Shown here: positions 1 through 64,000 of the stretch, one piece after another
How positions within the stretch are numbered: position 1 is the first letter of the stretch
Layout of the letters: every line of letters starts with the position of its first letter
Notes under the pieces: model-generated
What the model was told of the DNA's origin: nothing
Seen by the model: only the letters and a program-made list of their open reading frames with translations
Databases searched by the model: none
Translations under genes and position numbers: made by a program
Source of the DNA: an uncultured Acidobacteriaceae bacterium
Lineage (GTDB): Bacteria > Acidobacteriota > Terriglobia > Terriglobales > Acidobacteriaceae
Length of the DNA: 64,000 bases
Assembly (NCBI GenBank): GCA_963837245.1
Contig: CAWIMR010000029.1
Location: 347,537-411,536, forward strand
Direction: 5' to 3'

Positions 1-57
1 AGTTTCCTGCTCGTCCGCCAGTTGGGTGGCAGCAGCGTTTTGCTTGGTCTCGGGCAT
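1..57 (-). CDS. hypothetical protein, 5' end only (MPETKQNAAATQLADEQET...), runs off the window
   Basis: ATG at 57-55 on minus strand preceded by GAGGG Shine-Dalgarno; frame stays open to window edge; too short for a homology call. Confidence 0.25.
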   Translation of the reverse strand, partial: MPETKQNAAATQLADEQET

Positions 58-196
58 GAGAGTTGGCCCTCAGTAGTAGAGATAATTCAAGTATCAGCCG
101 GTCGCTGAGATGCCGCTATGACGTGCGTCACAAATTGCAGGGCAGTTTCAAGGTTGGAGCTTCGAGGTAGCGGACCACGAAAACTGAAACTTGAAA

Positions 197-529
197 CTAT
201 TTTCGCCGCGAACTCCAGAAAGAACTCAGGCCGAAATAGGCGAAGATCAGGGCAAACGCGCCTGCCAGCACGACCTTTCCTGATCCCGAGGCGCCGGTCT
301 GATAGCGGTGATACTGGCGAATGGCCGCACCGCCGCCAACCACGGCGAGAAACAAGAAGAGCAAGCCGGTCACTTCCAGCCATAGCACGTGCAGGACGCG
401 TGCGATGCTGTGAAACGTGACGGTACCCGCTCTGTAAAAGGCGCGGACCCAGCGATTTTCGCCGCTTTTCCTTCCCGCGACGCGGAGAAATGCCCGGCCC
501 TGAGTACCAAAACCGCGGGATGACACCAT
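197..529 (-). CDS. hypothetical small membrane protein (two predicted TM helices)
   Basis: 110-aa ORF with two hydrophobic stretches (LLFLFLAVVGGGAAI, VVLAGAFALIFAYFGL); the overlapping 222-aa minus ORF 87-755 is Arg-rich and not protein-like. Confidence 0.3.
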   Translation of the reverse strand: MVSSRGFGTQGRAFLRVAGRKSGENRWVRAFYRAGTVTFHSIARVLHVLWLEVTGLLFLFLAVVGGGAAIRQYHRYQTGASGSGKVVLAGAFALIFAYFGLSSFWSSRRK

Positions 530-757
530 CAGCCTCGTCCGCCCTGCAGTTGGCGGTAGAAAGCGCTATTCTAGCAGCCAGCTTTCGTGCCTGCGGACGT
601 TTGACCAGTTTCGGTCGCGTAACAAAACTTTCACCTGCCGTTTGCATCAAAAGTATTGCGCCGACCGGCGAAAGAGTTAAAGTGCTTCGAGGCGGTTTCG
701 CGTGTTCGCTCGGGGCCCTCCGTTCGTTCACTACGGGACAGCAAGCAGGTGGCATTT

Positions 758-1039
758 ATGGACAATCGACTGAAGGGCCTGATGAAGGAATTGGGAGAAG
801 CGATTAACAGCTCGCTTTCCGATTCTGACGAAATTGCCGAGGTCATCTCCCGAATTAAGGCGGGCGGGTACGACGTGTTTCTGGTGCTGGAGGCGACGAT
901 AGGCCTTAACCAGCGCGATGGGGACGCGGTCGAGAGAAGCCCAATCAAGACGCCGCGATCCTCCGGCGATTTCCGCATTACCTCACAGGATATGAAGTTC
1001 CTGAAGTCCCTCCGCATCCGAGTTGACGACGGGAAGTAG
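758..1039 (+). CDS. hypothetical protein (93 aa, acidic/amphipathic)
   Basis: ATG at 758 with AGGTGG Shine-Dalgarno 6 nt upstream; protein-like composition (MDNRLKGLMKELGEAINSSLSDSDEIAEVISRIKAGGYDVFLVLEAT...). Confidence 0.45.
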   Translation: MDNRLKGLMKELGEAINSSLSDSDEIAEVISRIKAGGYDVFLVLEATIGLNQRDGDAVERSPIKTPRSSGDFRITSQDMKFLKSLRIRVDDGK

Positions 1040-1192
1040 AGTTACCTCTACATAACCCAGCCGTGGGCGGGCAGTGTGCTAACATTCCGACTTCGCTTGC
1101 GGGTTGGCATGCGCCAGCACGGCGCGATCAGCCCTCCGGGGAACGAGCTTACAACCCTTGCCGGGGAAATTCCGTAGTCAGGAAATCGCCTG

Positions 1193-2446
1193 ATGAGACA
1201 AACTCTCGGAGTCTTACTGGCTGGAGGAGCGGGAGAACGTCTTTATCCGCTCACTCGCGACCGCGCCAAGCCGGCCGTTACCTTCGGCGGCATCTATCGC
1301 ATCATCGACATCACGCTTTCCAACTGCATCAACTCCGATCTGCGCAAGGTTTACATTCTGACGCAGTACAAAGCGCTTTCGCTGAACCGGCACATCCGCG
1401 AGGGCTGGGGCAATATCGTGGGCCGCGAACTGGGTGAGTTCATTGAGATCCTGCCGCCCATGAAGCGCGTCAGCGAAAACTGGTATATGGGCACCGCCGA
1501 CGCCGTGTATCAGAACATCTACTCCATTGGCTCGGAGCAGCCGAAGTATGTGCTGATCCTGTCGGGCGATCACATCTACAAAATGAATTACGACCTTATG
1601 CTGCGGCAGCATAAGGATTCGGGTGCAGACGTCACCATCGCGACCATTCTGATTGATCCGGCTGAAACCCGGCAATTTGGCGTGATTGACGTTGACCACA
1701 CCGGCCGGGTTGTTGGCTTCGAGGAGAAGCCGGAACAAACCGAGCTACGTTCGCCCTACAACCCCAGCATGGTGTCGGCTTCGATGGGCGTTTACATATT
1801 CAACACCGACGTGCTCATTCCGGTCTTGCTGAAGGACGCCGAGGACCCGTCCTCGCGCCACGACTTCGGGCACAACATCCTGCCCCGCATGGTGGACGAT
1901 TACAAGGTGTACTCGTTCAACTTCATCGACGAGAACCGCAAGGAAGCGCTGTACTGGCGCGATGTGGGCACGCTGGAAGCCTACTACGAGGCCAACACCG
2001 ACCTGGTGTCGGTCGCCCCGGTATTTAACCTTTACGATGAGGCCTGGCCGATCCGCACTCACATGCGGCAGTATCCGCCGGCCAAGTTCGTCTTCAACGA
2101 TCCGGCTCGCACCGGACAGGCGCACGATTCCATCGTTTCCATGGGCTGCATCATATCCGGCGGCTCGGTGCGCAACAGCGTGCTGTCGCCCGACGTGCGG
2201 GTGAACTCCTACTCCGAGATTGACAGCAGCATACTGTTCACTCACGTGAACATCGGCCGGCATTGTCGCATCCGCAAGGCCATCATCGACCGCGATGTTG
2301 ACATTCCCGAGGGGACCGTCATCGGCTATGACACCGAGGCCGACCGCGCCAAGTACCACGTGACCGATAGCGGAATTACGGTGGTCACGCGCGATTACTC
2401 GCTGTTTGAAAATCCCGTCGCAGTGGATTTCTTTACTTCGGAATAG
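1193..2446 (+). CDS. glgC: glucose-1-phosphate adenylyltransferase
   Basis: LLAGGAGERLYPLTRDRAKPAV..FGGIYRIIDITLSNCINS..ILTQYKALSLNRHIREGW matches the GlgC N-terminal signature; length 417 aa. Confidence 0.9.
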   Translation: MRQTLGVLLAGGAGERLYPLTRDRAKPAVTFGGIYRIIDITLSNCINSDLRKVYILTQYKALSLNRHIREGWGNIVGRELGEFIEILPPMKRVSENWYMGTADAVYQNIYSIGSEQPKYVLILSGDHIYKMNYDLMLRQHKDSGADVTIATILIDPAETRQFGVIDVDHTGRVVGFEEKPEQTELRSPYNPSMVSASMGVYIFNTDVLIPVLLKDAEDPSSRHDFGHNILPRMVDDYKVYSFNFIDENRKEALYWRDVGTLEAYYEANTDLVSVAPVFNLYDEAWPIRTHMRQYPPAKFVFNDPARTGQAHDSIVSMGCIISGGSVRNSVLSPDVRVNSYSEIDSSILFTHVNIGRHCRIRKAIIDRDVDIPEGTVIGYDTEADRAKYHVTDSGITVVTRDYSLFENPVAVDFFTSE

Positions 2447-2469
2447 TTGCATTTACCAAGGCAACACAG

Positions 2470-2495
2470 AGGCGCGGGGGAATCTGCGCCTTTTG
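2470..2495 (+). terminator. intrinsic terminator candidate downstream of glgC
   Basis: AGGCGC-gggggaatct-GCGCCT hairpin followed by TTTT. Confidence 0.4.
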
Positions 2496-2525
2496 CGTTG
2501 GGCAAGGCAGGGAACGGGGGGTGCA

Positions 2526-3926
2526 TCACTGCCGTTTCGCTGCCTTCTTCGCCGGCACGGACTTGGCGGCGCGAACTTTGCCGGTGCGAATCGCGCGTCT
2601 CAGCTGTTCCCAGTCCTTCACCGTCTGGTTTGCGTAAGTAACGCCGAAGATGGCCATCGCCTGGTCAAATTTGTCGTTGTTGCCAAGATAACCTGCGAAG
2701 GCGCAGGAATCGCCCGAGCGCGCGTGCCCCTTCGAGAGCAATTCGCCGCACATCTCCGCATACTCCACCAACCCTCTGCCTTTGAGGTCGTCTTCCGCGA
2801 TGCCTGCTTTGTGGTCGCGCAACTGGCGAACCACGTATTCGCAGTTCCCGATGGAGGTCCACCCCAGGAAGATGTCGGACTGCATCTGCATCGCGCGCCC
2901 ACCCTCGGCCGTGCGCTGCCCTTGATGTCTGGCAACCGGGCTGTGAGGCAGGTAGGGAGCATAAGCGGACCCGGGCTCTTCCTTGATCTGGATGAACAGT
3001 GGGTCCGAAATCGCCCCGCCGAACATAAGCAGCACGTAATCGCGGAGTCCCACGCTGCCCGTGCCCACCACGCGAAACGCGACGTCCTCGACCCGATATT
3101 GTGAAAAGAAGTGCGCCCGCTCGGGCAGAAGACTACGAGCGTAACGACGCAGTGATCCCACTGCCTCGTCGGCTTCCTTGGGCGAAACGTGATATTGCGT
3201 CGGCTTCTGGTCGCAAAACACGTGCTTGCCGTCCTGCAGGACGGTCAATTTTTGCAAATTGTGCAACGGCGTGGCCCGTTCCGCTTTGCGCAGGACGGAC
3301 CGGACAGGATCGATTTCCCGATAAATCTGAAAGCGTGCGAGGTCCACCCCCCGCATTTCGGAGAAGCGGTGCATCCAGACTCGATAGCTGCGAGCAAAAG
3401 CAAGCACGGCGCCCTTGCATTGTCTCTCGGAGTTGCCGGCCTCCCGCCCGGCAAGCACCAGGCTCGCCGACATCCGCTTCACGTCCCACTCCCAGGGCCC
3501 GATAAGGGTTTCGTCGAAGTCGTTGATGTCGAAGATCAGGCGCCCGTCAGGGGCCTCAAAAGCTCCCATGTTCTGTACGTGCGCGTCGCCGCAAATTTGG
3601 GCCATCAGGTCGGTGCGCGGCAACGGCGCCAGGTCGGCCGCCATCACCGGTACGGCCCCGCGAAAGAACCCAAATGGCGAAGTCGCCATATGCGCCCACT
3701 TAATAGGCAAGAGCGAGGGGATGCGTCCATGCTGCGAGGCCAGCAGAATGTCGACCACATCGTGCTTGCGGTCCTTGTGGTTCCAGTTTGCCTGGTCAAC
3801 CCGCCTGATCTTGTCGCGGCATAAGCGGCCGTGCTGGCGTCGCTCTTCGCGGGTCATCAACTTCGACTTCTGGGGGGACATAAGCTTGACGAGCATCATA
3901 CGCCCTAAGTAGCCGACCATAAACAA
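2526..3926 (-). CDS. DUF2252 family protein
   Basis: 466-aa ORF with a DUF2252-like conserved core (recognised from memory, no catalytic assignment). Confidence 0.7.
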   Translation of the reverse strand: MFMVGYLGRMMLVKLMSPQKSKLMTREERRQHGRLCRDKIRRVDQANWNHKDRKHDVVDILLASQHGRIPSLLPIKWAHMATSPFGFFRGAVPVMAADLAPLPRTDLMAQICGDAHVQNMGAFEAPDGRLIFDINDFDETLIGPWEWDVKRMSASLVLAGREAGNSERQCKGAVLAFARSYRVWMHRFSEMRGVDLARFQIYREIDPVRSVLRKAERATPLHNLQKLTVLQDGKHVFCDQKPTQYHVSPKEADEAVGSLRRYARSLLPERAHFFSQYRVEDVAFRVVGTGSVGLRDYVLLMFGGAISDPLFIQIKEEPGSAYAPYLPHSPVARHQGQRTAEGGRAMQMQSDIFLGWTSIGNCEYVVRQLRDHKAGIAEDDLKGRGLVEYAEMCGELLSKGHARSGDSCAFAGYLGNNDKFDQAMAIFGVTYANQTVKDWEQLRRAIRTGKVRAAKSVPAKKAAKRQ

Positions 3927-4468
3927 AATGTCTGCGAAGACAGCGAGTCAGTCTGATTTTCTTAAGCCGGCACCCGACCGGACGTCTATGCCGACCCCTC
4001 ATGCTTGGTGGCTGTCCCAATTCGGGAGCCCATAGTTACTTTCGTAAGTTGACTCGGCTGTTCTTAGGTGCTTTTCCCCGGCGCTGGGGCTAACCTGAAG
4101 AGTGGTGAACAGTAGTGCTCAAAAATAGGTTTCTGCATCATGCTGCTTGTTCAGAGTTATACCTTTGACCGACTTCGCGAGCAGGAAGCCGGTTCCTTGG
4201 CTGATGGGAAAGAGACCAAGCGCTTGAACCATAAGTCCAAGCAGCTCTATTACATGCGAATAAATCTTTACAAATCAGCTAGTTACGCCGGAAACACATC
4301 GCAAGTAACTGAAAACAAACATAGCCTTGTGGGGGTACCAGGGCGCGAAAAGTGGCGGGTTGAGCGTGATTAGAGACGTGGCAGCGCACGAACAGCCAAG
4401 ACCCGAGGTCGCGCCCCGGCCGCGATAAGCGCGATAAGATGGAAACAGATCCATACTCAGGAGCATCG

Positions 4469-5410
4469 ATGTCGGCCACCATTCTCGACGGAACGAAGAT
4501 CGCGGCGCAGATCAAAGCGGAGGTCGGGAACGAAGTCAAGGAGTTGACCGCTGCCGGCCTTCGTCCCGGCCTGGCGGTGGTGCTGGCCGGGCACAATCCG
4601 GCATCAGAGATTTATGTTCGCAACAAGGTGAAGAGCTGCGAGCAACTTGGCATCTACAGCGAGAAGCACACGCCGCCGGACACCGTGACGACCGCCGAAC
4701 TGCTGGCTTTGGTGGATGACCTCAATCGCCGCGACGAGATTGACGGCATTCTGGTGCAGCTGCCATTGCCGCTGCAAGTGGATGCGAAGAAAGTCCTGCT
4801 CGCCGTGTCTCCACAGAAGGACGTAGACGGATTTCATCCTATGAATGTCGGCTACCTCTCGACCCAGCGTCCCGGACTGGTTCCGTGCACTCCTGCCGGG
4901 ATCCTTGAGATTTTGAAGCGGAGCGGCATCGCCATCGCCGGCGCAGAAGCCGTGGTTGTTGGACGCAGCGACATCGTAGGCAAGCCGGTGGCCATGCTGC
5001 TGCTGAACAGCAACGCGACGGTCACGGTTTGCCATTCCAAAACGCGAGACCTGCCTGGAGTCTGCCGCCGCGCCGACATTCTCATCGCCGCCATTGGCAA
5101 GGCGGGCATGATTACGCCTGAATTCGTGAAGCCAGGAGCAACGGTCATCGATGTTGGCATGAATACCGTCACCGACGCCGCCGAGTTTCGCAGGTTCTTT
5201 GCGGGCAATGAGAAGCGCGAGCGCGACTTTGCGGCCAAAGGCTCGACCCTGATGGGCGACGTCGATCCCAGGGTGGCCGAGGTTGCCGGAGCGATGACAC
5301 CGGTGCCAGGCGGCGTTGGGCCATTGACCATCGCCATGTTGATGAGCAACACGGCGAAGGCAGCCAAACTGCGGCGCGGGCGTACGGTGGGAGCTGTGGC
5401 GGTTCGCTAG
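4469..5410 (+). CDS. folD: bifunctional 5,10-methylene-tetrahydrofolate dehydrogenase / cyclohydrolase
   Basis: ILDGTKIAAQIKAEV..PGLAVVLAGHNPASEIYVRNKVKSCEQLGI..DGILVQLPLP..PVPGGVGPLT signature; GGAG Shine-Dalgarno before ATG 4469. Confidence 0.9.
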   Translation: MSATILDGTKIAAQIKAEVGNEVKELTAAGLRPGLAVVLAGHNPASEIYVRNKVKSCEQLGIYSEKHTPPDTVTTAELLALVDDLNRRDEIDGILVQLPLPLQVDAKKVLLAVSPQKDVDGFHPMNVGYLSTQRPGLVPCTPAGILEILKRSGIAIAGAEAVVVGRSDIVGKPVAMLLLNSNATVTVCHSKTRDLPGVCRRADILIAAIGKAGMITPEFVKPGATVIDVGMNTVTDAAEFRRFFAGNEKRERDFAAKGSTLMGDVDPRVAEVAGAMTPVPGGVGPLTIAMLMSNTAKAAKLRRGRTVGAVAVR

Positions 5411-5490
5411 AGTGGGTTAGCTGCGCTTGTTTGCGCGAGCGGCAGAGAGCGGCAGGAATTCAGCCCCGCAGGGGCGACCGAGGGCTGTCC

Positions 5491-6261
5491 ATGGACCAGA
5501 TTCAATGCGAACGTGATGGAGCCGTGCAGTGCATCGCCATCAACCGTCCGGAAAAGAAGAACGCGCTGACGGCCGAGATGTACAACGCGCTGGCCGACGC
5601 GGTGGAGCGGGGCGAAGCTGATCCCGCAGTGCGCGTGATGCTGTTGCACGCCACCGGGGAAGCGTTTACCGGCGGCAACGATTTGGTTGATTTTCTGCAG
5701 AAACCATGGGCAGGACAGGAGATACCACCGGCCGTCCGCTTCATTCATGCGGTGGCACAGGCGAAGAAGCCGATGGTGGCCGCGGTGCAGGGACTCGCGG
5801 TGGGGGTGGGCGTGACGATTCTGCTGCACTGCGATCTGGTGTATGCCGCTGAGGGGGCGAAGTTCATGATGCCGTTCATCGACCTCGGCATCGTTCCCGA
5901 GGCTGCTTCGACCGTGCTCTTGCCTGCGCTCATGGGACACCAGCGTGCGGTCGAGCTGCTGATGCTGGGCGCTCCACTGAGCGCGCAGCGCGCCTATGAA
6001 CTGGGATTGGTCAACGCCGTTGTCGCTCCCGACGCGTTGTTTGCCACCGCCCTGCAGAGCGCGAAGATGATCACGGAAAAGCCATTTGGAGCGCTGCTTG
6101 CATGTAAGCGGCTGTTGAAGCAAGCGAATCATGCGGCGGTAAATCGGGCCCTGCGGGAAGAAGTGCATGAAATCAAGGAGCGGCTTGATTCGCCGGAGAC
6201 AAAGGAGGCCCTCACCGCGTTCCTGGAGAAGCGGAAGCCGGACTTCTCCAAGTTTCGGTAA
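5491..6261 (+). CDS. enoyl-CoA hydratase/isomerase (crotonase) family protein
   Basis: IAINRPEKKNALT..FTGGNDL..AAVQGLAVGVGVTILLHCDLVYAAE crotonase fold motifs; GAGGG Shine-Dalgarno. Confidence 0.85.
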   Translation: MDQIQCERDGAVQCIAINRPEKKNALTAEMYNALADAVERGEADPAVRVMLLHATGEAFTGGNDLVDFLQKPWAGQEIPPAVRFIHAVAQAKKPMVAAVQGLAVGVGVTILLHCDLVYAAEGAKFMMPFIDLGIVPEAASTVLLPALMGHQRAVELLMLGAPLSAQRAYELGLVNAVVAPDALFATALQSAKMITEKPFGALLACKRLLKQANHAAVNRALREEVHEIKERLDSPETKEALTAFLEKRKPDFSKFR

Positions 6262-6349
6262 CATGCGCGCGCCAGATCTGGTATCTAACCGGATTAAAGG
6301 TGTGAGAAATCGACGTCTTTGGTGTTAAAATGCCCTGCGTCGGTCGTCC

Positions 6350-6381
6350 GCCTGTTATGCTATTCACCTGTTATGCTATTC
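6350..6381. repeat. perfect 16-nt tandem direct repeat (CCTGTTATGCTATTCA x2) just upstream of the SYLF gene
   Basis: Read directly from the sequence: cctgttatgctattca cctgttatgctattca aga aagggggg cttaATG. Confidence 0.6.
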
Positions 6382-6397
6382 AAGAAAGGGGGGCTTA

Positions 6398-7088
6398 ATG
6401 CCCATGCCAAAAACCAAGACCGCTATTTGTGGTTTGCTCACATCCCTGCTTCTGATCTTGACCCTGCCCGCTTGGGGCGCTGACAAAACCAAAGACGAAG
6501 AGACCATTAGAAACGCCACCACGGTGCTACAGGCGATGGTCGGCAGCAAGGACATTCCCGCCAGCGCAGTGGCGAAGGCCGAGTGCATCATCATTATGCC
6601 CAGCGTGAAGAAGTTCGCCTTCGGCATCGGTGGTACCGGCGGTCGTGGTCCGATGACTTGCCGCGAGGGGGCTAACTTCAGCGGCAAATGGTCACCGCCC
6701 GCCATGTACACCGTCGGCGGCGCCAGTGCCGGCTTTCAGGTCGGCGCCACGACTAAGGATTTCATCCTCCTGATCATGGCGCCGGGGGCGGCGAACAAGA
6801 TGTTGGACGGCAAAGTCAAGGTCGGCAGTGACGCGACCGCAGCGGCCGGTTCGGGAGTCAGCGCGAGTACGAGTACTGCTGACATCCTGACTTATTCCCG
6901 AACTTCGGGCTTTTCGCTGGCGTATCACTCGACGGCTCCTCGCTCGAACCCTGACAGTGACGCTAACAGCGCCTGTACGGGAAAGCGGCCAGCGCGCGGG
7001 AGATTGTTGAGCGGCAGTGGGGTTACGACGACGCCCGGCGGGCCAGCAACTGGTTACCCTGCTCAATACCAAGGCGGGAAAGATGTAG
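6398..7088 (+). CDS. SYLF/Ysc84 (DUF500) lipid-binding domain protein, secreted; the 3' ~170 nt are disrupted by several frame hops
   Basis: Signal peptide, then the N-terminal 170 aa match the SYLF fold. YSR..GLFAGVSLDGSSLEP, PDSDANSA, LYGKAASAREIV and GQQLVTLLNTKAGKM* are each readable but alternate among the three forward frames between 6899 and 7088. The ORF track's clean 6398-7189 call reads nonsense after ~6900. Confidence 0.7.
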
Positions 7089-7280
7089 TTGGCAGCCACT
7101 GCGACTACAGCGGTGGTTGTCACGGCTTTGATCTTCTCGCGGAGAAGAATGCCCCGTTCGGGCCGATAGTGCTGGAACGGGGCGTTTGATATTGCTACGG
7201 CAACCTGCTTTGCAACCGCGCGCCAAAGGGCCTCGCGATTATTCCGACCACACACGCAGTTCGTAATACTCGAACAGCGT

Positions 7281-7314
7281 AAGCCGGCGACGGCTCAAGA
7301 TCCGTCGCCGGCTT
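7281..7314. terminator. GC-rich hairpin between the convergent SYLF gene and the M20 peptidase gene (bidirectional terminator candidate)
   Basis: AAGCCGGCGACGG-ctcaagat-CCGTCGCCGGCTT, a 13-bp perfect stem. Confidence 0.45.
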
Positions 7315-7321
7315 TCTGCTG

Positions 7322-8821
7322 TTACGCACCCATTGCGTATAGATACTCGACAAACGATCGGGTCGCTCCGTCGATACCCTGCACCTTCGGGTTCGATGAT
7401 TCGATGACATAGTATTCGTCGGGTGCGTGAGCACCACTGCCGTGTCCCAGGCCGAAGTGTCCTGCCGGCAGGCGCAGCGGTTCCCCGGTGAAGACGTATC
7501 CCGGCCACGACCCGGCGTTGCGCGGCAACATGACGGGACTGATGTTGTTCTGACGATAGACAGCAACCTGCGAGCGAATGAGTGTAGTGTCAGGTGAGGT
7601 ACTGGTGGGATCGTATCCGCCGGTCATGTTGACTTCGATGTCGCCAAAACCTTTGTTGGCGAGATGGGCTTTGAGCGCTGCCAGCGCGTCCGCCGCCGTC
7701 ATGTCGGGCACGAGCCGCAAGTCCATTTTGGCGACCGCCTTATGAGGAAGGATGGTCTTGCCGCCTGGCCCAGTGTAGCCTCCCACCAAACCCTCGATAT
7801 TTACCGTGGGGTTGGCCACCAACATTTCCAGGGCCTGTTGCCAGTTGGCGTCGTGGATCCAGTGAGTCACGCCGAGTTGCTGCATCGCGACGGCCTCGTT
7901 CAGCCGTTTTGCGGCTTCGGCGACCATCGCCTTCTGGGCATCGGACAGCGGCTGCGCCTTGTCGGCGTAACCGGCAATGGCCGGCGTGTTGCCGTCGGGT
8001 GAAACCAGCGTAGCCAGCGCCAGCACCAAATGCCAAGCTGGACTGTCGACCCGCGCCTTGTTGCTGGAATGGATATCCTTGCGCGGGCCGCGTCCCCAAC
8101 GCTCTCCGCTGGAAACCAGTTCCAGTTCGATCACGCCTTTTGCACCAAGAGTCATAGTTACCATGCCGTCGAGTCCCTGCAACGCCGACGGCATGAAGAT
8201 GCCCTCGCAGCGCTTCAGCGCGGCGGTGACTTCGGGCCGGCGAACGATTTGCGGGAAATGTGGCGATCCGATTTCCTCTTCACCCTCGGCCACGAACACG
8301 AGATTGACGGGCATTTTCTTACCGGCCCCACGAATAGCGTGAATTGCCGCAAGAAAAGCGGCTTCGGGTCCCTTCTGGTTGACCGCGCCGCGGCCCACCA
8401 AGATCTGGCCCAAGCCGGGCTTGTCCACGAGGGCGGCATCCCACGGCGGCGAAGACCATTCCGCGGGATCAACCTGCTTGACGTCGTACATGAAGTAAAG
8501 CCCGAGGGTTCGTGGCGCCCCGGCGTCGAGGGTGGCAAATACGCCGGGCTGACCGTCGGTGGGGACCTTGGTGACGCTGGCAAATCCAGCATCACGCAGC
8601 AGGTTCATCATCATCTCGCAGCCTTCCGCCATGCCCCGGTTCTCGGCGGCGATCGAGGGCTGATGGATCCAGTCCTGCAAACGCTTGACGGATTGGCTGT
8701 GTTGCTTAGCGATCTCGGCAGAAATGTCGTTCAAGTCTGGCTGTTCGGCTGTCGAGAGGCCCGGCAACGCAACCGCCGCGGCGCTGAGAGCGGCACCCTG
8801 GAGGAAAGTTCGTCTGTCCAT
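7322..8821 (-). CDS. M20-family metallopeptidase/dipeptidase, Tat-exported
   Basis: Twin-arginine signal MDRRTFLQGAALSAAAVALPG; M20 (ArgE/DapE/CPG2-like) length and motifs. Confidence 0.8.
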   Translation of the reverse strand: MDRRTFLQGAALSAAAVALPGLSTAEQPDLNDISAEIAKQHSQSVKRLQDWIHQPSIAAENRGMAEGCEMMMNLLRDAGFASVTKVPTDGQPGVFATLDAGAPRTLGLYFMYDVKQVDPAEWSSPPWDAALVDKPGLGQILVGRGAVNQKGPEAAFLAAIHAIRGAGKKMPVNLVFVAEGEEEIGSPHFPQIVRRPEVTAALKRCEGIFMPSALQGLDGMVTMTLGAKGVIELELVSSGERWGRGPRKDIHSSNKARVDSPAWHLVLALATLVSPDGNTPAIAGYADKAQPLSDAQKAMVAEAAKRLNEAVAMQQLGVTHWIHDANWQQALEMLVANPTVNIEGLVGGYTGPGGKTILPHKAVAKMDLRLVPDMTAADALAALKAHLANKGFGDIEVNMTGGYDPTSTSPDTTLIRSQVAVYRQNNISPVMLPRNAGSWPGYVFTGEPLRLPAGHFGLGHGSGAHAPDEYYVIESSNPKVQGIDGATRSFVEYLYAMGA

Positions 8822-9294
8822 AGCGTGTAACGATAACGGCTGCGAGCCCCGACGTCCAGAAGCAAAACCGGGCGATCACGAATCACAAGGTCAGCGCCGT
8901 ACCTGTGGGCTGTGACCAAGCGGCTGGAAATATTGGCGGAAGCGTGTGCGAGTCGAACGCACCATTGACACCGCAAGGCGCCAATCGCCGGTTTTGAAGA
9001 CCGGAAGGGTCACCGGACCCCCTTCGCTTCCGCAGTGGGCGGACCGAGGCACCACCGAGTATCGAGTCCGCATACTTAAGGCTTCGCCTGCTTCTGCCGC
9101 GAGATATCTTGCCGTCCCGGACGGTTCTCCCAGTCATTCGCCCCGGACACTGATACTGACTTGCGGTGATAATTTTCTTAGGAGCTGGGACGGAAATCCG
9201 CAACCGTAGGAGCTGGCTAGCAATCTGCTAGATTGTACGGCCCGGGGAGAACTTCCGGTAGTCTCAGAATAAACATCCATGGGAGAGCGCCATC

Positions 9295-10182
9295 ATGCCC
9301 AGTCGTAATTTTAGTTTTGTACAACTCGATGTTTTCACCACTAAGCCGCTGGAGGGCAATCAGCTCGCAGTGTTCTCTGACGGGCGAGGATTGAGCGACG
9401 AGGAGATGCAGAAGCTTGCGCGCGAAACCAATCTGTCAGAAACCACCTTTATTTTGCCGCGCGAACCATCGGTCGAACGCCTGGAAGGGCGCAAGGTGCG
9501 CATTTTCACGGTGAACGAGGAGCTACCCTTCGCGGGGCATCCAACGCTTGGCACCGCCTGGTTCCTTCGTCAGCACCTGAGCGAGGACGAGATCGTGCTC
9601 GACCTGAAGGTGGGCAAGATCCCGGTACGATTTGAACAGCGCGACGGACTCTGGTTCGGTGAGATGCGTCAGGCTGAGCCGCAGTTCGGGCGCGTACACT
9701 CTCACTCCGAAGTTGCGCAGGCGCTCGGCGTCTCGGTTTCGGAGCTGGATGAGAGACTGCCCATCCAAACAGTCTCGACTGGAATGGCATTCACCATCGT
9801 GCCGTTCCGCTCATTGGCTGCGTTACAAACGCTCAAGGTTGCCTGGCACCAGTTTGCACCGTATCTTTCCACCTCGGGCGCGGGAGGCTTCTTTTACTTC
9901 GTCTGCCCTGAAACGGTGGACCCAAAGGCGACGCTGCATGCCCGCATGATCTTCTACAACGGCGAAGATCCTGCCACGGGTTCGGCAGCAGGATGCTGCG
10001 CGGCTTGGGCCGTGAAGCACGGAGTGCTCGCTCCGGAGCAGCAGGGATTGATCGAACAGGGAGTCGAAACGCGGCGTCCGAGTTGGATCTACATTCGCGC
10101 CGCGAAATCCGGCGACTCTGTCACCAACGTGCGTGTCGGCGGTAACGTGGTGCAGGTGATTGACGGCAAAGTTACGATGTGA
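9295..10182 (+). CDS. PhzF-family isomerase (phenazine-biosynthesis-like protein)
   Basis: FVQLDVFTTKPLEGNQLAVF..ETTFILP..FAGHPTLGTAW PhzF signature. Confidence 0.85.
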   Translation: MPSRNFSFVQLDVFTTKPLEGNQLAVFSDGRGLSDEEMQKLARETNLSETTFILPREPSVERLEGRKVRIFTVNEELPFAGHPTLGTAWFLRQHLSEDEIVLDLKVGKIPVRFEQRDGLWFGEMRQAEPQFGRVHSHSEVAQALGVSVSELDERLPIQTVSTGMAFTIVPFRSLAALQTLKVAWHQFAPYLSTSGAGGFFYFVCPETVDPKATLHARMIFYNGEDPATGSAAGCCAAWAVKHGVLAPEQQGLIEQGVETRRPSWIYIRAAKSGDSVTNVRVGGNVVQVIDGKVTM

Positions 10183-10479
10183 ATTTTCTGCGGATATCTT
10201 GTGCACGCCCCAACACCTTGCCAGACGCTGGTTTTCAGCGATCATGCAAACTCTGGTTCACCTCTGCTGGTGCTATTTCGTGGCAGTAAACCGCCCGAAA
10301 TTTTTCCGCAGATTTGATCATTGCGGTACTTGGCAAACCCACGATGCCGACGTACTATCCGGATACGCTAATCGCTCTGGCGGGAAATAAATCAAACGAC
10401 GCCACTCCGTGACTGCCGACGCGTCTGGCTTAACAGGTTTGCTCAGCCGCGCCCGCACAGTCACGCCCGAGAAGGCCCT

Positions 10480-10896
10480 ATGGGAAGGTCCATGAAGCCC
10501 AAACGCACCATTCTTTGCGTTGATGATGACGAACGCTCTCTCTCCATCCGAAAGGTAATCCTCGAGACGCGGGGGTACCGCGTCCTCACTTGCTCCGACC
10601 CCGAACGTGCCATCGAGTTTGTGAAGTGCGGAGGAATTGATCTCGTGCTCACCGACCTGATAATGCCCAAGATGAGCGGAGCCAAACTGATTGACCGGCT
10701 GAAAACCATTTCTCCATATACGCCGGCGTTGCTATTTTCGGGTTCCGTTACCGTCTGCTCGGAGGAACACCTCGCCGACTGCTGGCTTCCCAAAGGCGAG
10801 TTCGCTCCCATGGAGCTGCTGGAGCGCGTCCGGATACTGCTGGTGCGCAAACGCGGCCCCAAACGCTACGCCGTTTCCCGCCAACTCGCTTCCTAG
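10480..10896 (+). CDS. stand-alone response-regulator receiver domain protein (CheY-like)
   Basis: ILCVDDDE..LVLTDLIMPKMSG receiver motifs; no output domain. Confidence 0.8.
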   Translation: MGRSMKPKRTILCVDDDERSLSIRKVILETRGYRVLTCSDPERAIEFVKCGGIDLVLTDLIMPKMSGAKLIDRLKTISPYTPALLFSGSVTVCSEEHLADCWLPKGEFAPMELLERVRILLVRKRGPKRYAVSRQLAS

Positions 10897-10931
10897 GGGC
10901 TCGATTACGACGGAGGATCCGTTGACATAGG

Positions 10932-11930
10932 CTAGACGATTGAACAGCAGTTTCTACCTTGAGCCTTGGCCGAGTAGAGCTGCTGGTCCACTCGATGGAT
11001 GAGAGTCGTACGGTCGTCCTCCGCAGTGGCTACGACCCCGCCGATGGAAACCGTCACCTTCAGAAAGCCGGTGCTGGTTGGCGTTCCGGTCTCGGCGATC
11101 AGGACTCGTGAACGCTCGACGACTTGCTTTGCGCGTTCGAGACCTGCCTTGGGGAGCAGCAGAACAAATTCATCTCCTCCCCAGCGGCCCAGTAGATCGG
11201 TACTCCGCAAGGAGTTCAGCAGAGTTTGTGCGAGGGTCCGCAACACCCGATCGCCGAATTGGTGCCCAAACTCGTCGTTCGCTGACTTAAAGTGATCGAC
11301 GTCAAGCATGCAGATCGTAAACGGTTCGGCAACCGACTGAAATTCGTGAAGCAACCGATTCAACTGGGTCTCGATAAAATGCCGATTACCGATACCGGTA
11401 ACCGGGTCCACAAAGGCCACCTGCTCCAACTCGCTAATGCGGGCCTTCCAATGTTCCGGCTCGCCGAGTTCACGAAAAGCCTCCACCGCGCCGACGACTT
11501 CCCCACTGGCGTCACGGATAGCGGAAGTGCGAACCAGCACGGGGACCCGATACCCCAGCTTGTGCCGCAAGTACAGCGTGGCCTGCCGCGACTTCGCATC
11601 CTCCAAAGTTTTTTGTAAAGGGCAGTCCGCTTTACACAGCTCTACTCCTCTTTCGTCAACATGGAGGAGGATGTTGTCGGCGCAGAAACTATGCAGTAGC
11701 TCTTCCGAAGTAAAACCGGTCAACGAGGCCGCGCCGGAATTCCACTTTTGAATCCTGCGCTCTCGATCAACGAAGTAAACTCCTTCGAACATCGCGTCGA
11801 GCACGTTATCGATGTTCGCGGCATCTTCAGCGATTAGCTTCGCCGGACTCTTGCGAACCGGAAATTTCACGATTTGCCCATTTTCTCGTGCCACTTTAGG
11901 GTGACACTTCAAATTGTACATTTCCTCCAA
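10932..11930 (-). CDS. PAS-domain diguanylate cyclase (GGDEF)
   Basis: N-terminal PAS-like region plus GIGNRHF...DVDHFKSANDEFGHQFGD..RWGGDEFVLLLP (GGDEF active site). Confidence 0.85.
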   Translation of the reverse strand: MEEMYNLKCHPKVARENGQIVKFPVRKSPAKLIAEDAANIDNVLDAMFEGVYFVDRERRIQKWNSGAASLTGFTSEELLHSFCADNILLHVDERGVELCKADCPLQKTLEDAKSRQATLYLRHKLGYRVPVLVRTSAIRDASGEVVGAVEAFRELGEPEHWKARISELEQVAFVDPVTGIGNRHFIETQLNRLLHEFQSVAEPFTICMLDVDHFKSANDEFGHQFGDRVLRTLAQTLLNSLRSTDLLGRWGGDEFVLLLPKAGLERAKQVVERSRVLIAETGTPTSTGFLKVTVSIGGVVATAEDDRTTLIHRVDQQLYSAKAQGRNCCSIV

Positions 11931-12063
11931 GCGTCTGGAGAAAATGACGATTACTTTTGGGGCTTTGGGAGAGGAACTAGAATTGACACTGCTAGTAGAA
12001 ATGCCACTCTACAATGAGTGGCATCTCAGTAACGCGGATTGCCTCCGCGTGATCGCAACGACC

Positions 12064-12294
12064 TCAGGAAGATTTCGCTTTCTTCTTGCGCTCAGCCCAG
12101 CGCTGTTTCATCATTTCAGAGATGCGCTTGCGCGAGGCCGCGCTCATGTGCCGGCGAGGCCGCTTAGCCGCAGAATGACTGCCAACCGGTCTTCCGCGAC
12201 GGCGCCCCGACCCTAGCCCTTCCAGGGCAGAAATAGCTCGGTCGATACGCTCTCGTTCTTTCTTAAGGTCGCTTAGTATGTTTTGGACGTCCAT
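12064..12294 (-). CDS. hypothetical small highly basic protein (76 aa)
   Basis: ORF with coiled N-terminal segment and Arg/Lys-rich tail; no family recognised. Confidence 0.35.
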   Translation of the reverse strand: MDVQNILSDLKKERERIDRAISALEGLGSGRRRGRPVGSHSAAKRPRRHMSAASRKRISEMMKQRWAERKKKAKSS

Positions 12295-12582
12295 GCTTCT
12301 CCTTTCGAGGTTACAAACCAGCGGGTAGTGTAACAGTAAGTTAAGAGTGATGCTAAATCTATAATTACAGGTTGGACAGGCCGGAACGGGTGGTAGTCAC
12401 GAAGCGGCAGGCGACAATAGCACCTAAGTAAGGACAGAGGTAGCCAAAAAAGGTGCAATTTTGAAGGCTTACGTTGTCTCCGAAGTAGAATTGATCTCGA
12501 TGAGGCTAGGCTGACTCACTCGATGACAGGGACAAGCTACTGCGAATTGGGGGAACTCTTGTTGCCAGAAAAGACTTACCAC

Positions 12583-13992
12583 ATGAGTCCGGAGCAGTTC
12601 CGGAACTATGGTTACTCCGTGGTTGACTGGATCGCCAATTACTATGAACGTATCGAGACCTTTCCTGTCCTCTCACAGGTGAAGCCTGGAACAATTCGAA
12701 AAACACTTCCTTCAGAGGCCCCCCAAACCGGCGAAGCTTTCGAGACCGTGGTACAGGACATAGATACGATCATCCTGCCGGGGATAACCCATTGGCAATC
12801 TCCAAATTTCTTTGCCTATTTTCCGGCCAACGCGTCCGGCCCTGCGATTCTCGGCGACCTGCTCTCATCCGCGTTGGGTGTGCAAGGCATGTTGTGGGCT
12901 ACGAGCCCGGCCGCTACGGAACTTGAGACGCATGTGTTGGACTGGCTGGTGCCCATGCTGGGCCTGCCGCCGACGTTTCTGTCCACAAGCTCCGGAGGAG
13001 GTGTGATTCAGGATACGGCGTCCAGTTCATCCCTATGCGCAATGCTGGCGGCGCGCGAGCGGGCCACAAACTATGTCAGCAACCGGCGTGGCTGTGATGG
13101 ACGCCTGGTCGCCTACACCTCGAACCAGGCACATTCCTCGCTCGAAAAGGCGGCGATGGTTGCGGGAATCGGTATGGACAACCTTCGGCTGATTGAAGTT
13201 GACGAACATTTCGCCATGCGCAGCGACGCCCTGAGAAGCCAGATTCGGCAGGACCGCCAGGCTGGTCTGCTTCCCTTCTTCGTTTCTGCCACCGTCGGGA
13301 CTACTTCCTCTAACGGACTGGATCCTCTGCCTGACATCGGGGCGACATGCCGTGAAGAGGGCCTATGGTTTCATGTGGACGCGGCCATGTCAGGCACGGC
13401 AGCTCTGTGTCCTGAATTCCGGCATATTCAGGATGGAGTTGAGCTTGCCGACAGCTATACCTTCAATCCTCATAAGTGGATGTTCACGAATTTCGATTGC
13501 AACTGCTTCTATGTTGCCGACCGCAAGGCGCTGATTGATACATTAAGCATCCTGCCGGAATACTTGCGCAACACCGCCACCGATTCCGGCACAGTTTTCG
13601 ATTACCGCGACTGGCATATCCCTCTGGGCAGGCGCTTTCGTTCGCTCAAGCTATGGTTTGTCATTCGCCATTATGGCGTCGAGGGACTTCAATACCATGT
13701 CCGCAAGCACGTCGAGATGGCACAGCAGTTTGCCGAATGGGTAAGACAGGACGCTCGCTTCGAGCTGGCCGCGCCGACACCGCTCAACCTGGTATGCTTC
13801 CGCCATCGCGGCGGAGACGAACACAATCAGCGCTTGATGGATTGCCTCAACCAGAGCGGTGATTTGTATTTGACGCACACCCGCCTCAACGACCGTCTTA
13901 CTTTGCGCGTCTGCGTCGGCCAGACCAATACCACCCAGCGTCACGTGGCGCGGGCGTGGCAACGGATTCAGGAGGAAGCGGACAAACTTTAG
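12583..13992 (+). CDS. pyridoxal-dependent aromatic L-amino-acid (tyrosine/DOPA-type) decarboxylase, group II
   Basis: GITHWQSPNFFAYFPAN...NPHKWMFTNFDCNCFYV (PLP-lysine region) matches the AADC family; start chosen at MSPEQF by N-terminal alignment. Confidence 0.85.
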   Translation: MSPEQFRNYGYSVVDWIANYYERIETFPVLSQVKPGTIRKTLPSEAPQTGEAFETVVQDIDTIILPGITHWQSPNFFAYFPANASGPAILGDLLSSALGVQGMLWATSPAATELETHVLDWLVPMLGLPPTFLSTSSGGGVIQDTASSSSLCAMLAARERATNYVSNRRGCDGRLVAYTSNQAHSSLEKAAMVAGIGMDNLRLIEVDEHFAMRSDALRSQIRQDRQAGLLPFFVSATVGTTSSNGLDPLPDIGATCREEGLWFHVDAAMSGTAALCPEFRHIQDGVELADSYTFNPHKWMFTNFDCNCFYVADRKALIDTLSILPEYLRNTATDSGTVFDYRDWHIPLGRRFRSLKLWFVIRHYGVEGLQYHVRKHVEMAQQFAEWVRQDARFELAAPTPLNLVCFRHRGGDEHNQRLMDCLNQSGDLYLTHTRLNDRLTLRVCVGQTNTTQRHVARAWQRIQEEADKL

Positions 13993-14966
13993 TCCGATCC
14001 CGGGTTGTTCAGGAGGCTGAGTACTTCCGGGGATGTATTTCCGCCACACGAAATGATGACCGCTGTCCTGGCCTGCTGTTGTGGTACGTCCTTGAAGAAT
14101 GCGGCGATGGCCACGCCCGCCGCGCCCTCGACGTTCCAACCACGCCGAAGGGCCCAGCGCATCGCCGCCAGAATTTCCGGCTCCGAGACCAGCACACTAC
14201 GATCAATGACGCGTTGACATAACTCAAACGTAATCGAGCCAGGTTCAACTCCGCCAGCCGTACTCTCCGACAATGTGGGCTGTTCGGGAAAGTCGATCAC
14301 GCGGCCTGCGCGCAAGCACTCGTACATCACACGAGAGTTGTGCGGCCAGCAACCGACAATCTCGGTTTGTGCTGAAACCGACTTGATGTAGGCGCCGACG
14401 CCACCGATAAGGCCGCCGCCTCCCACAGCAACGTACAGGACATCGATGGAATCGATCTGCTCTACAACTTCGATACCAATTGTCCCTTGTCCAGCTATCA
14501 CATCGCGATCGTTGTAAGGGGAGACGTAGGTTTTTCCGGAAGCGACTGCTACGTCGCGGGCAGCGAGTTCCGCTTCGAGAGGAGTCTTTCCGGCGGAGCG
14601 AACGATAGCGCCACAACCTTCAATGAGTTGCAATTTCTTCGGCGACACTTGCGTGCAGACGAAAACCTCAGCGTCGATTCCGCGGTAGCGGGCAGCCGTG
14701 GCAACCCCCAGAGCGTGATTGCCGGTTGACGACGTAATCACCCCCTCGCTCGCTTCTTCGGGCAAGAGCCCCAAGATTTTGTTGGCTGCTCCCCGCAGCT
14801 TGAACGAGCCGGTCTTCTGAAGATGTTCCAGCTTGAGAAACGCGCATGCTGAACCGAGACGCGGGTCGTCTTCAATCAGGACGACCGGCGTGGGTTGTGC
14901 GAGCTCATAGATTCGGTTGCTGGCGTCGAGGATCCTAGTGCGCCACTCTGAGAGCTCAGCGGTCAT
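13989..14966 (-). CDS. threonine/serine dehydratase-like PLP enzyme (fold-type II)
   Basis: KLEHLQKTGSFKLRGAANK PLP-binding lysine motif; 325 aa. Confidence 0.8.
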   Translation of the reverse strand: MTAELSEWRTRILDASNRIYELAQPTPVVLIEDDPRLGSACAFLKLEHLQKTGSFKLRGAANKILGLLPEEASEGVITSSTGNHALGVATAARYRGIDAEVFVCTQVSPKKLQLIEGCGAIVRSAGKTPLEAELAARDVAVASGKTYVSPYNDRDVIAGQGTIGIEVVEQIDSIDVLYVAVGGGGLIGGVGAYIKSVSAQTEIVGCWPHNSRVMYECLRAGRVIDFPEQPTLSESTAGGVEPGSITFELCQRVIDRSVLVSEPEILAAMRWALRRGWNVEGAAGVAIAAFFKDVPQQQARTAVIISCGGNTSPEVLSLLNNPGSD

Positions 14967-15226
14967 CGTTCCTGCTCTTCCACCACCAGGACCGCGTGTT
15001 TCGGCAGGTAACCCTTGCGTCTGAACCAGTCCTCCATCGAGCTACGCAGACGCTCAACAGGCACACGCGCGCCAACCTCCATCCGGCCGTCGCCCATGGG
15101 GATGGTGTCATCGAAGACCTGGTCGTTGGTGAAATTGCGCATGCTGAAGCTATCCAGCCACTTCAACGGGCAGGGCAGTCGCAGCCCGGCATCCTCATAT
15201 TCCACCTTTATCTTGCGCGCGAACAT
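14963..15226 (-). CDS. hypothetical 87-aa protein, translationally coupled (ATGA overlap) to the downstream dehydratase-like gene
   Basis: ORF whose stop overlaps the start of the next gene; no family recognised. Confidence 0.4.
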   Translation of the reverse strand: MFARKIKVEYEDAGLRLPCPLKWLDSFSMRNFTNDQVFDDTIPMGDGRMEVGARVPVERLRSSMEDWFRRKGYLPKHAVLVVEEQER

Positions 15227-15331
15227 ACTTAGATTGTGACACGGGATCCGTGATTTGCCGCAATCAGACCGCGATCGATAGCTGGTTGCAAATCGTCAAA
15301 TCCAGGCGGCCGGCCAGCGGGTATTGAATCG

Positions 15332-16477
15332 GTGCTGGGCGCTCGTCCCTTGGAGTTTGTTACCCTGTTAGTTCCCATGAGATTGCGCCTCTGGCTGATA
15401 GGGAGTTTAGTGGCCGCTGCTGGATTCTCCGGGTGCGGCACTCCCGGGGCCCCGCAACTACCGTCGCTGCAACTGGCGCGTCCGGTCGAGGACTTGACGG
15501 CAACCCGGGTGGGCAATCGCGTGGAGTTGGATTGGACCCTCTCCCGGAAGAACACCGACCGCACGTTGGTCAAACACATCCATGAGACGCGCATTTGCCG
15601 CCGCGAGGGGGTTACGCTGATGAGCACGTGCACGGTTGTGGCTGAAGTTCCCACTCCTAAGGCTCAACCGCAGCCGAAGCAAAAGGGACAGCAACAGCCA
15701 GAAGCTGTTCGTCTCCAATATGTGGACATTCTGCCGCCGCAATTGGGGCTGGAGCATCCCGCAGGTTTCGTCACTTACGCGGTGGAGGAAATGAACTCCA
15801 AAGGACGAAGTGCCGGGCTCTCCAACCAGGTGCCTGTCGCGGTAGCGCCGACCATTCCGGCTCCGGAAGAAATATCGGCCCAGGTCAACGGCGAAGGTGT
15901 AACGATATCCTGGTCCGGTCCTGGTCCTCCCGCGGCGCCCAGGGAGCTGACCTACCGGTATCAAATCGAACGCAGGCCGGTTGGCAGTCCTGCCTATATC
16001 GTGGTGGGTGACGTAGCGCCCTCGGGGCAAGGCTCGTATCTGGACAAGACCTTCGCGTGGGAAACCAAGTATGAGTATCGCGTTGCCACGTTGACCGAAG
16101 TCCAGTCACAGGGGTTGAACGCGTCTGTTCCCGGCGACGGCTCGAAGCCCGTTGAGGTGTTCACGCGAGACATCTATCCTCCGGCCCAGCCGGTTGGGTT
16201 GCAAGCGGTCTTTTCGAGCATAGGACAAAAGCCGTTTGTTGACCTCACCTGGGCCCCAAGCGTTGAGAACGATCTGGCGGGCTACAATGTGTTCCGCCGT
16301 GTCGAGCGTGGAACCGCGGAGAGACTCAACCAGCAATTGGTCCAGGTTCCGTCGTTTCGCGACGAGAATGTTCAACCCGGCAAGAAGTACATGTACTCCA
16401 TTATCGCGATAGACTTGCGCGGCAACGAAAGCCCGCGTTCCGCCGAAGCAACCGAAACCGTCCCCGACAAGTGGTAG
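15332..16477 (+). CDS. lipoprotein with fibronectin-III-like repeats (hypothetical)
   Basis: Signal peptide and lipobox (LVAAAGFSG-C); beta-rich repeats; alternative start at 15377. Confidence 0.5.
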   Translation: MLGARPLEFVTLLVPMRLRLWLIGSLVAAAGFSGCGTPGAPQLPSLQLARPVEDLTATRVGNRVELDWTLSRKNTDRTLVKHIHETRICRREGVTLMSTCTVVAEVPTPKAQPQPKQKGQQQPEAVRLQYVDILPPQLGLEHPAGFVTYAVEEMNSKGRSAGLSNQVPVAVAPTIPAPEEISAQVNGEGVTISWSGPGPPAAPRELTYRYQIERRPVGSPAYIVVGDVAPSGQGSYLDKTFAWETKYEYRVATLTEVQSQGLNASVPGDGSKPVEVFTRDIYPPAQPVGLQAVFSSIGQKPFVDLTWAPSVENDLAGYNVFRRVERGTAERLNQQLVQVPSFRDENVQPGKKYMYSIIAIDLRGNESPRSAEATETVPDKW

Positions 16478-16500
16478 GTTCTTTAGCAAGGATTCTCCCT

Positions 16501-17295
16501 ATGTCATATTGCCGATATCAACATCAGAATATCGCCGGTTATGGGCTCATCGAGTCCGTCCGCGGTGAGGCAACCATTACCCGGACCCTGGCGAATGCCC
16601 CGAATTCTTTTGCCGATTTCGAAAGCGGGAACAAAGCTGACATTGCCTTGAGCGATGTTCGTCTGCTGGCTCCTTCGCAACCTTCGAAGATTGTTTGCAT
16701 AGGCCGCAACTACCGCGAACACGCGAAGGAATTGAACCATCCCATCCCCACCGAACCACTCTTCTTCTTGAAGCCACCATCTTCGGTGATCGGCATGGGC
16801 GACCAGATTCGGCGCCCTAATGTGCTATCGCAGCGTGTGGACCACGAGGGCGAACTCGGGGTGGTAATTGGCAAGCGGTGCTATCGCCTGCGGGAACGCG
16901 ACGAAGTGCGCCCGTACATTCTGGGTTACACATGTATCAATGACGTCACGGCCCGGGACTTGCAGGAAAAGGACGGGCAGTGGACGCGAGCGAAAGGCTT
17001 CGACACCTTCTGCCCAGTGGGACCAGTTGTCGCCGAGCAGCTCGATCCTTGGAAGGGGGTGAAAGTCCAAACCCGCCTCAACGGCCATCTGCGGCAAGAC
17101 GGTACCACCGCTGATTTCCTTTTCCCCCTCGATGTCCTTATCCGATTCATCTCACAGGTGATGACGCTGGAGTCTGGGGACTTGATCGCGACCGGAACGC
17201 CAGCCGGGGTGGGGCCGCTGCAGCCAGGCGACACGGTAGAGGTGACTGTGGAGGGAGTCGGGACGCTCACAAATTCTGTAGTGAACATTGACTGA
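16501..17295 (+). CDS. fumarylacetoacetate hydrolase (FAH) family protein
   Basis: KIVCIGRNYREHAKE..LFFLKPPSS..EGELGVVIG..GFDTFCPVGP..GDLIATGTPAGVG FAH-fold motifs. Confidence 0.85.
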   Translation: MSYCRYQHQNIAGYGLIESVRGEATITRTLANAPNSFADFESGNKADIALSDVRLLAPSQPSKIVCIGRNYREHAKELNHPIPTEPLFFLKPPSSVIGMGDQIRRPNVLSQRVDHEGELGVVIGKRCYRLRERDEVRPYILGYTCINDVTARDLQEKDGQWTRAKGFDTFCPVGPVVAEQLDPWKGVKVQTRLNGHLRQDGTTADFLFPLDVLIRFISQVMTLESGDLIATGTPAGVGPLQPGDTVEVTVEGVGTLTNSVVNID

Positions 17296-17331
17296 CTTGC
17301 ATCTAAAGCCAGCACAACTGTTGGTTTCCAC

Positions 17332-17754
17332 ATGAATTCAGTTCGCCTGTATCCCATTCTCGCCTTCGGCGCCGTCGCAGCCATCATTGGTTATGCTCTA
17401 CTCTCGCGCAAGAACAAGAAACCAGAAGAGCAACTTGAGCGCGAACGGCGATCGCAACTCACGCTGGGCGGCCGCATCATCGACGGTAACGTGATGGACG
17501 TACTGGAACTGGAGGACGATGAATCCGGCCGGCAGATGATCCTGCTGATCTATACTTACGACGTTGCCGGGGTCACCTACGAAGCCTCTCAGGACGTCAC
17601 GCACTTGCGTCAATTCATCGACCTTTATTCCTGCCGTTTGGGCTTACCGGCTTCGGTAAAATACGACCCGCATAACCCGGGAGACTCCATCGTGATTTCG
17701 GAAACCTGGTCTGGACTTCGCAAGTCGCCCATTAGAGTGGCAGCCCAGAAATGA
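17332..17754 (+). CDS. hypothetical membrane-anchored protein (DUF3592-like)
   Basis: Single N-terminal TM helix plus ~110-aa soluble domain. Confidence 0.45.
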   Translation: MNSVRLYPILAFGAVAAIIGYALLSRKNKKPEEQLERERRSQLTLGGRIIDGNVMDVLELEDDESGRQMILLIYTYDVAGVTYEASQDVTHLRQFIDLYSCRLGLPASVKYDPHNPGDSIVISETWSGLRKSPIRVAAQK

Positions 17755-17880
17755 CGCCGCTTCCCGCTCCTTGGTCTAGCCTTTCATTGCTGGTCGCGGC
17801 ACTAAACGGGACAAATGTGTCTAAATGTTGACATTCGTCACCACCACTACTTTTTAGGAACATTGTTACAATAGACTTCG

Positions 17881-18603
17881 ATGCATAGTTTGCCGTTGCC
17901 AATTGCCGCCTTCGTGGCGGGGCTTCTCTCATTCTTATCGCCTTGCGTGCTTCCGCTCGTGCCGGGCTACGTGTCTTTGATCTCCGGAACGAGCGTTGAG
18001 GACCTGCAGTCGCCGGAACATCGCATGTTGCGCACGGTAATGCTGCATTCGCTCACGTTTGTGCTAGGGTTCAGCGTCGTTTTCATTGCGCTCGGGGCTG
18101 CCGCGACCAGCATTGGCCAATTTGCTGCGGAGTATCACCGTTGGTTGTCGCGCATCGCGGGTATCGTCGTCATTATTTTTGGTCTGCATTTGACCGGCAT
18201 CTGGAAGATCAACGCACTTTATGCCGACAAGCGCCTCCACGACGTCAAGGGAGGCGCAAGTGCACTGGGATCATTCGCAGTAGGTTTTGCCTTCGCTTTT
18301 GGATGGACACCCTGCATTGGTCCGATACTTGCCACCATCCTGGTTTTTGCTGGAGCGCAGGAAACGGTGTTCAAGGGAATCGTACTTTTGGCGATCTATT
18401 CTCTTGGGCTGGCCGTACCTTTTCTGCTCACGTCGTTAGGGGTGGATCGCTTCCTGGCGTTCTACGGCCGGTTTCGCCGCCATCTGCAAACTGTTGAAGT
18501 GGTGAGTGGTGTGCTGTTGATCGCCATAGGCGTGCTGATATTTCTTAATAACCTGAAACTACTCTCAGGCTATCTGTCATTTCTGAACCGGTTCGCGCTT
18601 TAG
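17881..18603 (+). CDS. ccdA: cytochrome c-type biogenesis / thiol-disulfide electron transporter CcdA (DsbD beta-domain)
   Basis: LSFLSPCVLPLVPGY and second Cys in GWTPCIGPIL; 6 TM helices. Confidence 0.85.
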   Translation: MHSLPLPIAAFVAGLLSFLSPCVLPLVPGYVSLISGTSVEDLQSPEHRMLRTVMLHSLTFVLGFSVVFIALGAAATSIGQFAAEYHRWLSRIAGIVVIIFGLHLTGIWKINALYADKRLHDVKGGASALGSFAVGFAFAFGWTPCIGPILATILVFAGAQETVFKGIVLLAIYSLGLAVPFLLTSLGVDRFLAFYGRFRRHLQTVEVVSGVLLIAIGVLIFLNNLKLLSGYLSFLNRFAL

Positions 18604-18612
18604 AGGGACCTC

Positions 18613-19230
18613 TTGCTGAAACGTAACGCTGTTGTTTTCGTAATGCTTGTGGTGGTCGTCATGGGAATGCTGGCCGCCGGCAGATACCTTGATCGCAACC
18701 GAAAACACGGCCCGATCAGGTTGGCCGGGGACGTGCATAATATGCCGGCGCCTGACTTCGAATTGCCCACGCTGGATGGCCGGAGGGTCAAGCTTTCGGA
18801 TTTTCGTGGCCAGGCCGTGCTGTTGAACTTCTGGGCGACTTGGTGTCCGCCTTGCAAGATCGAGATGCCGTGGTTTGTGGATATCCAAAAGGAGTATGGC
18901 AAGGACGGATTGGTAGTTTTGGGCGTTGCCATGGATGATACGGAGTCTGCAAAGATCGCCGCCTTCGCCAGTGAGATGGGCGTTAACTATCAGGTGCTCC
19001 TAGGCACGGACCAGGTCTCGGACGATTATGGCGACGTGCGCTCGCTGCCGACTACGTTCTACATCGATCGCAACGGAAACATCGTAAGCAAGGCGGTTGG
19101 CCTGCTGGGCCGCCAGGAGATCGAGAACGACGTCAAGAAGGCGTTGAGCGCGACCTACAAACCCGCGTCACCGAACAGCCGCGCGGAAGTGAAAGTGCAA
19201 TCAGCTTTGACGAGGAAACCGTCCCGGTGA
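18613..19230 (+). CDS. TlpA/ResA-like periplasmic thioredoxin (thiol:disulfide oxidoreductase)
   Basis: Signal anchor plus FWATWCPPCK thioredoxin active site. Confidence 0.85.
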   Translation: MLKRNAVVFVMLVVVVMGMLAAGRYLDRNRKHGPIRLAGDVHNMPAPDFELPTLDGRRVKLSDFRGQAVLLNFWATWCPPCKIEMPWFVDIQKEYGKDGLVVLGVAMDDTESAKIAAFASEMGVNYQVLLGTDQVSDDYGDVRSLPTTFYIDRNGNIVSKAVGLLGRQEIENDVKKALSATYKPASPNSRAEVKVQSALTRKPSR

Positions 19231-19718
19231 AGCGGCGAATTATTTTCGGACTGGCCGCGTTCCTACTTATAGGTTTTGCGTTCGCGCAAACGCCAGGAGA
19301 CAGGCAGCCGTCCGTAATCGTGGCGCCGATCGAGAACGTGCAGTTGCCTGCGGGCGGCAGCGCTAATCTCGCCCTCGATTTCCGGATCGGCACGGATTTT
19401 CATATCAACTCCAACAAACCGCGGGCTGATTATCTGATTCCGACTGTCCTGAAGCTGAATCCGCCTGTGCCGGTCACGATCGCCGATGTAAAGTATCCTG
19501 CTGGGGAAGACATGACGTTCGCCTTTTCCCCCAACGAAAAGCTCAGCGTGTACAGCGGCGACTTCAGCATCAACACCGTGTTGAAAGCTGCCGCCAATGC
19601 GGCTGCGGGAACGTATCCGGTGAAAGGCGAGCTGCGCTTTCAGGCTTGCGATCGCAGCGCATGCTATCCTCCGCGCAGCATTCCGGTGCAATTCCAGGTC
19701 ACCGTGGTGAAGAAGTAA
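19227..19718 (+). CDS. DsbD N-terminal (alpha) domain-like protein
   Basis: Signal peptide; FQACDRSACYPP matches the DsbD-alpha CxxxxC/CYPP region; start overlaps the tlpA stop. Confidence 0.65.
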   Translation: MKRRIIFGLAAFLLIGFAFAQTPGDRQPSVIVAPIENVQLPAGGSANLALDFRIGTDFHINSNKPRADYLIPTVLKLNPPVPVTIADVKYPAGEDMTFAFSPNEKLSVYSGDFSINTVLKAAANAAAGTYPVKGELRFQACDRSACYPPRSIPVQFQVTVVKK

Positions 19719-19724
19719 TCGCCC

Positions 19725-21167
19725 TCACAAATCCTTCGCTCTGCGCAACCGCGCGACAGTACGCTCCTGTCCCAAGTTAGCCATGACCGCGAATAAGCTG
19801 GGTGCAACGCCTTGTCCGGTGAGCGCGACGCGTGCCCCGTTAATTAGCGCGCCAGCTTTCACGTTTTTCTCTGCAGCAAAATCACGGAGCACCTTTTCAG
19901 TGCTTTCCTCGGAGAACACTACCTCCTGCTCGTAACGCGAAGCCAACCCCACCAGCATTTGCCGGACTGAATCGTCTCTTAGGAATTTCTGCACCGCCGT
20001 TGGGTCGGCTTCGTACTCATCGCTGAAGTAGCCACGAAACAAGGTTGCAAAGTCTTTCAGATTGCGCGCTCGAGGCTTCATCAGATCGACGGTGGCCTCC
20101 ATCGCCTCACGGCTGGTCTGGAACGGAATGAGCCCAGCCTTCTTCCACTCTTCTTCGATCAGAGGCAACAATAGGACAGTCGGATAGGCGCGAATGTACT
20201 CGGTGTTGAACCAGTCCAGCTTGCCGCGGTCGAAGACGGCATTCGACTTTTGAATCCCGCTAAGATCGAACACGTCGATCAACTCACGGTCGGTCATGAT
20301 CTCGCGCGAGGAGTCGGGGGGAGTCCATCCCAGCAAAGCCAGAAAATTGCGGAATGCGCCGGGAACAATCCCTTCGTCTTTGTATGCGATGACACTGGTG
20401 GCGCCGTGGCGTTTGCTGAGGCGCGTTTTGTCCGGCCCGAGGATGAGCGGCACGTGGGCAAAGACAGGCGGCGGCACTCCGATGGCGTTGTAGAGCATGA
20501 TCTGCTTCGGAGTATTGGAGAGATGGTCTGCGCCGCGCACGATGTGGGTCATACGCATCTCGAGGTCGTCCACTACAACGCTGAGGTGGTAGGTGGGAAC
20601 GCCATCCGATCGCAGCAGAACGAAATCCTCGATCTCGGTGTTGGCGAATTCAACCCGACCGAACACGGCATCGTCGAACGATGTGCTCCCGCTCTCCGGC
20701 ACCGCGAAGCGAATGGCGCAGTTTTCTCCAGCGCCCCGACGGGCTTTCGCTTCGGGGGCGGTGAGAGTTCGGCACTTTCCGTCATATTGCGGATCGCCGC
20801 CCTCAGCTTGCGCCTGTGCGCGCCGCTGTTCCAGTTCCTCCCGGGTGCAGAAGCAGTAATAGGCCGCGCCCGCTTCAACCAGGCGCTGCGCTGCAGACTG
20901 GTAAAGCTCCATTCGCTGCGACTGAAAATATGGGCCTTCATCCCAATCAATGCCCAGCCAACGCAGTCCCTCGAGGATGCCCTCGACCATCTCCGGCGTG
21001 GAACGCTCAAAGTCGGTATCTTCGATGCGAAGCACGAGCGTTCCGCCGAAATGCCGCGCGAATAGCCAGTTGAACAACGCCGTACGTGCGCCACCGACGT
21101 GCAGATAGCCAGTAGGCGAAGGCGCAAAGCGGAGACGCGGAGAATCCGTGGACAGCGCAGCTTCCAC
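19725..21167 (-). CDS. gltX: glutamyl-tRNA synthetase
   Basis: RFAPSPTGYLHVGGARTALFNW (HIGH) and KLSKR (KMSKS) motifs; GTG start. Confidence 0.9.
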   Translation of the reverse strand: MEAALSTDSPRLRFAPSPTGYLHVGGARTALFNWLFARHFGGTLVLRIEDTDFERSTPEMVEGILEGLRWLGIDWDEGPYFQSQRMELYQSAAQRLVEAGAAYYCFCTREELEQRRAQAQAEGGDPQYDGKCRTLTAPEAKARRGAGENCAIRFAVPESGSTSFDDAVFGRVEFANTEIEDFVLLRSDGVPTYHLSVVVDDLEMRMTHIVRGADHLSNTPKQIMLYNAIGVPPPVFAHVPLILGPDKTRLSKRHGATSVIAYKDEGIVPGAFRNFLALLGWTPPDSSREIMTDRELIDVFDLSGIQKSNAVFDRGKLDWFNTEYIRAYPTVLLLPLIEEEWKKAGLIPFQTSREAMEATVDLMKPRARNLKDFATLFRGYFSDEYEADPTAVQKFLRDDSVRQMLVGLASRYEQEVVFSEESTEKVLRDFAAEKNVKAGALINGARVALTGQGVAPSLFAVMANLGQERTVARLRRAKDL

Positions 21168-21333
21168 CTAGCGTCCCTCCGCCCGTTCCTCGAGCACAGC
21201 CTGCATTGCATCTTCTTCGCTGAGATTGGAGCATGGCATGGCCCAGAATTCGTCCCAATTCATGGTTCCTTGTTTCGGGAGCTTCATCGCGCCGGATGCC
21301 ACAAGCTGGCGTTCTTCCTCCGACAAATTCACG

Positions 21334-23073
21334 CTATTTTCCCTTCTCCCGCTTTTCGATCTTCGCCCAGCTATCCCGCAGCGGCACAGTACGGTTGAAG
21401 ACCAGCGCGCCGGGCTGCGAGTCGGGATCGACACAGAAGTATCCCAGACGCTCGAACTGGTAGCCATCGCCAGGCTTGGCGCCTGCCAAAGACGGCTCCA
21501 ACTTGGCGCTGGTCAACACTTCGAGAGAACCCGGATTGAGATTGGCGGTGAATTCCTCCCCTTCGGGCACATCATTCGGGTCTTCTTTGGTGAACAGGTT
21601 TTCGTACAGCCGCACTTCGGCACCAAGAGCGTGCTCCGCCGAGACCCAATGGATGGTGCCTTTCACCTTACGCCCGTCGGGTGAATTACCGCTGCGCGTC
21701 GCTGGATCGTAGGTGCAATGGACTTCGACGACCTCGCCGGTTTTCTCGTCCTTCACCACGCCTGTGCACTTGATGAAATATCCGCCGCGCAACCTGACTT
21801 CGCGTCCGGGTGACAACCGGAAAAACTGTTTGGGCGGGTCCTCGCGAAAGTCATCCTGCTCGATATAGAGCACGCGCGAGAACGGAACCTTCCGCGTGCC
21901 CGCGCCGGAGTCCTCGGGATTATTCACCGCCTCCACTTCTTCGACCTGACCTTCCGGGTAGTTATCGATAACGACTCGCAACGGGTGCAGAACCGCCATG
22001 GCCCGCAGCGCGTGCTTGTTCAGGTCTTCGCGCACGAAGTGCTCCAGCATCGCGAGTTCGATGATGCCGTTGGTTTTGGAGACGCCGATGGCGGCGCAGA
22101 AATTGCGAATCGCTTCCGGCGTATAGCCGCGCCGCCGGATGCCGGACAGCGTGGGCATGCGGGGATCGTCCCAGCCCCGCACATGTCCATCTCGCACCAA
22201 CTGCAGCAGTTTGCGCTTACTCAGCAGCGTGTAAGTCAGGTTGAGCCGGTCAAACTCGATTTGCTGTGACGGGAAAATGCCCAACTGCTCGATGAACCAG
22301 TTGTAGAGCGGCCGATGGTCTTCAAACTCGAGCGTGCAAATGGAATGGGTGACTTGCTCGATCGAGTCGGACTGCCCGTGGGCAAAATCGTACATCGGGT
22401 AGATGCACCAGTCGTTCCCGGTGCGATGGTGCTCGGCATGAAGGATGCGGTACATCACCGGATCGCGCAGGTTCAAGTTGTGCGAGGCCATGTCGATCTT
22501 GGCGCGCAGCGTCCGCGAACCATCGGGGAACTCGCCTGCCCGCATCCGCTCGAACTGCGCCAGGTTTTCTTCCACCGAACGATTGCGATACGGGCTATCT
22601 TTGCCCGGCTCATTCAGGGTTCCGCGATACTGCCGGACTTCCTCTGCGCTCAAATCGCAGACATAGGCCTTGCCGGCCTTGATGAGCTGCACGGCCCACT
22701 GGTGAAGCTGGCCAAAGTAGTCGGAAGCATAGAACAGCCGGTCCTCCCAATCAGCGCCCAGCCAGCGAACGTCGGTGATGATGGAGTCAACGTACTCCTG
22801 CTCTTCCTTCTCGGGATTGGTGTCGTCGAAGCGCAGGTTGGTCTTACCGCCGAACTCGGCTGCCAATCCAAAGTTGAGACAGATGGACTTGGCGTGGCCG
22901 ATATGGAGATACCCGTTGGGCTCGGGCGGAAAGCGGGTCTGTACCCGTCCGTTGTATTTGTTGGTTTTCAGGTCTTCGAGGACGATGTCGCGAACGAAGT
23001 TCGATGGCCGCGGTGACGGCTCAGCGGTGCCGGGGGTAGGAGCGGTAGTCACATCGCGGTCGGGGCTAGTCAT
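21334..23073 (-). CDS. glnS: glutaminyl-tRNA synthetase
   Basis: [18 protein letters not shown] (HIGH)...; the ORF track's 5' extension to 23256 is rejected in favour of the ATG at 23073 (MTSPDR...). Confidence 0.9.
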
Positions 23074-23669
23074 AGATTCCCTTGGCAGAGCTGCGGATTG
23101 CGAAGGTGTGCCAGACACACAGTTGGCCGAATCCTGTATTTTACGCGGTCGAGCGGCAGGAGGGTGTGCCAGCCGCCCCCACGCTGTCATCGCCTCCGGC
23201 CAGGCCATTCTTGTAAACCTTGGCAGCAATTCGTCACCACCCCCTCCCCTATGCACGATTCTTGAGAATCAATAGGTTAGCCTATAAATAACCGCTAAAA
23301 TCTTGATTCAACTAGGCTTATAGGTAAAATATTGATTTGCAATGGCTTGCGAATGTACACCTCGAGATTCCACATCCTAAGTCCGGCCGCACCCGGCAAA
23401 CGATTCTCCCTGACTGACACCAGCCAGCAACCGCGAAGAGGCGTTTGCCGGAGATTCCGGATTCGCCTCATGACAATTCCTTCAGACCGAAACACGATCA
23501 TCTTGCATAAAACAAAAAACCACGCACTCGGCACACCAGTGCCGACCGCATGGTTCGACTCAAGCTGACCTTAGCATCCTCTGGCGGATTGTCTGTGATC
23601 AAGGAGGGTTTATTTCGTCTGTCTTCCCAGATTGGGAAGCATGAATCACTGCCGCACTCCTCGAGCTTC

Positions 23670-24164
23670 TCACGGCCAGCAAATCTCGGTCAGGAGCACG
23701 GCCACCTGGGCAATGGCGACATTGTCGGTGCCCATACCTTCCGGGGTTTTCGCCTTGATGCCGACACACGAAGGATCAATACTCAGCAACTCGGCGACAC
23801 GCTGCTGAATCGTCTTGGCGTACGGCCCGATCTTGGGCGCAGCCAGAATGAGGGTGCTGTCCACGTTGCCTACGACGTAACGGGCTTCTTCGATCTGCCT
23901 CAGCGCCTCCCGGACGAACAGAACCGAGTCGGCCCCTTTCCACTTCGGATCGGTTGGCGGAAAGAACGTGCCGATGTCTCCGGCGCCGATTGCGCCGAGC
24001 AGCGCATCGGTCAAGGCGTGCAGCAAAACGTCGCCGTCGGAGTGGCCGGCGAGACCGCTGTGGTGGGGAATGAGGACACCACCGACCTTGAGCGGGACGC
24101 CGGGCTTGAACTCGTGGGAGTCCCAGCCAAAGCCAATGCGCGGGATGTGTTGTGGGTTGGACAA
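23670..24164 (-). CDS. ispF: 2-C-methyl-D-erythritol 2,4-cyclodiphosphate synthase
   Basis: RIGFGWDSHEF..GHSDGDVLLHALTDALLGA signature. Confidence 0.92.
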   Translation of the reverse strand: MSNPQHIPRIGFGWDSHEFKPGVPLKVGGVLIPHHSGLAGHSDGDVLLHALTDALLGAIGAGDIGTFFPPTDPKWKGADSVLFVREALRQIEEARYVVGNVDSTLILAAPKIGPYAKTIQQRVAELLSIDPSCVGIKAKTPEGMGTDNVAIAQVAVLLTEICWP

Positions 24165-24479
24165 GATTGCCGTCTTTGCGTTCTTTTTCGCCCTGCCGAG
24201 TTTGCGCGAGAACCGTGCCGCCCCTGCCGGGGCTCAGATTGATTTTCACGCCGCACCCAGCACTCCGCCTTCGGCTCCGTGCTGGGCTAAACTGAGCCGC
24301 CCCTTCGGGCTGGAGTGGCAGCGAGGTGCAAGGTTGCTTCTCCAACCGCAAGATATGTGCTGTCCCTGGCGGACTCGCTAGAATTTCCAGTCCACCCTGG
24401 TCCAGCGCGTCAAACTCCTTGCGCTACCCGCATTGCGCCTGCGGCTAAACTGAATCGCCCTTAGAGCTGGAGTTGCAGC

Positions 24480-25220
24480 TCACCCGCCCAGGCTCGCCTT
24501 GCGGCGGTTCTCCTGCGAGAGGAAGAATTCCGCCAGCTCCATATCCGCAGGGGTCGTAATCTTCATGTTGCGGGGCGAGCCCATGACAACATGCACGGTC
24601 CCACCATTGCGCTCGATCAGCGAGGCCTCGTCCGTTCCCATGAAGCCATCCGTTAGGGCTTCCTCGAAGGCCCTTTTCAGCAGGCCGAAGCGGAAGCCTT
24701 GCGGGGTCTGCGCCAACACCATACGCTCGCGAGGAACGGTGGCAATCACCACCGCGCCGTCGGCAGTTCGGTCCACCTGTTTCACCGTATCCACCGCAGG
24801 GACACCGGCAATCGCGGCATCATACTTTTTCACCGCTTCGATCACGCCCACGATGGTGTCCTGGTCCACGAAGGGCCGCACCGCATCGTGTACCAGAACG
24901 ATATCATCGTCGGCGGCTTGGATTGCGGCCAGCGCATTGGCCACCGAATTCTGGCGGTGCTCTCCGCCTTCCACGGTTCGAATCGGCTTCTTGAAGCTCT
25001 CCTCTGCGATCTGTTTCTGAAAATCCGCTGTTTCGTTCTTTCGCAGGGCGACTACGATCTCGCTCACCGCCTCGCACTGCGCAAACTTGCGCAGGGTATG
25101 CACGAGAATAGGAGTCCCTTGCAGATCAAAAAACTGTTTGCTCTTGTTTTTAGGAGCGCCGCGCGCGGCAGACATGCGCGTGCCCAGTCCGGCGGCGGGA
25201 ATGACGACGATCACCTTCAT
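24480..25220 (-). CDS. ispD: 2-C-methyl-D-erythritol 4-phosphate cytidylyltransferase
   Basis: VVIPAAGLGTRM signature; start set at MKVIVV (ATG 25220) rather than the upstream in-frame extension. Confidence 0.9.
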   Translation of the reverse strand: MKVIVVIPAAGLGTRMSAARGAPKNKSKQFFDLQGTPILVHTLRKFAQCEAVSEIVVALRKNETADFQKQIAEESFKKPIRTVEGGEHRQNSVANALAAIQAADDDIVLVHDAVRPFVDQDTIVGVIEAVKKYDAAIAGVPAVDTVKQVDRTADGAVVIATVPRERMVLAQTPQGFRFGLLKRAFEEALTDGFMGTDEASLIERNGGTVHVVMGSPRNMKITTPADMELAEFFLSQENRRKASLGG

Positions 25221-25302
25221 GATGGGGAGCGCAGTATAAACGCACAAGGCGTGCAATTCAAATCGCCACCAAGCTAATGGCGGCAGCACAGTCACCCGGG
25301 AG

Positions 25303-26403
25303 CTATTCCGGTTTTGTCGCTTCGGGAGCCACGGCCGCCGGCGTTGGCGCAACCGGCGGTGGAATCACCGATTTGCGAAAGTCCGACCGCGGTTCGCTGG
25401 AACGAGGCGGGTACATGCCTCGCTCGTCGAACTTACCGAAAATCATTTTGCCCGCGGTCGTCTGCAGTACCGAAGTCACGGAGATCTCGACGTTCTTGCC
25501 AATCATCTTGCGGGCGTTGTCCACGACCACCATGGTTCCGTCGTCAAGATAGGCCACGCCCTGGTTGTATTCCTTGCCTTCCTTCAGGATGAAGACCTTC
25601 ATGATTTCGCCGGGCAGGACAATCGGCTTCAGCGAGTTGGCCAGCTCGTTGATGTTCAGCACCTCAACGCCCTGCAGCTGCGCCACTTTGTTGAGGTTGA
25701 AGTCATTGGTGACGATCTTGCCTTCGTACACCTTGGCCAACTCGATCAGCTTCAGGTCCACTTCGCGCACGGCGGGAAAATCGTCTTCCACGATCTGGAT
25801 GTGGAGCGTCGCAATCTTCTGGATGCGCTGCAAGATGTCGAGGCCACGGCGGCCGCGATTGCGCTTCATGGAGTCGGCGGAGTCGGCCACCAACTGCAGC
25901 TCACGCAACACGAACTGTGGAATCACGATGACGCCGTCGAGGAAGCCGGTTTCGGCGATGTCGGCAATCCGGCCATCAATGATGACACTGGTGTCGAGAA
26001 TCTTGTAGCTCCTCTTGGACTGCTTCTCGCCGCCGAAGAGCCCTCCCAGCGCAGCCAGGTTGAGCAGGTCGCCCTTACCGGCGCCTACGATGAGGCCGAC
26101 ATAGGCCATGATCAGCATCACAAAGAGCTGCAGGAAGCTTTGGGTTGCGCCGGGCCGAATACTATTGCGGATGACGAGGCTGAAGAGGTAAGCGCCGATG
26201 ATTCCGGAGATGCTGCCGATGACGGCACCGATCAGCCGCTTGAGGCTGACCTGCCGCAGGCGCATTTCGAAGAGTACGACCCCCAGACCGAAGAGCACTC
26301 CGACGCCGGCGGAAGGCCAGCGATCTAATCCGAGAGGCTGTAATTCGTAACTGGCAAGGGCTGTAATGAAGACAAATAAAGTACGAATAAGAACCAGGTC
26401 CAA
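25303..26403 (-). CDS. PIN/TRAM-domain membrane protein (YacL-like)
   Basis: N-terminal TM helices, PIN domain (ILDTSVIIDGRI) and C-terminal TRAM-like beta domain; conserved synteny with ispD/ispF as in Bacillus yacL-yacM-yacN. Confidence 0.8.
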   Translation of the reverse strand: MDLVLIRTLFVFITALASYELQPLGLDRWPSAGVGVLFGLGVVLFEMRLRQVSLKRLIGAVIGSISGIIGAYLFSLVIRNSIRPGATQSFLQLFVMLIMAYVGLIVGAGKGDLLNLAALGGLFGGEKQSKRSYKILDTSVIIDGRIADIAETGFLDGVIVIPQFVLRELQLVADSADSMKRNRGRRGLDILQRIQKIATLHIQIVEDDFPAVREVDLKLIELAKVYEGKIVTNDFNLNKVAQLQGVEVLNINELANSLKPIVLPGEIMKVFILKEGKEYNQGVAYLDDGTMVVVDNARKMIGKNVEISVTSVLQTTAGKMIFGKFDERGMYPPRSSEPRSDFRKSVIPPPVAPTPAAVAPEATKPE

Positions 26404-26761
26404 GCGACACCTCCCATGCCTGTCCTGGCGTCTACGGCCGGATTCAACGAGCGCCGGGGATATGAAGAGTATGCCGGCGATTCATTCCCGATCCCAAAGA
26501 CGCACGGGCGGGCCTTGACTCGTTCGCTTTCTCTGAACTTCTATCAACAACTCATGTCGAGGCCTATGAAATGATCGCGCCTCGATCCGCCGAATCGGCG
26601 GATATGTAAAGCTCTACCTAGGCGAAGTATATACCAGTTTCTTGCGCCTGCTCAGCCGCGTTGCGATATGAGAGCGATTAGCAAGTCCGATTTGGGCAAC
26701 AAGACGCCGTCGCACGAATCAAGACAGCGCTCCAACCTCCCTAAGATGTTCGCGAGATGTC

Positions 26762-27508
26762 TCAGGCGAACATGGCGCCAATGGCAGCCCCGCCCAGAAC
26801 AAAGATTATCCACCAGCCAAAAACGACCGCCATGCAGGTGCCGAGTTTGACCTTGGTCAGGCACGAATAGCCGATTCCAGCCAGAACCAGGGTCCAGATC
26901 GTGAACAGGTCAAGCGAGATCGCCACCGCATAGAGAAAATGAGAACTGGGGTCCACCAATGCGCCGGGGTTGCTGGCTACGGGATTCTGAAAGGTGAAGC
27001 CCTCGGCTCCGCCGACGCCTACGGCAAGAATGGCGATGAGCGCTTTCAAGATTCCGGGCAGCCACGAGTAGAGAGTGACGGCGAGGCACTGTTTGAACTT
27101 GAGCTCCGCACCAAAGCCGAAGTTGAAAGTCGCCAGCAGTATCGCGGCGATGATGACCGCAAAAACCAGGGCCAGAACTGGATAAACATAGGAAACTGTG
27201 CGATTGAACTTGACGATGGTCTCCATTTGCGCGGCCCGCTGATCAGGCGGCAATTGATCCAGCTTGGCGGCCTGTTTGGGCGAGAGCGCCATCTGGTTCT
27301 CGACCACCTTTTCCATGCCGAGCTTCTTGTCAACCACATACACCAGCGCAAAACTGGAGATCGCCATCAGGACAAAAGGAAGCCACCAACTGGCACTGCG
27401 ACGGATGTCGGTGAATGTCTTGCGTGGTGCAACGAAGGTGTCTACGACACGTTCGGTCTCGGACAGAGGCGGTTGTTCGAGCAGCGGTGAAGAAGCGGCA
27501 GAACTCAT
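26762..27508 (-). CDS. Yip1-domain integral membrane protein
   Basis: Five TM helices after a ~60-aa cytoplasmic N-terminus; start set at MSSAASS. Confidence 0.55.
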   Translation of the reverse strand: MSSAASSPLLEQPPLSETERVVDTFVAPRKTFTDIRRSASWWLPFVLMAISSFALVYVVDKKLGMEKVVENQMALSPKQAAKLDQLPPDQRAAQMETIVKFNRTVSYVYPVLALVFAVIIAAILLATFNFGFGAELKFKQCLAVTLYSWLPGILKALIAILAVGVGGAEGFTFQNPVASNPGALVDPSSHFLYAVAISLDLFTIWTLVLAGIGYSCLTKVKLGTCMAVVFGWWIIFVLGGAAIGAMFA

Positions 27509-27780
27509 GGGATCTCCTTGATCCAGACAATTGTTGTAGCGGAGCTCGATGCGGCGAGATTGTACCATCAGGAGACCAGTCTGGATTCAGCCGAACCGCA
27601 GCGGGCTGTCGTAGGGGAGCTTGTTCGGGCACGAACAGGGGCGTCCGGCGACGAACACTACGTCCCCGATCAACCGTATTGCTGGATCCTAAGTGACTGC
27701 CAAGAAATGGTTTACGCCAGTTCTGACTTGGCCAAAGGATTGCCACTTCTTACACTGAACCTTCCGTCTAAAGGGGCAAG

Positions 27781-30219
27781 ATGCGCAGCTTCATGGATGA
27801 TCTCCGTTACGCCTTCCGCCAAATGATGAAGTCGCCTGGATTTGCCGCCGTCGTCATCATCACCCTGGCGCTGGGCATTGGCGCCAATACGGCCGTCTTC
27901 AGCGTGATTGACGCGGTAATGCTGCGCCCGCTGCCCTATGACAATCCGGCGGGCCTGATTGACGCTCAATCTGCCGGGACACAGAATCCGCAGGCGAGTT
28001 CCGTCTCGTATCCCGACTTCTTCGATTGGCGCGCCCAGAATCGCACGCTCGAACACCTGGTTTCCTACCATGACAACTCCTTCACGTTGACCGGAGTGGC
28101 GCGGCCGGTGCACGTGGATGGCGAGATCGTCTCGTGGGACCTGCTGCCGACGCTGGGCGTGAATCCCGAGTTCGGGCGCGGCTTCACCGCTGATGAAGAA
28201 AAGCAAGGAACCAAGGTTATCCTGATCAGCCACGCCTTATGGGTTGAGCAATTCGCCGCGGACAAGTCCATCCTGGGCCGCACCGTAAATCTCAGTGGGA
28301 ATCCTTACACCATCATCGGCGTCATGCCAGCTTCGTTTCGCTTCCCCGTGACTTCGCCGCAGAACGCTGTCTGGACCACGCTGGCGGTGGATAACGATCC
28401 CACAGACACTAAGCCGATCACGGGTCAGCGGGGCGCTCACTTCCTTAGCACGATCGGACGGATAAAGCCCGGCGTCACAGTCGCGCAGGTGGACCAGGAC
28501 CTCAAGCACATTGCGGGCAACCTGGCGAAGCAATATCCCAACTCGAACGCGCGCCACGATTCTGCCAGAGTAGTGACCGAACTTGCGGCGTTGATCGGCG
28601 ACACACGAACCGCTCTCATGGTGGTGTTGGGAGCGGTGGCGATGGTGCTCCTGATAGCCTGCGCCAACATCGCCAACCTTCTGCTGGCGCGCATGCGCGA
28701 GCGGCAACGCGAGATCGCCATGCGCGCAGCCCTGGGCGCCAATCGCAAGCGCATCATCCGGCAACTGCTGGTGGAGAGCTTGGTACTGAGCACGGTCGGC
28801 GGGCTGGCCGGTTGCGGTCTGGCGTTCGCGGCTACGCCTGCCATGCTGTCGCTCATCGGAGAAAGTGTTCCGCGTGCCGCCAATGCCGGAGTGGATTTGC
28901 GCGTACTCGGCTTTGCGGTGCTACTGTCGTTTCTCGCAGGGCTCATCTTTGGGATCGTCCCGGCGATCACCGCGTCCAAGACCGATCTGGTCACCACGTT
29001 GAAGGAAAGCGGACGCACCGAAGTCTCGCATCGCGATTGGCTGCGGTCCTCTCTGATCGTAGGACAGGTCGCGCTCGGCCTGGTCCTCACGGCCGGCGCT
29101 GGGTTGCTCATCGCCAGCTTCGTACACCTGCTGCACACCAACGAAGGCTTCAATCCCGACCATCTGCTCACCTTCTACTTCGAGCTGCCCGATTCGCAAT
29201 ACAAGCAGACGCGTCCGGAGTTCTATCGCAACTACTTCGAGAAGGTGCGCGCGATCCCGGGCGTGCAATCGGCGGGCGGAATCATGGTCCTGCCCATGAC
29301 CTACGACCGGGTGATCATCACCTTCGAGGACCCGGAGCATCCGGTGCCGGAAGCGCTCCAGCCGTTCGCCGATCTTGCGCCGGTCTCGCCCGGATTCTTC
29401 AGCACTATGCAGGTTCCCTTGCTCGAGGGGCGCGACTTCACCGAGCGTGATGACGCGAAGGGTCAACCGGTGATGATGGTGAATCAGGCCTTCGCGCAGA
29501 AGTTCTTTCCCGGAGAGAGTGTGATCGGCAAGAAGCTCAAGCCGGGCGCGGGCAACGGCGCCAAGGACGGCCCGCCGTGGCGCGAGATTGTGGGTGTCGT
29601 CGGCAACATCCGGCTGCAGGCGACGGAGCGCTCGTTGAAGCCGGCGATGTACCTGCCGGCGGCGCAGATGAACACCTGGTGTTGCCTGTACACCGTGCTG
29701 CGCACAGCGGTCGAGCCGCGCAGCCTTGAGCCAACCCTGCGCCAACTGGTTTCGTCTCTCGATGCCGACGTCCCGGTAACGCAGGTCCACACCATGCAAG
29801 AGCTGATGTCCATTCAGTTTTCGCAGCCACGTTTTGCGATGGTGCTTCTCGGCACCTTTGCCGGATTGGCGATCGTGCTCACCGTCGTCGGCCTCTACGG
29901 CGTAATGACGTACTCGGTGGCTCGCCGCACGCGCGAGATCGGGGTGCGCATGGCTTTGGGCGCGCGACGCGGCAACGTGTTGAAGATGGTGTTGCGCGAC
30001 GCTGCGATCCTCCTCGCGATTGGGGTTGCCGTCGGCATCGCCGCTTCACTGGTTTCCGCTTCCGTGCTGCGAAGCATGTTGTACGGGACCGGTCCGCGCA
30101 ATCCACTGGTGTTGGTGCTCGTGTGCATCGCGGTGGGGCTGGCGGGCTTGATTGCGGCGTATATTCCGGCGTTCCGCGCCGCTTCCATCGAGCCCATGCA
30201 AGCCTTGCGGAGCGAGTGA
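27781..30219 (+). CDS. MacB-like ABC transporter permease with duplicated FtsX domain ('ADOP' family)
   Basis: N-terminal MRSFMDDLRYAFRQMMKSPGFAAVVIITLALGIGANTAVFSVIDAV signature and two FtsX 4-TM modules; 812 aa. Confidence 0.85.
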   Translation: MRSFMDDLRYAFRQMMKSPGFAAVVIITLALGIGANTAVFSVIDAVMLRPLPYDNPAGLIDAQSAGTQNPQASSVSYPDFFDWRAQNRTLEHLVSYHDNSFTLTGVARPVHVDGEIVSWDLLPTLGVNPEFGRGFTADEEKQGTKVILISHALWVEQFAADKSILGRTVNLSGNPYTIIGVMPASFRFPVTSPQNAVWTTLAVDNDPTDTKPITGQRGAHFLSTIGRIKPGVTVAQVDQDLKHIAGNLAKQYPNSNARHDSARVVTELAALIGDTRTALMVVLGAVAMVLLIACANIANLLLARMRERQREIAMRAALGANRKRIIRQLLVESLVLSTVGGLAGCGLAFAATPAMLSLIGESVPRAANAGVDLRVLGFAVLLSFLAGLIFGIVPAITASKTDLVTTLKESGRTEVSHRDWLRSSLIVGQVALGLVLTAGAGLLIASFVHLLHTNEGFNPDHLLTFYFELPDSQYKQTRPEFYRNYFEKVRAIPGVQSAGGIMVLPMTYDRVIITFEDPEHPVPEALQPFADLAPVSPGFFSTMQVPLLEGRDFTERDDAKGQPVMMVNQAFAQKFFPGESVIGKKLKPGAGNGAKDGPPWREIVGVVGNIRLQATERSLKPAMYLPAAQMNTWCCLYTVLRTAVEPRSLEPTLRQLVSSLDADVPVTQVHTMQELMSIQFSQPRFAMVLLGTFAGLAIVLTVVGLYGVMTYSVARRTREIGVRMALGARRGNVLKMVLRDAAILLAIGVAVGIAASLVSASVLRSMLYGTGPRNPLVLVLVCIAVGLAGLIAAYIPAFRAASIEPMQALRSE

Positions 30220-30417
30220 CGACTCGCTTTCTTGCGTTTGTCATCCCCAGCGAGGGCTTCAGTCCGAGCGGAGCTCCAGATTTTCTCGGCTGAAGGGGAT
30301 CCCTTCGCGATTCTGATTCCACAGCGAGTTACGTTGGTTTATAGTGGGCTGCTCGTGATATCCGACTTGCGGGCGAACAGCCTGGCGCTGCCGTGCGAAG
30401 CCGGGCAACATTGAAAG

Positions 30418-30873
30418 GTGACCATGGCTGACTGGGTCCACACGTTCAAAGGTGCGGTGCTGGCTTCGGAGTACGACTTTGCCAGCCACATGAATTCGCG
30501 GATGTATGTTTCGCGCTTCGATCAGGCAACCTGGTTTCTGCTGCACGCGATTGGCGTTACGCCAGCTTCGATGAAGCAGAAGAACCTGCGCGTGGCCATG
30601 GTCCGCCAGAACTACCAGTTTCTGGAGGAGCTGCGCGGCGGCGAGCTGGTGGAAATCAAGAGCGGCTTCCTCACCGTGGGCGAAAAATATTTCCGCTTCC
30701 TGCATCAGATGTACAACGACGAGACCGGCAATATGGTTGCCACCTGTGATTGCGTTGCCGTCCAAGCCAGCCTCGAAACCGGTAAGAGCGTTCCCTTGAC
30801 CGATGCCCTCCAGGAGAAGGCCAAGCAACACCTGGTGTCGGCGAATGTGCCGCTGGATTCCGAGGTCGGATAA
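30418..30873 (+). CDS. hotdog-fold acyl-CoA thioesterase family protein
   Basis: 151 aa; 4HBT-like composition/length. Weak call. Confidence 0.55.
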   Translation: MTMADWVHTFKGAVLASEYDFASHMNSRMYVSRFDQATWFLLHAIGVTPASMKQKNLRVAMVRQNYQFLEELRGGELVEIKSGFLTVGEKYFRFLHQMYNDETGNMVATCDCVAVQASLETGKSVPLTDALQEKAKQHLVSANVPLDSEVG

Positions 30874-31049
30874 CCTGCCATAGCTCAGCCTTAAACTGGC
30901 ACACATCGGTGTCGAATCGAGATCAAACATGTGAGGCGTGGTTGGCGTGGACAGTCGTCAATAGGCGATGGTAAGCTTGCCCTCCGATTGCTCGCGTGCG
31001 AGGGCATTTCTCAAGAGCGAGACCCTCCGGCCGTGCGAGGATGACAACG

Positions 31050-32140
31050 ATGGCATCCGATCCGATCACCGCGCCCGTAGCGTTGAGCGCTACCAGGGGC
31101 ATCGCCCAACCGGTAACCGCAGCGCTGGCTCGCGCCGCCATCTTTCTCGTGGTGACTTTAAAACCCGGCCCCGACAATCGCACGGCCCTTCGATCGTTTT
31201 GTGGGGACCTGGCCGCGTTGTTGCGCGCCGTGGGATTTCGCGACCTTGAGGCGGGGCTCTCCTGTGTCCTGGGGTTTGGGTCGGAAGCCTGGGATCGGCT
31301 GTTCGGGCTGCTGCGGCCGGCAGAGCTACATCCATTCCGTGAGATTCGTGCCGGGGCCCGGCATGCCGTCTCTACACCGGGCGACTTGCTGTTTCACATC
31401 CGCGCGAAGCGCATGGACTTGTGCTTCGAGTTGGCGACGCAAATCATGGCACGCATCGGCGATGCGGTTTCGCCGGTCGACGAGGTGCATGGCTTCCGTT
31501 ACTTCGACGACCGCGACCTCCTCGGTTTTGTCGACGGAACGGAGAATCCGACTGGCCAGGCTGCGATCGACGCCGTGGTTGTCGGCGAGGAGGATGCCAT
31601 GTTCGCTGGCGGCAGCTACGTCATCGTGCAAAAGTATCTTCACGACCTTGCGGGATGGAACGGGCTGACCACCGAGGCGCAGGAACGAATCATTGGCCGC
31701 ACGAAACTATCTGACATCGAATTGGACGACTCCATCAAGCCAACCTCAGCCCACAACGCACTCACGACCATCGTCGAAGATGGGAAAGAGATCAAGATCC
31801 TGCGCGATAACATGCCCTTCGGGTCGGTTGCGCAAGGTGAGTTTGGCACCTATTTCATTGGCTATAGCCGGTCGCCCAGCACGATTGAGCAAATGCTGGA
31901 GAACATGTTTATTGGTCGCCCGCCGGGCAACTACGATCGGCTGCTCGATTTCAGTCGCGCCGTCACCGGAAACTTGTTTTTTGCGCCCTCCGCGACATTT
32001 CTGGAAGACGTAGCCGAGGATCAGCCTGCGGTTGTAGGGGTTTCCGCCCAAGCCAGCGGTCGAAGCTTCTTTGCCCGCTGCGCGAGAACGACGGTTCGCT
32101 GGGTATCGGTTCCCTTAAAGGAGACATTCCCCATGAATAA
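31050..32140 (+). CDS. Dyp-type (dye-decolorizing) haem peroxidase, encapsulin cargo with C-terminal targeting peptide; the linker region carries two apparent 1-nt indels
   Basis: Frame 0: FRYFDDRDLLGFVDGTENP (DyP GXXDG motif) ... NLFFAPSATFLEDV. The -1 frame ends ...RENDGSLGIGSLKGDIPHE* (canonical encapsulin cargo-loading peptide) with its TAA at 32138-32140. A Pro/Ala-rich linker GFPPKPAVEASLPAARE is readable in the third frame between them. GAGGA Shine-Dalgarno before ATG 31050. Confidence 0.85.
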
Positions 32141-32951
32141 TCTGCATCGAGAGCTTGCCCCCATTTCCGATGCCGCTTGGGCCCAGATCGAAGAGGAAAC
32201 ATCGCGCACGCTCAAGCGCCACCTCGCAGGACGGCACGTAGTGGACCTGCATGGGCCAGCGGGCGCAAGCCTCTCCGCCGTCGGTACGGGACATCTGCTG
32301 ACGATCCCGGCGCCGGGCGACGGCGTCGTCGCCGGACAGCGCGAACTAAAGGCGCTGGTCGAGATCCGTGTTCCATTCGAACTGGAGCGCCAGGCCATCG
32401 ATGACGTCGAGCGCGGCGCGAACGACTCAGACTGGCAGCCGGCGAAGGACGCCGCGCGCAAGCTCGCTTATGCCGAGGATGGCGCCATCTTCGATGGCTA
32501 TCCCGCCGCTGGAATCGTGGGCATTCGGCAAGGGACCAGCAATCCGGCGATGACCCTCCCCGGCGATGTGCGAGAGTACCCGGTAGCAATTGCCCAAGGC
32601 CTGAGCCAATTGCGGCTTGTCGGCGTCAATGGCCCCTATGCCGTGCTCCTCGATGCCAACGTTTACACTGCGCTGGCCGAGACCAGCGATCAAGGATATC
32701 CGGTACTGGAACATGTCAAACGGCTCGTCGACAACAAAATCATCTGGGCGCCCGCCATCCAGGGTGCTTTTGTGGTCACCACCCGTGGCGGCGATTTTGA
32801 CCTGCACATCGGCCAGGATGTCTCCATTGGCTATTTGAATCACACCGATGCCGCTGTCAGCCTCTACTTGCAGGAGACATTCACTTTCCTGATGCTCACG
32901 GCTGAGGCAGCCATCGCGCTGGCTCCGCCGGTGAAGTCGCAGAAGAACTGA
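32133..32951 (+). CDS. family 1 encapsulin nanocompartment shell protein (HK97-fold, linocin M18-like)
   Basis: MNNLHRELAPISDAAWAQIEEETSRTLKRHLAGRHVVDL...SNPAMTLPGD...GPYAVLLDANVYTALAETSDQGYPVLEHVKRLV..IIWAPAIQGAFVVTTRGGDFDLHIGQDVSIGY...YLQETFTF matches the M. tuberculosis Cfp29/Rv0798c-type encapsulin almost motif-for-motif. AAGGAG Shine-Dalgarno 8 nt upstream; the start overlaps the DyP stop (ATGAATAA). Confidence 0.9.
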   Translation: MNNLHRELAPISDAAWAQIEEETSRTLKRHLAGRHVVDLHGPAGASLSAVGTGHLLTIPAPGDGVVAGQRELKALVEIRVPFELERQAIDDVERGANDSDWQPAKDAARKLAYAEDGAIFDGYPAAGIVGIRQGTSNPAMTLPGDVREYPVAIAQGLSQLRLVGVNGPYAVLLDANVYTALAETSDQGYPVLEHVKRLVDNKIIWAPAIQGAFVVTTRGGDFDLHIGQDVSIGYLNHTDAAVSLYLQETFTFLMLTAEAAIALAPPVKSQKN

Positions 32952-33098
32952 CGCGTTTGCCGACTGCAAGTGTCCGGAAATCGGCCGAGTCTGTTGTCAA
33001 GTTTAAAGGGTTATCCGGGTCCGGGAAAAGCCTGCCAGCTCGAATCTCGACGAGCTGATGCGAAAACTCTCGCTGGCGCAATGATCCGGCAAAATCAG

Positions 33099-33125
33099 AA
33101 AAGGGCACTCGCGCGAGTGCCCTTT
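33099..33125. terminator. bidirectional intrinsic terminator between encapsulin and the convergent TonB-dependent-receptor-like gene
   Basis: AAAA-GGGCACTCGCGCGAGTGCCC-TTT, a perfect 20-nt palindrome flanked by A4/T3. Confidence 0.5.
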
Positions 33126-33149
33126 GACTGCACCTCCGATTCTCTTCGA

Positions 33150-36100
33150 TCAGAAGTTAACGCGGAACCCGAACTCCATGGCTCGGGGCGTATTGCCTTG
33201 GCCCGGCGAGGTACCCCAGGAACTCGGGCTGCTGGTGTCGAGGTAATCATTCCCCTGGGTGCCCCCGAAACCAGGATCGAAGAACACCACGTGGTTAAAG
33301 AGATTGAGAAACACGGCCTGCGCTTCAAAACTGACGCGTTCTGTAATCTTGAAGTTTTTCTTCAGGCTGAAATCCACGTTCCAGTACGGTAGCCCACGCA
33401 GGACGCCGATTCCCCCGTCGCGGGTGTCATAGCCAAGAATGGGCTGCCGAATTGAGTTGTACACGGCTGCTGGATCGGCCCAGATATTGACAGGCAGTGA
33501 GCCGCCCGTGCCGACACCATTCGCTGAGGTAACGTTGTAATGTACGCCACTGCTGGGGATCGGTCCTATTGGGATTGCATTTTCGGAGACTCCATTGCCG
33601 AAGAAGTTCACCGAATCGCCTTCGCCGAAGGCCTGCCCGCCACCGTTGACCGTGCCCAGAGTCATGGGCAAGCCACTGCCAGCGACGAAAATCGGCGCGA
33701 AAGTCCAGCCTCCCAGCAGGCGCCCCTTCCACCCCGCCTGTCCCTTGAAGAAGGCAGGCTGGTACACCATGAACAGGTTGTAAACCAGCGTGCGGTCAAA
33801 CCCCTGCAAGCCGTATTGCGTGTGCAGGTTAAACGGGTCGATCGTCGTATCCTCGCTAGTGGCCTGAACCAACGCGCCCGTACCCAGCGCCTTCGACCAG
33901 GTGAAGTTCGACTGCATGGTCAGGCCTTTCCAGTCTGACATCTTGACGGAGATGAAACCGGCGTTGTAATTGCCGTAGCCCAGGCTGGCGTTGACTCCAA
34001 CACCGCTGCTAAGCTGCCCATTGGCGCCGAACTGCCCACCCTGAATGGGAGTATTCAGCATGCTACGCGGGAAGTTGAACCCGCCGTTGTCCAGATCGCT
34101 CCACAGGCTCCACACGTTCTGGATGTCGAGGTTGCCGCTGCCATTAGCGGCGCCTTCTTTGAACGCCACTGCTGCGGTGCAGCTCGAGAACCCATTGCAA
34201 TACCCGGTGCCCGCCAAGGCCGTCTCAAAAAACGGCTGCGGCGTGACTGTCTGGTAACGAATTAGCGTTAGCAGCGCAATTGCTGCCGCGAAGCCCGTTG
34301 ATGCCGCCACAATATTGGAGCACCAGGTTGGCGTAGGCCTTGTCGAAGCGCTGGCCGCCCAGCGTCATCATGTAGGGCACGGAGTTGATGTTAATGGGCT
34401 GGTACTCGTGGGTGATGTGGCGCCCGATATAGCCGAGTTCCATGCTCACCTGGCGCGACAACTGGTGCTGAAACGAGAGGCTCCACGAGTCCACCACGTT
34501 GGGGCGGAAATTCGGGTCCAAAGCCTCACCCGCGCCAGCGGCGATGTCGTTAATACCAGGAAAGTCCGGTTGCGGAAGGGTCGGACTGGCCGGCGGCAAG
34601 GGCGCGTTTAAGCCATTGATGCCGACGCGGAAAGCCGTGGCTGGGTTCGAACCGGAAGAGCTGCCTGCGCAGGTACCATTGGCCAACGCCCCGATGCACT
34701 GTACCGGTTGGATCAGTCCAGTGCCCAACAGCGGCACCAGGACCAGGTCCACCCCATTCAACCGGCCGTAGATTCGACCGTAACCGCCCCGTATGACTGT
34801 GTTGCCGTCGCCCCACGGATCCCATGCGGCCGCAATTCGCGGACTCCATTCTCCGTAATAGGGATTGTAGGGGTATTTGGGGTGTCCCGCGACGTTATCA
34901 ATCAAGGAGAAACCAACCGTCGGGTTATAGACCTGTCCCTGTAAGGCTGCGCTCTCCCGCGAATTCAAGTAGTTCGTGACGCTGATGGGCTTGTCATTCG
35001 AGTCCACCAATATGACTTGCTTACCATTCGCCTCCACCGGCGGCATTTCCAGCGTCCATCCCAGACCGTAGGTCAGAGTGAACCTTGGATTGATGCGCCA
35101 CGTGTCGCTGAAGTACACGTTGTAATAAGGAATGGTGCTCTGGTCGTAGGCCGGCGTTAGCGGAGGATTCAGATTCAGCGCTTTCCCCGACCGGGTGTAG
35201 GCGATCTGCGCGATGGAGACGATACCCAACGTGGCGGCGTAGTCCCGACCCCAGTTCGCTGTGGGAACAAGCGGATTCCCGTTTGCATCGGATGGGACAT
35301 ATCCCGACAAGTTGATTCCGGCGCCGCTGGTCGTACCGAGCTGGTACACGGGGTAGTAGTTAATGCCACCGCCGTTATCGGTACGCTGATGATAGTTCCA
35401 GTTGTGCTGGTACTGACCGCCAAATTGCAGGGTATGCCTGCCTTTGAGCATGGTCACGTCATCCTTAAGCATCCAGTCGTGCCCATCCCAGAAGCGAGTT
35501 CGTGTCCCCTGCGTGTTCACGTTATAGGGGGCGAGGACGTTGGTCCCATTTTCACCCCACGGTTCCAGCGCGCCTCCCAAACCAGGGATCTGCACCGGGT
35601 CTCCTTCAGTGTTCCAGGACCAATAGTTGCGCAGATAGCTATAGTGTAAGTCGTTCGTCGTATTGGTACTGATGTTGGTAGTCAGCCCTGCCACCAGATA
35701 CCACGGCACCTGCGGGTTGTTAGAGACGGCGGCTGGGACACCCAGCTTGTCGCCTGGGAAAAAGCCCCCAATATCAATCTGCCGAGTGGTCACCGGAGTG
35801 AGATGGTAATACCGGTAACTCGACATGAAGTGCCACTTGTCGCCAAAATCGTGGTCCAGGCGAGCGACGCCGAAATTGTCGTCCTGCGGGGTCGACATGT
35901 TGGCTTTGAAGCCTAGAATGTTCGTACCGTCGCAACGGCTGAGGCCGCAGGTGGATTCATTCGACATCGGCATATACTTATTCACATCTGCTGCACTACA
36001 GGGTTTATTCCAATACCCAGCGGATCCCAATCCTTCAGGTTGTAGTTGACTCCATTGAAGGTGAGGATGCCGTTACGCATGTTTTCCGATGGAACCGGCC

Positions 36101-37148
36101 TTTCTATGGTTTGCGAATACGGCCAGCGGAAGCCTTGATACATGCCATAAAAATAAGTTTTGCCGCCCAGCATCTTGGGGAGGATGGGTCCGCCAGCTCC
36201 TGCTCCAAACCGGCTGTAGTGCCAGTTCGGTAGTGGCGTACCGGTAAAGTTGTTGTCCCAAGTATTTGCCGAGAAGTTGTTATCCAGATAGTACTCAAAG
36301 ACCGTGCCGTGCCAGACGTTGGTGCCGCGCTTGGTCACGACCTGCACCTGCGCTCCCGACGAGCTGTTGAAATCGGCGCCTTGCAGGGCAGTGCTGACCT
36401 TGAATTCCTCGACGCTGTCAATCGGAGTCGGCATCACTCCAGTCGGGCCTGCAGCTCCGGTATAAGCCTGATTGGCAATGCCACCGGTGGGGTCGTGGGC
36501 GGCGTAGCTGGTGGTGTACACGCTCATACTGCCATCCATGTCGTTGGTGTTGTTGCCACCATCGAGCATGAAGGTACTCTGGTCCACCACGGTACCCGCC
36601 ACGCTGCCATCAGGGCTGACGCCGGGCTGCAATTCTACGAAGGTACTGACGTCGCGGTCCTGGCTGGGCAGGGATTGCAGCGCCAGTCCGGTGACGGTAT
36701 TGCCGATGGTAGCGTTCGTAGTCTGTAATTCCACCCCAGTGGCCGCCACCTCAATGGTCTGGGTTGCCGTGCCCACTTCCAGCGTGGCGTTAGCAGTGGT
36801 AGGCGTACCAATCTTTACCTGCTGGGCGCCAATCCTGAATTTCTTGAAACCTGACTTGGTCACCGTGATGTCGTAAGTGCTCGGCGGCACGTTGACAAAG
36901 GTATAGAAACCAGCACTGTTGCTGGTGGCTGTGCGCGTCTCTTGCGTGGCCGTGTCGGTCAGGGTGATCGTCGCATTCGGAACCACCGCGCCAGTCTTGT
37001 CGCTAACCGTCCCGGCAACAGTGCCGCCGGATGCGACTTGTGTCCAAGCCGGTACTGCGCCGACCCAAAGCAGGATAGCGGCCATAAGGCCAAAGGTTGC
37101 AAGGAACGAACGTGACGGGAAAGGGTCCCGAAGCTCAGGTCGTGTCAT
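33150..37148 (-). pseudogene. TonB-dependent-receptor-like outer-membrane protein with N-terminal carboxypeptidase-regulatory-like domain (paralog 2), split into three ORFs by two frameshifts
   Basis: ORFs 35982-37205, 34225-36030 and 33150-34310 are collinear pieces homologous to the intact 39435-43031 paralog. They carry a signal peptide, a CarbopepD_reg-like N-terminus (TVAGTVSD..GAVVPNATITLT) and the C-terminal ...PRAMEFGFRVNF* beta-barrel terminus. GGAGGG Shine-Dalgarno before ATG 37148. Confidence 0.7.
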
Positions 37149-37559
37149 TTCTCCCTCCAGAGGTTGACTTGCGTCTAACGTCTGACTTCGCGGATTGGCA
37201 AACAACTATCTAGGCCGCTTGAAAAGAGAGATCCTAACGACAGAAGGCCGAACCGAATTGGGTCTTGAAATGCACCAGCACCTGCCTCTTCGCCCAGAGA
37301 AAACGACAGAGATCTCGGCACCAGCTAAGCGCTCCGAGAACCACCCAAATCCCAAATCTTAAGATCGGAGCGCGGCAAGAATTGGGCACAATGACAGCAT
37401 TTGAGTATCCAAATGTGAAAGCCGGTTAACGTTATGAAAATATTGTAGATTTCCAGAACTGGATTCCAATAAGGTTACGAAATCCTGAATATTTCACGGA
37501 AGCGACATCCAATTTCCCATAGATGACGCCGCGCGGTTGAGGCGGATCGGGCAATCGGC

Positions 37560-39354
37560 ATAGGGGGGACGGTCACCCGTCCGCCCCTGCCACACCACCG
37601 TACATGCGGGTCCGCATACGGCGGTTCGGTCAGTTGAGTTAGCGATCAGACAAGCGTGGCAGCCCGAGTGAGTCGAAGTAGGCAATCGGAAACGCGCTGT
37701 GCAGCAGGCGGCGGTTGACCGCGCTCCAGCCAGCACGTCGCTTCCGCTGCTTCCAGATCACGGAGCGCAACCTGCGTCGAATCCACTGATCCAGAGCCTG
37801 CAGCACCGAGGGCGTCTCGCAGAACCCGAAGTAGCTCTTCCAACCACGCAAGTAGCTGGTCAGTTCCTTCGTCATCTGCTGCAAACTGATACCCCGCGTC
37901 CGGCGCGTCAGTTCCCGTATCTTCCGCTTGCAACGCAGCAGGGCCCTAGGCGCGATGCGCCGTTTCGCCTTTGCTCCGCCAGTAAAGCTGAAGCCCAGAA
38001 ATTTCCGCTGCTGCACTCGCGCCACGGCACTCTTGGCCTCGTTAACCTTGAGCTTGAGTCGCCGCCGCAGGAAGCTGGTCACGTTGCGCATGACCCTCTT
38101 CCCGGCCCGCTCGCTTGCTACGTAGATATTGCAATCATCCGCGTAGCGCACGAAGCGATGCCGGCGCCGCTCCAACTCCCGGTCGAGTTCATCGAGCACC
38201 AGATTCGAGAGCAGTGGTGACAACGGCCCACCTTGCGGCGTGCCTTCGTCCACCGGACTCACCAGCCCATTCTCCATTACCCCCGCTTGCAGAAACGCGC
38301 GGATCAGCTTCAGCATCCGCTTGTCTCCGACGCGGCGGGCTATCGCACTCATCAGCCGGTCGTGGTTCACCCGATCAAAGAACTTTTCCAGATCGAGGTC
38401 CACCACCCAGCCACGGCCTACACGCACGTACTGCTGCGCCTTCGCCACTGCCTGATGGGCGCTGCGCCTGGGCCGAAACCCGTGGCTGTGTTCGGAGAAC
38501 GTTGAGTCCCACTTGCTTTGCAGTACCTGCATCACCGCTTGCTGAATGAACCGATCCAGCACCGTCGGAATGCCCAACTTCCTCACTCCTCCGTCCGGCT
38601 TGGGGATTTCCACCCGCCTTACCGGTTGCGGCCTGTAGCCCCCGCTCAGCAACTGTTCCCGTAGCGCTGGCCAGTGCTGCTTCAGGTAGTCCGGCAACTC
38701 CCCGACACTCATGCCGTCGATCCCCGGACTTCCTTTATTCGACTTCACTCGTTGCAAAGCCCGCAGCAGGTTCTCTCTGCCGCAGACCTCTTCCATCACT
38801 TGCTCGCTGCTAACCGGGCTTTCGCACCCGCGTTTCGCCGTGGACGTTTCGGTCCCTTCCCGCCGAGCCCTTGGAGCTTCACTCCTCCCCTCGCCAGTGA
38901 AGGCCAGCACCATCTGTAGCTGGTTCTTCTGCCGCTTGTCGCCCATCGAGTCCCGCCGGCTACTCGCCGCTCCTTCCGTTCGGGCCTTCGCCACTGGCGT
39001 GACTACTACGCCCGCTGCTGACTTCTGCGACGCGGTCAGAGTGAATCGCTCCACCCTCAGTCCCGATTCCGGGACACGCCACAGACCTCCCGAGGTAAGC
39101 TCAACCGCCTTCAGCGCACAACCGCCGGATTTACCACCAGCAGCTTTGATGGATGTGGGCTTCGCAGTTTTCTGCCCGCTCGCCCGCTGCCGTAGGCCTC
39201 ATCATCCGGTTTTTGTTCATCGGCTCGCGCCTTTGCTCCACGCTTCTTTCAGACCCCGCCTCGCAGCGACGCCCTTGCGCTTCCCTATCACTTCTCCTCC
39301 ATCAGGATGTGAAGAGGACTTTCACCTCCAAGCTGTTGAACATGCTCGGCACAC
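37560..39354 (-). mobile_element. bacterial class C-like group II intron (~1.8 kb), boundaries approximate
   Basis: 5' end GTGTG begins immediately after terminator hairpin plus TTTTTT on the minus strand (plus coords 39350-39354). The reverse transcriptase/maturase ORF sits in the middle. Domain V-like GAACCGCCGTATGCGG-accc-GCATGTACGGTGG and a domain VI hairpin lie downstream of the ORF stop; the 3' end is ...CCCCCTAT. Confidence 0.75.
37639..39054 (-). CDS. group II intron-encoded reverse transcriptase/maturase (no endonuclease domain evident)
   Basis: RVKSNKGSPGIDGM (RT0/1), PKPDGGVRKLGIPTVLDRFIQQA (RT2), FRPRRSAHQA, YADDCNIYV (RT5, YADD) and maturase X-domain motifs; true start probably downstream of the annotated ATG. 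Confidence 0.9.
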   Translation of the reverse strand: MERFTLTASQKSAAGVVVTPVAKARTEGAASSRRDSMGDKRQKNQLQMVLAFTGEGRSEAPRARREGTETSTAKRGCESPVSSEQVMEEVCGRENLLRALQRVKSNKGSPGIDGMSVGELPDYLKQHWPALREQLLSGGYRPQPVRRVEIPKPDGGVRKLGIPTVLDRFIQQAVMQVLQSKWDSTFSEHSHGFRPRRSAHQAVAKAQQYVRVGRGWVVDLDLEKFFDRVNHDRLMSAIARRVGDKRMLKLIRAFLQAGVMENGLVSPVDEGTPQGGPLSPLLSNLVLDELDRELERRRHRFVRYADDCNIYVASERAGKRVMRNVTSFLRRRLKLKVNEAKSAVARVQQRKFLGFSFTGGAKAKRRIAPRALLRCKRKIRELTRRTRGISLQQMTKELTSYLRGWKSYFGFCETPSVLQALDQWIRRRLRSVIWKQRKRRAGWSAVNRRLLHSAFPIAYFDSLGLPRLSDR

Positions 39355-39384
39355 AAAAAAGGCCACCCGCAGAAGCGGGTGGCT
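39355..39384 (-). terminator. rho-independent terminator of the upstream TonB-dependent-receptor-like gene, and the group II intron target site
   Basis: Minus strand: GCCACCCGC-TTCT-GCGGGTGGC then CTTTTTT. Confidence 0.65.
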
Positions 39385-39434
39385 CTGAGAACAACGGCAG
39401 CGTTCCTGGCAACCGCCGGCGCAAAGGCCGCAGC

Positions 39435-42400
39435 TTAGAACGCAATGCGCATGCCGAACTCCATGGCGCGTGGCGCGCCCAGGTTGAAAACACCGGTACC
39501 GACCCCTACGCGGTTGGTAATGCGATCGGCGGCAGTGGTGCCATTGATCGTGCCCGCGCTGCCCGTCAAGGCACCGGTCAGGGCGTTCGGAGGCAGGTCA
39601 AAGTTGGCGAAATTGAAGAGGTTGTAGAAACCCACACCGGGCTGGAGTTGAATGACATGGCTCTTCAACTCAACGTTGTAGGTCCAGTTTAACTTCAGGT
39701 CAAAGTCTCGAAGCGAACCCAGGTTCACCTGGCCGTTGGGAGCGGGTTGCAGGGTGCAGTTCGGACTGTTGATGCCCATTCCCTGAACACATGGCGCCAC
39801 TCCACCAAGTTGCTGGAGCTGGCTGACGGTGAACAGGCCATTGTTGACCAGCGTCATTCCGGCTGGCGTTGGCTGGTTACCTTGGGTGGCATTGTAGCTC
39901 GCCAATAACGTATTAAGCGTACTGGCATGGACGGACCTTCCGTAGGCTCCATTGAGCGTTCCCGGCAGCGGATCCCCCGTTGTACCGTCACCCGTGAAAT
40001 CGGTCTGGAATATCTGTCCCGCTCCAGATCCAGGTACGATGATCGGCAGCGGCAACGACGAATTGAAGTGGCCGATGAAGGAGACCTGGAAGTGCCACGG
40101 CAGGCTACCGACAACGCCGAAGGAAAACTGCTGGGGGCGATCGAGCAGCGAGGGCCCAAAATACCGGTTCGGGTTTTCATTGTCTAGCGCAGGAATCACG
40201 AAGTCCTGATCACTGTTGGCGACCGCACCCGGCGCGGTAGCACTGCCACCACCCGAGTTCTTGAAGGAAGAGTAGGCGTAGGAGATCTGTGCGTTCAAGC
40301 CGGGGAGCCACTTAGCCACGTTGTGTTTTTGATAGGTGAGTTTCATCTCCACCGCGTTGTATTTCGAGATTCCTGAGGGAACCATGAATGTCATCGCGGG
40401 CGCTGCCGGATTTAGGCCTCCAAAGGCGCAGCCTCCCGGTGGGCAAGATCCCGTTCCACCCAGATCACCTTGGGAATCCAAGCCATTCTGGGCAAAACTG
40501 CTGATGGTCGCGCCGTTCGCAATGGCACAATTGATCGCGGCCGCACTGGAGCCTCCCGCGCAACCGAACGAGGCAGTGGTGTTTGCGATCGCCGTCTGAG
40601 CGTTCGCCTTATTGAAGTACTTCACGTCGCCGGTGTGGTTCAAATCCACGCCAAGCAGCAGGCCCGTGGTGACGTTGCGGACATAGTCCACGCTGCCCAC
40701 GACGCCAGGCGCAAATTCATGCTGTATGCCAACATTGATCTGGGTGGAACGTGGTGTCTTATAGTTGGGAGCAAACAGGCCGATCGGAAAGTTTATGCCC
40801 CCGTTGAGGTAACCCGAAACGATGTAGTTGGGGTTGGGATTATTAAGGTTGAACGGGTTGGCCGCCTGGTATTGCTGCTGCAAGGTTGCAATCGCCGAAC
40901 CCACTTGGCCCAGGGAAAGCTGACTGCCATCAGGAGCGAGACCGCAATCCTCAGGCGTGACGGTTGGCTGACCGGAGCCCGGAAGCTGAGTTATGGTTCC
41001 GAAAACGCAGGGTGTCGGGGTCTGCAGGAACGCGCCATTCTGAAGCCGCAATGGGCGATCAAAAAGGACATTGTTAAAGATCACGTTCTCGTAATACAGG
41101 CCAATGCCCGCACGAACCACGTTTTTGCCGGTTTTCCATGGATCCCAAGCGATTCCCAGGTTGGGGCCGAAATTCAGGTTCGGATTGGGAATTGCATTGC
41201 CCAGATTAGGAAAGTCCGAAACCACATTGTTCAGCGCGGGTATGCCCGGCAGATCGCTGTCCGTGCGGCCGGTGTCGCGTACATAGCGCAGGCCGAGATT
41301 CACGGTGAAATTAGAAAACATCTTCCAAGTGTCAGCGATATACGCTCCCAAGCGATTATCCGGTCCCAGTCCGCCAGCCGGGAAGCCAAACGCCGACTGG
41401 GTTGTGGAGAAACCCTGGCCGTTGCCAAGGATCACGATATCAACAGGATAATTAAGAGGGTTCCCAGCGCCGCCGGGATAGGGCCCGGCAGCCGCGAAAG
41501 CTTGGTCTCCTGAATAGTTGGTAACTACTTGCGGCGCCAGCGAAAAGAACTTCGCAAAGCCACCGCCTTGTATGTGGTTATAGTCCACGCCATAGCGCAG
41601 GATGTGCTTACCAACGGTCTTTGAGCCGTCGTACTTGATTTGGTGGTCACTCTGGGGCGTGCTTTGCGGCGCCAGAAGGTTGGGCCCAGTAGAGGGGCCG
41701 TTATTGACGTCGATGTTGAGATAAAGGCCGTTGCCGGGGAAGTTCGCCAGCGGCAGCGTGCTGCCGATGACCGCGTCCGCGATTTCGTTCTGGAACTTCA
41801 GATAGCTGAAGCGAATGCTGTGGGTCCAGGCGCCGGTGACGAAATCGGCGCCACCTACGTAATTGCGGACGTAGTTTTTCGACTGATACACCTGAAGGCT
41901 GTCGGAAAAGAAGGTGCCCTCCGCCTTGATTTGCGAGTAGCTGTAGCGGAAGAACAGCTTGATGTTGTGGGGTGCGACGAAATCCACGCGCCCCAGAGCA
42001 TTGGGGTTTGAGAAGGGCGAGTTGAAGCCCCCTGAGAAACTATCAAAGGGTGGGGCATACTGGACGGGCCCGAACAGGCTCTGGTTGGTCCCGTCGCCTT
42101 CCGCGAAGTAGAACAACTTGTCCTTGATAAAGGCTCCGCCCACGCTGCCACCGTATTGGTTGCGGTGATAATTGGGATCGTCGAAACCCGCAGGCTTTGG
42201 CAAGGACGCATCCACGCTGCTGGTGCGGTAATATTCGTAGCCCTCGCCGTGGATGGTGTTGGTACCTGACTTGGTGGACACGTTGACCACGCCTGACGAA
42301 CTCAGATCGTTGGATAAATCCATTGTGGATTGCGCGATCTGGAATTCCTGAATGGCGCTGGCCGAGATGTTGCCCGTGGTCGTGCCGACGGTTTCGTCGG

Positions 42401-43031
42401 AGATGTCCGTGCCATCCACCTGGATACGCGCGGTGCGGCCGAAACGGCCGCCAAACGAAATGGACTGGTAGCCAATCTTGGTTGGGTCGAAGTTGGTTCC
42501 ATCCTGAATCTGCACGCCCGGCTCAAGCTGCGCCAGATCGAGGAAATTACGGCCATTGACGGGTAAATTCTCAATCTGGGTCGCGGTCAGAACACCCTGC
42601 ACCGACGTCTGTTCGGTGTTTACGCCAACCGCCGCCGCCTCGACATTGACGGTCGTGGACTCCGAGCCCACTTGCAACTTGAAATTGACAGCGCTGTTGT
42701 TGCCGATTTGGACCAGCACACTGGTCTCGGAACGGGAAAACCCTTTTGCCTGCACGCTGACCGTGTAGGTGCCCGCCGTGATCGAGCCGGAGTTATAGGA
42801 CCCGCTCGAGTTGGTGGTCACGTTGGTCGTGACGCCGGTGTCGGTCCGGGTGATGGCCACCTTGGCCCCCGACACGGCAGCCCCGCTGGGATCGGTTACC
42901 GTGCCATTGATGTTCCCCGTGGATATGGTGGATTGGGCATTCAGGGTGGAGGGCAGCAACAGGAGCAGAGTTGCCAGCGCAGCAATTAGACAAAGGATCG
43001 CGCGCCGTTCGTGGGCGTTCAAACGCGTCAT
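39435..43031 (-). CDS. TonB-dependent-receptor-like outer-membrane protein with N-terminal carboxypeptidase-regulatory-like domain (paralog 1, intact, ~1198 aa)
   Basis: Signal peptide MTRLNAHERRAILCLIAALATLLLLLPSTLNA; INGTVTDPSGAAVSGAKVAITRTDTG..; C-terminus ..GAPRAMEFGMRIAF*; GAGAGGA Shine-Dalgarno. The ORF track start at 43109 is an upstream in-frame extension. Confidence 0.8.
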   Translation of the reverse strand: MTRLNAHERRAILCLIAALATLLLLLPSTLNAQSTISTGNINGTVTDPSGAAVSGAKVAITRTDTGVTTNVTTNSSGSYNSGSITAGTYTVSVQAKGFSRSETSVLVQIGNNSAVNFKLQVGSESTTVNVEAAAVGVNTEQTSVQGVLTATQIENLPVNGRNFLDLAQLEPGVQIQDGTNFDPTKIGYQSISFGGRFGRTARIQVDGTDISDETVGTTTGNISASAIQEFQIAQSTMDLSNDLSSSGVVNVSTKSGTNTIHGEGYEYYRTSSVDASLPKPAGFDDPNYHRNQYGGSVGGAFIKDKLFYFAEGDGTNQSLFGPVQYAPPFDSFSGGFNSPFSNPNALGRVDFVAPHNIKLFFRYSYSQIKAEGTFFSDSLQVYQSKNYVRNYVGGADFVTGAWTHSIRFSYLKFQNEIADAVIGSTLPLANFPGNGLYLNIDVNNGPSTGPNLLAPQSTPQSDHQIKYDGSKTVGKHILRYGVDYNHIQGGGFAKFFSLAPQVVTNYSGDQAFAAAGPYPGGAGNPLNYPVDIVILGNGQGFSTTQSAFGFPAGGLGPDNRLGAYIADTWKMFSNFTVNLGLRYVRDTGRTDSDLPGIPALNNVVSDFPNLGNAIPNPNLNFGPNLGIAWDPWKTGKNVVRAGIGLYYENVIFNNVLFDRPLRLQNGAFLQTPTPCVFGTITQLPGSGQPTVTPEDCGLAPDGSQLSLGQVGSAIATLQQQYQAANPFNLNNPNPNYIVSGYLNGGINFPIGLFAPNYKTPRSTQINVGIQHEFAPGVVGSVDYVRNVTTGLLLGVDLNHTGDVKYFNKANAQTAIANTTASFGCAGGSSAAAINCAIANGATISSFAQNGLDSQGDLGGTGSCPPGGCAFGGLNPAAPAMTFMVPSGISKYNAVEMKLTYQKHNVAKWLPGLNAQISYAYSSFKNSGGGSATAPGAVANSDQDFVIPALDNENPNRYFGPSLLDRPQQFSFGVVGSLPWHFQVSFIGHFNSSLPLPIIVPGSGAGQIFQTDFTGDGTTGDPLPGTLNGAYGRSVHASTLNTLLASYNATQGNQPTPAGMTLVNNGLFTVSQLQQLGGVAPCVQGMGINSPNCTLQPAPNGQVNLGSLRDFDLKLNWTYNVELKSHVIQLQPGVGFYNLFNFANFDLPPNALTGALTGSAGTINGTTAADRITNRVGVGTGVFNLGAPRAMEFGMRIAF

Positions 43032-43605
43032 ACGCTTTTCCTCTCTAGGGATGTCGTCAACCTGCCAGATCGCCCACCAGAAGACGTGCGTCTTCTTCCC
43101 GCCGGTCAACCTTGTGAATGTGCGCTGTCAACTTTGACAACGAATGCCGCAGCCCGATAGCTGCGGATCGCAACTGCCGGTTTCCAAATTCGGTGGTTAC
43201 AGTGACGAAAATAGAAGGTGGAGCATGTGCCGAGGAAAGACTGGTTCCACTGGCAAACCAGACGGAAGTGGCATACTGCCGGACTGTGTAGCGTAGCCAA
43301 GTAACTTGGCACAACCGACCCCACATCGGTGGCGCTTATTGCCGACTTGGGGTGCTTCTATGCAATTGGTTAGCCAAACCAGAGAGGAAGTAACTCTCTG
43401 GAAACACTAAAGCCGAGGGGCGGATTGCTGGATTAATGGTACGAAATTCAGAATGCTGAGATTTATGAAATCCTGTTTTTCATAGCCGAGGTGGATATCG
43501 ACAACGACAGCGGCAGCTGAACTCCTTGGACTTGGGGAACCGGCCTTCGGTCGGCAAGAGCTAAAGTAACCTGTTAAACATGCCAAGGAGGTTATAATAA
43601 CTTCG

Positions 43606-44232
43606 GTGCATTCTCACCCCGACCCGCCGGATTATCAATTCGACCTCAGCGGCGGTGCGCCCTGTCTGGACTTCGCCAACACTGTGAGTTGGCGTAAAGC
43701 TCCCAGGCAGTTGAACGACCACCTGAGAAACTACGGCGACCTGGTAGCTTTTGCCGAGCAATCGACCATGCTGTCAGCTCAGCAAGCCGGCCGCTTGCGC
43801 GCCCAGGCACGAAGCCGTGGTGACGCGGCTCAGCACACCTGGCAAACAGCGATTGCCTATCGCGAGACTCTCTATCGGGTGTTTGCTGCCCTAGCTGACA
43901 AGAAGACGCCGCCCTCCAACGAGATCCAGAAGATCAACGACTTCGCAGTCGAGGTGCTGGGCCACCGCCGCCTGGTACGGGCCGATGGCCGCTATCGTTG
44001 GGAATGGCAGTGGAATGAGGACCCTCTGGGCAGCATTCTATGGCCGGTCGCGCAGTCGGCGGCCGACCTTCTTGTTGCACCCGAGCTTGCCGAAGTGCGT
44101 ATCTGCGAGGCACCGGACTGCGCCTGGCTGTTCCTAGACCACAGCCGCAATCGCAGCCGCCGCTGGTGCGACATGAAAGTCTGTGGCAACCGCCAGAAGG
44201 CCCGTCGCCATTACCGCCGCGCCCACGGATAG
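43606..44232 (+). CDS. CGNR zinc-finger / ABATE-domain putative stress-responsive regulator
   Basis: C-terminal CEAPDCAWLFLDHSRNRSRRWCDMKVCGNRQKARRHYRR is the CGNR zinc-finger signature. Confidence 0.8.
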   Translation: MHSHPDPPDYQFDLSGGAPCLDFANTVSWRKAPRQLNDHLRNYGDLVAFAEQSTMLSAQQAGRLRAQARSRGDAAQHTWQTAIAYRETLYRVFAALADKKTPPSNEIQKINDFAVEVLGHRRLVRADGRYRWEWQWNEDPLGSILWPVAQSAADLLVAPELAEVRICEAPDCAWLFLDHSRNRSRRWCDMKVCGNRQKARRHYRRAHG

Positions 44233-45234
44233 TCATTCCGCCCGAGCTTGCGGCGTAATCACTAGCCTGAGCAATTCCGCTCCCCGTACCACCTCGACTT
44301 CGCACTCAACCCCATTGCGTTCGCCGGTCAACATGCGATGCAAGTCGTCCACCCCGGCGATCGCTTTCCCGGCAAAGCGGACCAGCACATCGCGTTCTCG
44401 CAGTCCCGCGCGCTGAGCCGGTGATCCAGACACGACTTCCAGGACCAGCAGTCCGCTCTCCGATGGAAGATCGTAATAACGCACCAGGCGGCGATGCAGG
44501 GCAGCGCCCTGTCCTGTCACGCCGATATAGCTGCGCTGGATCCTCCCGTCGCGAATCAACCGCGAGGCAACGAACTCCGCGGTGTCTGCTCCTATGGCAA
44601 AGCAGATACCTTGTGCGCCCATGATGGTCGCAGTGTTCACGCCCACCACTTGCCCTTGTGAGTCCACGAGCGGCCCGCCCGAATTGCCCGGATTCAGCGC
44701 CGCGTCGGTCTGGATGACGCCGTCGATCAGGCGTCCGGAGCGCGAGCGCATGCTCCGTCCCAGAGCGCTTACTACTCCGGCCGTCACCGTGTGCTGAAAG
44801 CCCAGCGGATTACCGATGGCGATTACCAGTTGCCCCACCATGAGGCGGCGCGAGCTTCCCAGTGGCACTGAAGCCACCTCGTGGCCGCCCCGAATTACCG
44901 CCAGGTCGGTGTCGGGATCGTCGCCGACCAGTTCGGCCGGGAAACGTTCGCCGCCGGCGGTGGAAACCATCAGCTCTGAAGCGCCGTGCACGACGTGACT
45001 GTTGGTCAGAATGAATCCGTCAGGAGTGAAGATGAATCCCGACCCTGAACCGTCACGTCCGCGGCCCTGGCGCACCTGAATATGCACCACCGCCGGGCCG
45101 ACGCGCTGTACGGCGCCAACCACGGCGCGCGAGTACGCATCGAGGAAACCGGAGTCAGGGTTGTGCGGATAATCGCTTTGCGGATCTAGCGGGATGTTGG
45201 GAGCCTCTTCTCCCAGCCACTCTATGGATGCCAT
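44233..45234 (-). CDS. trypsin-like serine protease (S1C/HtrA-like) with C-terminal PDZ domain
   Basis: Catalytic triad context TNSHVV, DLAVI, GNSGGPL; no signal peptide. Confidence 0.8.
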   Translation of the reverse strand: MASIEWLGEEAPNIPLDPQSDYPHNPDSGFLDAYSRAVVGAVQRVGPAVVHIQVRQGRGRDGSGSGFIFTPDGFILTNSHVVHGASELMVSTAGGERFPAELVGDDPDTDLAVIRGGHEVASVPLGSSRRLMVGQLVIAIGNPLGFQHTVTAGVVSALGRSMRSRSGRLIDGVIQTDAALNPGNSGGPLVDSQGQVVGVNTATIMGAQGICFAIGADTAEFVASRLIRDGRIQRSYIGVTGQGAALHRRLVRYYDLPSESGLLVLEVVSGSPAQRAGLRERDVLVRFAGKAIAGVDDLHRMLTGERNGVECEVEVVRGAELLRLVITPQARAE

Positions 45235-45413
45235 GGCATGTGGATGCTGGTGACCACGGCTTCGATTCCCCAGCGGCTTTGCGCCCGCAGAAACACCGGA
45301 TAGACTGCCTCGCCACGCGATCAGTGACCGGCCCTGCGGAAGACGTCTCGTAGACCGGCACGATCAGCAAGAACGCCCCCGTGCACGGAGCGTCATTCAC
45401 TAGCAGTTGCTTA

Positions 45414-47072
45414 CTATCCCTTGCTCATCCACTTGTTAAACGTCCAGAACAGCACGGCGGCCAGTCCTATCGACGCGGGCAAGGTCAGGACCCACGCCAT
45501 CAGCAAATTGCGGATGGTGGACATCTGCAAGCCCGACTTGTTCGCCCACATGGTGCCAGCCACGCCCGAGGACAATACGTGCGTGGTACTCACCGGCAGT
45601 CCCATGTAATCGGCCGCACCGATCGTCATCATCGCCGTGATTTCGGCCGCTGCGCCCTGCCCGTATGTCAGATGGTCTTTGCCGATCTTCTCGCCCACGG
45701 TGACGACGATGCGCTTCCAGCCCACCATCGTGCCCAAGCCCAGCGCCAACGCGACCGCGACTTTCACCCATGTGGGAATGAACTTCGTGGCCTTGTCAAC
45801 ATGCTTCTTGTAGTTATCCAGAACGGTCCAATCTGACGCGGAGATTTTGGCTGCGCCGGACTTCTTCAACAGCCGCAGCGCCTCGCTGGTCAGGTACATG
45901 TCATTGCGGAAGTTCCGCACCTGCTCTTCCGGCACGCGCCCCAGTTCCTTGAAATTCGCGACTTCGGTCCCAACATCGTTGACCGTGTTGCGCAGGGCCA
46001 ACATGGTATTGGGCGTGAATTCTTTGGTGCGCACGTACTCCTTCACGTCTTCGCGCGGATCGCCCAGCACGCCATTGGGATTGACATACTTGTCGAGCAC
46101 GTTCCCTGCTTGCTGCGAAACCGCAATGAAGTCGACCGAGTCCTGCGTGGTCAAGGCGTGGTTCAACGCGTAGGCTGTCGGCACCGTGCCGATCAGGATC
46201 AACATGATTAAGCCCATGCCCTTCTGTCCATCGTTGGAACCATGCGCGAAGCTCACGCCGGTGCACGTCAACACCAGCAGCGCGCGAATCCAGAAGGGCG
46301 GCGGCGCATCGCCTTCCGGCGCTTTGTATAGCCGTGGATCATGGATAAACACCTTCGAAAGTTGCAGCAGTAGGGCCGCCACCGCGAACCCGATAATCGG
46401 GGAGAACACCAGCGACTTGGCAATCTTCAGTGCCTGGTCCCAGTCCACCCCGCTGGTCGCAGTGCGCGCATTCATCAACTGGTTGGCGATGCCGACGCCG
46501 ATAATCGAGCCGATCAGGGTGTGCGAACTGGAAGCTGGCAGCCCCAGCCACCAAGTGCCCAGGTTCCAGATGATAGCCGCCGACAGCAGAGCGAACACCA
46601 TGGCATATCCTGCGCCACTGCCCACCTGCAAAATTAACTCAACCGGCAGCAGCGACACGATGGCGAAGGCAACCGCGCCGGTGGACAGCACAACTCCCAG
46701 GAAGTTCCAGAAGCCCGACCATGCCACCGCCACGTGCGGATCGAGGGAATGTGTGTAAATGACTGTCGCCACGGCGTTGGCTGTATCGTGGAAACCGTTC
46801 ACGAATTCAAATCCCAATGCGACCAGCAACGCAACGGCTAGCAGCGCAAAGGCGTAGCTGGAGGGATGATGCACGTGGCTCACGTCGGAGATCAGGTTCG
46901 AAAGGGCATATACAATCCCAATTGCAAATAACGCCAGAAAAATGAAAATCCCGATCTTGTGCGGTCCCTTGTTGATCTTGTCGTGCACCGCTGCGGTAAC
47001 GGGCGCGTCCTGAGTCGGATAAGGCGGCGGTGTCGCTGTGGCAGTCATGAATCTTCCTTTTATTGCGAGCAA
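45414..47072 (-). CDS. inorganic phosphate transporter, PiT (PHO4) family
   Basis: GFHDTANAV and GSNDGQKGMG PiT signature repeats; ~12 TM helices; true start may be the internal ATG (MTATAT...). Confidence 0.85.
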   Translation of the reverse strand: MLAIKGRFMTATATPPPYPTQDAPVTAAVHDKINKGPHKIGIFIFLALFAIGIVYALSNLISDVSHVHHPSSYAFALLAVALLVALGFEFVNGFHDTANAVATVIYTHSLDPHVAVAWSGFWNFLGVVLSTGAVAFAIVSLLPVELILQVGSGAGYAMVFALLSAAIIWNLGTWWLGLPASSSHTLIGSIIGVGIANQLMNARTATSGVDWDQALKIAKSLVFSPIIGFAVAALLLQLSKVFIHDPRLYKAPEGDAPPPFWIRALLVLTCTGVSFAHGSNDGQKGMGLIMLILIGTVPTAYALNHALTTQDSVDFIAVSQQAGNVLDKYVNPNGVLGDPREDVKEYVRTKEFTPNTMLALRNTVNDVGTEVANFKELGRVPEEQVRNFRNDMYLTSEALRLLKKSGAAKISASDWTVLDNYKKHVDKATKFIPTWVKVAVALALGLGTMVGWKRIVVTVGEKIGKDHLTYGQGAAAEITAMMTIGAADYMGLPVSTTHVLSSGVAGTMWANKSGLQMSTIRNLLMAWVLTLPASIGLAAVLFWTFNKWMSKG

Positions 47073-47219
47073 TGGGGAGCGCCGGGGAAGACGACCCGAG
47101 GCCGAAGAGTACTATGCGACCAAGGCGATCATCATTAACACGATTTAAATGACTGATGAATATCTGGTGACAACGCGAATTGATTTTCCGGCGAGTGGAT
47201 GCGCATTAATTTTCAGTGA

Positions 47220-47501
47220 ATGGTCCGTGCAGTGATTGACCATCCATCAGCGCTCCTCTACTATCCCACAGCTATGGATAACTTGAAGCTGGATGAATTA
47301 CAGCAAGCCTACAAGCGGGCGGTGGACCAGTGGGTAGATGCTATTCGCGCCGAAGAAGCTCTGGCTACGCCTGACCACTCAGAGGTAGCGATGGAGCGCT
47401 GGGACCGCGCCACTTTCGCGGAGCAGGATGCGCAGGAAAAAGCCAAGCACGCGCGGGATAAGTATAAAGACGCACTCCGGCAAGTAAATTACGGGTTTTG
47501 A
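47220..47501 (+). CDS. hypothetical small protein
   Basis: ORF only; alternative start at 47274 (MDNLKLDEL...). Confidence 0.35.
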   Translation: MVRAVIDHPSALLYYPTAMDNLKLDELQQAYKRAVDQWVDAIRAEEALATPDHSEVAMERWDRATFAEQDAQEKAKHARDKYKDALRQVNYGF

Positions 47502-47721
47502 ATCTCAACTTGCAAAGGTAAGGTATAGGTGATGGTTTAGGTCCGCGACGAGTCCTGGAAACCTGCCATAAGTATCTATACCGTAGATTCCCAGAACTAT
47601 GCGTAATCTATTGATGGTCCGAACGCCGGGCTTGCCCATCTCCATCATGCTTTCGGCGACATTGTTCTGGGCCTTTCGGCACATGACGTCATAGACCTGA
47701 CGGGCGACGCAGACTTACCGC

Positions 47722-48717
47722 CTATTGCACTTTCCTCTGCAACTCCATGCACTGGTCGTGCAGCTTGGCATCGTGCGTAAGCCCGTCAGCGACCATGCAC
47801 TCATCGATCGCGGCTTTGGGGTCGGAGTCCTTCAGCAAGTTGGTGAGCATGATGTGCGGGGTGGGCCAGTCGGGCAACAGCTTGGCAGCCGCCTTCAGCT
47901 CCGCGATGGCAGCGGGAAAATCTTTCTTCTTCTGATAAACGATGGACAGGTTGTAGTGGATCTTGGCGTTTTTGGGGTCGAGCTTCAGCGCTTCCTTATA
48001 CTCGGCGATGGCGTCGTCGGCCTTGCCTGCATCGTCGAGGGCGCTGCCCAGATTCATCCGCGTCTGCGCGCTCTTGGGCTCGATCTCCAGCGCGGCGCGG
48101 TAGTGCTGAATGGCTCCGGCATAATCCCGCTTGGCATACAGCACGTTCGCCAGATTGTTCTGGGCTGAGGCCAGCTTGGGATTCAACTGCACGGCCTGCC
48201 GGTACTCGAGAATAGCGCCGTTCAAATCGCCATTGCGCTTCAAGGCCAGACCGAGGTTGTTGTGAGCGTCGGCATCATTGGGCTTGATGCGCACCGCCTC
48301 TCTCAGTTCCTTGATCGCGTCGGCGTAGCCTTGCTTGTCGAGATACACCCGGCCCAGGTTGAAGTGGGCTTCGAAATAATCCGGATAATCTTTGATGGCG
48401 TCCTTGTACTCCACGATGGCGTCGGTCGTGTCGCCGTCCTTCTCATATAGGAATCCCTGGTGATAGTGGCGCTCGGCGGCGGCGGGAATAATGGACTTCT
48501 CTTTTGCGGGTGGAGTTTGGCTCGCTGACCCTGGGGGCACCACTTGCGCCTCGGGCTCATGCGACGGCGAAGATTCAGTGGGCTTCGCGACTGCCGGTTT
48601 CTGGCTGGAACCCTGAGTCGAAGGCGCTTCCGGAAGTTGTTGCGCCGTGGCCAGACCACCAGCCGTCAGCAGGACCCACGGTCCGCACAGTAGGAAGATC
48701 AATCGCGATAATTGCAT
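47722..48717 (-). CDS. secreted tetratricopeptide-repeat (TPR) protein
   Basis: Signal peptide MQLSRLIFLLCGPWVLLTAGGLATA, then at least 7 TPR units (...AHFNLGRVYL, AHNNLGLAL, AQNNLANVL, TRMNLGSAL, IHYNLSIVY...). Confidence 0.7.
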   Translation of the reverse strand: MQLSRLIFLLCGPWVLLTAGGLATAQQLPEAPSTQGSSQKPAVAKPTESSPSHEPEAQVVPPGSASQTPPAKEKSIIPAAAERHYHQGFLYEKDGDTTDAIVEYKDAIKDYPDYFEAHFNLGRVYLDKQGYADAIKELREAVRIKPNDADAHNNLGLALKRNGDLNGAILEYRQAVQLNPKLASAQNNLANVLYAKRDYAGAIQHYRAALEIEPKSAQTRMNLGSALDDAGKADDAIAEYKEALKLDPKNAKIHYNLSIVYQKKKDFPAAIAELKAAAKLLPDWPTPHIMLTNLLKDSDPKAAIDECMVADGLTHDAKLHDQCMELQRKVQ

Positions 48718-48760
48718 CAGGAACTCAGTGGAAGTATATCGCCTGCAGACGAACAAGCCG

Positions 48761-49348
48761 CTACAACCCCAGCGCCGCCTTCACCTCGGCAACCGGTTTG
48801 TTCTTCCAGAATCGGCCATGGAGATCGAGGCAACAGAAGGAGCGGCTGAGCATCCGGTCGAGGTATAGGGTGCCTTGCAGGTGGTCAATCTCGTGCTGCA
48901 GGATGCGCCCATACCAGCCCGACGCCTCGATGACCTGCCATTCTCCCTTTTCATCCAGACACTCAACACGCACGTCGCGTGCCCGGGGGACGATGGCGGT
49001 GAATCCCGGCAAGCTAAGACAGCCTTCGAAAAACTCCACCTCCGCCGCCGACTGGACATGGATCGTGGGATTGATGATCACATGAAACGTGACTGGCCGC
49101 CGCTCGCGCTCGGCGAGTTGCTCGGCTGAGAAGCCGGCAAAGTATTCCTGCTTGTCTTCGATAACCGCCAACTGCAGTGCCATCCCGATTTGCGGCGCGG
49201 CCAGGCCCACTCCAGGCGCATCATTCATGGTTTCGCGCATGTGTTCGATAAGGTTCTGGATCTTGGTACTGCGGATTTCCGTGGACGCGAGAGGGCGCGC
49301 CCGCTGACGCAGAACAGCTTCGCCGACCATGCCGATCTTCAGGCGCAT
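48761..49348 (-). CDS. def: peptide deformylase
   Basis: GVGLAAPQIG, EGCLSLPG, HEIDHLQG (three Def motifs). Confidence 0.9.
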   Translation of the reverse strand: MRLKIGMVGEAVLRQRARPLASTEIRSTKIQNLIEHMRETMNDAPGVGLAAPQIGMALQLAVIEDKQEYFAGFSAEQLAERERRPVTFHVIINPTIHVQSAAEVEFFEGCLSLPGFTAIVPRARDVRVECLDEKGEWQVIEASGWYGRILQHEIDHLQGTLYLDRMLSRSFCCLDLHGRFWKNKPVAEVKAALGL

Positions 49349-49352
49349 GGGC

Positions 49353-51788
49353 TTAATTCACCGTCACGTTGATCTGTACCGTGTGGTTCAGGCTGCCGCT
49401 GCTGGCTTGCACGATGACTGCGCCATTCTGGGGCTGCGAGCTGAGCTGTTGCTGGCTGACGGTGTTGCTGCTGCCACCGCCGCCGCAGGAGACCGTGCCC
49501 AGCAACCCGCAGATCAGGAAAAGGCCAAACAGGTTCGCCATGCGCCTCGATTTTCTGCGCCGATCCGCACGGGACGCCCCACTGAGGAAAAATCCAGCGG
49601 CGAAGATGAAGCCACTTGCCAGTTGCCAGCCGGGATGCAAGAACGGACGGACCCGCAACTCCGCGCTGGTGGAGGTCGCAGTTATCGTCAGCGTTGCAGT
49701 TCCACCGGGACTAACGCTGGCCGGGCTCAGTGCGCAGGTCGTGCTGGTCACGCCGGGGGATACCGTGCATGTCAGATTTACCGAGCCGGAAAACCCTCCG
49801 AGTCCAGTCAAGGTCAGCAAATCCGTAACCGGGGCGCCCCGGGTGATGGTCAGGCTGCCGCTTTGCGCGGCCAGGGTGTAGTCAGGATTCGTAGGCCCGT
49901 TCCACGCCGATGCCAGCGCTCCCACATCAATGGACCCCAGCCCGGTCGTAAGGTCGTACCCCGAACCTGCGCTGTATCCAATCATCCCGCCTGCTGGACA
50001 ATCCTTAGTGCCCTGGGTGCACGGAACCATATTGTCGCCGGTAGTGATGTCATGGAACGCGTTGGAAGCACTCGCCGCCAGTCCGTAGAGCACCGGATTG
50101 ACATTCCCCTGTGGCTGATTGGTCTGTTGATCCAATAGCGCCACAACGCCGGCGAAGGTGGGAGCCGCCGCCGAGGTCCCACCGATCACGTTCAAGGTCT
50201 GGTCCGACCTTCTGTAACCGGTAACGCAACTGCTGCGAGAGCAGATGAGGTATCCGTCGTGATCGGCCGAGGAGCTAAACGCCAGATCGGGCACGTCGCG
50301 CTGGCCATCGGCCGGAACACCTGCTCCGGTCTGCCACGATGGCTTGGTGAAGAGAGTACTGACTCCTCCACCCGTCGCGGCGAGAAAGCCATCCGCCGCG
50401 GTATCGTTCCAGACCATCTCGGGGATGTAGGAAATCGCCGAACCATTATTACTGTCGGTGGCGGCGTTCCAATATTGCGTGCCCCCGGTCCCGTCGCCGT
50501 CGCTGAATTCCGTGCCGCCCATTCCCGTAACATACGGAAGACTCGCAGGCACATCGACAGCATAGCCTTGGGTGGCGCTCTTCACTGAATTGTTCGGGTC
50601 GGCGCTGTAATCACAATCGGCGGGACCGCTGTCCCCGGAGGACGTGACTATGGTTTGTCCCTGCGCGTTGGCCTGCTGCCCAATCGCCGTAAGGGTCGCA
50701 ATGTCGTTGCTGCTGAACTGCGCTTCGCAGAGGCCATAACTGATGCTGATGACCGGGGCGAGGTCCTGGTCCACCGCATGCTGCATCGAGGTGAATAGCG
50801 CGTTCTTGGAATTCACATAGATCAATTTGGCGTTCGGCGCCACTGCGCCCGACCATTCCAGATCGAGGTTGGCTTCGTCCTGGTCGGCAGTCGTACTGCC
50901 GGGATCGGTTTGGCCAGGAACCAGAATCACCTGTAGGCTGGCCGCCGGCAGGTTGGAGACGCTGCGAAACGTCTGCACATCATACTGGTTGTTGTGATTG
51001 CTATCGGTGGAGAGATCGGTCTGCCCCATCACCGCAATCGCCTCGCCCGCACCATTGATGCCACTATTGTAGAGACCTTGCAGGTCGTAGATGGTGGCGA
51101 AGTCGGCAGGAGCGAGAAAATGCTTGCCGCTAATGTCGGAGGTGAAATGCGGCTGCACGCTACTGACGATGCCATGCGGCCTGGGACGGAAGTCGTTAAG
51201 CGCTCCGATGGCCATCACCACCCCATGAAACGCGCCCGGCAGCGACGGCTCGGCGCTGTTGGCGTAGTGCAGCTCGCCGTTCACTACATACTGGTGAATG
51301 GGTGTGTGAAAAGCGGCTTCGACCTGAGCCGCGGAACCACTGAAGCCGATCCAGGTGCGGCTGCGCGCTGCCGTCACCGATGTGAACCCCTGCCGGCGCA
51401 GCCAATTCACTACGCGGCCGATGTCGCCGGGACTTACTCCAAAGCGCTCGGCATATTGTTCGGGCGTGAGCCACCTGTGATAGTTCGCCGACAACGGATC
51501 GAGCTGCTGCCGAAGTAATATCTCCAGTGCGCTCTGCTGCTCGGGTGTGGGCTGAAAGATTAGCCTCATGCCTTCCATTTGCAGCGCGCCATCGGCTGTG
51601 CCGCGATCGAATTCGGAACGGGCGCGCGGCGGTACATTTCCGCTAAGACGCCATTGGCTTGTGCTTTCAATCGTCTGTGGAATCCGTTCGGCGCGCGCGG
51701 CAAACGGCGACAAGAGGCTGGCTAGCACCAAGCCCAGCAGCATGGCAGACCCGCGGGGAGCGGTTGAACGTCTCGGAGTCATGAGCAC
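49353..51788 (-). CDS. S53 (sedolisin/kumamolisin-like) serine peptidase with pro-domain and C-terminal Ig-like region plus membrane anchor
   Basis: Signal peptide; pro-kumamolisin activation-domain-like N-terminus; SGDSGP catalytic Ser context; C-terminal hydrophobic anchor. Confidence 0.8.
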   Translation of the reverse strand: MLMTPRRSTAPRGSAMLLGLVLASLLSPFAARAERIPQTIESTSQWRLSGNVPPRARSEFDRGTADGALQMEGMRLIFQPTPEQQSALEILLRQQLDPLSANYHRWLTPEQYAERFGVSPGDIGRVVNWLRRQGFTSVTAARSRTWIGFSGSAAQVEAAFHTPIHQYVVNGELHYANSAEPSLPGAFHGVVMAIGALNDFRPRPHGIVSSVQPHFTSDISGKHFLAPADFATIYDLQGLYNSGINGAGEAIAVMGQTDLSTDSNHNNQYDVQTFRSVSNLPAASLQVILVPGQTDPGSTTADQDEANLDLEWSGAVAPNAKLIYVNSKNALFTSMQHAVDQDLAPVISISYGLCEAQFSSNDIATLTAIGQQANAQGQTIVTSSGDSGPADCDYSADPNNSVKSATQGYAVDVPASLPYVTGMGGTEFSDGDGTGGTQYWNAATDSNNGSAISYIPEMVWNDTAADGFLAATGGGVSTLFTKPSWQTGAGVPADGQRDVPDLAFSSSADHDGYLICSRSSCVTGYRRSDQTLNVIGGTSAAAPTFAGVVALLDQQTNQPQGNVNPVLYGLAASASNAFHDITTGDNMVPCTQGTKDCPAGGMIGYSAGSGYDLTTGLGSIDVGALASAWNGPTNPDYTLAAQSGSLTITRGAPVTDLLTLTGLGGFSGSVNLTCTVSPGVTSTTCALSPASVSPGGTATLTITATSTSAELRVRPFLHPGWQLASGFIFAAGFFLSGASRADRRRKSRRMANLFGLFLICGLLGTVSCGGGGSSNTVSQQQLSSQPQNGAVIVQASSGSLNHTVQINVTVN

Positions 51789-51915
51789 CTTAGATCGCGG
51801 CCTGAGGGCATTCCGTCTGCAGGTTGCACCCTTCCGGCTGGGGCAGCATCCGTCTAGTTAGCTGTCGCCAAAGAGCGGCTCTGGTACTCTCGGCACAGCG
51901 GGGAAGGCGCAAACC

Positions 51916-52863
51916 ATGCCCTCTGCCAAACCTACCACAAGACGGTCGCGCGCGACCCGGGTTGCCCTGAAATCGCAGCCCGTCGCACCGCCTCGTGGCC
52001 GCGACCAGCACGAGTTGGTCATCATCTCGGGCATGAGCGGAGCCGGCAAGGCCTCGGCCCTGAAGACCTTTGAGGACCTCGGCTATTACTGCGTTGACAA
52101 CCTTCCGGTTGGACTCATCTCCAACTTCGCCGAGCTGGTGCTCGATTCGCTGGAGATCCAGCGGGCGGCGCTGGTGGTGGACATTCGCGAAGGCGCACGT
52201 CTGGACAAGCTGCCGCAAATTCTGGCTTCACTGCGGCGCATGCTCAAAACCACCGTGCTCTTCCTTGAGGCAGACGAGGACGCCCTGGTCCGCCGCTACA
52301 GTGAAACCCGCCGCCCCCATCCCTTGGGACGGCAGCACACGGTGAAGTCGTCTCTAACCGCAGAGCGCCGCCGCCTGAAACCGTTAAAAGCGCTGGCCGA
52401 CGTCGTCCTGGATACTTCAAAGTTCAATGTCCATGAATTGCGGGCCTCGCTCATCGAACGCTTTCAGGCAGGCAAGCACGATAAGAACATTCTGATTTCG
52501 TGTGTAAGCTTTGGCTACCGTGAAGGTGTGCCCGAGGATGCTGACTTGGTATTTGATGTCCGTTTCTTGCCCAATCCCCACTTCATTCCCAAGTTCCGTC
52601 CCCATACCGGACAGCATCCCGAGGTGGCGAAGTACATCCGTTCTTTCCCTCAGACCCGCGAGTTCATCGGTCGCATCTCGGAGCTGCTGATCTACTTGAT
52701 CCCGCATTACATCAGCGAAGGCAAAAGCTACCTGACCATCGCCTTCGGATGCACCGGCGGCAAGCACCGCTCGGTGATGATCGCCGAAGACGTCCAAAAG
52801 CGCCTGGCCAAAGCCGGGTATAACGTCAAGGTTGTGCACCGCGATTCGCCGGTAGCGACCTAG
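51916..52863 (+). CDS. rapZ: RNase adapter protein RapZ (YvcJ/UPF0042 P-loop NTPase)
   Basis: ISGMSGAGKAS P-loop and C-terminal GCTGGKHRSV motif. Confidence 0.85.
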   Translation: MPSAKPTTRRSRATRVALKSQPVAPPRGRDQHELVIISGMSGAGKASALKTFEDLGYYCVDNLPVGLISNFAELVLDSLEIQRAALVVDIREGARLDKLPQILASLRRMLKTTVLFLEADEDALVRRYSETRRPHPLGRQHTVKSSLTAERRRLKPLKALADVVLDTSKFNVHELRASLIERFQAGKHDKNILISCVSFGYREGVPEDADLVFDVRFLPNPHFIPKFRPHTGQHPEVAKYIRSFPQTREFIGRISELLIYLIPHYISEGKSYLTIAFGCTGGKHRSVMIAEDVQKRLAKAGYNVKVVHRDSPVAT

Positions 52864-52976
52864 GACTCGAATGCCGGCTTCCCCTGCCGCAGATCGCTAA
52901 GGGCCCGGAGCACGCAAATCATTTCCTGCCGGCCGTATTTCCCGTAAAATCCTTCCTTGCGCCCGACCCCTGCCTC

Positions 52977-53008
52977 GTGCTCGCCAAACCCTGTGGCGGC
53001 ACTTTTTT
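52977..53008 (+). terminator. intrinsic terminator after rapZ
   Basis: GTGCtCGCCA-aaccctg-TGGCGGCAC followed by TTTTTTT. Confidence 0.5.
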
Positions 53009-53086
53009 TGCAGGCACGTCGATTTTGAGGCGCCCCGAACGTCAATACCATGGAAGCATCCGCAGTACGACAAGGAAGGAGTGAGG

Positions 53087-54265
53087 ATGAGCAAAGTACG
53101 AGTCTTGGTTGGCACGCGCAAAGGCGCCTTTATTCTGACGTCGGACGGCAAACGTGAGAAGTGGGACGTCAGCGGCCCGCATTTTGCCGGCTGGGAGATG
53201 TACCACATCAAGGGATCACCGGCTGACCCCAACCGGCTGTATGCGTCGCAGTCGAGCGGCTGGTTCGGGCAGGTCATCCAGCGGTCCAGCGACGGCGGCA
53301 AGACCTGGGAGGCGCCCGGAGGTGACATAAAGCCCGGTCCTGAGGCCATGCAGGCGGGCCAGAGCAACAAGTTTGTTTACGACACTTCTCCGGAGCACGG
53401 CAAGCCACTCACCACCCACCAGTGGTACGACGGCACTCAGCACCCATGGGAATTCAAGCGGGTGTGGCACCTGGAACCTTCCCTCACCGATCCCGACACG
53501 GTTTACGCCGGAGTGGAGGATGCCGCGTTGTTCCGTTCGAGCGACGGTGGTCAGTCCTGGCAGGAACTTCCTGGACTGCGTGGCCACAGCAGCGGACCAG
53601 CCTGGCAGCCGGGCGCGGGCGGCATGTGCCTGCACACTGTCATTCTCGATCCCAGCGATCCCGGTCGAATTTACATTGCCATCTCCTCAGCCGGCGCTTT
53701 CCGCACGGATGACGGCGGCAAGACCTGGAAGCCGATCAACCATGGGCTCCGTTCGGCCCACATCCCAGACCCCGACGCCAAGGTTGGACACTGCGTTCAC
53801 CACATCGCCATGCATCCGGCGCGCTCCGGCGTGTTGTTCATGCAGAAGCACTGGGACGTGATGCGGAGCAACAATGCTGGCGACTCATGGCAAGAGGTCA
53901 GCGGCAACCTGCCCACCGACTTCGGATTCGTCATCGACGTACACGCCCACGAGCCGGAGACCATTTACGTGGTGCCCATTAAGAGCGATGGCGAGCACTA
54001 TCCGCCCGACGGGAAGCTGCGCGTGTATCGCAGTCGTACCGGCGGCAACGAGTGGGAGGCGCTCACCAAGGGCCTGCCCCAGAGCGATTGCTACGTTAAC
54101 GTGTTGCGCGACGCCATGGCGGTGGACTCCCTCGATCAGTGCGGTGTGTATTTCGGCACCACCGGCGGGCAGGTGTACGCCTCGGCCGATGCTGGAGACA
54201 GTTGGGCGCCCATTGTCCGCGATCTTCCGGCCGTGCTCTCTGTTGAGGTGCAGACGCTGCCATGA
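53087..54265 (+). CDS. BNR/Asp-box repeat beta-propeller protein (sialidase-fold, no catalytic assignment)
   Basis: Repeated S-x-D-G-G-x-T-W motifs ([38 protein letters not shown]); GGAAGGAG Shine-Dalgarno before ATG 53087. Confidence 0.75.
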
Positions 54266-54558
54266 TCCGGGTAGAACTTCCCGCACACCTGCGGGCGCTG
54301 GCGCACGTCAACACGGAGATCAAACTCGAAGTCGAGGGCCCGGCCACGCAGCGCTCGGTCCTCGACGCCCTCGAGGCCCGCTATCCCATGCTTCGTGGAA
54401 CCATCCGCGACCACGTCACCCAACAGCGGCGGGCCTTCCTGCGCTTCTTTGCTTGTGAGGAGGACCTGTCGCTCGAACCGCCCGACGCTCCACTGCCCGA
54501 AGCCGTCGCGTCGGGCAAAGAGCCGTTCATCATTATCGGTGCGGTGGCGGGCGGGTAG
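54262..54558 (+). CDS. MoaD/ThiS-family ubiquitin-like protein ending in Gly-Gly
   Basis: 98 aa, C-terminus ...[10 protein letters not shown]; beta-grasp-like pattern; start ATGA-overlaps the BNR gene stop. Confidence 0.7.
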
Positions 54559-54825
54559 TCGCTCAGCGACAGCAATGTACGCGATGACGATTAAGAGAGG
54601 GCCGACGTAGGGTTTGTCAGCCCAAAAAACTCCCTCGACTCCCCAGTCGTTACGGCCACCTCGTCGTTCGAGATGACATTTCTGCGCATGAAAACTCCAC
54701 GGGCGCACCCACTCGCTCACTTCTTCTCTTCCCCGCCCCAAAATCCAGTAGAATCAAGGCTTGCGCCCCAACTTGTCTATGGCACGATCGTCTCGGATGC
54801 CACAGCGCTGCACTCTGCGGAGACT

Positions 54826-56661
54826 ATGCGCCAACTGAACCGCCTCCTCCGATACCTCAAGCCGTATTGGCTCCACATACTGGCATCCGTGCTGGCCATG
54901 GCCTTGGTAGGAGTCCTCGAGGCCTTCCGTCTCCTGCTGATCGGCCCCATTTTCGATCGCGTGCTGAATCCCTCGTCGAATGGTCGCGACCTGCCCTTGT
55001 TCCGTATGCCGATCACCAACCAGCCCATCCAGTTGGGCTGGTTCGTCCCGCAGCACTTTCACAACGTGTGGACGATGGTGGCCTTCGCCCTCGTCGCCTC
55101 CACCGTGCTGAAAGGGCTCTTCGATTACCTCGGCACGTACCTCGCCAACTACGCCGGCTTCGGCATGATCACCGACCTGCGTAACGAACTGTACACAGCG
55201 ACTTTGCGGCGCTCGGTTGCGTTTTTCCAGAAGTACTCCACCGGGACATTGCTGTCGGCGATTGTGAGCGACATTGACCGCGTGCAGTATGCCGTCTCCA
55301 CCGTGGTGGCTGAATTCCTGCAGCAGTTCTTTACCTTCCTGTTCACCGCCGTGGTGGTTATCTTGCTTGGCGGACGGCTGACCTGGGTGCTCGCCATCTT
55401 TGTTCCCGTCATTATTCTGGCGGCGCGGCGGGTCGGCCAGCGTGTGCGTACCACCACCCGCAAGGGCCAGGACAAGGTCGCCGACATCCAGAACATCCTG
55501 CAGGAGACCATCACCGGCGTCCGCATTGTGAAGGCCTTCTCGATGGAAGCCTGGGAGACAAAGCGCTTCCGCGAGGCCGCCCGCCGGCTATTTAAGGCCA
55601 ACCTGCGCTCGGTGAGCGCTTACGCGGTGAGCTCGCCCATGATGGACATCTTCGGCGCCATCGCCATTGCCATGCTGATCCTGGTGGGGCGCGAATATAT
55701 CAAGCGGGGCTTCTTCACTGAGGGCGTCTTCCTGGCGTTCATCATCGCGGTGTTCAAGCTTTACGAGCCGGTGCGCAAGTTTGGGCAGTTTCACAACAAC
55801 TTCCAGCAGGCGCTGGGGGCGTCCTCGGCGATCTTCGATTTTCTCGATGCCCAGGATGATGTGCGCGTGAAGCCTGATGCGGTCAAGTTGCCGCCCTTCC
55901 ATCAGGGCGTGCGCTTCGAGCACGTTCATTTCGGATATGAGAATGGCGACGGCGCGCGCGAGGTACTGCACGACATCAATCTGGAGGTGCGACCGGGAGA
56001 GCTGGTCGCCATCGTAGGCTCCAGCGGCGCCGGCAAGACCACGCTGGTGCACCTGCTGCCGCGCTTCTTCGACGTCACCCGCGGGCGCTTACTCATCGAC
56101 GGCCACGACGTCCGCGATCTGACTATAGCGTCGCTGCGTTCTCAGATCGCCATCGTCACCCAGGACACAATCCTTTTCAATGACACGGTGCGTAACAACA
56201 TTGCCTACGGGCAGCCGCACGTTTCACCGCAGAGGGTGGAAGAGGCAGCCCGCGCCGCGCTGGCGCATGACTTCATCACGGAACTGCCCGAGGGCTATGA
56301 CTCGCTGATCGGCGAACGCGGTCTGCGCCTGAGCGGCGGCGAGCGCCAACGCATCTCGATTGCGCGCGCCATCCTCAAGAACGCGCCTATCCTGATTCTT
56401 GACGAGGCCACCTCGGCCCTCGACACGGAAAGCGAATCCCTGGTGCAGTCGGCCCTGCAGAACCTGATGGCTGGACGCACCGTGTTTGTCATCGCCCACC
56501 GCCTGTCCACGGTGCGCCGGGCTGACCGCATTCTGGTGCTCGATAACGGAATGATTATCGACGAAGGCTCGCATGAGTGCCTTATGTCACATACAGGCGC
56601 CTATCGCCGGTTGTATGATCTGCAGTTTGAAGATGTAGAAGCCGCTTCCGGGACCGAGTAA
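54826..56661 (+). CDS. ABC exporter, fused permease/ATPase (MsbA-like)
   Basis: 6-TM domain then Walker A GSSGAGKTT, signature LSGGERQR, Walker B ILILDEATSALD; start set at MRQLNRLLRYLKPYW. Confidence 0.85.
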   Translation: MRQLNRLLRYLKPYWLHILASVLAMALVGVLEAFRLLLIGPIFDRVLNPSSNGRDLPLFRMPITNQPIQLGWFVPQHFHNVWTMVAFALVASTVLKGLFDYLGTYLANYAGFGMITDLRNELYTATLRRSVAFFQKYSTGTLLSAIVSDIDRVQYAVSTVVAEFLQQFFTFLFTAVVVILLGGRLTWVLAIFVPVIILAARRVGQRVRTTTRKGQDKVADIQNILQETITGVRIVKAFSMEAWETKRFREAARRLFKANLRSVSAYAVSSPMMDIFGAIAIAMLILVGREYIKRGFFTEGVFLAFIIAVFKLYEPVRKFGQFHNNFQQALGASSAIFDFLDAQDDVRVKPDAVKLPPFHQGVRFEHVHFGYENGDGAREVLHDINLEVRPGELVAIVGSSGAGKTTLVHLLPRFFDVTRGRLLIDGHDVRDLTIASLRSQIAIVTQDTILFNDTVRNNIAYGQPHVSPQRVEEAARAALAHDFITELPEGYDSLIGERGLRLSGGERQRISIARAILKNAPILILDEATSALDTESESLVQSALQNLMAGRTVFVIAHRLSTVRRADRILVLDNGMIIDEGSHECLMSHTGAYRRLYDLQFEDVEAASGTE

Positions 56662-56670
56662 GTTTGCGCC

Positions 56671-57561
56671 ATGAATATCCGCTCCATGACTGGCTACGCC
56701 CAGGTGAAGACCCACGTGGACGACCGGCTCACGCTGACCCTGAGCCTGAAGTCGGTGAACCACCGCTTCCTCGATCTCCACTTGCGGCTGCCTGCGGAAC
56801 TCGATCCCGTAGAGATGAAGGTCCGGCGCGTGCTCAAAGATCGCCTTCATCGCGGTCACATCGAAGTCACGCTCACCTTGGAGCGCAGCGGAGGCGCCGC
56901 CTTCGCCGTCAACCGCGAACTGGTCGGCGGATATCTGCGGACCTTCCGCGAGGTCGCCGAGGAGTTCGGGGTCAGCGCCGAGCCCGACCTCAACGCGGTG
57001 CTGAAGCTCCCCGGCGCATTGAATGCGACTGAAGATTGCGACGCCATGGCCGCGCTGGAACAGCAGGTGACGGCCGCTCTGGAGCAATGCATCGAGCGAC
57101 TCAACCATATGCGCGAAGAAGAGGGCCGCGGAGCGGCGGCGGAGTTGCGCACCCGCATGACCCACCTTTCCTCGGCCACTCACGAACTCGACCAGCTTCG
57201 CGGGAAAGTGCTCAAGGCTTATCACGAGAAGATCCACGGTCGCATGCAGGAGTTGCTCACCACCCATGTCGATCCCGACCGCATCCTTCAGGAGGCGGCC
57301 ATGCTCGCCGAGCGCAGCGACATCCAGGAAGAGATCGTGCGCATGAAGAACCACGTCCAGCACTTCACGGCGCTGCTCGACGCCGGAGGTGAGGTCGGAA
57401 AGAAGCTTGACTTTCTGCTGCAGGAGATGAACCGCGAGGCCAACACCCTGATGTCGAAGACCACCGGCGTTGCCGGCGAGGCGCTGCGTATCACCGGCCT
57501 GGGGCTGGCCATGAAGTCGGAAATCGAGAAGGCGCGCGAACAGGTGCAGAACCTCGAATGA
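56671..57561 (+). CDS. yicC: YicC-family protein (UPF0701, stress-induced, putative endoribonuclease)
   Basis: N-terminal IRSMTGYA hallmark and conserved C-terminal domain. Confidence 0.85.
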   Translation: MNIRSMTGYAQVKTHVDDRLTLTLSLKSVNHRFLDLHLRLPAELDPVEMKVRRVLKDRLHRGHIEVTLTLERSGGAAFAVNRELVGGYLRTFREVAEEFGVSAEPDLNAVLKLPGALNATEDCDAMAALEQQVTAALEQCIERLNHMREEEGRGAAAELRTRMTHLSSATHELDQLRGKVLKAYHEKIHGRMQELLTTHVDPDRILQEAAMLAERSDIQEEIVRMKNHVQHFTALLDAGGEVGKKLDFLLQEMNREANTLMSKTTGVAGEALRITGLGLAMKSEIEKAREQVQNLE

Positions 57562-58307
57562 GCGGCATCATTTTCATCATCTCGGCGCCCTCGGGTTCGG
57601 GCAAATCCACACTCACCAACGAGCTGCGCCGCATCGTGCCCAACCTGGAATTTTCCATCAGCTACACCACGCGGCCGCCGCGCGGCAGCGAGCAGTCTGG
57701 CCGCGAATATTTCTTCGTCAGCCGTGAAGAGTTCGAGCGCATGATCCGCGAAGACGAGTTCCTCGAATACGCCGAGGTCTTTGGCAACTACTACGGGACG
57801 GCCCGCCGCTTCTTGCGCGAGGCCACCGCGCGCGGCCAGGACTTGCTGCTCGACATTGACGTCCAGGGTGCGGCCCAGGTGAAGCAAAGGGTGCCAGAGG
57901 CAGTGACGATCTTCATCCTGCCGCCCTCGCGTGAAGAGCTGGAACGCCGTTTGCGCCGCCGCAGCGAGGCCGACGACGAGCTGCAGCGCAAACTCCTGGG
58001 CGACGGCGCGCGGCGCTTCAATACCGAGGACATTATCCAGCGCCGCCTGCAGACCGCCTCCCGGGAAATTGAGAATTTCTCCCAGTACGACTATATTTTG
58101 GTAAACGACCGGTTGGAGCAGTCCATCGACACCCTGAAGTCGATTGTGGAAGCGGAGCGGCTGAAGCGCTCCGGCGCGGACCTGACCGCGAAGGACACCG
58201 ATGTTCTGGCCATCGCCGATCGTGCCCTGCGAGCAAACATGATGCAAGACGTGCAGATTATTCTTGCAACATTCGAGGTTTTTCGTTCCCCCACCGTTAC
58301 GGAGTGA
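57558..58307 (+). CDS. gmk: guanylate kinase
   Basis: SAPSGSGKSTL P-loop, YTTRPPRGSEQSGREYFFVS; ~40-aa C-terminal extension relative to typical Gmk. Confidence 0.9.
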   Translation: MSGIIFIISAPSGSGKSTLTNELRRIVPNLEFSISYTTRPPRGSEQSGREYFFVSREEFERMIREDEFLEYAEVFGNYYGTARRFLREATARGQDLLLDIDVQGAAQVKQRVPEAVTIFILPPSREELERRLRRRSEADDELQRKLLGDGARRFNTEDIIQRRLQTASREIENFSQYDYILVNDRLEQSIDTLKSIVEAERLKRSGADLTAKDTDVLAIADRALRANMMQDVQIILATFEVFRSPTVTE

Positions 58308-58310
58308 GCT

Positions 58311-58553
58311 ATGAAACTGGTTGAAGGCTTCGACAGCAATTATCGCTACGTTCTGGTGGCCGCGCGCCGCGCCCGTCAGATTCAGAATGGCGCCCGCCCC
58401 GTGGTTGACACCCATTCGCGCAAACCCTGCCGCATCGCCGAAGAGGAAATCCAGGCGGGCAAAGTGAAGTGGGAGGTTCCGCAAGCCCCCAAGACTCCGC
58501 TGGAGGCCGCCAGCGAAGTGTTGGAGGCCGCCGGCCATGACGCCGACGACTAG
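58311..58553 (+). CDS. rpoZ: DNA-directed RNA polymerase subunit omega
   Basis: NYRYVLVAARRARQI signature; 80 aa. Confidence 0.9.
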   Translation: MKLVEGFDSNYRYVLVAARRARQIQNGARPVVDTHSRKPCRIAEEEIQAGKVKWEVPQAPKTPLEAASEVLEAAGHDADD

Positions 58554-58600
58554 GCGGGAATCGTTCCCCGGCCGCGCGGCATCATCTTGATCAGGCACAC

Positions 58601-59953
58601 ATGAAAATCGCACTGGGTGTGAGCGGCGGCATCGCCGCCTACAAGGCCGCCGAGATTGTCCGCCAACTGCAGGAGCGCGGCATACGTGTGCAGGTCATCA
58701 TGACCGCCGCGGCGCAGGAGTTCGTTCGCCCGCTGACTTTCGCCGCGCTCTCCGGTGAAAAGGTCATCACCGGCATGTTCGGCGCGGGTGGCGAGCAGCC
58801 CAACCTCGACTCCGCCGTCGAACATATCTCCGTTGCGCAATCCATCGATGCACTGCTGGTTGCTCCGGCCACCGCTGACACCATCGCCAAATTCGCCCAG
58901 GGTCTCGCCAACGATTTCCTCAGCACCCTGTACCTCGCCACCACGGCCCCGGTGATCGTCGCGCCCGCCATGAACGTCAACATGTGGGAGCATCCCGCGA
59001 CGCAGGCGAATCTTGACATTCTGCGCCGTCGCGGCGTGCACGTCATCGAGCCGGGCAGCGGATATCTCGCTTGCGGGATGGTCGGCGCCGGCCGTCTCGC
59101 TGAACCCGAACAAATTGTTGCGGCTACGCTGGAGCGCCTCGGCGTCGCCCAGGATCTCGCGGGCGAGACCGTGCTCGTCACCGCCGGCCCGACTCACGAG
59201 CCCATCGATCCCGTGCGCTACATCGGCAATCGCTCCAGTGGCAAGATGGGCTACGCCCTCGCCGAAGCTGCGCTGCGTCGCGGCGCCAAAGTCATCCTGG
59301 TGAGCGGCCCGACCGCCTTGCAGCCGCCGTCCGCGGCCGAGACGATCTTCGTCGAAACTGCCCAGCAGATGCGCAGCGCGGTGCTCGATCGCTGGGAGCA
59401 GGCCAGCCTCATCATCATGGCGGCCGCCGTCGCCGACTACCATGTGAAGAACGTTGCGCAGGAAAAAATCAAGCGCACTACCGCGATCGAGTTGCAACTC
59501 GAGCCCAACCCCGACATCCTCGCCGATCTCGGCAGCCTGCGCCACGCAACCGGAAAGCGCTCGCCGGTACTGATCGGCTTTGCCGCCGAGACCGAGAAAC
59601 TGCTGGAGAACGCGCGCGCCAAGCTCACGAAGAAGCGCGTGGACGCCATCGTGCTGAACGACGTTTCGCGCTCGGACATCGGTTTCGACTCCGACCGCAA
59701 CGAAGTGACCATCGTTACTCCGAGTGAAACCATTTCCGTGCCCGAGGCAAGCAAGCTGGATGTCGCACAGAAAATCCTGCAACGCCGCCGTTCGCCTCCG
59801 CCAGCAACAGGCCGCGGAAGAAAAAATAACTACGCGATAACTATCCCCCTTTTCTTGTCATCACGAGCGGGCATTCAGCCCGCGAGCGGATACCGCTTTC
59901 CCTCATATTTTTGCCACCCACTCACACCTGCCGTAGAATCGCACCATCGATGA
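58601..59953 (+). CDS. coaBC: bifunctional phosphopantothenoylcysteine decarboxylase / phosphopantothenate-cysteine ligase
   Basis: IALGVSGGIAAYKAAEIVRQL (flavoprotein N-domain) and GKMGYALAEAA (ligase domain); 3' tail overlaps the next gene. Confidence 0.9.
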   Translation: MKIALGVSGGIAAYKAAEIVRQLQERGIRVQVIMTAAAQEFVRPLTFAALSGEKVITGMFGAGGEQPNLDSAVEHISVAQSIDALLVAPATADTIAKFAQGLANDFLSTLYLATTAPVIVAPAMNVNMWEHPATQANLDILRRRGVHVIEPGSGYLACGMVGAGRLAEPEQIVAATLERLGVAQDLAGETVLVTAGPTHEPIDPVRYIGNRSSGKMGYALAEAALRRGAKVILVSGPTALQPPSAAETIFVETAQQMRSAVLDRWEQASLIIMAAAVADYHVKNVAQEKIKRTTAIELQLEPNPDILADLGSLRHATGKRSPVLIGFAAETEKLLENARAKLTKKRVDAIVLNDVSRSDIGFDSDRNEVTIVTPSETISVPEASKLDVAQKILQRRRSPPPATGRGRKNNYAITIPLFLSSRAGIQPASGYRFPSYFCHPLTPAVESHHR

Positions 59954-60744
59954 CCCTCGACCCCAACACCAAATCCGCCCTGCGCGAGCGCCTCAACTTC
60001 TATCGTGAGCTGGGCGTCGGGCCGCTCTATCGCCGCGAGGTTCCGGAGCGTGCTGACGCGCCACGGCAGGAATCGCCCGATGCTGTCGTCGCGATCGAGA
60101 CTGTTGCCCCTTCCGAAGATCGGGCTTCTCTCCTGCAGGTTATCGCCGACGACATCGGTCCCAACTGCCAGCGCTGTAAGCTGGCCAAGCTTGGGCGCAA
60201 GCAGATCGTCTTCGGCACCGGCGATCCGCACGCCGAGCTCATGTTCATCGGCGAAGGTCCGGGCGCGGACGAAGATCAGCAGGGCCTGCCGTTCGTCGGA
60301 CGCGCCGGACAATTGCTCAACAACATGATTGCCGCCATGGGCCTCAAGCGCGAGCAGGTGTACATCGCCAACATTGTGAAGTGCCGGCCGCCGGGCAACC
60401 GCACGCCCGAGCGCGACGAGTGCGAAACCTGCTCGCCATTCCTGATGCGGCAGATCGGCGTCATCCGCCCGAAAGTCATCGTGGCGCTCGGCGCAACCGC
60501 CGCCAAGAACCTGCTCGGCGTGAACGACTCGATGGCCTCGATGCGCGGGCGCTTCTACGACTATTCACCGCCTCGCACCCTGATGGATGCCGGTGAGCCC
60601 TTGGCGTGCAAGCTGGCCGTCACCTACCATCCGGCGTTTTTGTTGCGCGATCCGCGGCAGAAGAAGGAAGCCTGGAAGGACCTGCAGATGGTCATGCGGT
60701 ATCTCGATCTGCCCGCGCCCAAGCGCGCGCCCGAAGGCAGCTAG
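59950..60744 (+). CDS. uracil-DNA glycosylase, family 4
   Basis: CQRCKL..GEGPGADEDQQGLPFVGRAGQLL..IVKCRPPGNRTP family-4 UDG motifs with Fe-S cysteines. Confidence 0.85.
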   Translation: MTLDPNTKSALRERLNFYRELGVGPLYRREVPERADAPRQESPDAVVAIETVAPSEDRASLLQVIADDIGPNCQRCKLAKLGRKQIVFGTGDPHAELMFIGEGPGADEDQQGLPFVGRAGQLLNNMIAAMGLKREQVYIANIVKCRPPGNRTPERDECETCSPFLMRQIGVIRPKVIVALGATAAKNLLGVNDSMASMRGRFYDYSPPRTLMDAGEPLACKLAVTYHPAFLLRDPRQKKEAWKDLQMVMRYLDLPAPKRAPEGS

Positions 60745-60750
60745 CCCATC

Positions 60751-63187
60751 ATGCCGCAATTCTGCGATGTGGCCGTGCCGGTCCCGCTCGACGCCACCTT
60801 CACCTACCGCCTTCCCGAGAACACGCCCGAGCCCTGCGTCGGCGGCCGCGTCATTGTGCCTTTCCGCGAGAAGCGGCTGAGCGGCATCGTCACCGAGCTG
60901 CACGATCGTGAACCCAAATTCCAGACCCGCCGCCTGAGCCAGGTACTGGACTCCACCCCCGCGCTAACAACCGAACTCATGCAACTGGGCCGCTGGATCG
61001 CCCAGTACTACATCGCCCCCATCGGCGAAGTCTTTCGCACCATGCTGCCGCTGTCCGCGGAGTTTCGGCGGGTCATCGGCTACCACATCACCGACAAAGG
61101 GATTGCTGCACTGCATGCTGCATCCACGGTCGGGTCTTCGTTGCGGTCGCAGAAAGAGCCCGAACACCAGATGCTGGAATATGCCGCATTAAACCGTCTT
61201 GCGGACGGCGAAGTCGTGCGCGAAGCCGCGCTGCGTTCGGCCTCTGGTGCAACAAAATCGGTGCTGCAGGCCATGCTGCGAAAGAAGTGGATTGCCCGCG
61301 ACGACCTCAGCGACGTACGCGATGCCAGCCGCACCGTGCAGATGGCGACGTTAAAGAACGCTGAAGGCAAGCTCAACGCCAACCAGCAGAAGATCGTGAA
61401 CTACCTGGGCAGCCAGGAAAACCGGCGCGCCCCGGTTGAAGCGGTTCGCCAACTGGACGTCCCGCGCACCACGCTGCAAACGCTGGTACGCCGCAGCATC
61501 GTCGAGCTGACCTACGAGCCGGCTACCTTCCACGTTTCCGGACTGAAGCCGCGCAAGCTGGAGTTCCTCTTCACGCCCGCGCAGAGACAAGCACTCGATA
61601 CGATCATCGGCGCCGTCGATGAGCGGAAGTTCCTGCCCATGCTGCTGCACGGCGTTACCGGCTCGGGCAAGACCGCCGTGTACCTGTCGGCGATGCAGGC
61701 GCTACTGGCCAAGGGCCGCTCGGCAATCCTTCTGGTTCCGGAGATCGGCCTCACCCCCGCCATGGCTGCTGATCTGCACCAGATCTTCGGCGATGAGGTT
61801 GCCATCCTCCATTCCGCGCTGAGCGATGACGAGCGTGCCGAGCAATGGAAGCGCATCCGCAATGGCGAGTCCCACATTGTGGTAGGCACACGCTCCGCCA
61901 TCTTCGCGCCCGTGCCCGATCTCGCGCTCATCGTGGTGGATGAGGAGCACGACCACTCCTACAAGCAGGAGGAAATGCCGCGCTACCACGCCCGCGATGT
62001 GGCCGTGATGCGCGCCAAAATGTGCAACGCCGCCGTTGTGCTCGGGTCGGCCACGCCGTCGCTGGAAACGTATTACAACGCGGTGCAGGGCAAGTATCGT
62101 CTGCTGGAGCTGCCGGAGCGCATCGAGAAGCGCCCGCTGCCCGAGGTCGAAATCCTCGACATGCGCGAGGAATTCCAGCGTACCCGCAAGGACGAACCGC
62201 TCTCCCGCAAGCTGGTTGCGGAAATCGGCGAGCGCCTGGCGCGCAACGAGCAGGTCATGGTGCTGCTGAACCGGCGCGGCTATTCCGCGTTCGTGCTCTG
62301 CCGCGAGTGCGGCGAGAGCGTGCAATGCAAGAACTGCGCCATCGCCATGACCTACCACAAGCGCGAGCACCGGCTCATGTGCCACTACTGCGGCTTCGCA
62401 GCGCCCCGCGCCCAAGACCTGCCCCCAGTGCGGCAGCGAGTACGTGCAGTATCTCGGCACCGGATCGGAAAAGCTGGAGCACATTCTGCACGGGCTGTTC
62501 CCCCAGGCGCGCATTGCCCGGCTCGACCGCGACACCGTCCACGGGCGCGACGACTTTGAGCGCATGTTGACCGCGCTGCACGCCGGCGAAATCGACCTGC
62601 TGGTAGGCACGCAGATGATCGCCAAGGGGCATGACGTGGCCAACGTCACGCTGGTTGGCGTGGTCGGCTCCGACGCCGCGCTCAGCTTTCCCGACTTCCG
62701 CGCCGCCGAGCGCACCTTCCAGTTGCTCACCCAGGTCGCGGGACGCGCCGGCCGCGGCGACACGCCCGGCAAAGTCGTGCTGCAAACATTTTTTCCCGAC
62801 CACTACGCCATCCAGTTCGCCGCCGCGCACGACTACCACGGCTTCTACGAGAAGGAAGTGCGCTTCCGCAGTTGGATGCACTACCCGCCATTCGACGCCG
62901 TAAGCAACGTGCTGGTGCGCAGCCATAAACTTGACGAAGCGCTGGCCTGGTCGGGCATCCTGGGCAAGTGGTTCCACGGCACGCAGCTCGACGGCGTGCG
63001 CGTGATGGGACCGGCGGCGGCGGCCATCGTGCGGCTCAAGACCGAATACCGCTACCACTTTCTGCTGAAGTCGCGCAGCCGCGAGCGCATGAATGCCGTG
63101 CTGCGCTCCATGCTCGAACATGCGGCGGAGCAAAAGATCCCGCGCAACAACGTGGTGGTGGATGTGGATGCCCTGTCGCTGATTTAG
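60751..63187 (+). CDS. priA: primosomal protein N' (replication restart helicase), with a +1 frameshift near 62400-62415
   Basis: GVTGSGKT, DEEH helicase motifs in ORF 60751-62559. The Cys-rich region CRECGESVQCKNCAIAMTYH..CHYCGF continues as ..KTCPQCGSEYVQYLGTGSEKLE.. in ORF 62444-63187 after a C-run. Confidence 0.85.
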
Positions 63188-63520
63188 AAGTTTCCACCCG
63201 AGCAAAACCAGTCTGGGCGAAGTACCCGGCTTGCGACGATAGAGATCCGCCCATGATAACCGGCTGGTGGCGCAGAGGTGGTGAGGTAGCGCCAACTCGC
63301 TGGCCGATGAGCACTACCCACAATCCGCCACCGAGGGGGCATATCTTCGGCCGGGCTAGTTGTGTACTATTACGCCATCCCACGACTCAGGAAATGTCCC
63401 AGGTTACATCGTAGTTGGCGGTTTTCGCGGGCTTCTCTGCGCCCCTGTGCCGGCCTGCGTCAGGTGGGATAGGCCAAGTGCAATTCCAATACACACTTCA
63501 AGTTCAGACGGAGGAAACAC

Positions 63521-63920
63521 ATGCTGGGAGAATTACTCGGAGAAAATACTGGAAAGCGAATCGTAAGAAGGGTGCTGGGAACGAATCCCGCTGACGGCAG
63601 AGGTATCGTTTGAGGAAACCGGCACTATGCTGGGAGTCGCCACCAGCGGATTCGGGACCTACACTTCGGTTGTGCGACCGGACGGGAGCATCTACGGAGA
63701 AGGTCATGGCGGGCTATTCACATCGGATGGCGAGGGGGTCACCTGGAAAGGCTCGGGGTTGGGAAAATTCGGACCTGGCGGCGCCGTCAGTTATCGCGGG
63801 ATTCTGTATTTTCAGACCGCATCACAGAAGCTGGCGCGGCTGAATGCGACGCCTGGCGTCTTCGAATACGAGGTTGATACCGAAGGCAAGACGCACACCA
63901 AGATTTGGGAGTGGAAGTAG
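63521..63920 (+). CDS. hypothetical protein, possibly one ~130-aa gene split by a frameshift near 63565-63575
   Basis: ORF 63521-63613 (MLGELLGENTGKRIV...) and ORF 63627-63920 (MLGVATSG...EYEVDTEGKTHTKIWEWK). The frame of the second is open back to 63567 and reads RIPLTAEVSFEETGT before its ATG. Confidence 0.3.
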
Positions 63921-64000
63921 GTAGCTAGCCTGCTAGACTCAACCTGGAAAATCACAAACACCACAATTAGGAGAGGAAAACTGCATGAAGAGAATGCTGA

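Follow-up and report, generated by a model that had tools for sequence, protein, structure and literature searches.

A two-gene DyP peroxidase-encapsulin operon in an uncultured Acidobacteriaceae bacterium, most likely presented as one open reading frame by two extra bases

The analyzed stretch of DNA, a 64,000-nt segment from an uncultured Acidobacteriaceae bacterium (hereafter, the window), contains an open reading frame (ORF) of 651 aa at positions 30996-32951 of the plus strand, on which all features described below lie unless stated otherwise. This ORF is present in the sequence as given. Its first part matches the Pfam models Dyp_perox_N (PF04261, aa 38-168, 3.8e-32) and Dyp_perox_C (PF20628, aa 171-334, 6.9e-59), and its second part matches Linocin_M18 (PF04454, aa 380-630, 3.9e-95, 318.3 bits vs. 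a cut-off of 24.3). The original prediction that the ORF joins a DyP peroxidase to a family-1 encapsulin is thus borne out, with Pfam domains at aa 38-334 and aa 380-630, and the HMM search that it proposed for the encapsulin part was positive. The DyP-type haem peroxidase gene, which encodes the cargo, occupies positions 31050..32140, as supported by both Pfam domains, the curated model TIGR01413 (297.6 bits vs. a cut-off of 100.5), and a match to 8U4Z, the encapsulin-associated DyP of Klebsiella (KpDyP). It starts at ATG 31050 (MASDP..., the same start as in 362-aa homologs) and is preceded by a GAGGA Shine-Dalgarno site at 31037-31041; GTG 30996 was rejected as the start, as it lies in the 5' leader and is simply where the ORF first offers a start codon downstream of a stop. 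In the sequence as given, the gene is 1,091 nt long; removal of one C from each of two CCC runs shortens it to 1,089 nt, which encode 362 aa and a stop codon. The latter is the usual protein length among relatives, and homologs of this length are 88-91% identical to the DyP described here. The repaired protein aligns with 8U4Z over aa 14-360, the targeting peptide included (E=2e-139), with its proximal His H235 and distal Arg R252 corresponding to H225 and R242 of KpDyP, and retains the GxxDG motif (FVDGT; FVDGTENP is identical to KpDyP). These matches identify the cargo as an encapsulated (B-type) DyP-type peroxidase with predicted haem binding and H2O2-dependent activity.

The encapsulin shell gene, which encodes a 272-aa protein, is located at 32133..32951. 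In addition to PF04454, it is recognized by the equivalog model NF041155 (encap_f1) with 347.5 bits vs. a cut-off of 100. Solved encapsulin shells align to the protein at E=1e-104 to 1e-112 overall; the alignments with 9I8D (63.6% identity) and 7BOJ (62.3% identity) are gapless from residue 1 and cover residues 1-264/265 at E=1e-110 to 1e-112, and those with 6I9G and 8U50 have similar E-values. By these alignments the shell protein is a family-1 (classical) encapsulin, for which an HK97-type fold is predicted.

No uninterrupted frame leads from the DyP start codon to the targeting peptide at the end of the gene; two frame changes are needed, both at CCC runs with one extra base that lie 27 nt apart in the DyP linker. 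The first site (32047..32049) moves the reading from frame 0 to frame 1, and the second site (32074..32076) from frame 1 to frame 2, so that the linker is read as ...FLEDVAEDQPAVVGVSA in frame 0, PAVEASLP in frame 1, and RENDGSLG... in frame 2. The short segment between the two sites matches PAVEAPLP, PAAEASLA, and PAVQASMP of homologs. Relative to the sequence as given, single-base gaps are found at 32047-32049 in three related loci (L001, L002, and L034), and at 32074-32076 in L001, with the second gap placed a few bases downstream in L002. Apart from the two 1-nt insertions, the 1,091-nt DyP gene aligns along its full length without gaps to its closest relative, L001 (84.5% nucleotide identity), and deletion of one C per run yields exactly 362 aa. 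Hence, the single -1 shift proposed originally is replaced by two +1 insertions, as seen both in translation and in the gaps vs. relatives. The shell frame contains no stop 5' of the shell ATG, so DyP runs on into the shell; the 651-aa ORF reads as one gene because the two extra C bases push the DyP reading into the shell frame.

Read from codon positions equal to 2 modulo 3, the sequence gives ...RENDGSLGIGSLKGDIPHE*. This frame ends with the cargo-loading (targeting) peptide DGSLGIGSLKGDIPHE at 32090..32137, followed by TAA at 32138-32140, as had been predicted for a shifted frame. The peptide aligns with GSLNIGSLKKEV of the Klebsiella DyP, in agreement with the suggested similarity to known cargo-loading peptides. 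When all six frames of the window were scanned for a second targeting peptide, and thus for another cargo, the DyP peptide was the sole match. The predicted overlap between stop and start was recovered: the DyP TAA overlaps the shell ATG (32133-32135) as ATGAATAA, and the shell gene begins within the final DyP codons. The Shine-Dalgarno site AAGGAG of the shell gene (32118..32123) lies inside the targeting-peptide codons for K-G-D; the site itself stands as first described, but its distance to the ATG is 9 nt rather than 8 nt. The shell gene therefore lies directly downstream of the DyP cargo gene in the DyP-encapsulin two-gene layout that had been proposed, although a primary cargo directly 5' of the shell gene and ending in DGSLGIGSLKGDIPHE* is obtained in the window only by reading across both 1-nt insertions.

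Among species-representative genomes, at least 559 stretches carry the same cassette. The best 80 of these related loci, to which the following counts of layout, motifs, and frameshifts refer, all belong to Acidobacteriota. The shell start has the form ATGxxTAA in 80 of the 80 loci, an AAGGAG-like site precedes it in 79 (at a spacing of 9 nt in 75), and the strict targeting-peptide pattern is matched in 62, with one-residue variants in most of the others. In approximately 70 of the 80 loci an intact single-frame DyP ends at the overlap; these relatives thus carry two separate genes, and an in-frame fusion is not conserved among them. The DyP-encapsulin cassette is therefore very common in soil Acidobacteriota, and both of its proteins are named by existing models (NF041155 and TIGR01413), so the rarity initially suggested for such a compartment was not upheld.

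Similarity of the cassette DNA to that of relatives begins at approximately 30941-30968, about 100 nt 5' of the DyP ATG, and no conservation beyond 30941-32955 was detected among the relatives compared, either in DNA or in protein. The cassette is a free-standing unit whose neighbors provide no functional clue. Its GC content is unremarkable (0.609 vs. 0.592 for the window). A promoter-like motif at 30948..30977 consists of TGGACA (30948-30953), an 18-nt spacer, and TGgTAAGCT (30969-30977); when 29 upstream regions were aligned, both blocks stood out as conserved, which is consistent with a putative promoter function, and a generic sigma-70 scan made no call for this motif. The leader of the window contains a hairpin or palindrome, GAGGG..TCTC-AAGAGC-GAGA.CCCTC (31000..31027). 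When this leader and those of 11 relatives were folded, all 12 gave a hairpin at the same place; the hairpins of the relatives have the common core UUUCG-AAGAG-CGAAA and varying outer stems, with Z-scores from -0.2 in the window to -4.3. RNAalifold returned no consensus structure for 19 leaders, probably owing to a poor alignment, and we therefore regard the leader hairpin as a lead only. Downstream of the cassette, a terminator scan detected a palindromic GC-rich hairpin with an 11-bp stem at 33100..33125 (no strand assigned), between the convergent shell and outer-membrane genes. The hairpin is flanked by an A-tract and, on its other side, by a T-tract, and it is likely to act as a two-way terminator. 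A search of 30300-33300 against Rfam gave only a sub-threshold hit of the sRNA BjrC68 at the hairpin 3' of the shell gene, which was dismissed as a chance match (23.7 bits vs. a gathering score of 39).

The window carries at least three further homopolymer-associated frameshifts, located in the adjacent outer-membrane gene and in priA, with sites at approximately 34225-34230, 35985, and 62400-62430. The outer-membrane gene is broken into three ORFs, which match a single Pfam model at profile positions 1-88, 123-588, and 592-835. A T6 run marks one of the two breaks, and a GG misread as a single G best accounts for the second. The priA gene is split at C-runs. These frameshifts point to a general problem of sequence quality in the window. 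Among the related loci, a frameshifted DyP was observed in eight of 53 loci from Nanopore-only MFD MAGs, for which Medaka was the sole polishing, vs. none of the 27 other loci, a difference that is marginal (Fisher p=0.046) and depends on sequencing technology as assigned from MAG names. Fused DyP-Linocin ORFs were also encountered at least 35 times among the best 120 database matches, in agreement with the expectation that gene callers make fusion proteins of such loci. Out-of-frame stretches, often several per protein, are present in 11 of the 13 fused database ORFs inspected.

We conclude, with good confidence, that the locus is a standard two-gene operon of a family-1 DyP-encapsulin system and that its single ORF results from two extra C bases, most likely errors. 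Given the further frameshifts in the window and the restriction of frameshifted DyP genes to Nanopore-only MAGs, the 651-aa fusion is most likely an assembly artefact, in which the extra bases would be consensus indel errors of a long-read assembly rather than mutations. Several observations speak against this reading: for a sequencing error, the homopolymer (CC to CCC) is very short; two errors inside 27 nt represent a high local density; and metagenome contigs scanned twice for the exact pattern, at first with either C-run length allowed, produced no match and hence no independent copy of the junction. That outcome, which also means that no independent sequence of the strain was found, leaves some room for the view that the insertions, which are after all in the sequence as given, are real mutations and that the DyP gene is a recent pseudogene. 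Its product would then lack the targeting peptide and run into shell sequence, and free shell protein from the internal Shine-Dalgarno site and ATG might also arise, leading to empty or defective compartments. Real inactivation happens in the family, as illustrated by a related locus (L053) in which DyP is interrupted by an insertion of approximately 1.3 kb. Nevertheless, we consider such decay unlikely here: apart from the indels the gene has no in-frame stops and keeps all catalytic residues, the protein is up to 91% identical to its closest intact homologs, the nucleotide identity to L001 is 84.5%, further frameshifts affect priA and the outer-membrane gene of the window, and among relatives a frameshifted DyP is confined to Nanopore-only MAGs.

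Less probable still is a genuine functional DyP-encapsulin fusion, in which the cargo would be tethered at the lumen-facing N-terminus of some shell subunits, while free subunits from the internal start would complete mosaic shells loaded without a targeting peptide. N-terminal cargo fusions are known in family 1, namely Flp in archaea and a cytochrome in anammox bacteria (PMC8346489), and one paper states that fusion of shell and cargo occurs in some DyP encapsulins. The internal Shine-Dalgarno site and ATG are intact in the window, and among the database ORFs, P0005 and P0024 join cargo and shell cleanly in frame and retain the targeting peptide. However, a neighboring gene is fragmented on the contig that bears P0005 as well, and fused ORFs are nearly all singletons among intact relatives, most of them with garbled stretches. 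In the window, a fusion would require two separate indels and would lose the targeting peptide through out-of-frame reading; yet the DNA still encodes a perfect targeting peptide together with the overlap of stop and start, for whose persistence a true fusion gives no reason. Moreover, the sixty DyP copies that fusion would place in each T=1 shell far exceed the 6-18 copies reported for DyP encapsulins (PMC10960027). If the fusion were true, P0005 and P0024 would hint at a recurring evolutionary path by which cargo targeted through a peptide becomes fused to the shell. Programmed ribosomal frameshifting, in which a single mRNA would yield both a DyP with its targeting peptide and a fusion of DyP to the shell, would suit the lack of stops in either frame across the junction, but this mechanism is effectively refuted by comparison with relatives, which are devoid of the extra bases, have a single-frame DyP, and conserve neither site; in addition, the targeting-peptide frame would demand two separate +1 shifts, neither a slippery heptamer nor a conserved structure downstream was apparent, and Rfam gave nothing at the junction.

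Under the preferred reading as a two-gene operon with two erroneous bases, one transcript, probably initiated from the conserved promoter-like motif at ~30948-30977, would code for two proteins, namely a 362-aa DyP-type haem peroxidase with a flexible Ala/Pro/Ser-rich linker ending in DGSLGIGSLKGDIPHE, and a 272-aa shell protein of the HK97 fold. Translation of the two genes is probably coupled, since the shell ribosome-binding site is located within the targeting-peptide codons and the shell ATG overlaps the DyP stop. If the shell behaves like its solved relatives, a T=1 cage of ~24 nm would be built from 60 subunits and may capture one or two DyP hexamers via the targeting peptide; H2O2-dependent oxidation would then be confined in the cage, presumably to help the cell withstand oxidative stress. 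That the acidobacterial members assemble, load their cargo, and have peroxidase activity is predicted from their characterized counterparts.

The locus also illustrates an annotation hazard. The shell frame is often open 5' of its ATG, and therefore a single indel in the DyP linker is sufficient to yield a plausible DyP-encapsulin fusion ORF. Surveys of natural DyP-encapsulin fusions should check for linker frameshifts, as most of the ORFs inspected are visibly frameshifted.

DyP is the largest known class of encapsulin cargo, with 1,505 systems in a 2021 census, of which 24 were outside Actinobacteria and Proteobacteria; the supplementary files of the census that were searched contain no occurrence of Acidobacteria (PMC8346489), and the open-access literature searched holds almost nothing on acidobacterial encapsulins. 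The Flp- and cytochrome-fusion family-1 encapsulins of Pyrococcus, Sulfolobus, and anammox bacteria are superficially alike in having the cargo domain N-terminal to the shell in one ORF. Their fusions are in frame and conserved within lineages (PMC8346489), whereas the ORF described here contains two indels and a scrambled targeting peptide, and approximately 70 of the 80 relatives have no fusion. A closer counterpart is the DyP encapsulin of Klebsiella pneumoniae (8U50/8U51, cargo 8U4Z), in which DyP is likewise directly 5' of the shell gene, the cargos have in common the C-terminal motif GSLxIGSLK, the proximal His, the distal Arg, and GxxDG, and the shells align over residues 1-265 (E=1.5e-104). 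The Klebsiella shell is a 24-nm, 60-subunit T=1 cage, and its operon also includes formate dehydrogenase and rpoH genes with flanking transposases (PMC10960027). In contrast, no formate dehydrogenase, rpoH, or transposase genes adjoin the acidobacterial cassette, the flanks of which are not conserved among relatives, and its DyP is broken by two 1-nt insertions; the hosts differ as well, Klebsiella belonging to Enterobacteria. Rhodococcus jostii DypB (3QNR/3QNS), for which a lignin-oxidizing role has been proposed, is another B-type enzyme with a C-terminal targeting peptide, but it is less similar to the DyP of the window (E=6e-115, aa 9-357) than the Klebsiella and mycobacterial cargos. The mycobacterial Cfp29/DyP encapsulins (7BOJ, 7P1T, 7PHM, 9FN9, and 6I9G) form T=1 shells of 60 subunits. 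Their shell proteins are 62-64% identical to the acidobacterial one, gapless from Met1, and all begin with MNNL[HY]RELAP..., while the protein in the window has a 7-residue C-terminal extension (272 aa vs. 265 aa); the mycobacterial DyP cargo 7BOK matches at E=1e-127. The mycobacterial shells have been solved, whereas the soil Acidobacteriota considered here are known from MAGs alone. In every respect tested, the acidobacterial system fits the DyP encapsulin type; it is an ordinary member of that type and in itself matters little for biology.

The 651-aa open reading frame (ORF) at 30996-32951 on the forward strand of the window matches three Pfam models, namely Dyp_perox_N (aa 38-168, E=4e-32), Dyp_perox_C (aa 171-334, E=7e-59), and the encapsulin family Linocin_M18 (aa 380-630, E=4e-95). 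The original prediction described it as a DyP peroxidase/encapsulin operon that appears as a fusion, and the system was correctly identified: the domains are present, translation of the frame with codon starts at mod3=2 upstream of the shell ATG yields the targeting peptide (...RENDGSLGIGSLKGDIPHE*), and the DyP stop codon TAA (32138-32140) overlaps the shell ATG (32133-32135) as ATGAATAA. The proposed AAGGAG Shine-Dalgarno site of the shell gene was found at 32118-32123 on the forward strand, with a spacing to the ATG of 9 nt instead of the proposed 8. In the window (32117-32140) and across the 80 best related loci from other genomes, the K-G-D/E codons of the targeting peptide spell out this site (as AAAGGAG), and ATGAATAA joins the two genes. 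A TAA follows the shell ATG in every one of these loci; 79 of them have the Shine-Dalgarno site, 75 with the 9-nt spacing. Since the shell ribosome-binding site lies within the targeting-peptide codons and the shell ATG overlaps the DyP stop, both being essentially invariant in relatives, the arrangement suggests that translation of cargo and shell is coupled. The peptide, the ribosome-binding site, and the overlap would thus place three constraints on one DNA stretch, which may explain its near-invariance at the nucleotide level.

The DyP gene of the window is broken at its linker. Three-frame translation reads ...FLEDVAEDQPAVVGVSA in frame 0, then PAVEASLP in frame 1, and then RENDGSLGIGSLKGDIPHE in frame 2; the frame-1 segment matches the linker of intact homologs at the equal position (PAVEAPLP, PAAEASLA, and PAVQASMP). 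The changes were located by aligning the DNA with that of seven relatives and by pairwise global alignment: compared with the closest related locus (84.5% nucleotide identity), the window carries two additional bases and no more, in the CCC runs 32047-32049 and 32074-32076, and these account for every gap in the entire 1,091-nt gene. The single -1 shift originally proposed is therefore replaced by two 1-nt insertions. Removal of one C from each run restores a 1,089-nt gene that starts at ATG 31050 and encodes 362 aa (N-terminus MASDP...), the commonest length among the closest homologs (88-91% identical). The GTG at 30996 is merely the first start codon past a stop, and the upstream ATG that relatives carry within AGGATGAC does not share the DyP frame, thus the DyP start is placed at 31050.

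We consider it essentially certain that the locus is an ordinary two-gene family-1 DyP encapsulin operon, and the apparent DyP-shell fusion is most likely a sequencing artifact. A functional fusion is unlikely, as the DNA still encodes an intact stop/start overlap and a targeting peptide without flaw, the peptide would be read out of frame, and relatives do not share the fusion. Programmed ribosomal frameshifting at the DyP linker is rejected, because it would require two shifts, at sites that relatives do not have. Given the two-gene identity, the two extra C bases are very probably an assembly error, whereas a real and recent DyP pseudogene is improbable. The assembly error is favored by the otherwise undamaged DyP gene, by at least three further frameshifts within the window, and by the patterns in relatives and in fused database ORFs described below; against it, a change from CC to CCC involves a short homopolymer for such an error. 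Two of the further frameshifts fall in the gene adjoining the shell gene on its 3' side (33150-37205, reverse strand), a TonB-receptor-like outer-membrane gene with CarboxypepD_reg and OMP_b-brl_4 domains, whose three overlapping ORFs correspond to stretches 1-88, 123-588, and 592-835 of a single outer-membrane barrel model with 838 positions. One break lies at a T6 run near 34225-34230; at the other, near 35985, GG was most likely read as G, as judged from the two reading frames and from related proteins. For one of these frame changes, an intact 1,224-aa paralog at 39435-43109 provides confirmation. Likewise, priA (60745-63187, forward strand), a replication-restart helicase gene whose product is normally a single polypeptide, is split into two ORFs, one with the 3'BD, DEAD, and Zn-ribbon domains and the other with Helicase_C and PriA_C; the frame changes between the Cys-rich region and Helicase_C, in a cluster of C runs at ~62400-62430. 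Breakage of this housekeeping gene points to contig-wide consensus errors. Among the 80 relatives, MFD long-read MAGs contribute 53 loci, 8 of them with a frameshifted DyP gene, vs. none of the 27 from other assemblies (Fisher p=0.046), the sequencing technology being taken from MAG names; the MFD MAGs were assembled from Nanopore reads alone and received a single round of Medaka polishing. Also on the opposing side, exact-pattern scans of metagenome contigs found no second copy of the junction of this strain.

Dozens of fused ORFs from Acidobacteriota MAGs are present in public collections. Among the 120 best database matches, at least 35 are DyP-Linocin fusions, nearly all of them singletons (P0001-P0032, P0044, P0073, and P0114, with loci L081 and L082). 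Plainly out-of-frame stretches relative to conserved sequence occur in 11 of the 13 inspected, four of which have several breaks; only P0005 (locus L081) and P0024 are cleanly fused in frame with the targeting peptide retained. The contig of P0005 has an MFD-style accession and carries an adjacent aldehyde dehydrogenase gene in three fragments. In another related locus (L053:4407-5706), ~1.3 kb of inserted DNA, which may be an insertion sequence, interrupts the DyP gene between reference residues 273 and 272.

One genome per species was scanned, yielding at least 600 matching stretches, and 559 of those listed were confirmed as relatives. The 80 best of these at least 559 relatives have shells 78-89% identical to that of the window and all come from Acidobacteriota MAGs (Acidobacteriaceae, Terriglobales, Sulfotelmatobacter, Acidoferrales, and Bryobacterales), so the suggested rarity of such a compartment does not hold. 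In about 70 of the 80, the DyP is read in one frame up to its end at the overlap, and 62 contain the targeting peptide by a strict pattern, most others being one-residue variants. DNA similarity to relatives is limited to 30941-32955, and the flanks are conserved at neither the DNA nor the protein level; the cassette is therefore a self-contained unit, which extends ~100 nt upstream. In this upstream part, TGGAC(A/G), a 17-18-nt spacer, and TGGTAAGCT are common to relatives; the window counterpart (TGGACA-18 nt-TGgTAAGCT, 30948-30977, forward strand) looks like a -35 element with an extended -10 element and was not called by a generic promoter scan. A hairpin or palindrome follows at 31000-31027 (forward strand), before the Shine-Dalgarno site; its core UUUCG-AAGAG-CGAAA recurs in relatives, while the outer stems differ in sequence and still pair. 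Its Z-scores range from -0.2 (window) to -4.3 (relatives), and RNAalifold found no consensus in a rough alignment of the leaders, hence the hairpin is only a lead. The conserved DNA at 30948-31027, also found upstream in L001-L076, could be an operator or RNA element controlling the operon. The palindrome AAAGGGCACTCGCGCGAGTGCCCTTT (33100-33125, perfect 11-bp stem), which separates the shell gene from the convergent outer-membrane gene, probably serves as a two-way terminator; an Rfam match to the sRNA BjrC68 that stays below threshold (23.7 bits vs. 39) overlaps it.

A 2021 census counted 1,505 DyP systems, only 24 of them outside Actinobacteria or Proteobacteria (PMC8346489), and acidobacterial encapsulins are almost absent from the open-access literature searched; thus, the phylum is under-described in this respect, while the system itself is not new. 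The shell protein passes the NCBIfam family-1 encapsulin shell equivalog (347.5 bits vs. a cut-off of 100), and solved shells align to it gap-free from Met1 with 62-64% identity; E-values lie between 1e-104 and 1e-112 for 9I8D, 9FN9, 7BOJ, 6I9G, 7P1T, and 8U50. The repaired DyP aligns over aa 14-360 with the family-1 encapsulin-associated DyP of Klebsiella (8U4Z, E=2e-139), with an identical FVDGTENP (GxxDG) motif. The residues H225 and R242, named as the proximal His and distal Arg of the Klebsiella enzyme (PMC10960027), correspond in the alignment to H235 and R252 of the window. The C-terminal GSLGIGSLK aligns to GSLNIGSLK of Klebsiella DyP; across all frames of the 64-kb window, no second targeting-peptide-like motif was found. 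The Klebsiella shell is a 24-nm T=1 cage of 60 subunits with one or two DyP hexamers inside, and loading is lost when the targeting peptide is removed (PMC10960027). By analogy with these solved relatives, the same T=1 cage and peptide-dependent DyP loading would be expected for the system in the window.

Follow-up and report, generated by a model that had tools for sequence, protein, structure and literature searches.

A DyP-type peroxidase and the Linocin_M18 shell protein of an encapsulin are joined in one open reading frame in the stretch of DNA analyzed here (64,000 nucleotides, called the window in the following), and we consider it likely that the two extra bases which create this fusion are indel errors in an assembly that is probably a Nanopore-only MAG. 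The locus is most probably an ordinary DyP–encapsulin operon of soil Acidobacteriota of a kind already well known, and the feature that had been flagged is most probably not biological. The open reading frame spans positions 30996-32951 of the plus strand and encodes 651 aa according to the ORF list and the three-frame translation, with the Pfam domains Dyp_perox_N/C at residues 38-334 and Linocin_M18 at residues 380-630. PF04261 and PF20628 match the DyP part over their full length, and the encapsulin part matches positions 1-253 of the 253 positions of PF04454 (Linocin_M18; predicted HK97 fold) with E=3.9e-95. In the sequence as given cargo and shell domains therefore share a single reading frame, as they do in the natural cargo-fusion encapsulins. 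We took the ATG at 31050 (MASDP...) as the start of the DyP gene in agreement with the N-termini of the orthologues; further in-frame starts are present upstream at 31041 (ATG) and 30996 (GTG). The features of the locus are the following (database proteins carry the prefix P, loci the prefix L):

31050..32049, plus strand: DyP-type peroxidase body in frame 0, with full-length Pfam matches to Dyp_perox_N and Dyp_perox_C

32047..32051, plus strand: first 1-nt insertion (gCCCAAg; extra C or A), shifting frame 0 to +1, placed by DNA alignment and codon bookkeeping

32050..32076, plus strand: middle of the Pro/Ala-rich linker, (K)PAVEASLP, orthologous in frame +1 only and identical in P0001, P0006, P0008, P0023 and P0049

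32074..32080, plus strand: second 1-nt insertion (CCCGCTG), shifting frame +1 to +2, one base more than in L081 in the DNA alignment

32081..32140, plus strand: end of the linker and putative cargo targeting peptide RENDGSLGIGSLKGDIPHE with its TAA in frame +2, identical to the C-termini of the orthologues and following the GSLxIGSLK consensus (PMC10960027)

32117..32124, plus strand: Shine-Dalgarno-like sequence AAAGGAGA, presumably serving the encapsulin gene, inside the targeting-peptide codons (LKGD) and kept in the aligned loci

32133..32951, plus strand: Family 1 encapsulin shell gene, 272 aa, matching Linocin_M18 1-253/253, its ATG overlapping the DyP stop codon in ATGAATAA

The original prediction had described the C-terminus of the DyP as being spread over three frames and fused to the encapsulin reading frame, and both the three-frame translation of window positions 31900-32160 and the orthologues confirm this. 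Over this interval frame 0 reads ..FLEDVAEDQPAVVGVSAQASGRSFFARCARTTVRWVSVPLKETFPMNNLHRE.. (DyP tail ..AEDQPAVVGVSAQASGRSFFARCARTTVRWVSVPLKETFPMNNL...) and frame +1 reads GFPPKPAVEASLPAARERRFAGYRFP between two stop codons (DyP tail GFPPKPAVEASLPAARE...). Frame +2 of the tail reads ..LRENDGSLGIGSLKGDIPHE and ends with a TAA at 32138-32140, which overlaps the encapsulin ATG at 32133. The stretches with orthologous counterparts are frame 0 through ..AVVGVSA, then PAVEASLP in frame +1 and finally RENDGSLGIGSLKGDIPHE in frame +2, and the latter two together are identical to the C-termini of orthologues which are 85-90% identical (e.g., P0001 and P0049). The 19-residue tail matches the orthologues at 19/19 positions even though the DyP body is in another frame. 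To judge by these comparisons, the match of the DyP tail to its orthologues across three frames is not due to chance. The targeting motif DGSLGIGSLKG is complete; counted from the DyP body it lies in frame +2, and it comes into frame once two single bases are removed.

For the orthologue search we used the reconstructed DyP as the query. This search returned thousands of matches, and the figures given here are those of the best 120, which are 79-90% identical with a query coverage of 97-100%. The modal length of these homologues is 362 aa, found exactly in 57 of the best 120, and P0001 can serve as an example of their C-terminus (..AEDKPAVAVASAEPAVEASLPARENDGSLGIGSLKGDIPHE). With 99% of the repaired query aligned, the DyP body of the window shares 85-91% identity with orthologues of 362 aa.

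The two changes, both 1-nt insertions relative to the orthologues, were placed by aligning the DNA of the window with that of L081 and L082, the closest loci. L081 and L082 have CCG-CCGAGCC opposite the CCGCCCAAGCC of the window, and the CCCGCTGCGCG of the window holds one extra base compared with these loci. The first indel had been placed at the GGGG run 32037-32040, with a linker starting there as GFPP. This position is off by ~10 nt. The GGGG run lies within good frame-0 sequence, and since the orthologues keep frame 0 homologous through ..AVVGVSA, that is up to 32048 (AVAVASA in the orthologues vs AVVGVSA in the window), the first extra base has to be sought at 32047-32051 and the GFPP start is a spurious reading. 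The second indel is confined by codon bookkeeping to 32074-32080, a few bases upstream of where it had been put, and does not have to lie in a homopolymer. Deletion of 32049 or 32051 restores ..VSA(K/Q)PAVEAS.., and deletion of any one base in 32076-32080 gives ..SLP(L/V/A)RENDGSL.. and a 362-aa product. Whichever base is removed at each of the two sites, the result is always a 362-aa DyP which is colinear with P0001 and P0049 and free of other lesions. The repaired DyP ends with ..PAVEASLPxRENDGSLGIGSLKGDIPHE and thus has the GSLxIGSLK peptide as well as the conserved overlap of stop and start codons, ATGAATAA.

In DyPs associated with encapsulins, a C-terminal peptide with the consensus GSLxIGSLK is attached by a flexible Gly/Pro-rich linker and binds to the lumenal face of the T=1 shell of 60 subunits, each shell taking up ~12 copies of DyP in the form of two hexamers (PMC10960027). 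Compared at the sequence level, the repaired gene fits this published scheme exactly. As in the Family 1 two-gene operons of Klebsiella pneumoniae (KpDyP_Enc), Brevibacterium linens and Mycobacterium, the DyP gene lies directly upstream of the Linocin_M18 gene, and the Pro/Ala linker, the GSLGIGSLKG tail, the shell protein of ~270 aa and the overlap of the DyP stop with the shell start are all shared. The one difference is that two single-base insertions in the given sequence put the peptide into another frame than the DyP body, and without these two bases the locus does not differ from many Acidobacteriota orthologues which are 85-91% identical. An icosahedral shell enclosing DyP hexamers would be expected here by homology (PMC10960027).

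The original prediction had proposed a comparison with orthologous loci in related genomes as a check, and its outcome supports an assembly error. A scan of species-representative genomes yielded 80 related loci, 77-85% identical at the protein level. Nearly all of them are from Acidobacteriota (Terriglobia) MAGs, many of these being 'MFD...bin' assemblies with Flye-style contig_N names. In 77/80 loci the DyP is intact: it ends in frame with ..GSL.IGSLKG.... and a stop codon, the encapsulin gene follows directly downstream on the same strand as in the window, and the stop codon of the DyP and the start codon of the encapsulin overlap in (C)ATGAATAA. This cATGAATAA junction is found in nearly all of the 80 loci. 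The fusion architecture is shared by 0/80 loci. The three exceptions with a broken DyP (L048, L078 and L079) all come from 'MFD...bin' MAGs with contig_N names; L048 has a frameshift in the linker and L078 has one immediately before the stop codon. At L079 (positions 4001-4966, MFD05512.bin.2.37) the DyP stops early after ..DDEPATG and there is no encapsulin match downstream; this could reflect a rearrangement, a true loss or a misassembly. The neighboring genes could not be compared with those of the closest loci, L081 and L082, because synteny around the operon is not conserved there.

Two further observations were made with the related loci. The 8-nt overlap ATGAATAA, in which the end of the DyP (..HE and stop) lies over the start of the encapsulin (MNN..), and the Shine-Dalgarno-like AAAGGAGA in the LKGD codons are almost invariant in ~77 loci, and the targeting-peptide codons appear to be constrained twice, by coding and by translation initiation. 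Loci which are 79-84% identical were also found in MAGs labeled Alphaproteobacteria, Xanthobacteraceae or Methylocella (L015, L016, L022, L052, L056, L065, L066, L068 and L078-L080). This points either to horizontal transfer of the operon between phyla or to unreliable bins or labels.

It had been pointed out that frame 0 happens to stay open into the encapsulin ATG. The frame is indeed open, but there is nothing remarkable about this: of 79 related loci, 70% have an encapsulin frame without stop codons over 25 codons or more before its ATG, and the median over the loci is 40 codons. Since the encapsulin frame is free of stop codons in most loci, a shift anywhere in the linker whose net effect leads into that frame produces a 'fusion' ORF. 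The open frame 0 is thus a built-in property of DyP–encapsulin loci and not a sign of design.

We also searched the remainder of the window for split genes by GC3-guided ORF mapping and Pfam. In total, single-base frameshifts occur at five sites in the 64-kb window. The three genes concerned are otherwise well conserved and free of further signs of decay, and the ~30 other ORFs checked in the window are intact. Three of these frameshifts lie beyond the DyP gene, two of them in the adjacent outer-membrane protein (OMP) gene and one in priA:

33150..37205, minus strand: TonB-dependent-like outer-membrane gene with CarboxypepD_reg and OMP_b-brl_4 (Pfam), in three ORFs, directly downstream of the encapsulin gene

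60745..63187, plus strand: priA replication-restart helicase gene, in two ORFs owing to one inserted base near 62392-62398 in the Cys-rich zinc-binding region

The three ORFs of the OMP gene cover positions 1-88, 123-588 and 592-835 of the Pfam profile. The gene lacks one base near 35983-35986, where the Trp codon TGG is given as TG, and has one base too many near 34247-34258; a tblastn comparison shows that the full-length homologues P0158 and P0160 switch frame at both sites. The window also holds an intact OMP paralogue of 1230 aa at 39438-43127. We tried to place the OMP frameshifts with this paralogue, but it was too divergent and the placement rests on the database homologues. In priA the Pfam domains are divided between two ORFs, the second of which aligns to residues 482-724 of PriA in the PDB. 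Removal of one base restores CHYCGSQRPAPKTCPQCGS, parallel to the motif DSQRPIPRQCPSCGS of K. pneumoniae PriA. Four of the five frameshifts fall within 4 kb (32.0-36.0 kb). The motif GCWGC overlaps 2/5 of the frameshift site intervals (32077-32081 and 62398-62402) and lies 4 nt from a third (~35990). By chance ~2-5% of positions would be expected to overlap the motif, and ~2-8% when the third site is counted in; this might hint at a methylation-related basecalling error, the test being post hoc and weak.

The same species occurs in an independent dataset, to judge by the JGI metagenome contig L083 (3300086547, Ga0683293_0044338), which is 99.1% identical to window positions 1-3114 with 26 substitutions and one indel and ends short of the DyP locus. 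The indel is a GGG (L083 ~1520) opposite the GGGG of the window at 709-712, and because it lies within a doubtful 5' ORF extension it says nothing firm on the error rate. A metagenome scan for a same-species copy with the exact 23-mer between the two indels gave no match, and a scan with a wobble-degenerate LEDVAEDQPAV pattern gave 8 matches, 0 of them DyP loci. Neither scan thus yielded an independent same-species copy of the locus.

With regard to the provenance of the contig, the OMP fragment of the window is 100% identical to P0157, which is encoded on an NCBI/ENA contig, and the closest DyP loci, L081 and L082, belong to the ERZ2503xxxx contig_N series. From its relatives and its database provenance it is probable that the contig stems from a Nanopore-only MAG. 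The MFD MAGs are Nanopore-only Flye assemblies which were polished once with Medaka to reduce indel errors, and their authors note effects of sequencing errors at lower coverage (PMC12313526). The window resembles such Nanopore-only metagenome artefacts in that isolated single-base indels, several per tens of kb, break or fuse intact conserved genes, and artefacts of the same class are seen in sister MAGs (P0121-P0148, L048, L078 and L093). It departs from the usual pattern in that the indels here are in very short runs and not in long homopolymers, the platform of this contig being deduced from its relatives and records.

A search with the whole fusion ORF retrieved 28 database proteins (P0121-P0148) which have DyP and Linocin domains together. 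All 28 are singleton clusters, each on a single contig, and their breakpoints differ. Most of them read the targeting peptide out of frame (..RVRSASDLSKETYHMNNLHRE; e.g., ..VRSASVPSKET..MNNLHRE), some have lost a base near the stop codon (..GSLKGDPGMNNL), and some have an additional upstream frameshift in the DyP body or deletions. Two of the 28 fusions were traced, and both are on Flye-style or MFD-type MAG contigs (ERZ25039525 contig_105469 and GCA_963730745.1 CAVSTA010000025). On the latter contig the neighboring genes are shattered: an aldehyde dehydrogenase gene is broken into five, and the genes for MoCoBD and CO-dehydrogenase flavoprotein are also split. The public 'DyP-Linocin_M18 fusion' entries (P0121-P0148; loci L092 and L093) thus look like frameshift artefacts. 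In a large encapsulin census the N-terminal fusions of Family 1 comprise only archaeal Flp and the dihaem cytochrome c of anammox bacteria, and a DyP fusion class is absent (PMC8346489).

The sequence of events which we favor would be as follows. The real locus would be a canonical Family 1 encapsulin operon, with a DyP of ~362 aa, a flexible Pro/Ala linker, a C-terminal GSLGIGSLKG and a stop codon overlapping the shell start (ATGAATAA). The extra bases at ~32047-32051 and 32074-32080 would be uncorrected single-base insertions in a long-read metagenome consensus. The native offset of +1 between the DyP and encapsulin frames would be brought to zero by the two +1 errors, so that the DyP body lands in the encapsulin frame, and with no stop in that frame across the targeting-peptide codons an artefactual 651-aa 'fusion' ORF would result. 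In the organism the peptide would dock DyP hexamers to the inner face of the 60-mer shell, as is known from published work on DyP encapsulins.

This explanation by assembly error is supported by the repair itself, which yields the modal length of 362 aa, a colinear C-terminus and a 19/19 tail without further lesions. It is also supported by the three further frameshifts in the window, by the 77/80 intact related loci and by the 28 database fusions all being singletons. On the other side, the indels are in runs of 2-3 nt or in non-repeat sequence and not in long homopolymers. Nanopore errors concentrate in long homopolymers. The clustering of frameshifts at 32.0-36.0 kb could moreover equally mark a locus under relaxed selection. 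The original ranking, with homopolymer miscalls first and a real fusion last, is upheld by the other frameshifts, the intact relatives and the singleton fusions, whereas the term 'homopolymer' was too specific, because the indels are in runs of 2-3 nt or in non-repeat sequence.

It is conceivable, though we regard it as unlikely, that both insertions are real mutations carried by the organism or a sub-population, in which case the DyP would lack the peptide, peptide-mediated loading would be lost and the operon would be decaying. In favor of this are the sequence itself as it stands, the two breaks in the adjacent OMP gene, which could mark a locally dispensable region, and the broken DyP C-termini in a few related MAGs (L048, L078 and L079). 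However, these other broken loci all come from the MFD long-read MAG collection. Two independent indels would have occurred 27 nt apart without a single degenerative substitution; the out-of-frame peptide is still 19/19 and the body still 85-91% identical with full Pfam coverage, whereas neutral decay would yield many more substitutions than indels. In addition priA is frameshifted in the same window, which is improbable for a free-living soil bacterium. A programmed ribosomal frameshift, in which the ribosome would shift by +1 twice in succession and so regain the targeting peptide, would account for the orthologous reading being followable through three frames, and this is its sole support. 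We regard it as extremely improbable: two +1 events within 30 nt would be required, a conserved slippery or stall motif is missing, the tail is in one frame in 77/80 orthologous loci and the other broken copies break elsewhere. Programmed +1 frameshifting was rejected, as the shift site is not conserved at the same position in the orthologues.

There is also only a very slight probability that the reading frame represents a genuine N-terminal cargo fusion, in which a DyP–linker–encapsulin protein of 633-651 aa and free 272-aa encapsulin, made from its own Shine-Dalgarno sequence and ATG, co-assemble with a few DyP tethered inside. The ORF is open, the internal AAAGGAGA and ATG are intact and natural Family 1 N-terminal fusions do exist (PMC8346489). 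As in these natural fusions (archaeal Flp, e.g., that of Pyrococcus furiosus, and the anammox dihaem cytochrome c), the cargo would be N-terminal to the shell protein and on the lumenal side. But the natural fusions show conservation across lineages, possess linkers of their own and form T=3 shells. The present arrangement occurs on this contig alone, and its connector of 28 residues (ASGRSFFARCARTTVRWVSVPLKETFP) is no evolved linker but an out-of-frame reading of the native linker and peptide. The breakpoints are shared by no related genome and the database fusions are singletons with heterogeneous junctions, so that the fusion is neither inherited nor conserved, and the census contains no DyP class (PMC8346489). 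Furthermore DyP hexamers are too large for a stoichiometric fusion in a T=1 shell; as the shell holds ~12 DyP per 60-mer (PMC10960027), such a fusion could not fit. Assembly errors thus remain by far the most probable origin of the two extra bases.

Gene callers will give this locus as a 70-kDa 'DyP-encapsulin fusion', and at least 28 such entries are already public. In mining for new cargo-fusion encapsulins, such entries should be regarded as artefacts of frameshifts as long as they lack confirmation by reads. Were the two bases to be confirmed, the locus would represent cargo targeting lost very recently or a cargo fusion formed by accident, and would be modestly interesting for the origins of fusion encapsulins. 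Should both insertions be real, there is a small chance that a little DyP–encapsulin fusion is made alongside free encapsulin from the internal start, tethering DyP inside the shell without the peptide. If true, cargo-fusion encapsulins could evolve spontaneously from peptide-loaded cargo in one step, a route which would be open because the encapsulin frame is free of stop codons across the peptide codons in ~70% of the related loci.

Follow-up and report, generated by a model that had tools for sequence, protein, structure and literature searches.

Group II introns are mobile elements that splice themselves. Those of class C (IIC) are described, in work cited by PMC12584367, as inserting after Rho-independent terminators. 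The features of the class have been set out with B.h.I1 of Bacillus halodurans, which carries a CGC triad in place of AGC, a shorter distal stem in domain V (DV), an 11-nt bulge with a conserved AGGAA, an IBS1-EBS1 pairing of 3-4 bp, an IBS3-EBS3 pairing, no EBS2, and a terminator stem-loop at the position of IBS2 (PMC1702495). The E. rectale IIC RNP (MarathonRT, 7UIM/7UIN) uses a target composed of a DNA stem, a short spacer, IBS1, and IBS3, and in 7UIN residues N378, R381, and R382 of its maturase contact this spacer, which separates the stem from IBS1 (PMC10190682). Group IIC-attC introns (S.ma.I2 lineage) belong to the same class and are also aimed at a DNA stem-loop; their insertions are in the bottom strand of the attC sites of integrons and run against the transcription of the cassettes (PMC3001079).

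The locus described here lies in a 64-kb window (the whole stretch of DNA that was analysed), and all of the features below are on its minus strand. A complete bacterial group II intron of class C occupies 39354..37554 (1801 nt). Compared by described features, it agrees with B.h.I1 in each of the respects listed above, except that its bulge reads AAGAA, not AGGAA. The target logic is that of the E. rectale RNP, whose maturase matches the intron-encoded protein (IEP) with 344 bits, but the IEP is without the equivalents of maturase residues 363-387, which include N378, R381, and R382. The best solved relative of the IEP is the RT of GsI-IIC from Geobacillus stearothermophilus (6AR1; E 3e-134, 451 bits), likewise an En-less IIC intron. 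The alignment runs from RT0 through the thumb (query residues 50-403, chain residues 3-356). Relative to GsI-IIC, the IEP has an extra 49-aa N-terminal extension and lacks ~23-25 aa of the D domain (about GsI-IIC residues 357-379), and the host genome is acidobacterium-like, not that of a Firmicute. We rejected membership in the IIC-attC group: the target is a perfect GC hairpin followed by a T-run and is oriented like the upstream gene, and no features of an integron were observed.

Boundaries, encoded protein and target site

The intron (37554..39354) runs from 5' GUGUG to GAU 3', as delimited by blastn comparison with relatives and by Rfam matches. GTGTG begins at 39354, directly after the T-run of a terminator, where the first-pass annotation had placed it. 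Similarity to 80 related loci begins at ~39354-39360 and stops at 37554. Because the similarity stops there, the basal helix of domain VI (DVI) covaries, and the EBS3-IBS3 pair is obtained only with this boundary, we set the 3' end at 37554 (...CCUAUGCCGAU). The end had earlier been put at 37560, which is one base past the branch-point A (37561); the true end is 6 nt farther.

Three Rfam group II models match in the correct order around the ORF. RF02001 (group-II-D1D4-3) matches over the full model (1-170) with 128.9 bits (gathering score 32; E 3e-26) and covers the domain I core (39099..39270). RF01998 (group-II-D1D4-1) matches the domain II-III region (38983..39060) with 41.6 bits (gathering score 35). 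RF00029 (DV/DVI) scores 38.8 bits (E 1.6e-5), 1.2 bits below its gathering score of 40. DV, 32 nt in length (37594..37625), contains the triad, a 2-nt bulge, and a 4-bp distal stem, and DVI (37557..37591) contains the bulged branch-point A, 7 nt before the 3' splice site. Both helices had been proposed downstream of the ORF, and both are present, as judged from the RF00029 match and from covariation. Across 36 relatives, 98.2% of the DV/DVI positions are paired and 14 pairs are compensatory; none of 500 shuffles scored as high, and slid controls were 40-53% paired. Taken alone in the 36 copies, DV has 13 pairs (98.9% paired, five with compensatory changes) and DVI has 14 (97.6% paired, nine with compensatory changes), the basal helix included, in which GGCA/UGCC covaries with GGGA/UCCC and GACA/UGUC. 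The predicted ribozyme has all six domains.

The IEP (37639..38946; 435 aa and a stop codon) comprises RT, X/thumb, and a shortened D domain, without En. The maximal ORF (39054..37639) is 471 aa long when read from GTG 39054, and this is the length that had been reported. The length of the maximal frame, the YADD motif, and the lack of En all stand, but the start is likely ATG 38946, since the 435-aa homologues share it. YADD, the RT active-site motif (38134..38145; residues 268-271), is invariant in two protein alignments of relatives. The protein matches PF00078 (RVT_1; 2.5e-40), PF08388 (GIIM; 1.4e-19), and TIGR04416 (428.9 bits; cutoff 300). No match to an En/HNH domain was found in the IEP, which ends 32 aa after the thumb.

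Upstream of the intron is a hairpin of 9 bp, 8 of them G-C, with a 4-nt loop (39362..39383; GCCACCCGC-TTCT-GCGGGTGGC). It is located 51 nt after the stop codon of a receptor gene and is followed by a spacer of C and six T (39355..39361), directly after which the intron begins. The hairpin and CTTTTTT are as the first-pass annotation had read them, at 39383-39362 and 39361-39355. The receptor gene has its actual terminator in this hairpin. A terminator pattern scan alone gave no enrichment (2 sites, 2.7 expected). Folding of the 45 nt that precede the intron gives -21.6 kcal/mol, compared with a mean of -20.9 for 50 distinct non-tandem, non-motif sites of relatives and means of -9.9 and -11.0 for controls taken 200-345 nt upstream. 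In ~43 of 49 distinct non-tandem sites of Acidobacteriota relatives, a GC-rich hairpin with a T-rich tail is positioned 5-10 nt before the insertion point, so that other copies are also found behind hairpin and T-run motifs. Rfam also placed rsmX, Qrr, and RcsR1 at 39353-39488; these hits stem from the terminator hairpin alone, lie far below the gathering scores, and were discarded.

A distant sister clade has the conserved target GCCGC-N4-GCGGC-TTCGTT|C. The cores of attC sites read GTTRRRY and RYYYAAC. As a candidate attC site, the sister-clade target was compared with these cores and does not fit them.

The exon pairings are short. EBS1 (5'-AGA-3'; 39171..39173, intron positions 182-184) is located in the loop GCAGAAAAC and pairs with IBS1, the last three T of the spacer (39357-39355; UUU in RNA), with one G-U pair among the three. 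In 57 copies, the mutual information between exon positions -1, -2, and -3 and intron positions 182-184 is 0.99, 0.35, and 1.23, respectively, with 84-91% Watson-Crick pairs. EBS3 is an A at 39131 (intron position 224), and its partner IBS3 is the T at 37553, the first nucleotide of the 3' exon. Position 224 is the column that covaries best with 3' exon position +1 (C:G in 32 and T:A in 18 of 56 copies), and the window has T:A. The rebuilt empty site is hairpin-C-T7-GCCCGATCC. The empty-site sequence would be expected to read GCCACCCGCTTCTGCGGGTGGCCTTTTTTTGCCCGATCC, and the ligated-exon junction ...GGUGGCCUUUUUU|UGCCCGAUCC, i.e. ...CUUUUUU|UGCCCG.

The first-pass annotation had proposed a class C intron behind an intrinsic terminator, and the Rfam matches, the grouping of the RT, and the sites of the relatives support it. 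The element is almost certainly a full-length IIC retroelement that entered the site when its RNA reverse-spliced into the stem-loop DNA of the upstream terminator. By the mechanism proposed for such introns, the RNP would recognize the shape of the terminator stem-loop and pair with 3-4 bases, and the intron RNA would reverse-splice into single-stranded DNA and then be copied into cDNA (PMC1702495, PMC10190682, PMC4424553). Since the IEP has no En domain, the cDNA primer would be the replication-fork primer. A place behind a terminator and a stop codon would carry no cost to the host gene and would leave the intron weakly transcribed (same sources). In these respects, the element is an ordinary intron in the normal place for IIC elements, a textbook case.

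A shortened D domain

The departure from the described systems is an in-frame deletion of 25 aa in the D domain, with its junction at 37737..37738, between residues 403 and 404. It shows in a protein alignment with long-form relatives. When mapped onto 7uim_D and 6ar1_A by way of P0114, the missing segment is equivalent to residues 363-387 of the IIC maturase of E. rectale, and the blastn alignment breaks at 37739. The IEP keeps the equivalents of E. rectale K388-A391 and N395. A predicted structure of a short-form IEP, made from a 48-sequence alignment, is poor (mean pLDDT 54, pTM 0.44).

Because the deletion covers the equivalents of residues that contact the DNA spacer, this copy could be impaired. 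The element might accordingly be a class C intron that is stranded and no longer mobile, a fossil in which the loss from the D domain crippled target recognition. Past the deletion, the sequence WSAVNRRLLHS departs from WRLANSPAL, the consensus of the family, and the 64-kb window contains one copy of the intron, both of which are in keeping with such a fate. We nevertheless regard it as unlikely. Apart from the deletion the ORF is intact, and YADD, DV, DVI, EBS1/IBS1, and EBS3/IBS3 are in order. Over 100 protein clusters with lengths of 431-436 aa share the same deletion, and most of the 120 best clusters are in this length range. Copies of short-form introns that are 100% identical are found behind at least five different terminators in one lineage and at least three in another, and because they occupy several different sites, the short form appears mobile. 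In addition, 18 distinct full-length short-form sites, with one ORF-less mini-intron counted along, are canonical targets, a hairpin followed by a T-run. With ORF, catalytic RNA elements, and exon pairings intact, the copy in the window looks functional.

The deletion has no clear effect on the spacing between stem and insertion point: the medians are 7 nt for short-form and 8 nt for long-form introns, but the ranges overlap and the sites are not phylogenetically independent. Long-form and short-form introns co-occur, even in tandem (e.g. L091). The short-form copies may have been moved by their own protein and not in trans, with a long-form maturase from the same host.

At the DNA level, the nearest relative that was found shares 90.5% identity. 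No exact match in the searched collections was obtained for the 435-aa IEP, the 471-aa ORF, or a neighbouring deformylase, and the literature that was searched yielded nothing relevant on class C introns of acidobacteria or on any IIC lineage whose D domain is truncated. It is about evenly balanced, in our estimation, whether the intron belongs to a large Acidobacteriota-centred IIC sub-lineage whose maturase is short of 25 aa in the D domain and which still proliferates behind canonical terminators.

Class assignment and neighbouring genes

PMC4424553 lists D, E, and F, the other classes without En, under IIB, and the IIA and IIB RNA types use IBS2-EBS2 and pairings of ~6 bp (PMC1702495). A group II intron of one of these classes, or of an unclassified En-less class, could stand next to a terminator by chance. 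In a ranking of PDB structures, the IEP scores highest with IIC proteins (GsI-IIC RT, 451 bits; E. rectale IIC maturase, 344; R. intestinalis IIC, 305), ahead of LtrA (IIA; 142) and T.el4h (IIB; 127); as D, E, and F are without solved structures, the ranking bears on them only indirectly.

The DV triad at 37623-37621 is CGC; its G, which forms the G-U pair, and its second C are invariant in 36 of 36 aligned copies, and its first C is present in 35. The distal stem of DV in IIA and IIB introns usually has 6 bp, as in ai5gamma. Here, it has 4 bp (UGCG/CGCA) and a tetraloop, 2 bp fewer than the IIA/IIB form, and the Rfam alignment shows a 4-position deletion in the DV apex. The 11-nt bulge UCUGAAAGAAG (39243..39253) aligns to the RF02001 consensus UCUGAAGGAA; its AAGAA is a variant of the canonical AGGAA, and among 57 relatives about half have AGGAA, nearly all of the others AAGAA, and one AAGCA. 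EBS1 pairs over 3 bp, and the relatives' copies revealed neither EBS2-like covariation nor a contiguous complementary partner for exon positions -4 to -14. Together with the identity to IIC RTs across the whole RT and thumb (E 3e-134) and with terminator targeting that holds across the family, these features make another En-less class very improbable.

The upstream gene (39435..43109; 1224 aa) encodes a receptor-like protein of the outer membrane, with CarboxypepD_reg and OMP_b-brl_4 domains (PF13620, 4e-19; PF25183, 3e-53). Its end at 39435, as previously read, is a TAA at 39437-39435. The downstream gene (33150..37205), described here as context, is also receptor-like, with the same two domains, and is broken. 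It had been called frameshifted, and it is indeed split into three ORFs (37205-35982, 36030-34225, and 34310-33150) that cover consecutive parts of PF25183 (positions 1-88, 123-588, and 592-835). The first disruption looks like the loss of one G in ATG TGG AAT near 35985, and the second is located between 34225 and 34310. Of the other genes in the window, at least 12 were tested and found intact.

With two such neighbours, one of them carrying two frame disruptions, the intron had been suggested to mark the boundary between receptor genes recently duplicated in tandem, one copy of which then decayed. This reading does not hold up and is most improbable. The two genes had been taken as ~45% identical; measured by local BLASTP, they are 24-26% identical, over parts of their length only. 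Given this identity, any duplication would be ancient, and judged by sequence the two genes are old, distant members of their family. Moreover, the intron is intergenic, at the upstream terminator and ~350 nt from the start of the downstream gene, whose promoter-like site is beyond the intron 3' end, and the frame disruptions are about 1.2-3.3 kb away. The intron is unconnected with the decay of the downstream gene.

Finally, a non-intron RT (retron, DGR, or defence RT) with a chance GUGYG and chance hairpins can be set aside with near certainty: the scores with NCBIfam retron/Drt/Abi models are weak and below threshold (best 79.3 bits, retron St85, cutoff 235; others lower, cutoffs 200-600), whereas the three Rfam models flank the ORF in the right order, the GIIM maturase domain is present, TIGR04416 is above its cutoff, the boundaries and exon-binding pairs covary in relatives, and the RT falls among those of IIC introns rather than with retrons or DGRs.

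In an annotation, 39354..37554 should appear as a mobile group II intron of class C and not as a "retron-type RT" gene. IIC introns behind terminators do the host no harm, and the intron is uninformative on the history of the two receptor genes. If the short-form sub-lineage does proliferate as outlined above, then the missing part of the D domain would be dispensable for the targeting of structured DNA, or its role would be taken by the RNA, and the short form would be a natural minimal IIC maturase. The naturally shortened D domain, in a lineage that apparently thrives, could be informative on the recognition of structured DNA by IIC RNPs and of use in engineering compact group II RTs.

Boundaries and ribozyme features of the intron

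When the full window was scanned with Rfam at gathering thresholds, two group II intron models matched the minus strand: group-II-D1D4-3 at 39270–39099 (128.9 bits, gathering score 32, over the full model) and group-II-D1D4-1 at 39060–38983 (41.6 bits, gathering score 35). With permissive settings, a scan limited to 37300–39600 also detects Intron_gpII, covering domains V and VI (DV and DVI), at 37626–37554 (38.8 bits, 1.2 below the gathering score; E 1.6e-5). The matches flank an ORF with RVT_1 (2.5e-40) and group II maturase (GIIM, 1.4e-19) domains, indicating that the intron noticed in the first-pass annotation is real.

The region was compared by blastn with 80 related loci in GTDB genomes, most of which, with few exceptions, belong to Acidobacteriota. 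In almost all of these loci, similarity begins at 39354–39360 and stops at 37554 (± 2 nt), after which the sequence is unrelated. The start of similarity agrees with the 5′ end annotated previously (39354). The 3′ end had been placed at 37560 (...CCCCCTAT), and three independent lines of evidence, the stop of conservation, basal DVI covariation, and 3′-exon pairing, move it to 37554 (...CCUAUGCCGAU). The basal DVI helix shows covariation: GGCA/UGCC becomes GGGA/UCCC or GACA/UGUC in relatives (compensatory changes: 13 and 3, respectively). With this helix formed, the A at 37561 is bulged, at a distance of 7 nt from the 3′ end. The first 3′-exon base, T (37553), is complementary to its covarying nucleotide only if the intron ends at 37554. 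Therefore, the intron is 1801 nt long.

The features that separate IIC from other group II introns have been listed by Toor et al. 2006 (PMC1702495), and all of them were examined in the window intron. Domain V (37625–37594, minus strand) is 32 nt long, with the triad CGC at 37623–37621, a G-U pair at the triad G, a 2-nt bulge, and a distal stem of only 4 bp. Across 36 aligned copies, DV and DVI together are 98.2% paired, and 14 pairs have changed on both sides; 0 of 500 column shuffles do as well, and pairing falls to 40–53% when the 3′ partners are slid by 1–3 columns. The 11-nt bulge (UCUGAAAGAAG; 39253–39243) is present as a variant form, one base off the canonical motif (AAGAA vs AGGAA). 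About half of the relatives carry AGGAA, nearly all others AAGAA, and one AAGCA.

To analyze exon recognition, mutual information was computed for the exon positions against all columns of an alignment that covers the 5′-terminal 430 nt of 57 distinct copies. The best partners of exon positions -1, -2, and -3 are intron positions 182, 183, and 184, which are antiparallel, contiguous, and 84–91% Watson-Crick. In the window, the exon-binding site EBS1 is AGA (39173–39171) in the loop GCAGAAAAC, opposite exon UUU. For exon -4 to -14, a contiguous complementary partner was sought in the same 57 copies and none was found, indicating that there is no EBS2. Exon +1 is partnered by position 224 (C:G in 32 and T:A in 18 of 56), the window pair being T:A (39131). 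Exon recognition thus follows the IIC pattern, with an intron-binding site IBS1 of 3–4 bp, IBS3, and a stem-loop in place of IBS2. All defining IIC features tested are present, except for the one-base variant in the bulge motif.

The intron-encoded protein and its shortened D domain

The intron-encoded protein (IEP) scores 428.9 bits against NCBIfam TIGR04416 (group II intron RT/maturase; cutoff 300). Every retron, Drt, and Abi model of NCBIfam scores far under its cutoff, which dismisses a retron-type RT. Among solved structures, the IEP best matches the GsI-IIC RT (451 bits, E 3e-134), followed by the E. rectale IIC maturase (344 bits) and the R. intestinalis IIC RT domain (305 bits), vs 142 bits for LtrA (IIA) and 127 bits for the T. 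elongatus IIB maturase. The motif YADD (residues 268–271; 38145–38134, minus strand) and the lack of an endonuclease (En) domain are as annotated previously. The maximal ORF is indeed 471 aa, from GTG 39054; homologues begin at the ATG at 38946 and measure 435 aa, which makes this the likely IEP start. Residues 1–49 (38800–38946, minus strand) form an N-terminal extension ahead of RT0 (MxDKRQKNQLQMVLAFT.EGRSEAP...GTE..TAK...ESP), which is conserved in all aligned relatives; neither the E. rectale maturase nor the GsI-IIC RT has it.

The Rfam matches, the IIC features of the RNA, and the IIC-like RT agree with the earlier class C assignment. Judged from its sequence, the element is a bacterial class C (IIC) group II intron behind an intrinsic terminator, of a well-described kind; an IIC-attC intron is ruled out. 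What our analysis adds is a corrected 3′ boundary, a corrected IEP start, the removal of a duplication scenario, and a shortened DNA-binding (D) domain.

The alignment of the GsI-IIC RT with the IEP stops at IEP residue 403. Compared with long-form relatives 79–85% identical (protein clusters P0035, P0049, P0086, and P0114, and the protein of locus L014), the IEP has a clean 25-aa in-frame gap after WKQRKR. Mapped through P0114, the gap corresponds to residues 363–387 of the E. rectale maturase. In the 7UIN RNP structure, N378, R381, and R382 contact the DNA spacer between the stem and IBS1 (PMC10190682); these residues lie inside the missing stretch. The gap spares the equivalents of K388–A391 and N395, residues that support the base of the stem and the EBS1 loop. 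Structure prediction of the short-form IEP was of too poor quality for use.

The short form recurs among relatives: the majority of the top 120 protein clusters have its size (431–436 aa). At least five different hairpins are each followed by a 1803-nt intron that encodes the short form P0062, and these introns are 100% identical. The short form P0001 (90.5% DNA identity with the window intron) has three identical copies, all from one sample but located at different sites. Canonical terminators precede 18 distinct full-length short-form sites, with one ORF-less mini-intron counted along. The median stem-to-site spacing is 7 nt for the short form vs 8 nt for long-form relatives. With identical copies and canonical terminator sites, the short-form lineage seems to be mobile. 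Short-form copies may instead be moved in trans by co-resident long-form maturases, since the two forms co-occur, even in tandem (L091).

Terminator targeting in the window and among relatives

The upstream receptor-like ORF (43109..39435, minus strand; 1224 aa, CarboxypepD_reg and OMP_b-brl_4 barrel) ends with TAA. A perfect 9-bp hairpin, GCCACCCGC-TTCT-GCGGGTGGC (39383–39362), found in the sequence and by a terminator scan, starts 51 bases downstream of the stop. It is followed by C and six T (39361–39355) and directly by the intron, which starts with GTGTGCCGAGC (from 39354), confirming the arrangement described in the first-pass annotation. The rebuilt empty site, hairpin-C-T7-GCCCGATCC, is a normal Rho-independent terminator.

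For each intron in the fetched loci, we extracted the 45–50 nt preceding its 5′ end. In the first set of 86 distinct sites, 50 lie neither behind another intron nor behind a motif conserved in a sister clade. Their mean folding energy is -20.9 kcal/mol, vs -9.9 and -11.0 in control windows 200–345 nt upstream, and the last 8 bases before the intron contain a mean of 5 T. In the enlarged locus set, a GC-rich stem (median 8 bp among scored sites) ends 5–10 nt before the insertion point in ~43 of 49 terminator-type sites, which answers the objection that intact terminators might be lacking at other copies. The window site, with its 9-bp stem 7 nt from the insertion, is typical. Terminator targeting is a property of the intron family.

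The sister clade (IEP 61–67% identical by tblastn; L032, L044, L045, L047, L052, L053, L055–L058, L060–L065, L067–L073, L078, with 5′ junctions near 2520) occurs in Acidobacteriota, Alphaproteobacteria, and Burkholderiales, always behind a conserved ~33-nt motif, ...ACGCGnAGCGTCCGCCGC-N4-GCGGCTTCGTT|C, which its EBS1 (AAC) and EBS3 (G) match. This target is a sequence-specific stem-loop, not a terminator, and may be attC-like, a REP, or another mobile element.

In tandem arrays found in relatives (L007 4463/4464; L018 4463/4464; L029 1945–6968; L091 3709–7393; L093 7393–7396; L094–L097), the resident intron's DVI hairpin and ...GCCGAU are immediately followed by a newly inserted copy; therefore, DVI seems to mimic the terminator stem-loop. 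In L029, 625-nt ORF-less mini-introns alternate with full 1887-nt copies, and at some tandem junctions the downstream intron lacks its first G (GCCGAU|UGUGCC). The 5′ and 3′ intron ends lie 3.4–4.0 kb apart in L035, L038, L039, L043, and L050, vs the usual ~1.9 kb, reflecting insertion inside an intron or between partial copies. L081/L083/L086 and L085/L087 share the 5′ flank and an identical intron and then differ in the 3′ flank, which suggests recombination between 100% identical introns or assembly chimeras across the repeat.

Flanking genes and the proposed insertion mechanism

The downstream receptor-like gene (33150–37205, minus strand) is split into three ORFs matching PF25183 positions 1–88, 123–588, and 592–835 in order, indicating two frame disruptions, in line with the frameshift reported previously. 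The first, near 35985, looks like the loss of one G in ATG TGG AAT; the second lies between 34310 and 34225. At least 12 other window genes checked match profiles end to end, so the assembly is not generally frameshift-prone. The gene is probably a young pseudogene, unless the assembly contains local errors.

The intron had been suggested to mark a recent duplication/decay boundary between paralogues ~45% identical. The two genes share the same domain architecture but reach identities of only 26%, 24%, and 32% over partial local alignments, rather than ~45%. The intron is intergenic, and the downstream gene starts ~350 nt beyond it, with a promoter-like site (37469–37442) in between; no link between the lesions and the intron was found. 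These observations give the boundary idea no support.

Elsewhere in the window, a selenocysteine tRNA gene (8938–9031, minus strand; RF01852, 68.4 bits vs a gathering score of 47) indicates that the organism probably makes selenoproteins. One 651-aa ORF (30996–32951, plus strand) joins a DyP-type peroxidase (aa 38–334) to an encapsulin shell protein, Linocin_M18 (aa 380–630). It represents either a fusion of cargo and shell or the merging of two genes through a missed stop or frameshift.

At the window site, EBS1 and EBS3 pairing with the flanks is intact, the trace expected from reverse splicing at exactly this position. Following published IIC work (PMC1702495, PMC4424553, PMC10190682), an RNP of the excised intron RNA and its maturase would dock on the terminator stem-loop in single-stranded DNA and read the target through EBS1 (3–4 bases) and EBS3 (one base). 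The intron RNA would be reverse-spliced into the DNA and then copied into cDNA, with priming dependent on the replication fork because the IEP lacks an En domain. Since six U are kept between the hairpin and the intron, the terminator should still function, which would leave the host gene untouched and the intron transcribed by read-through only.
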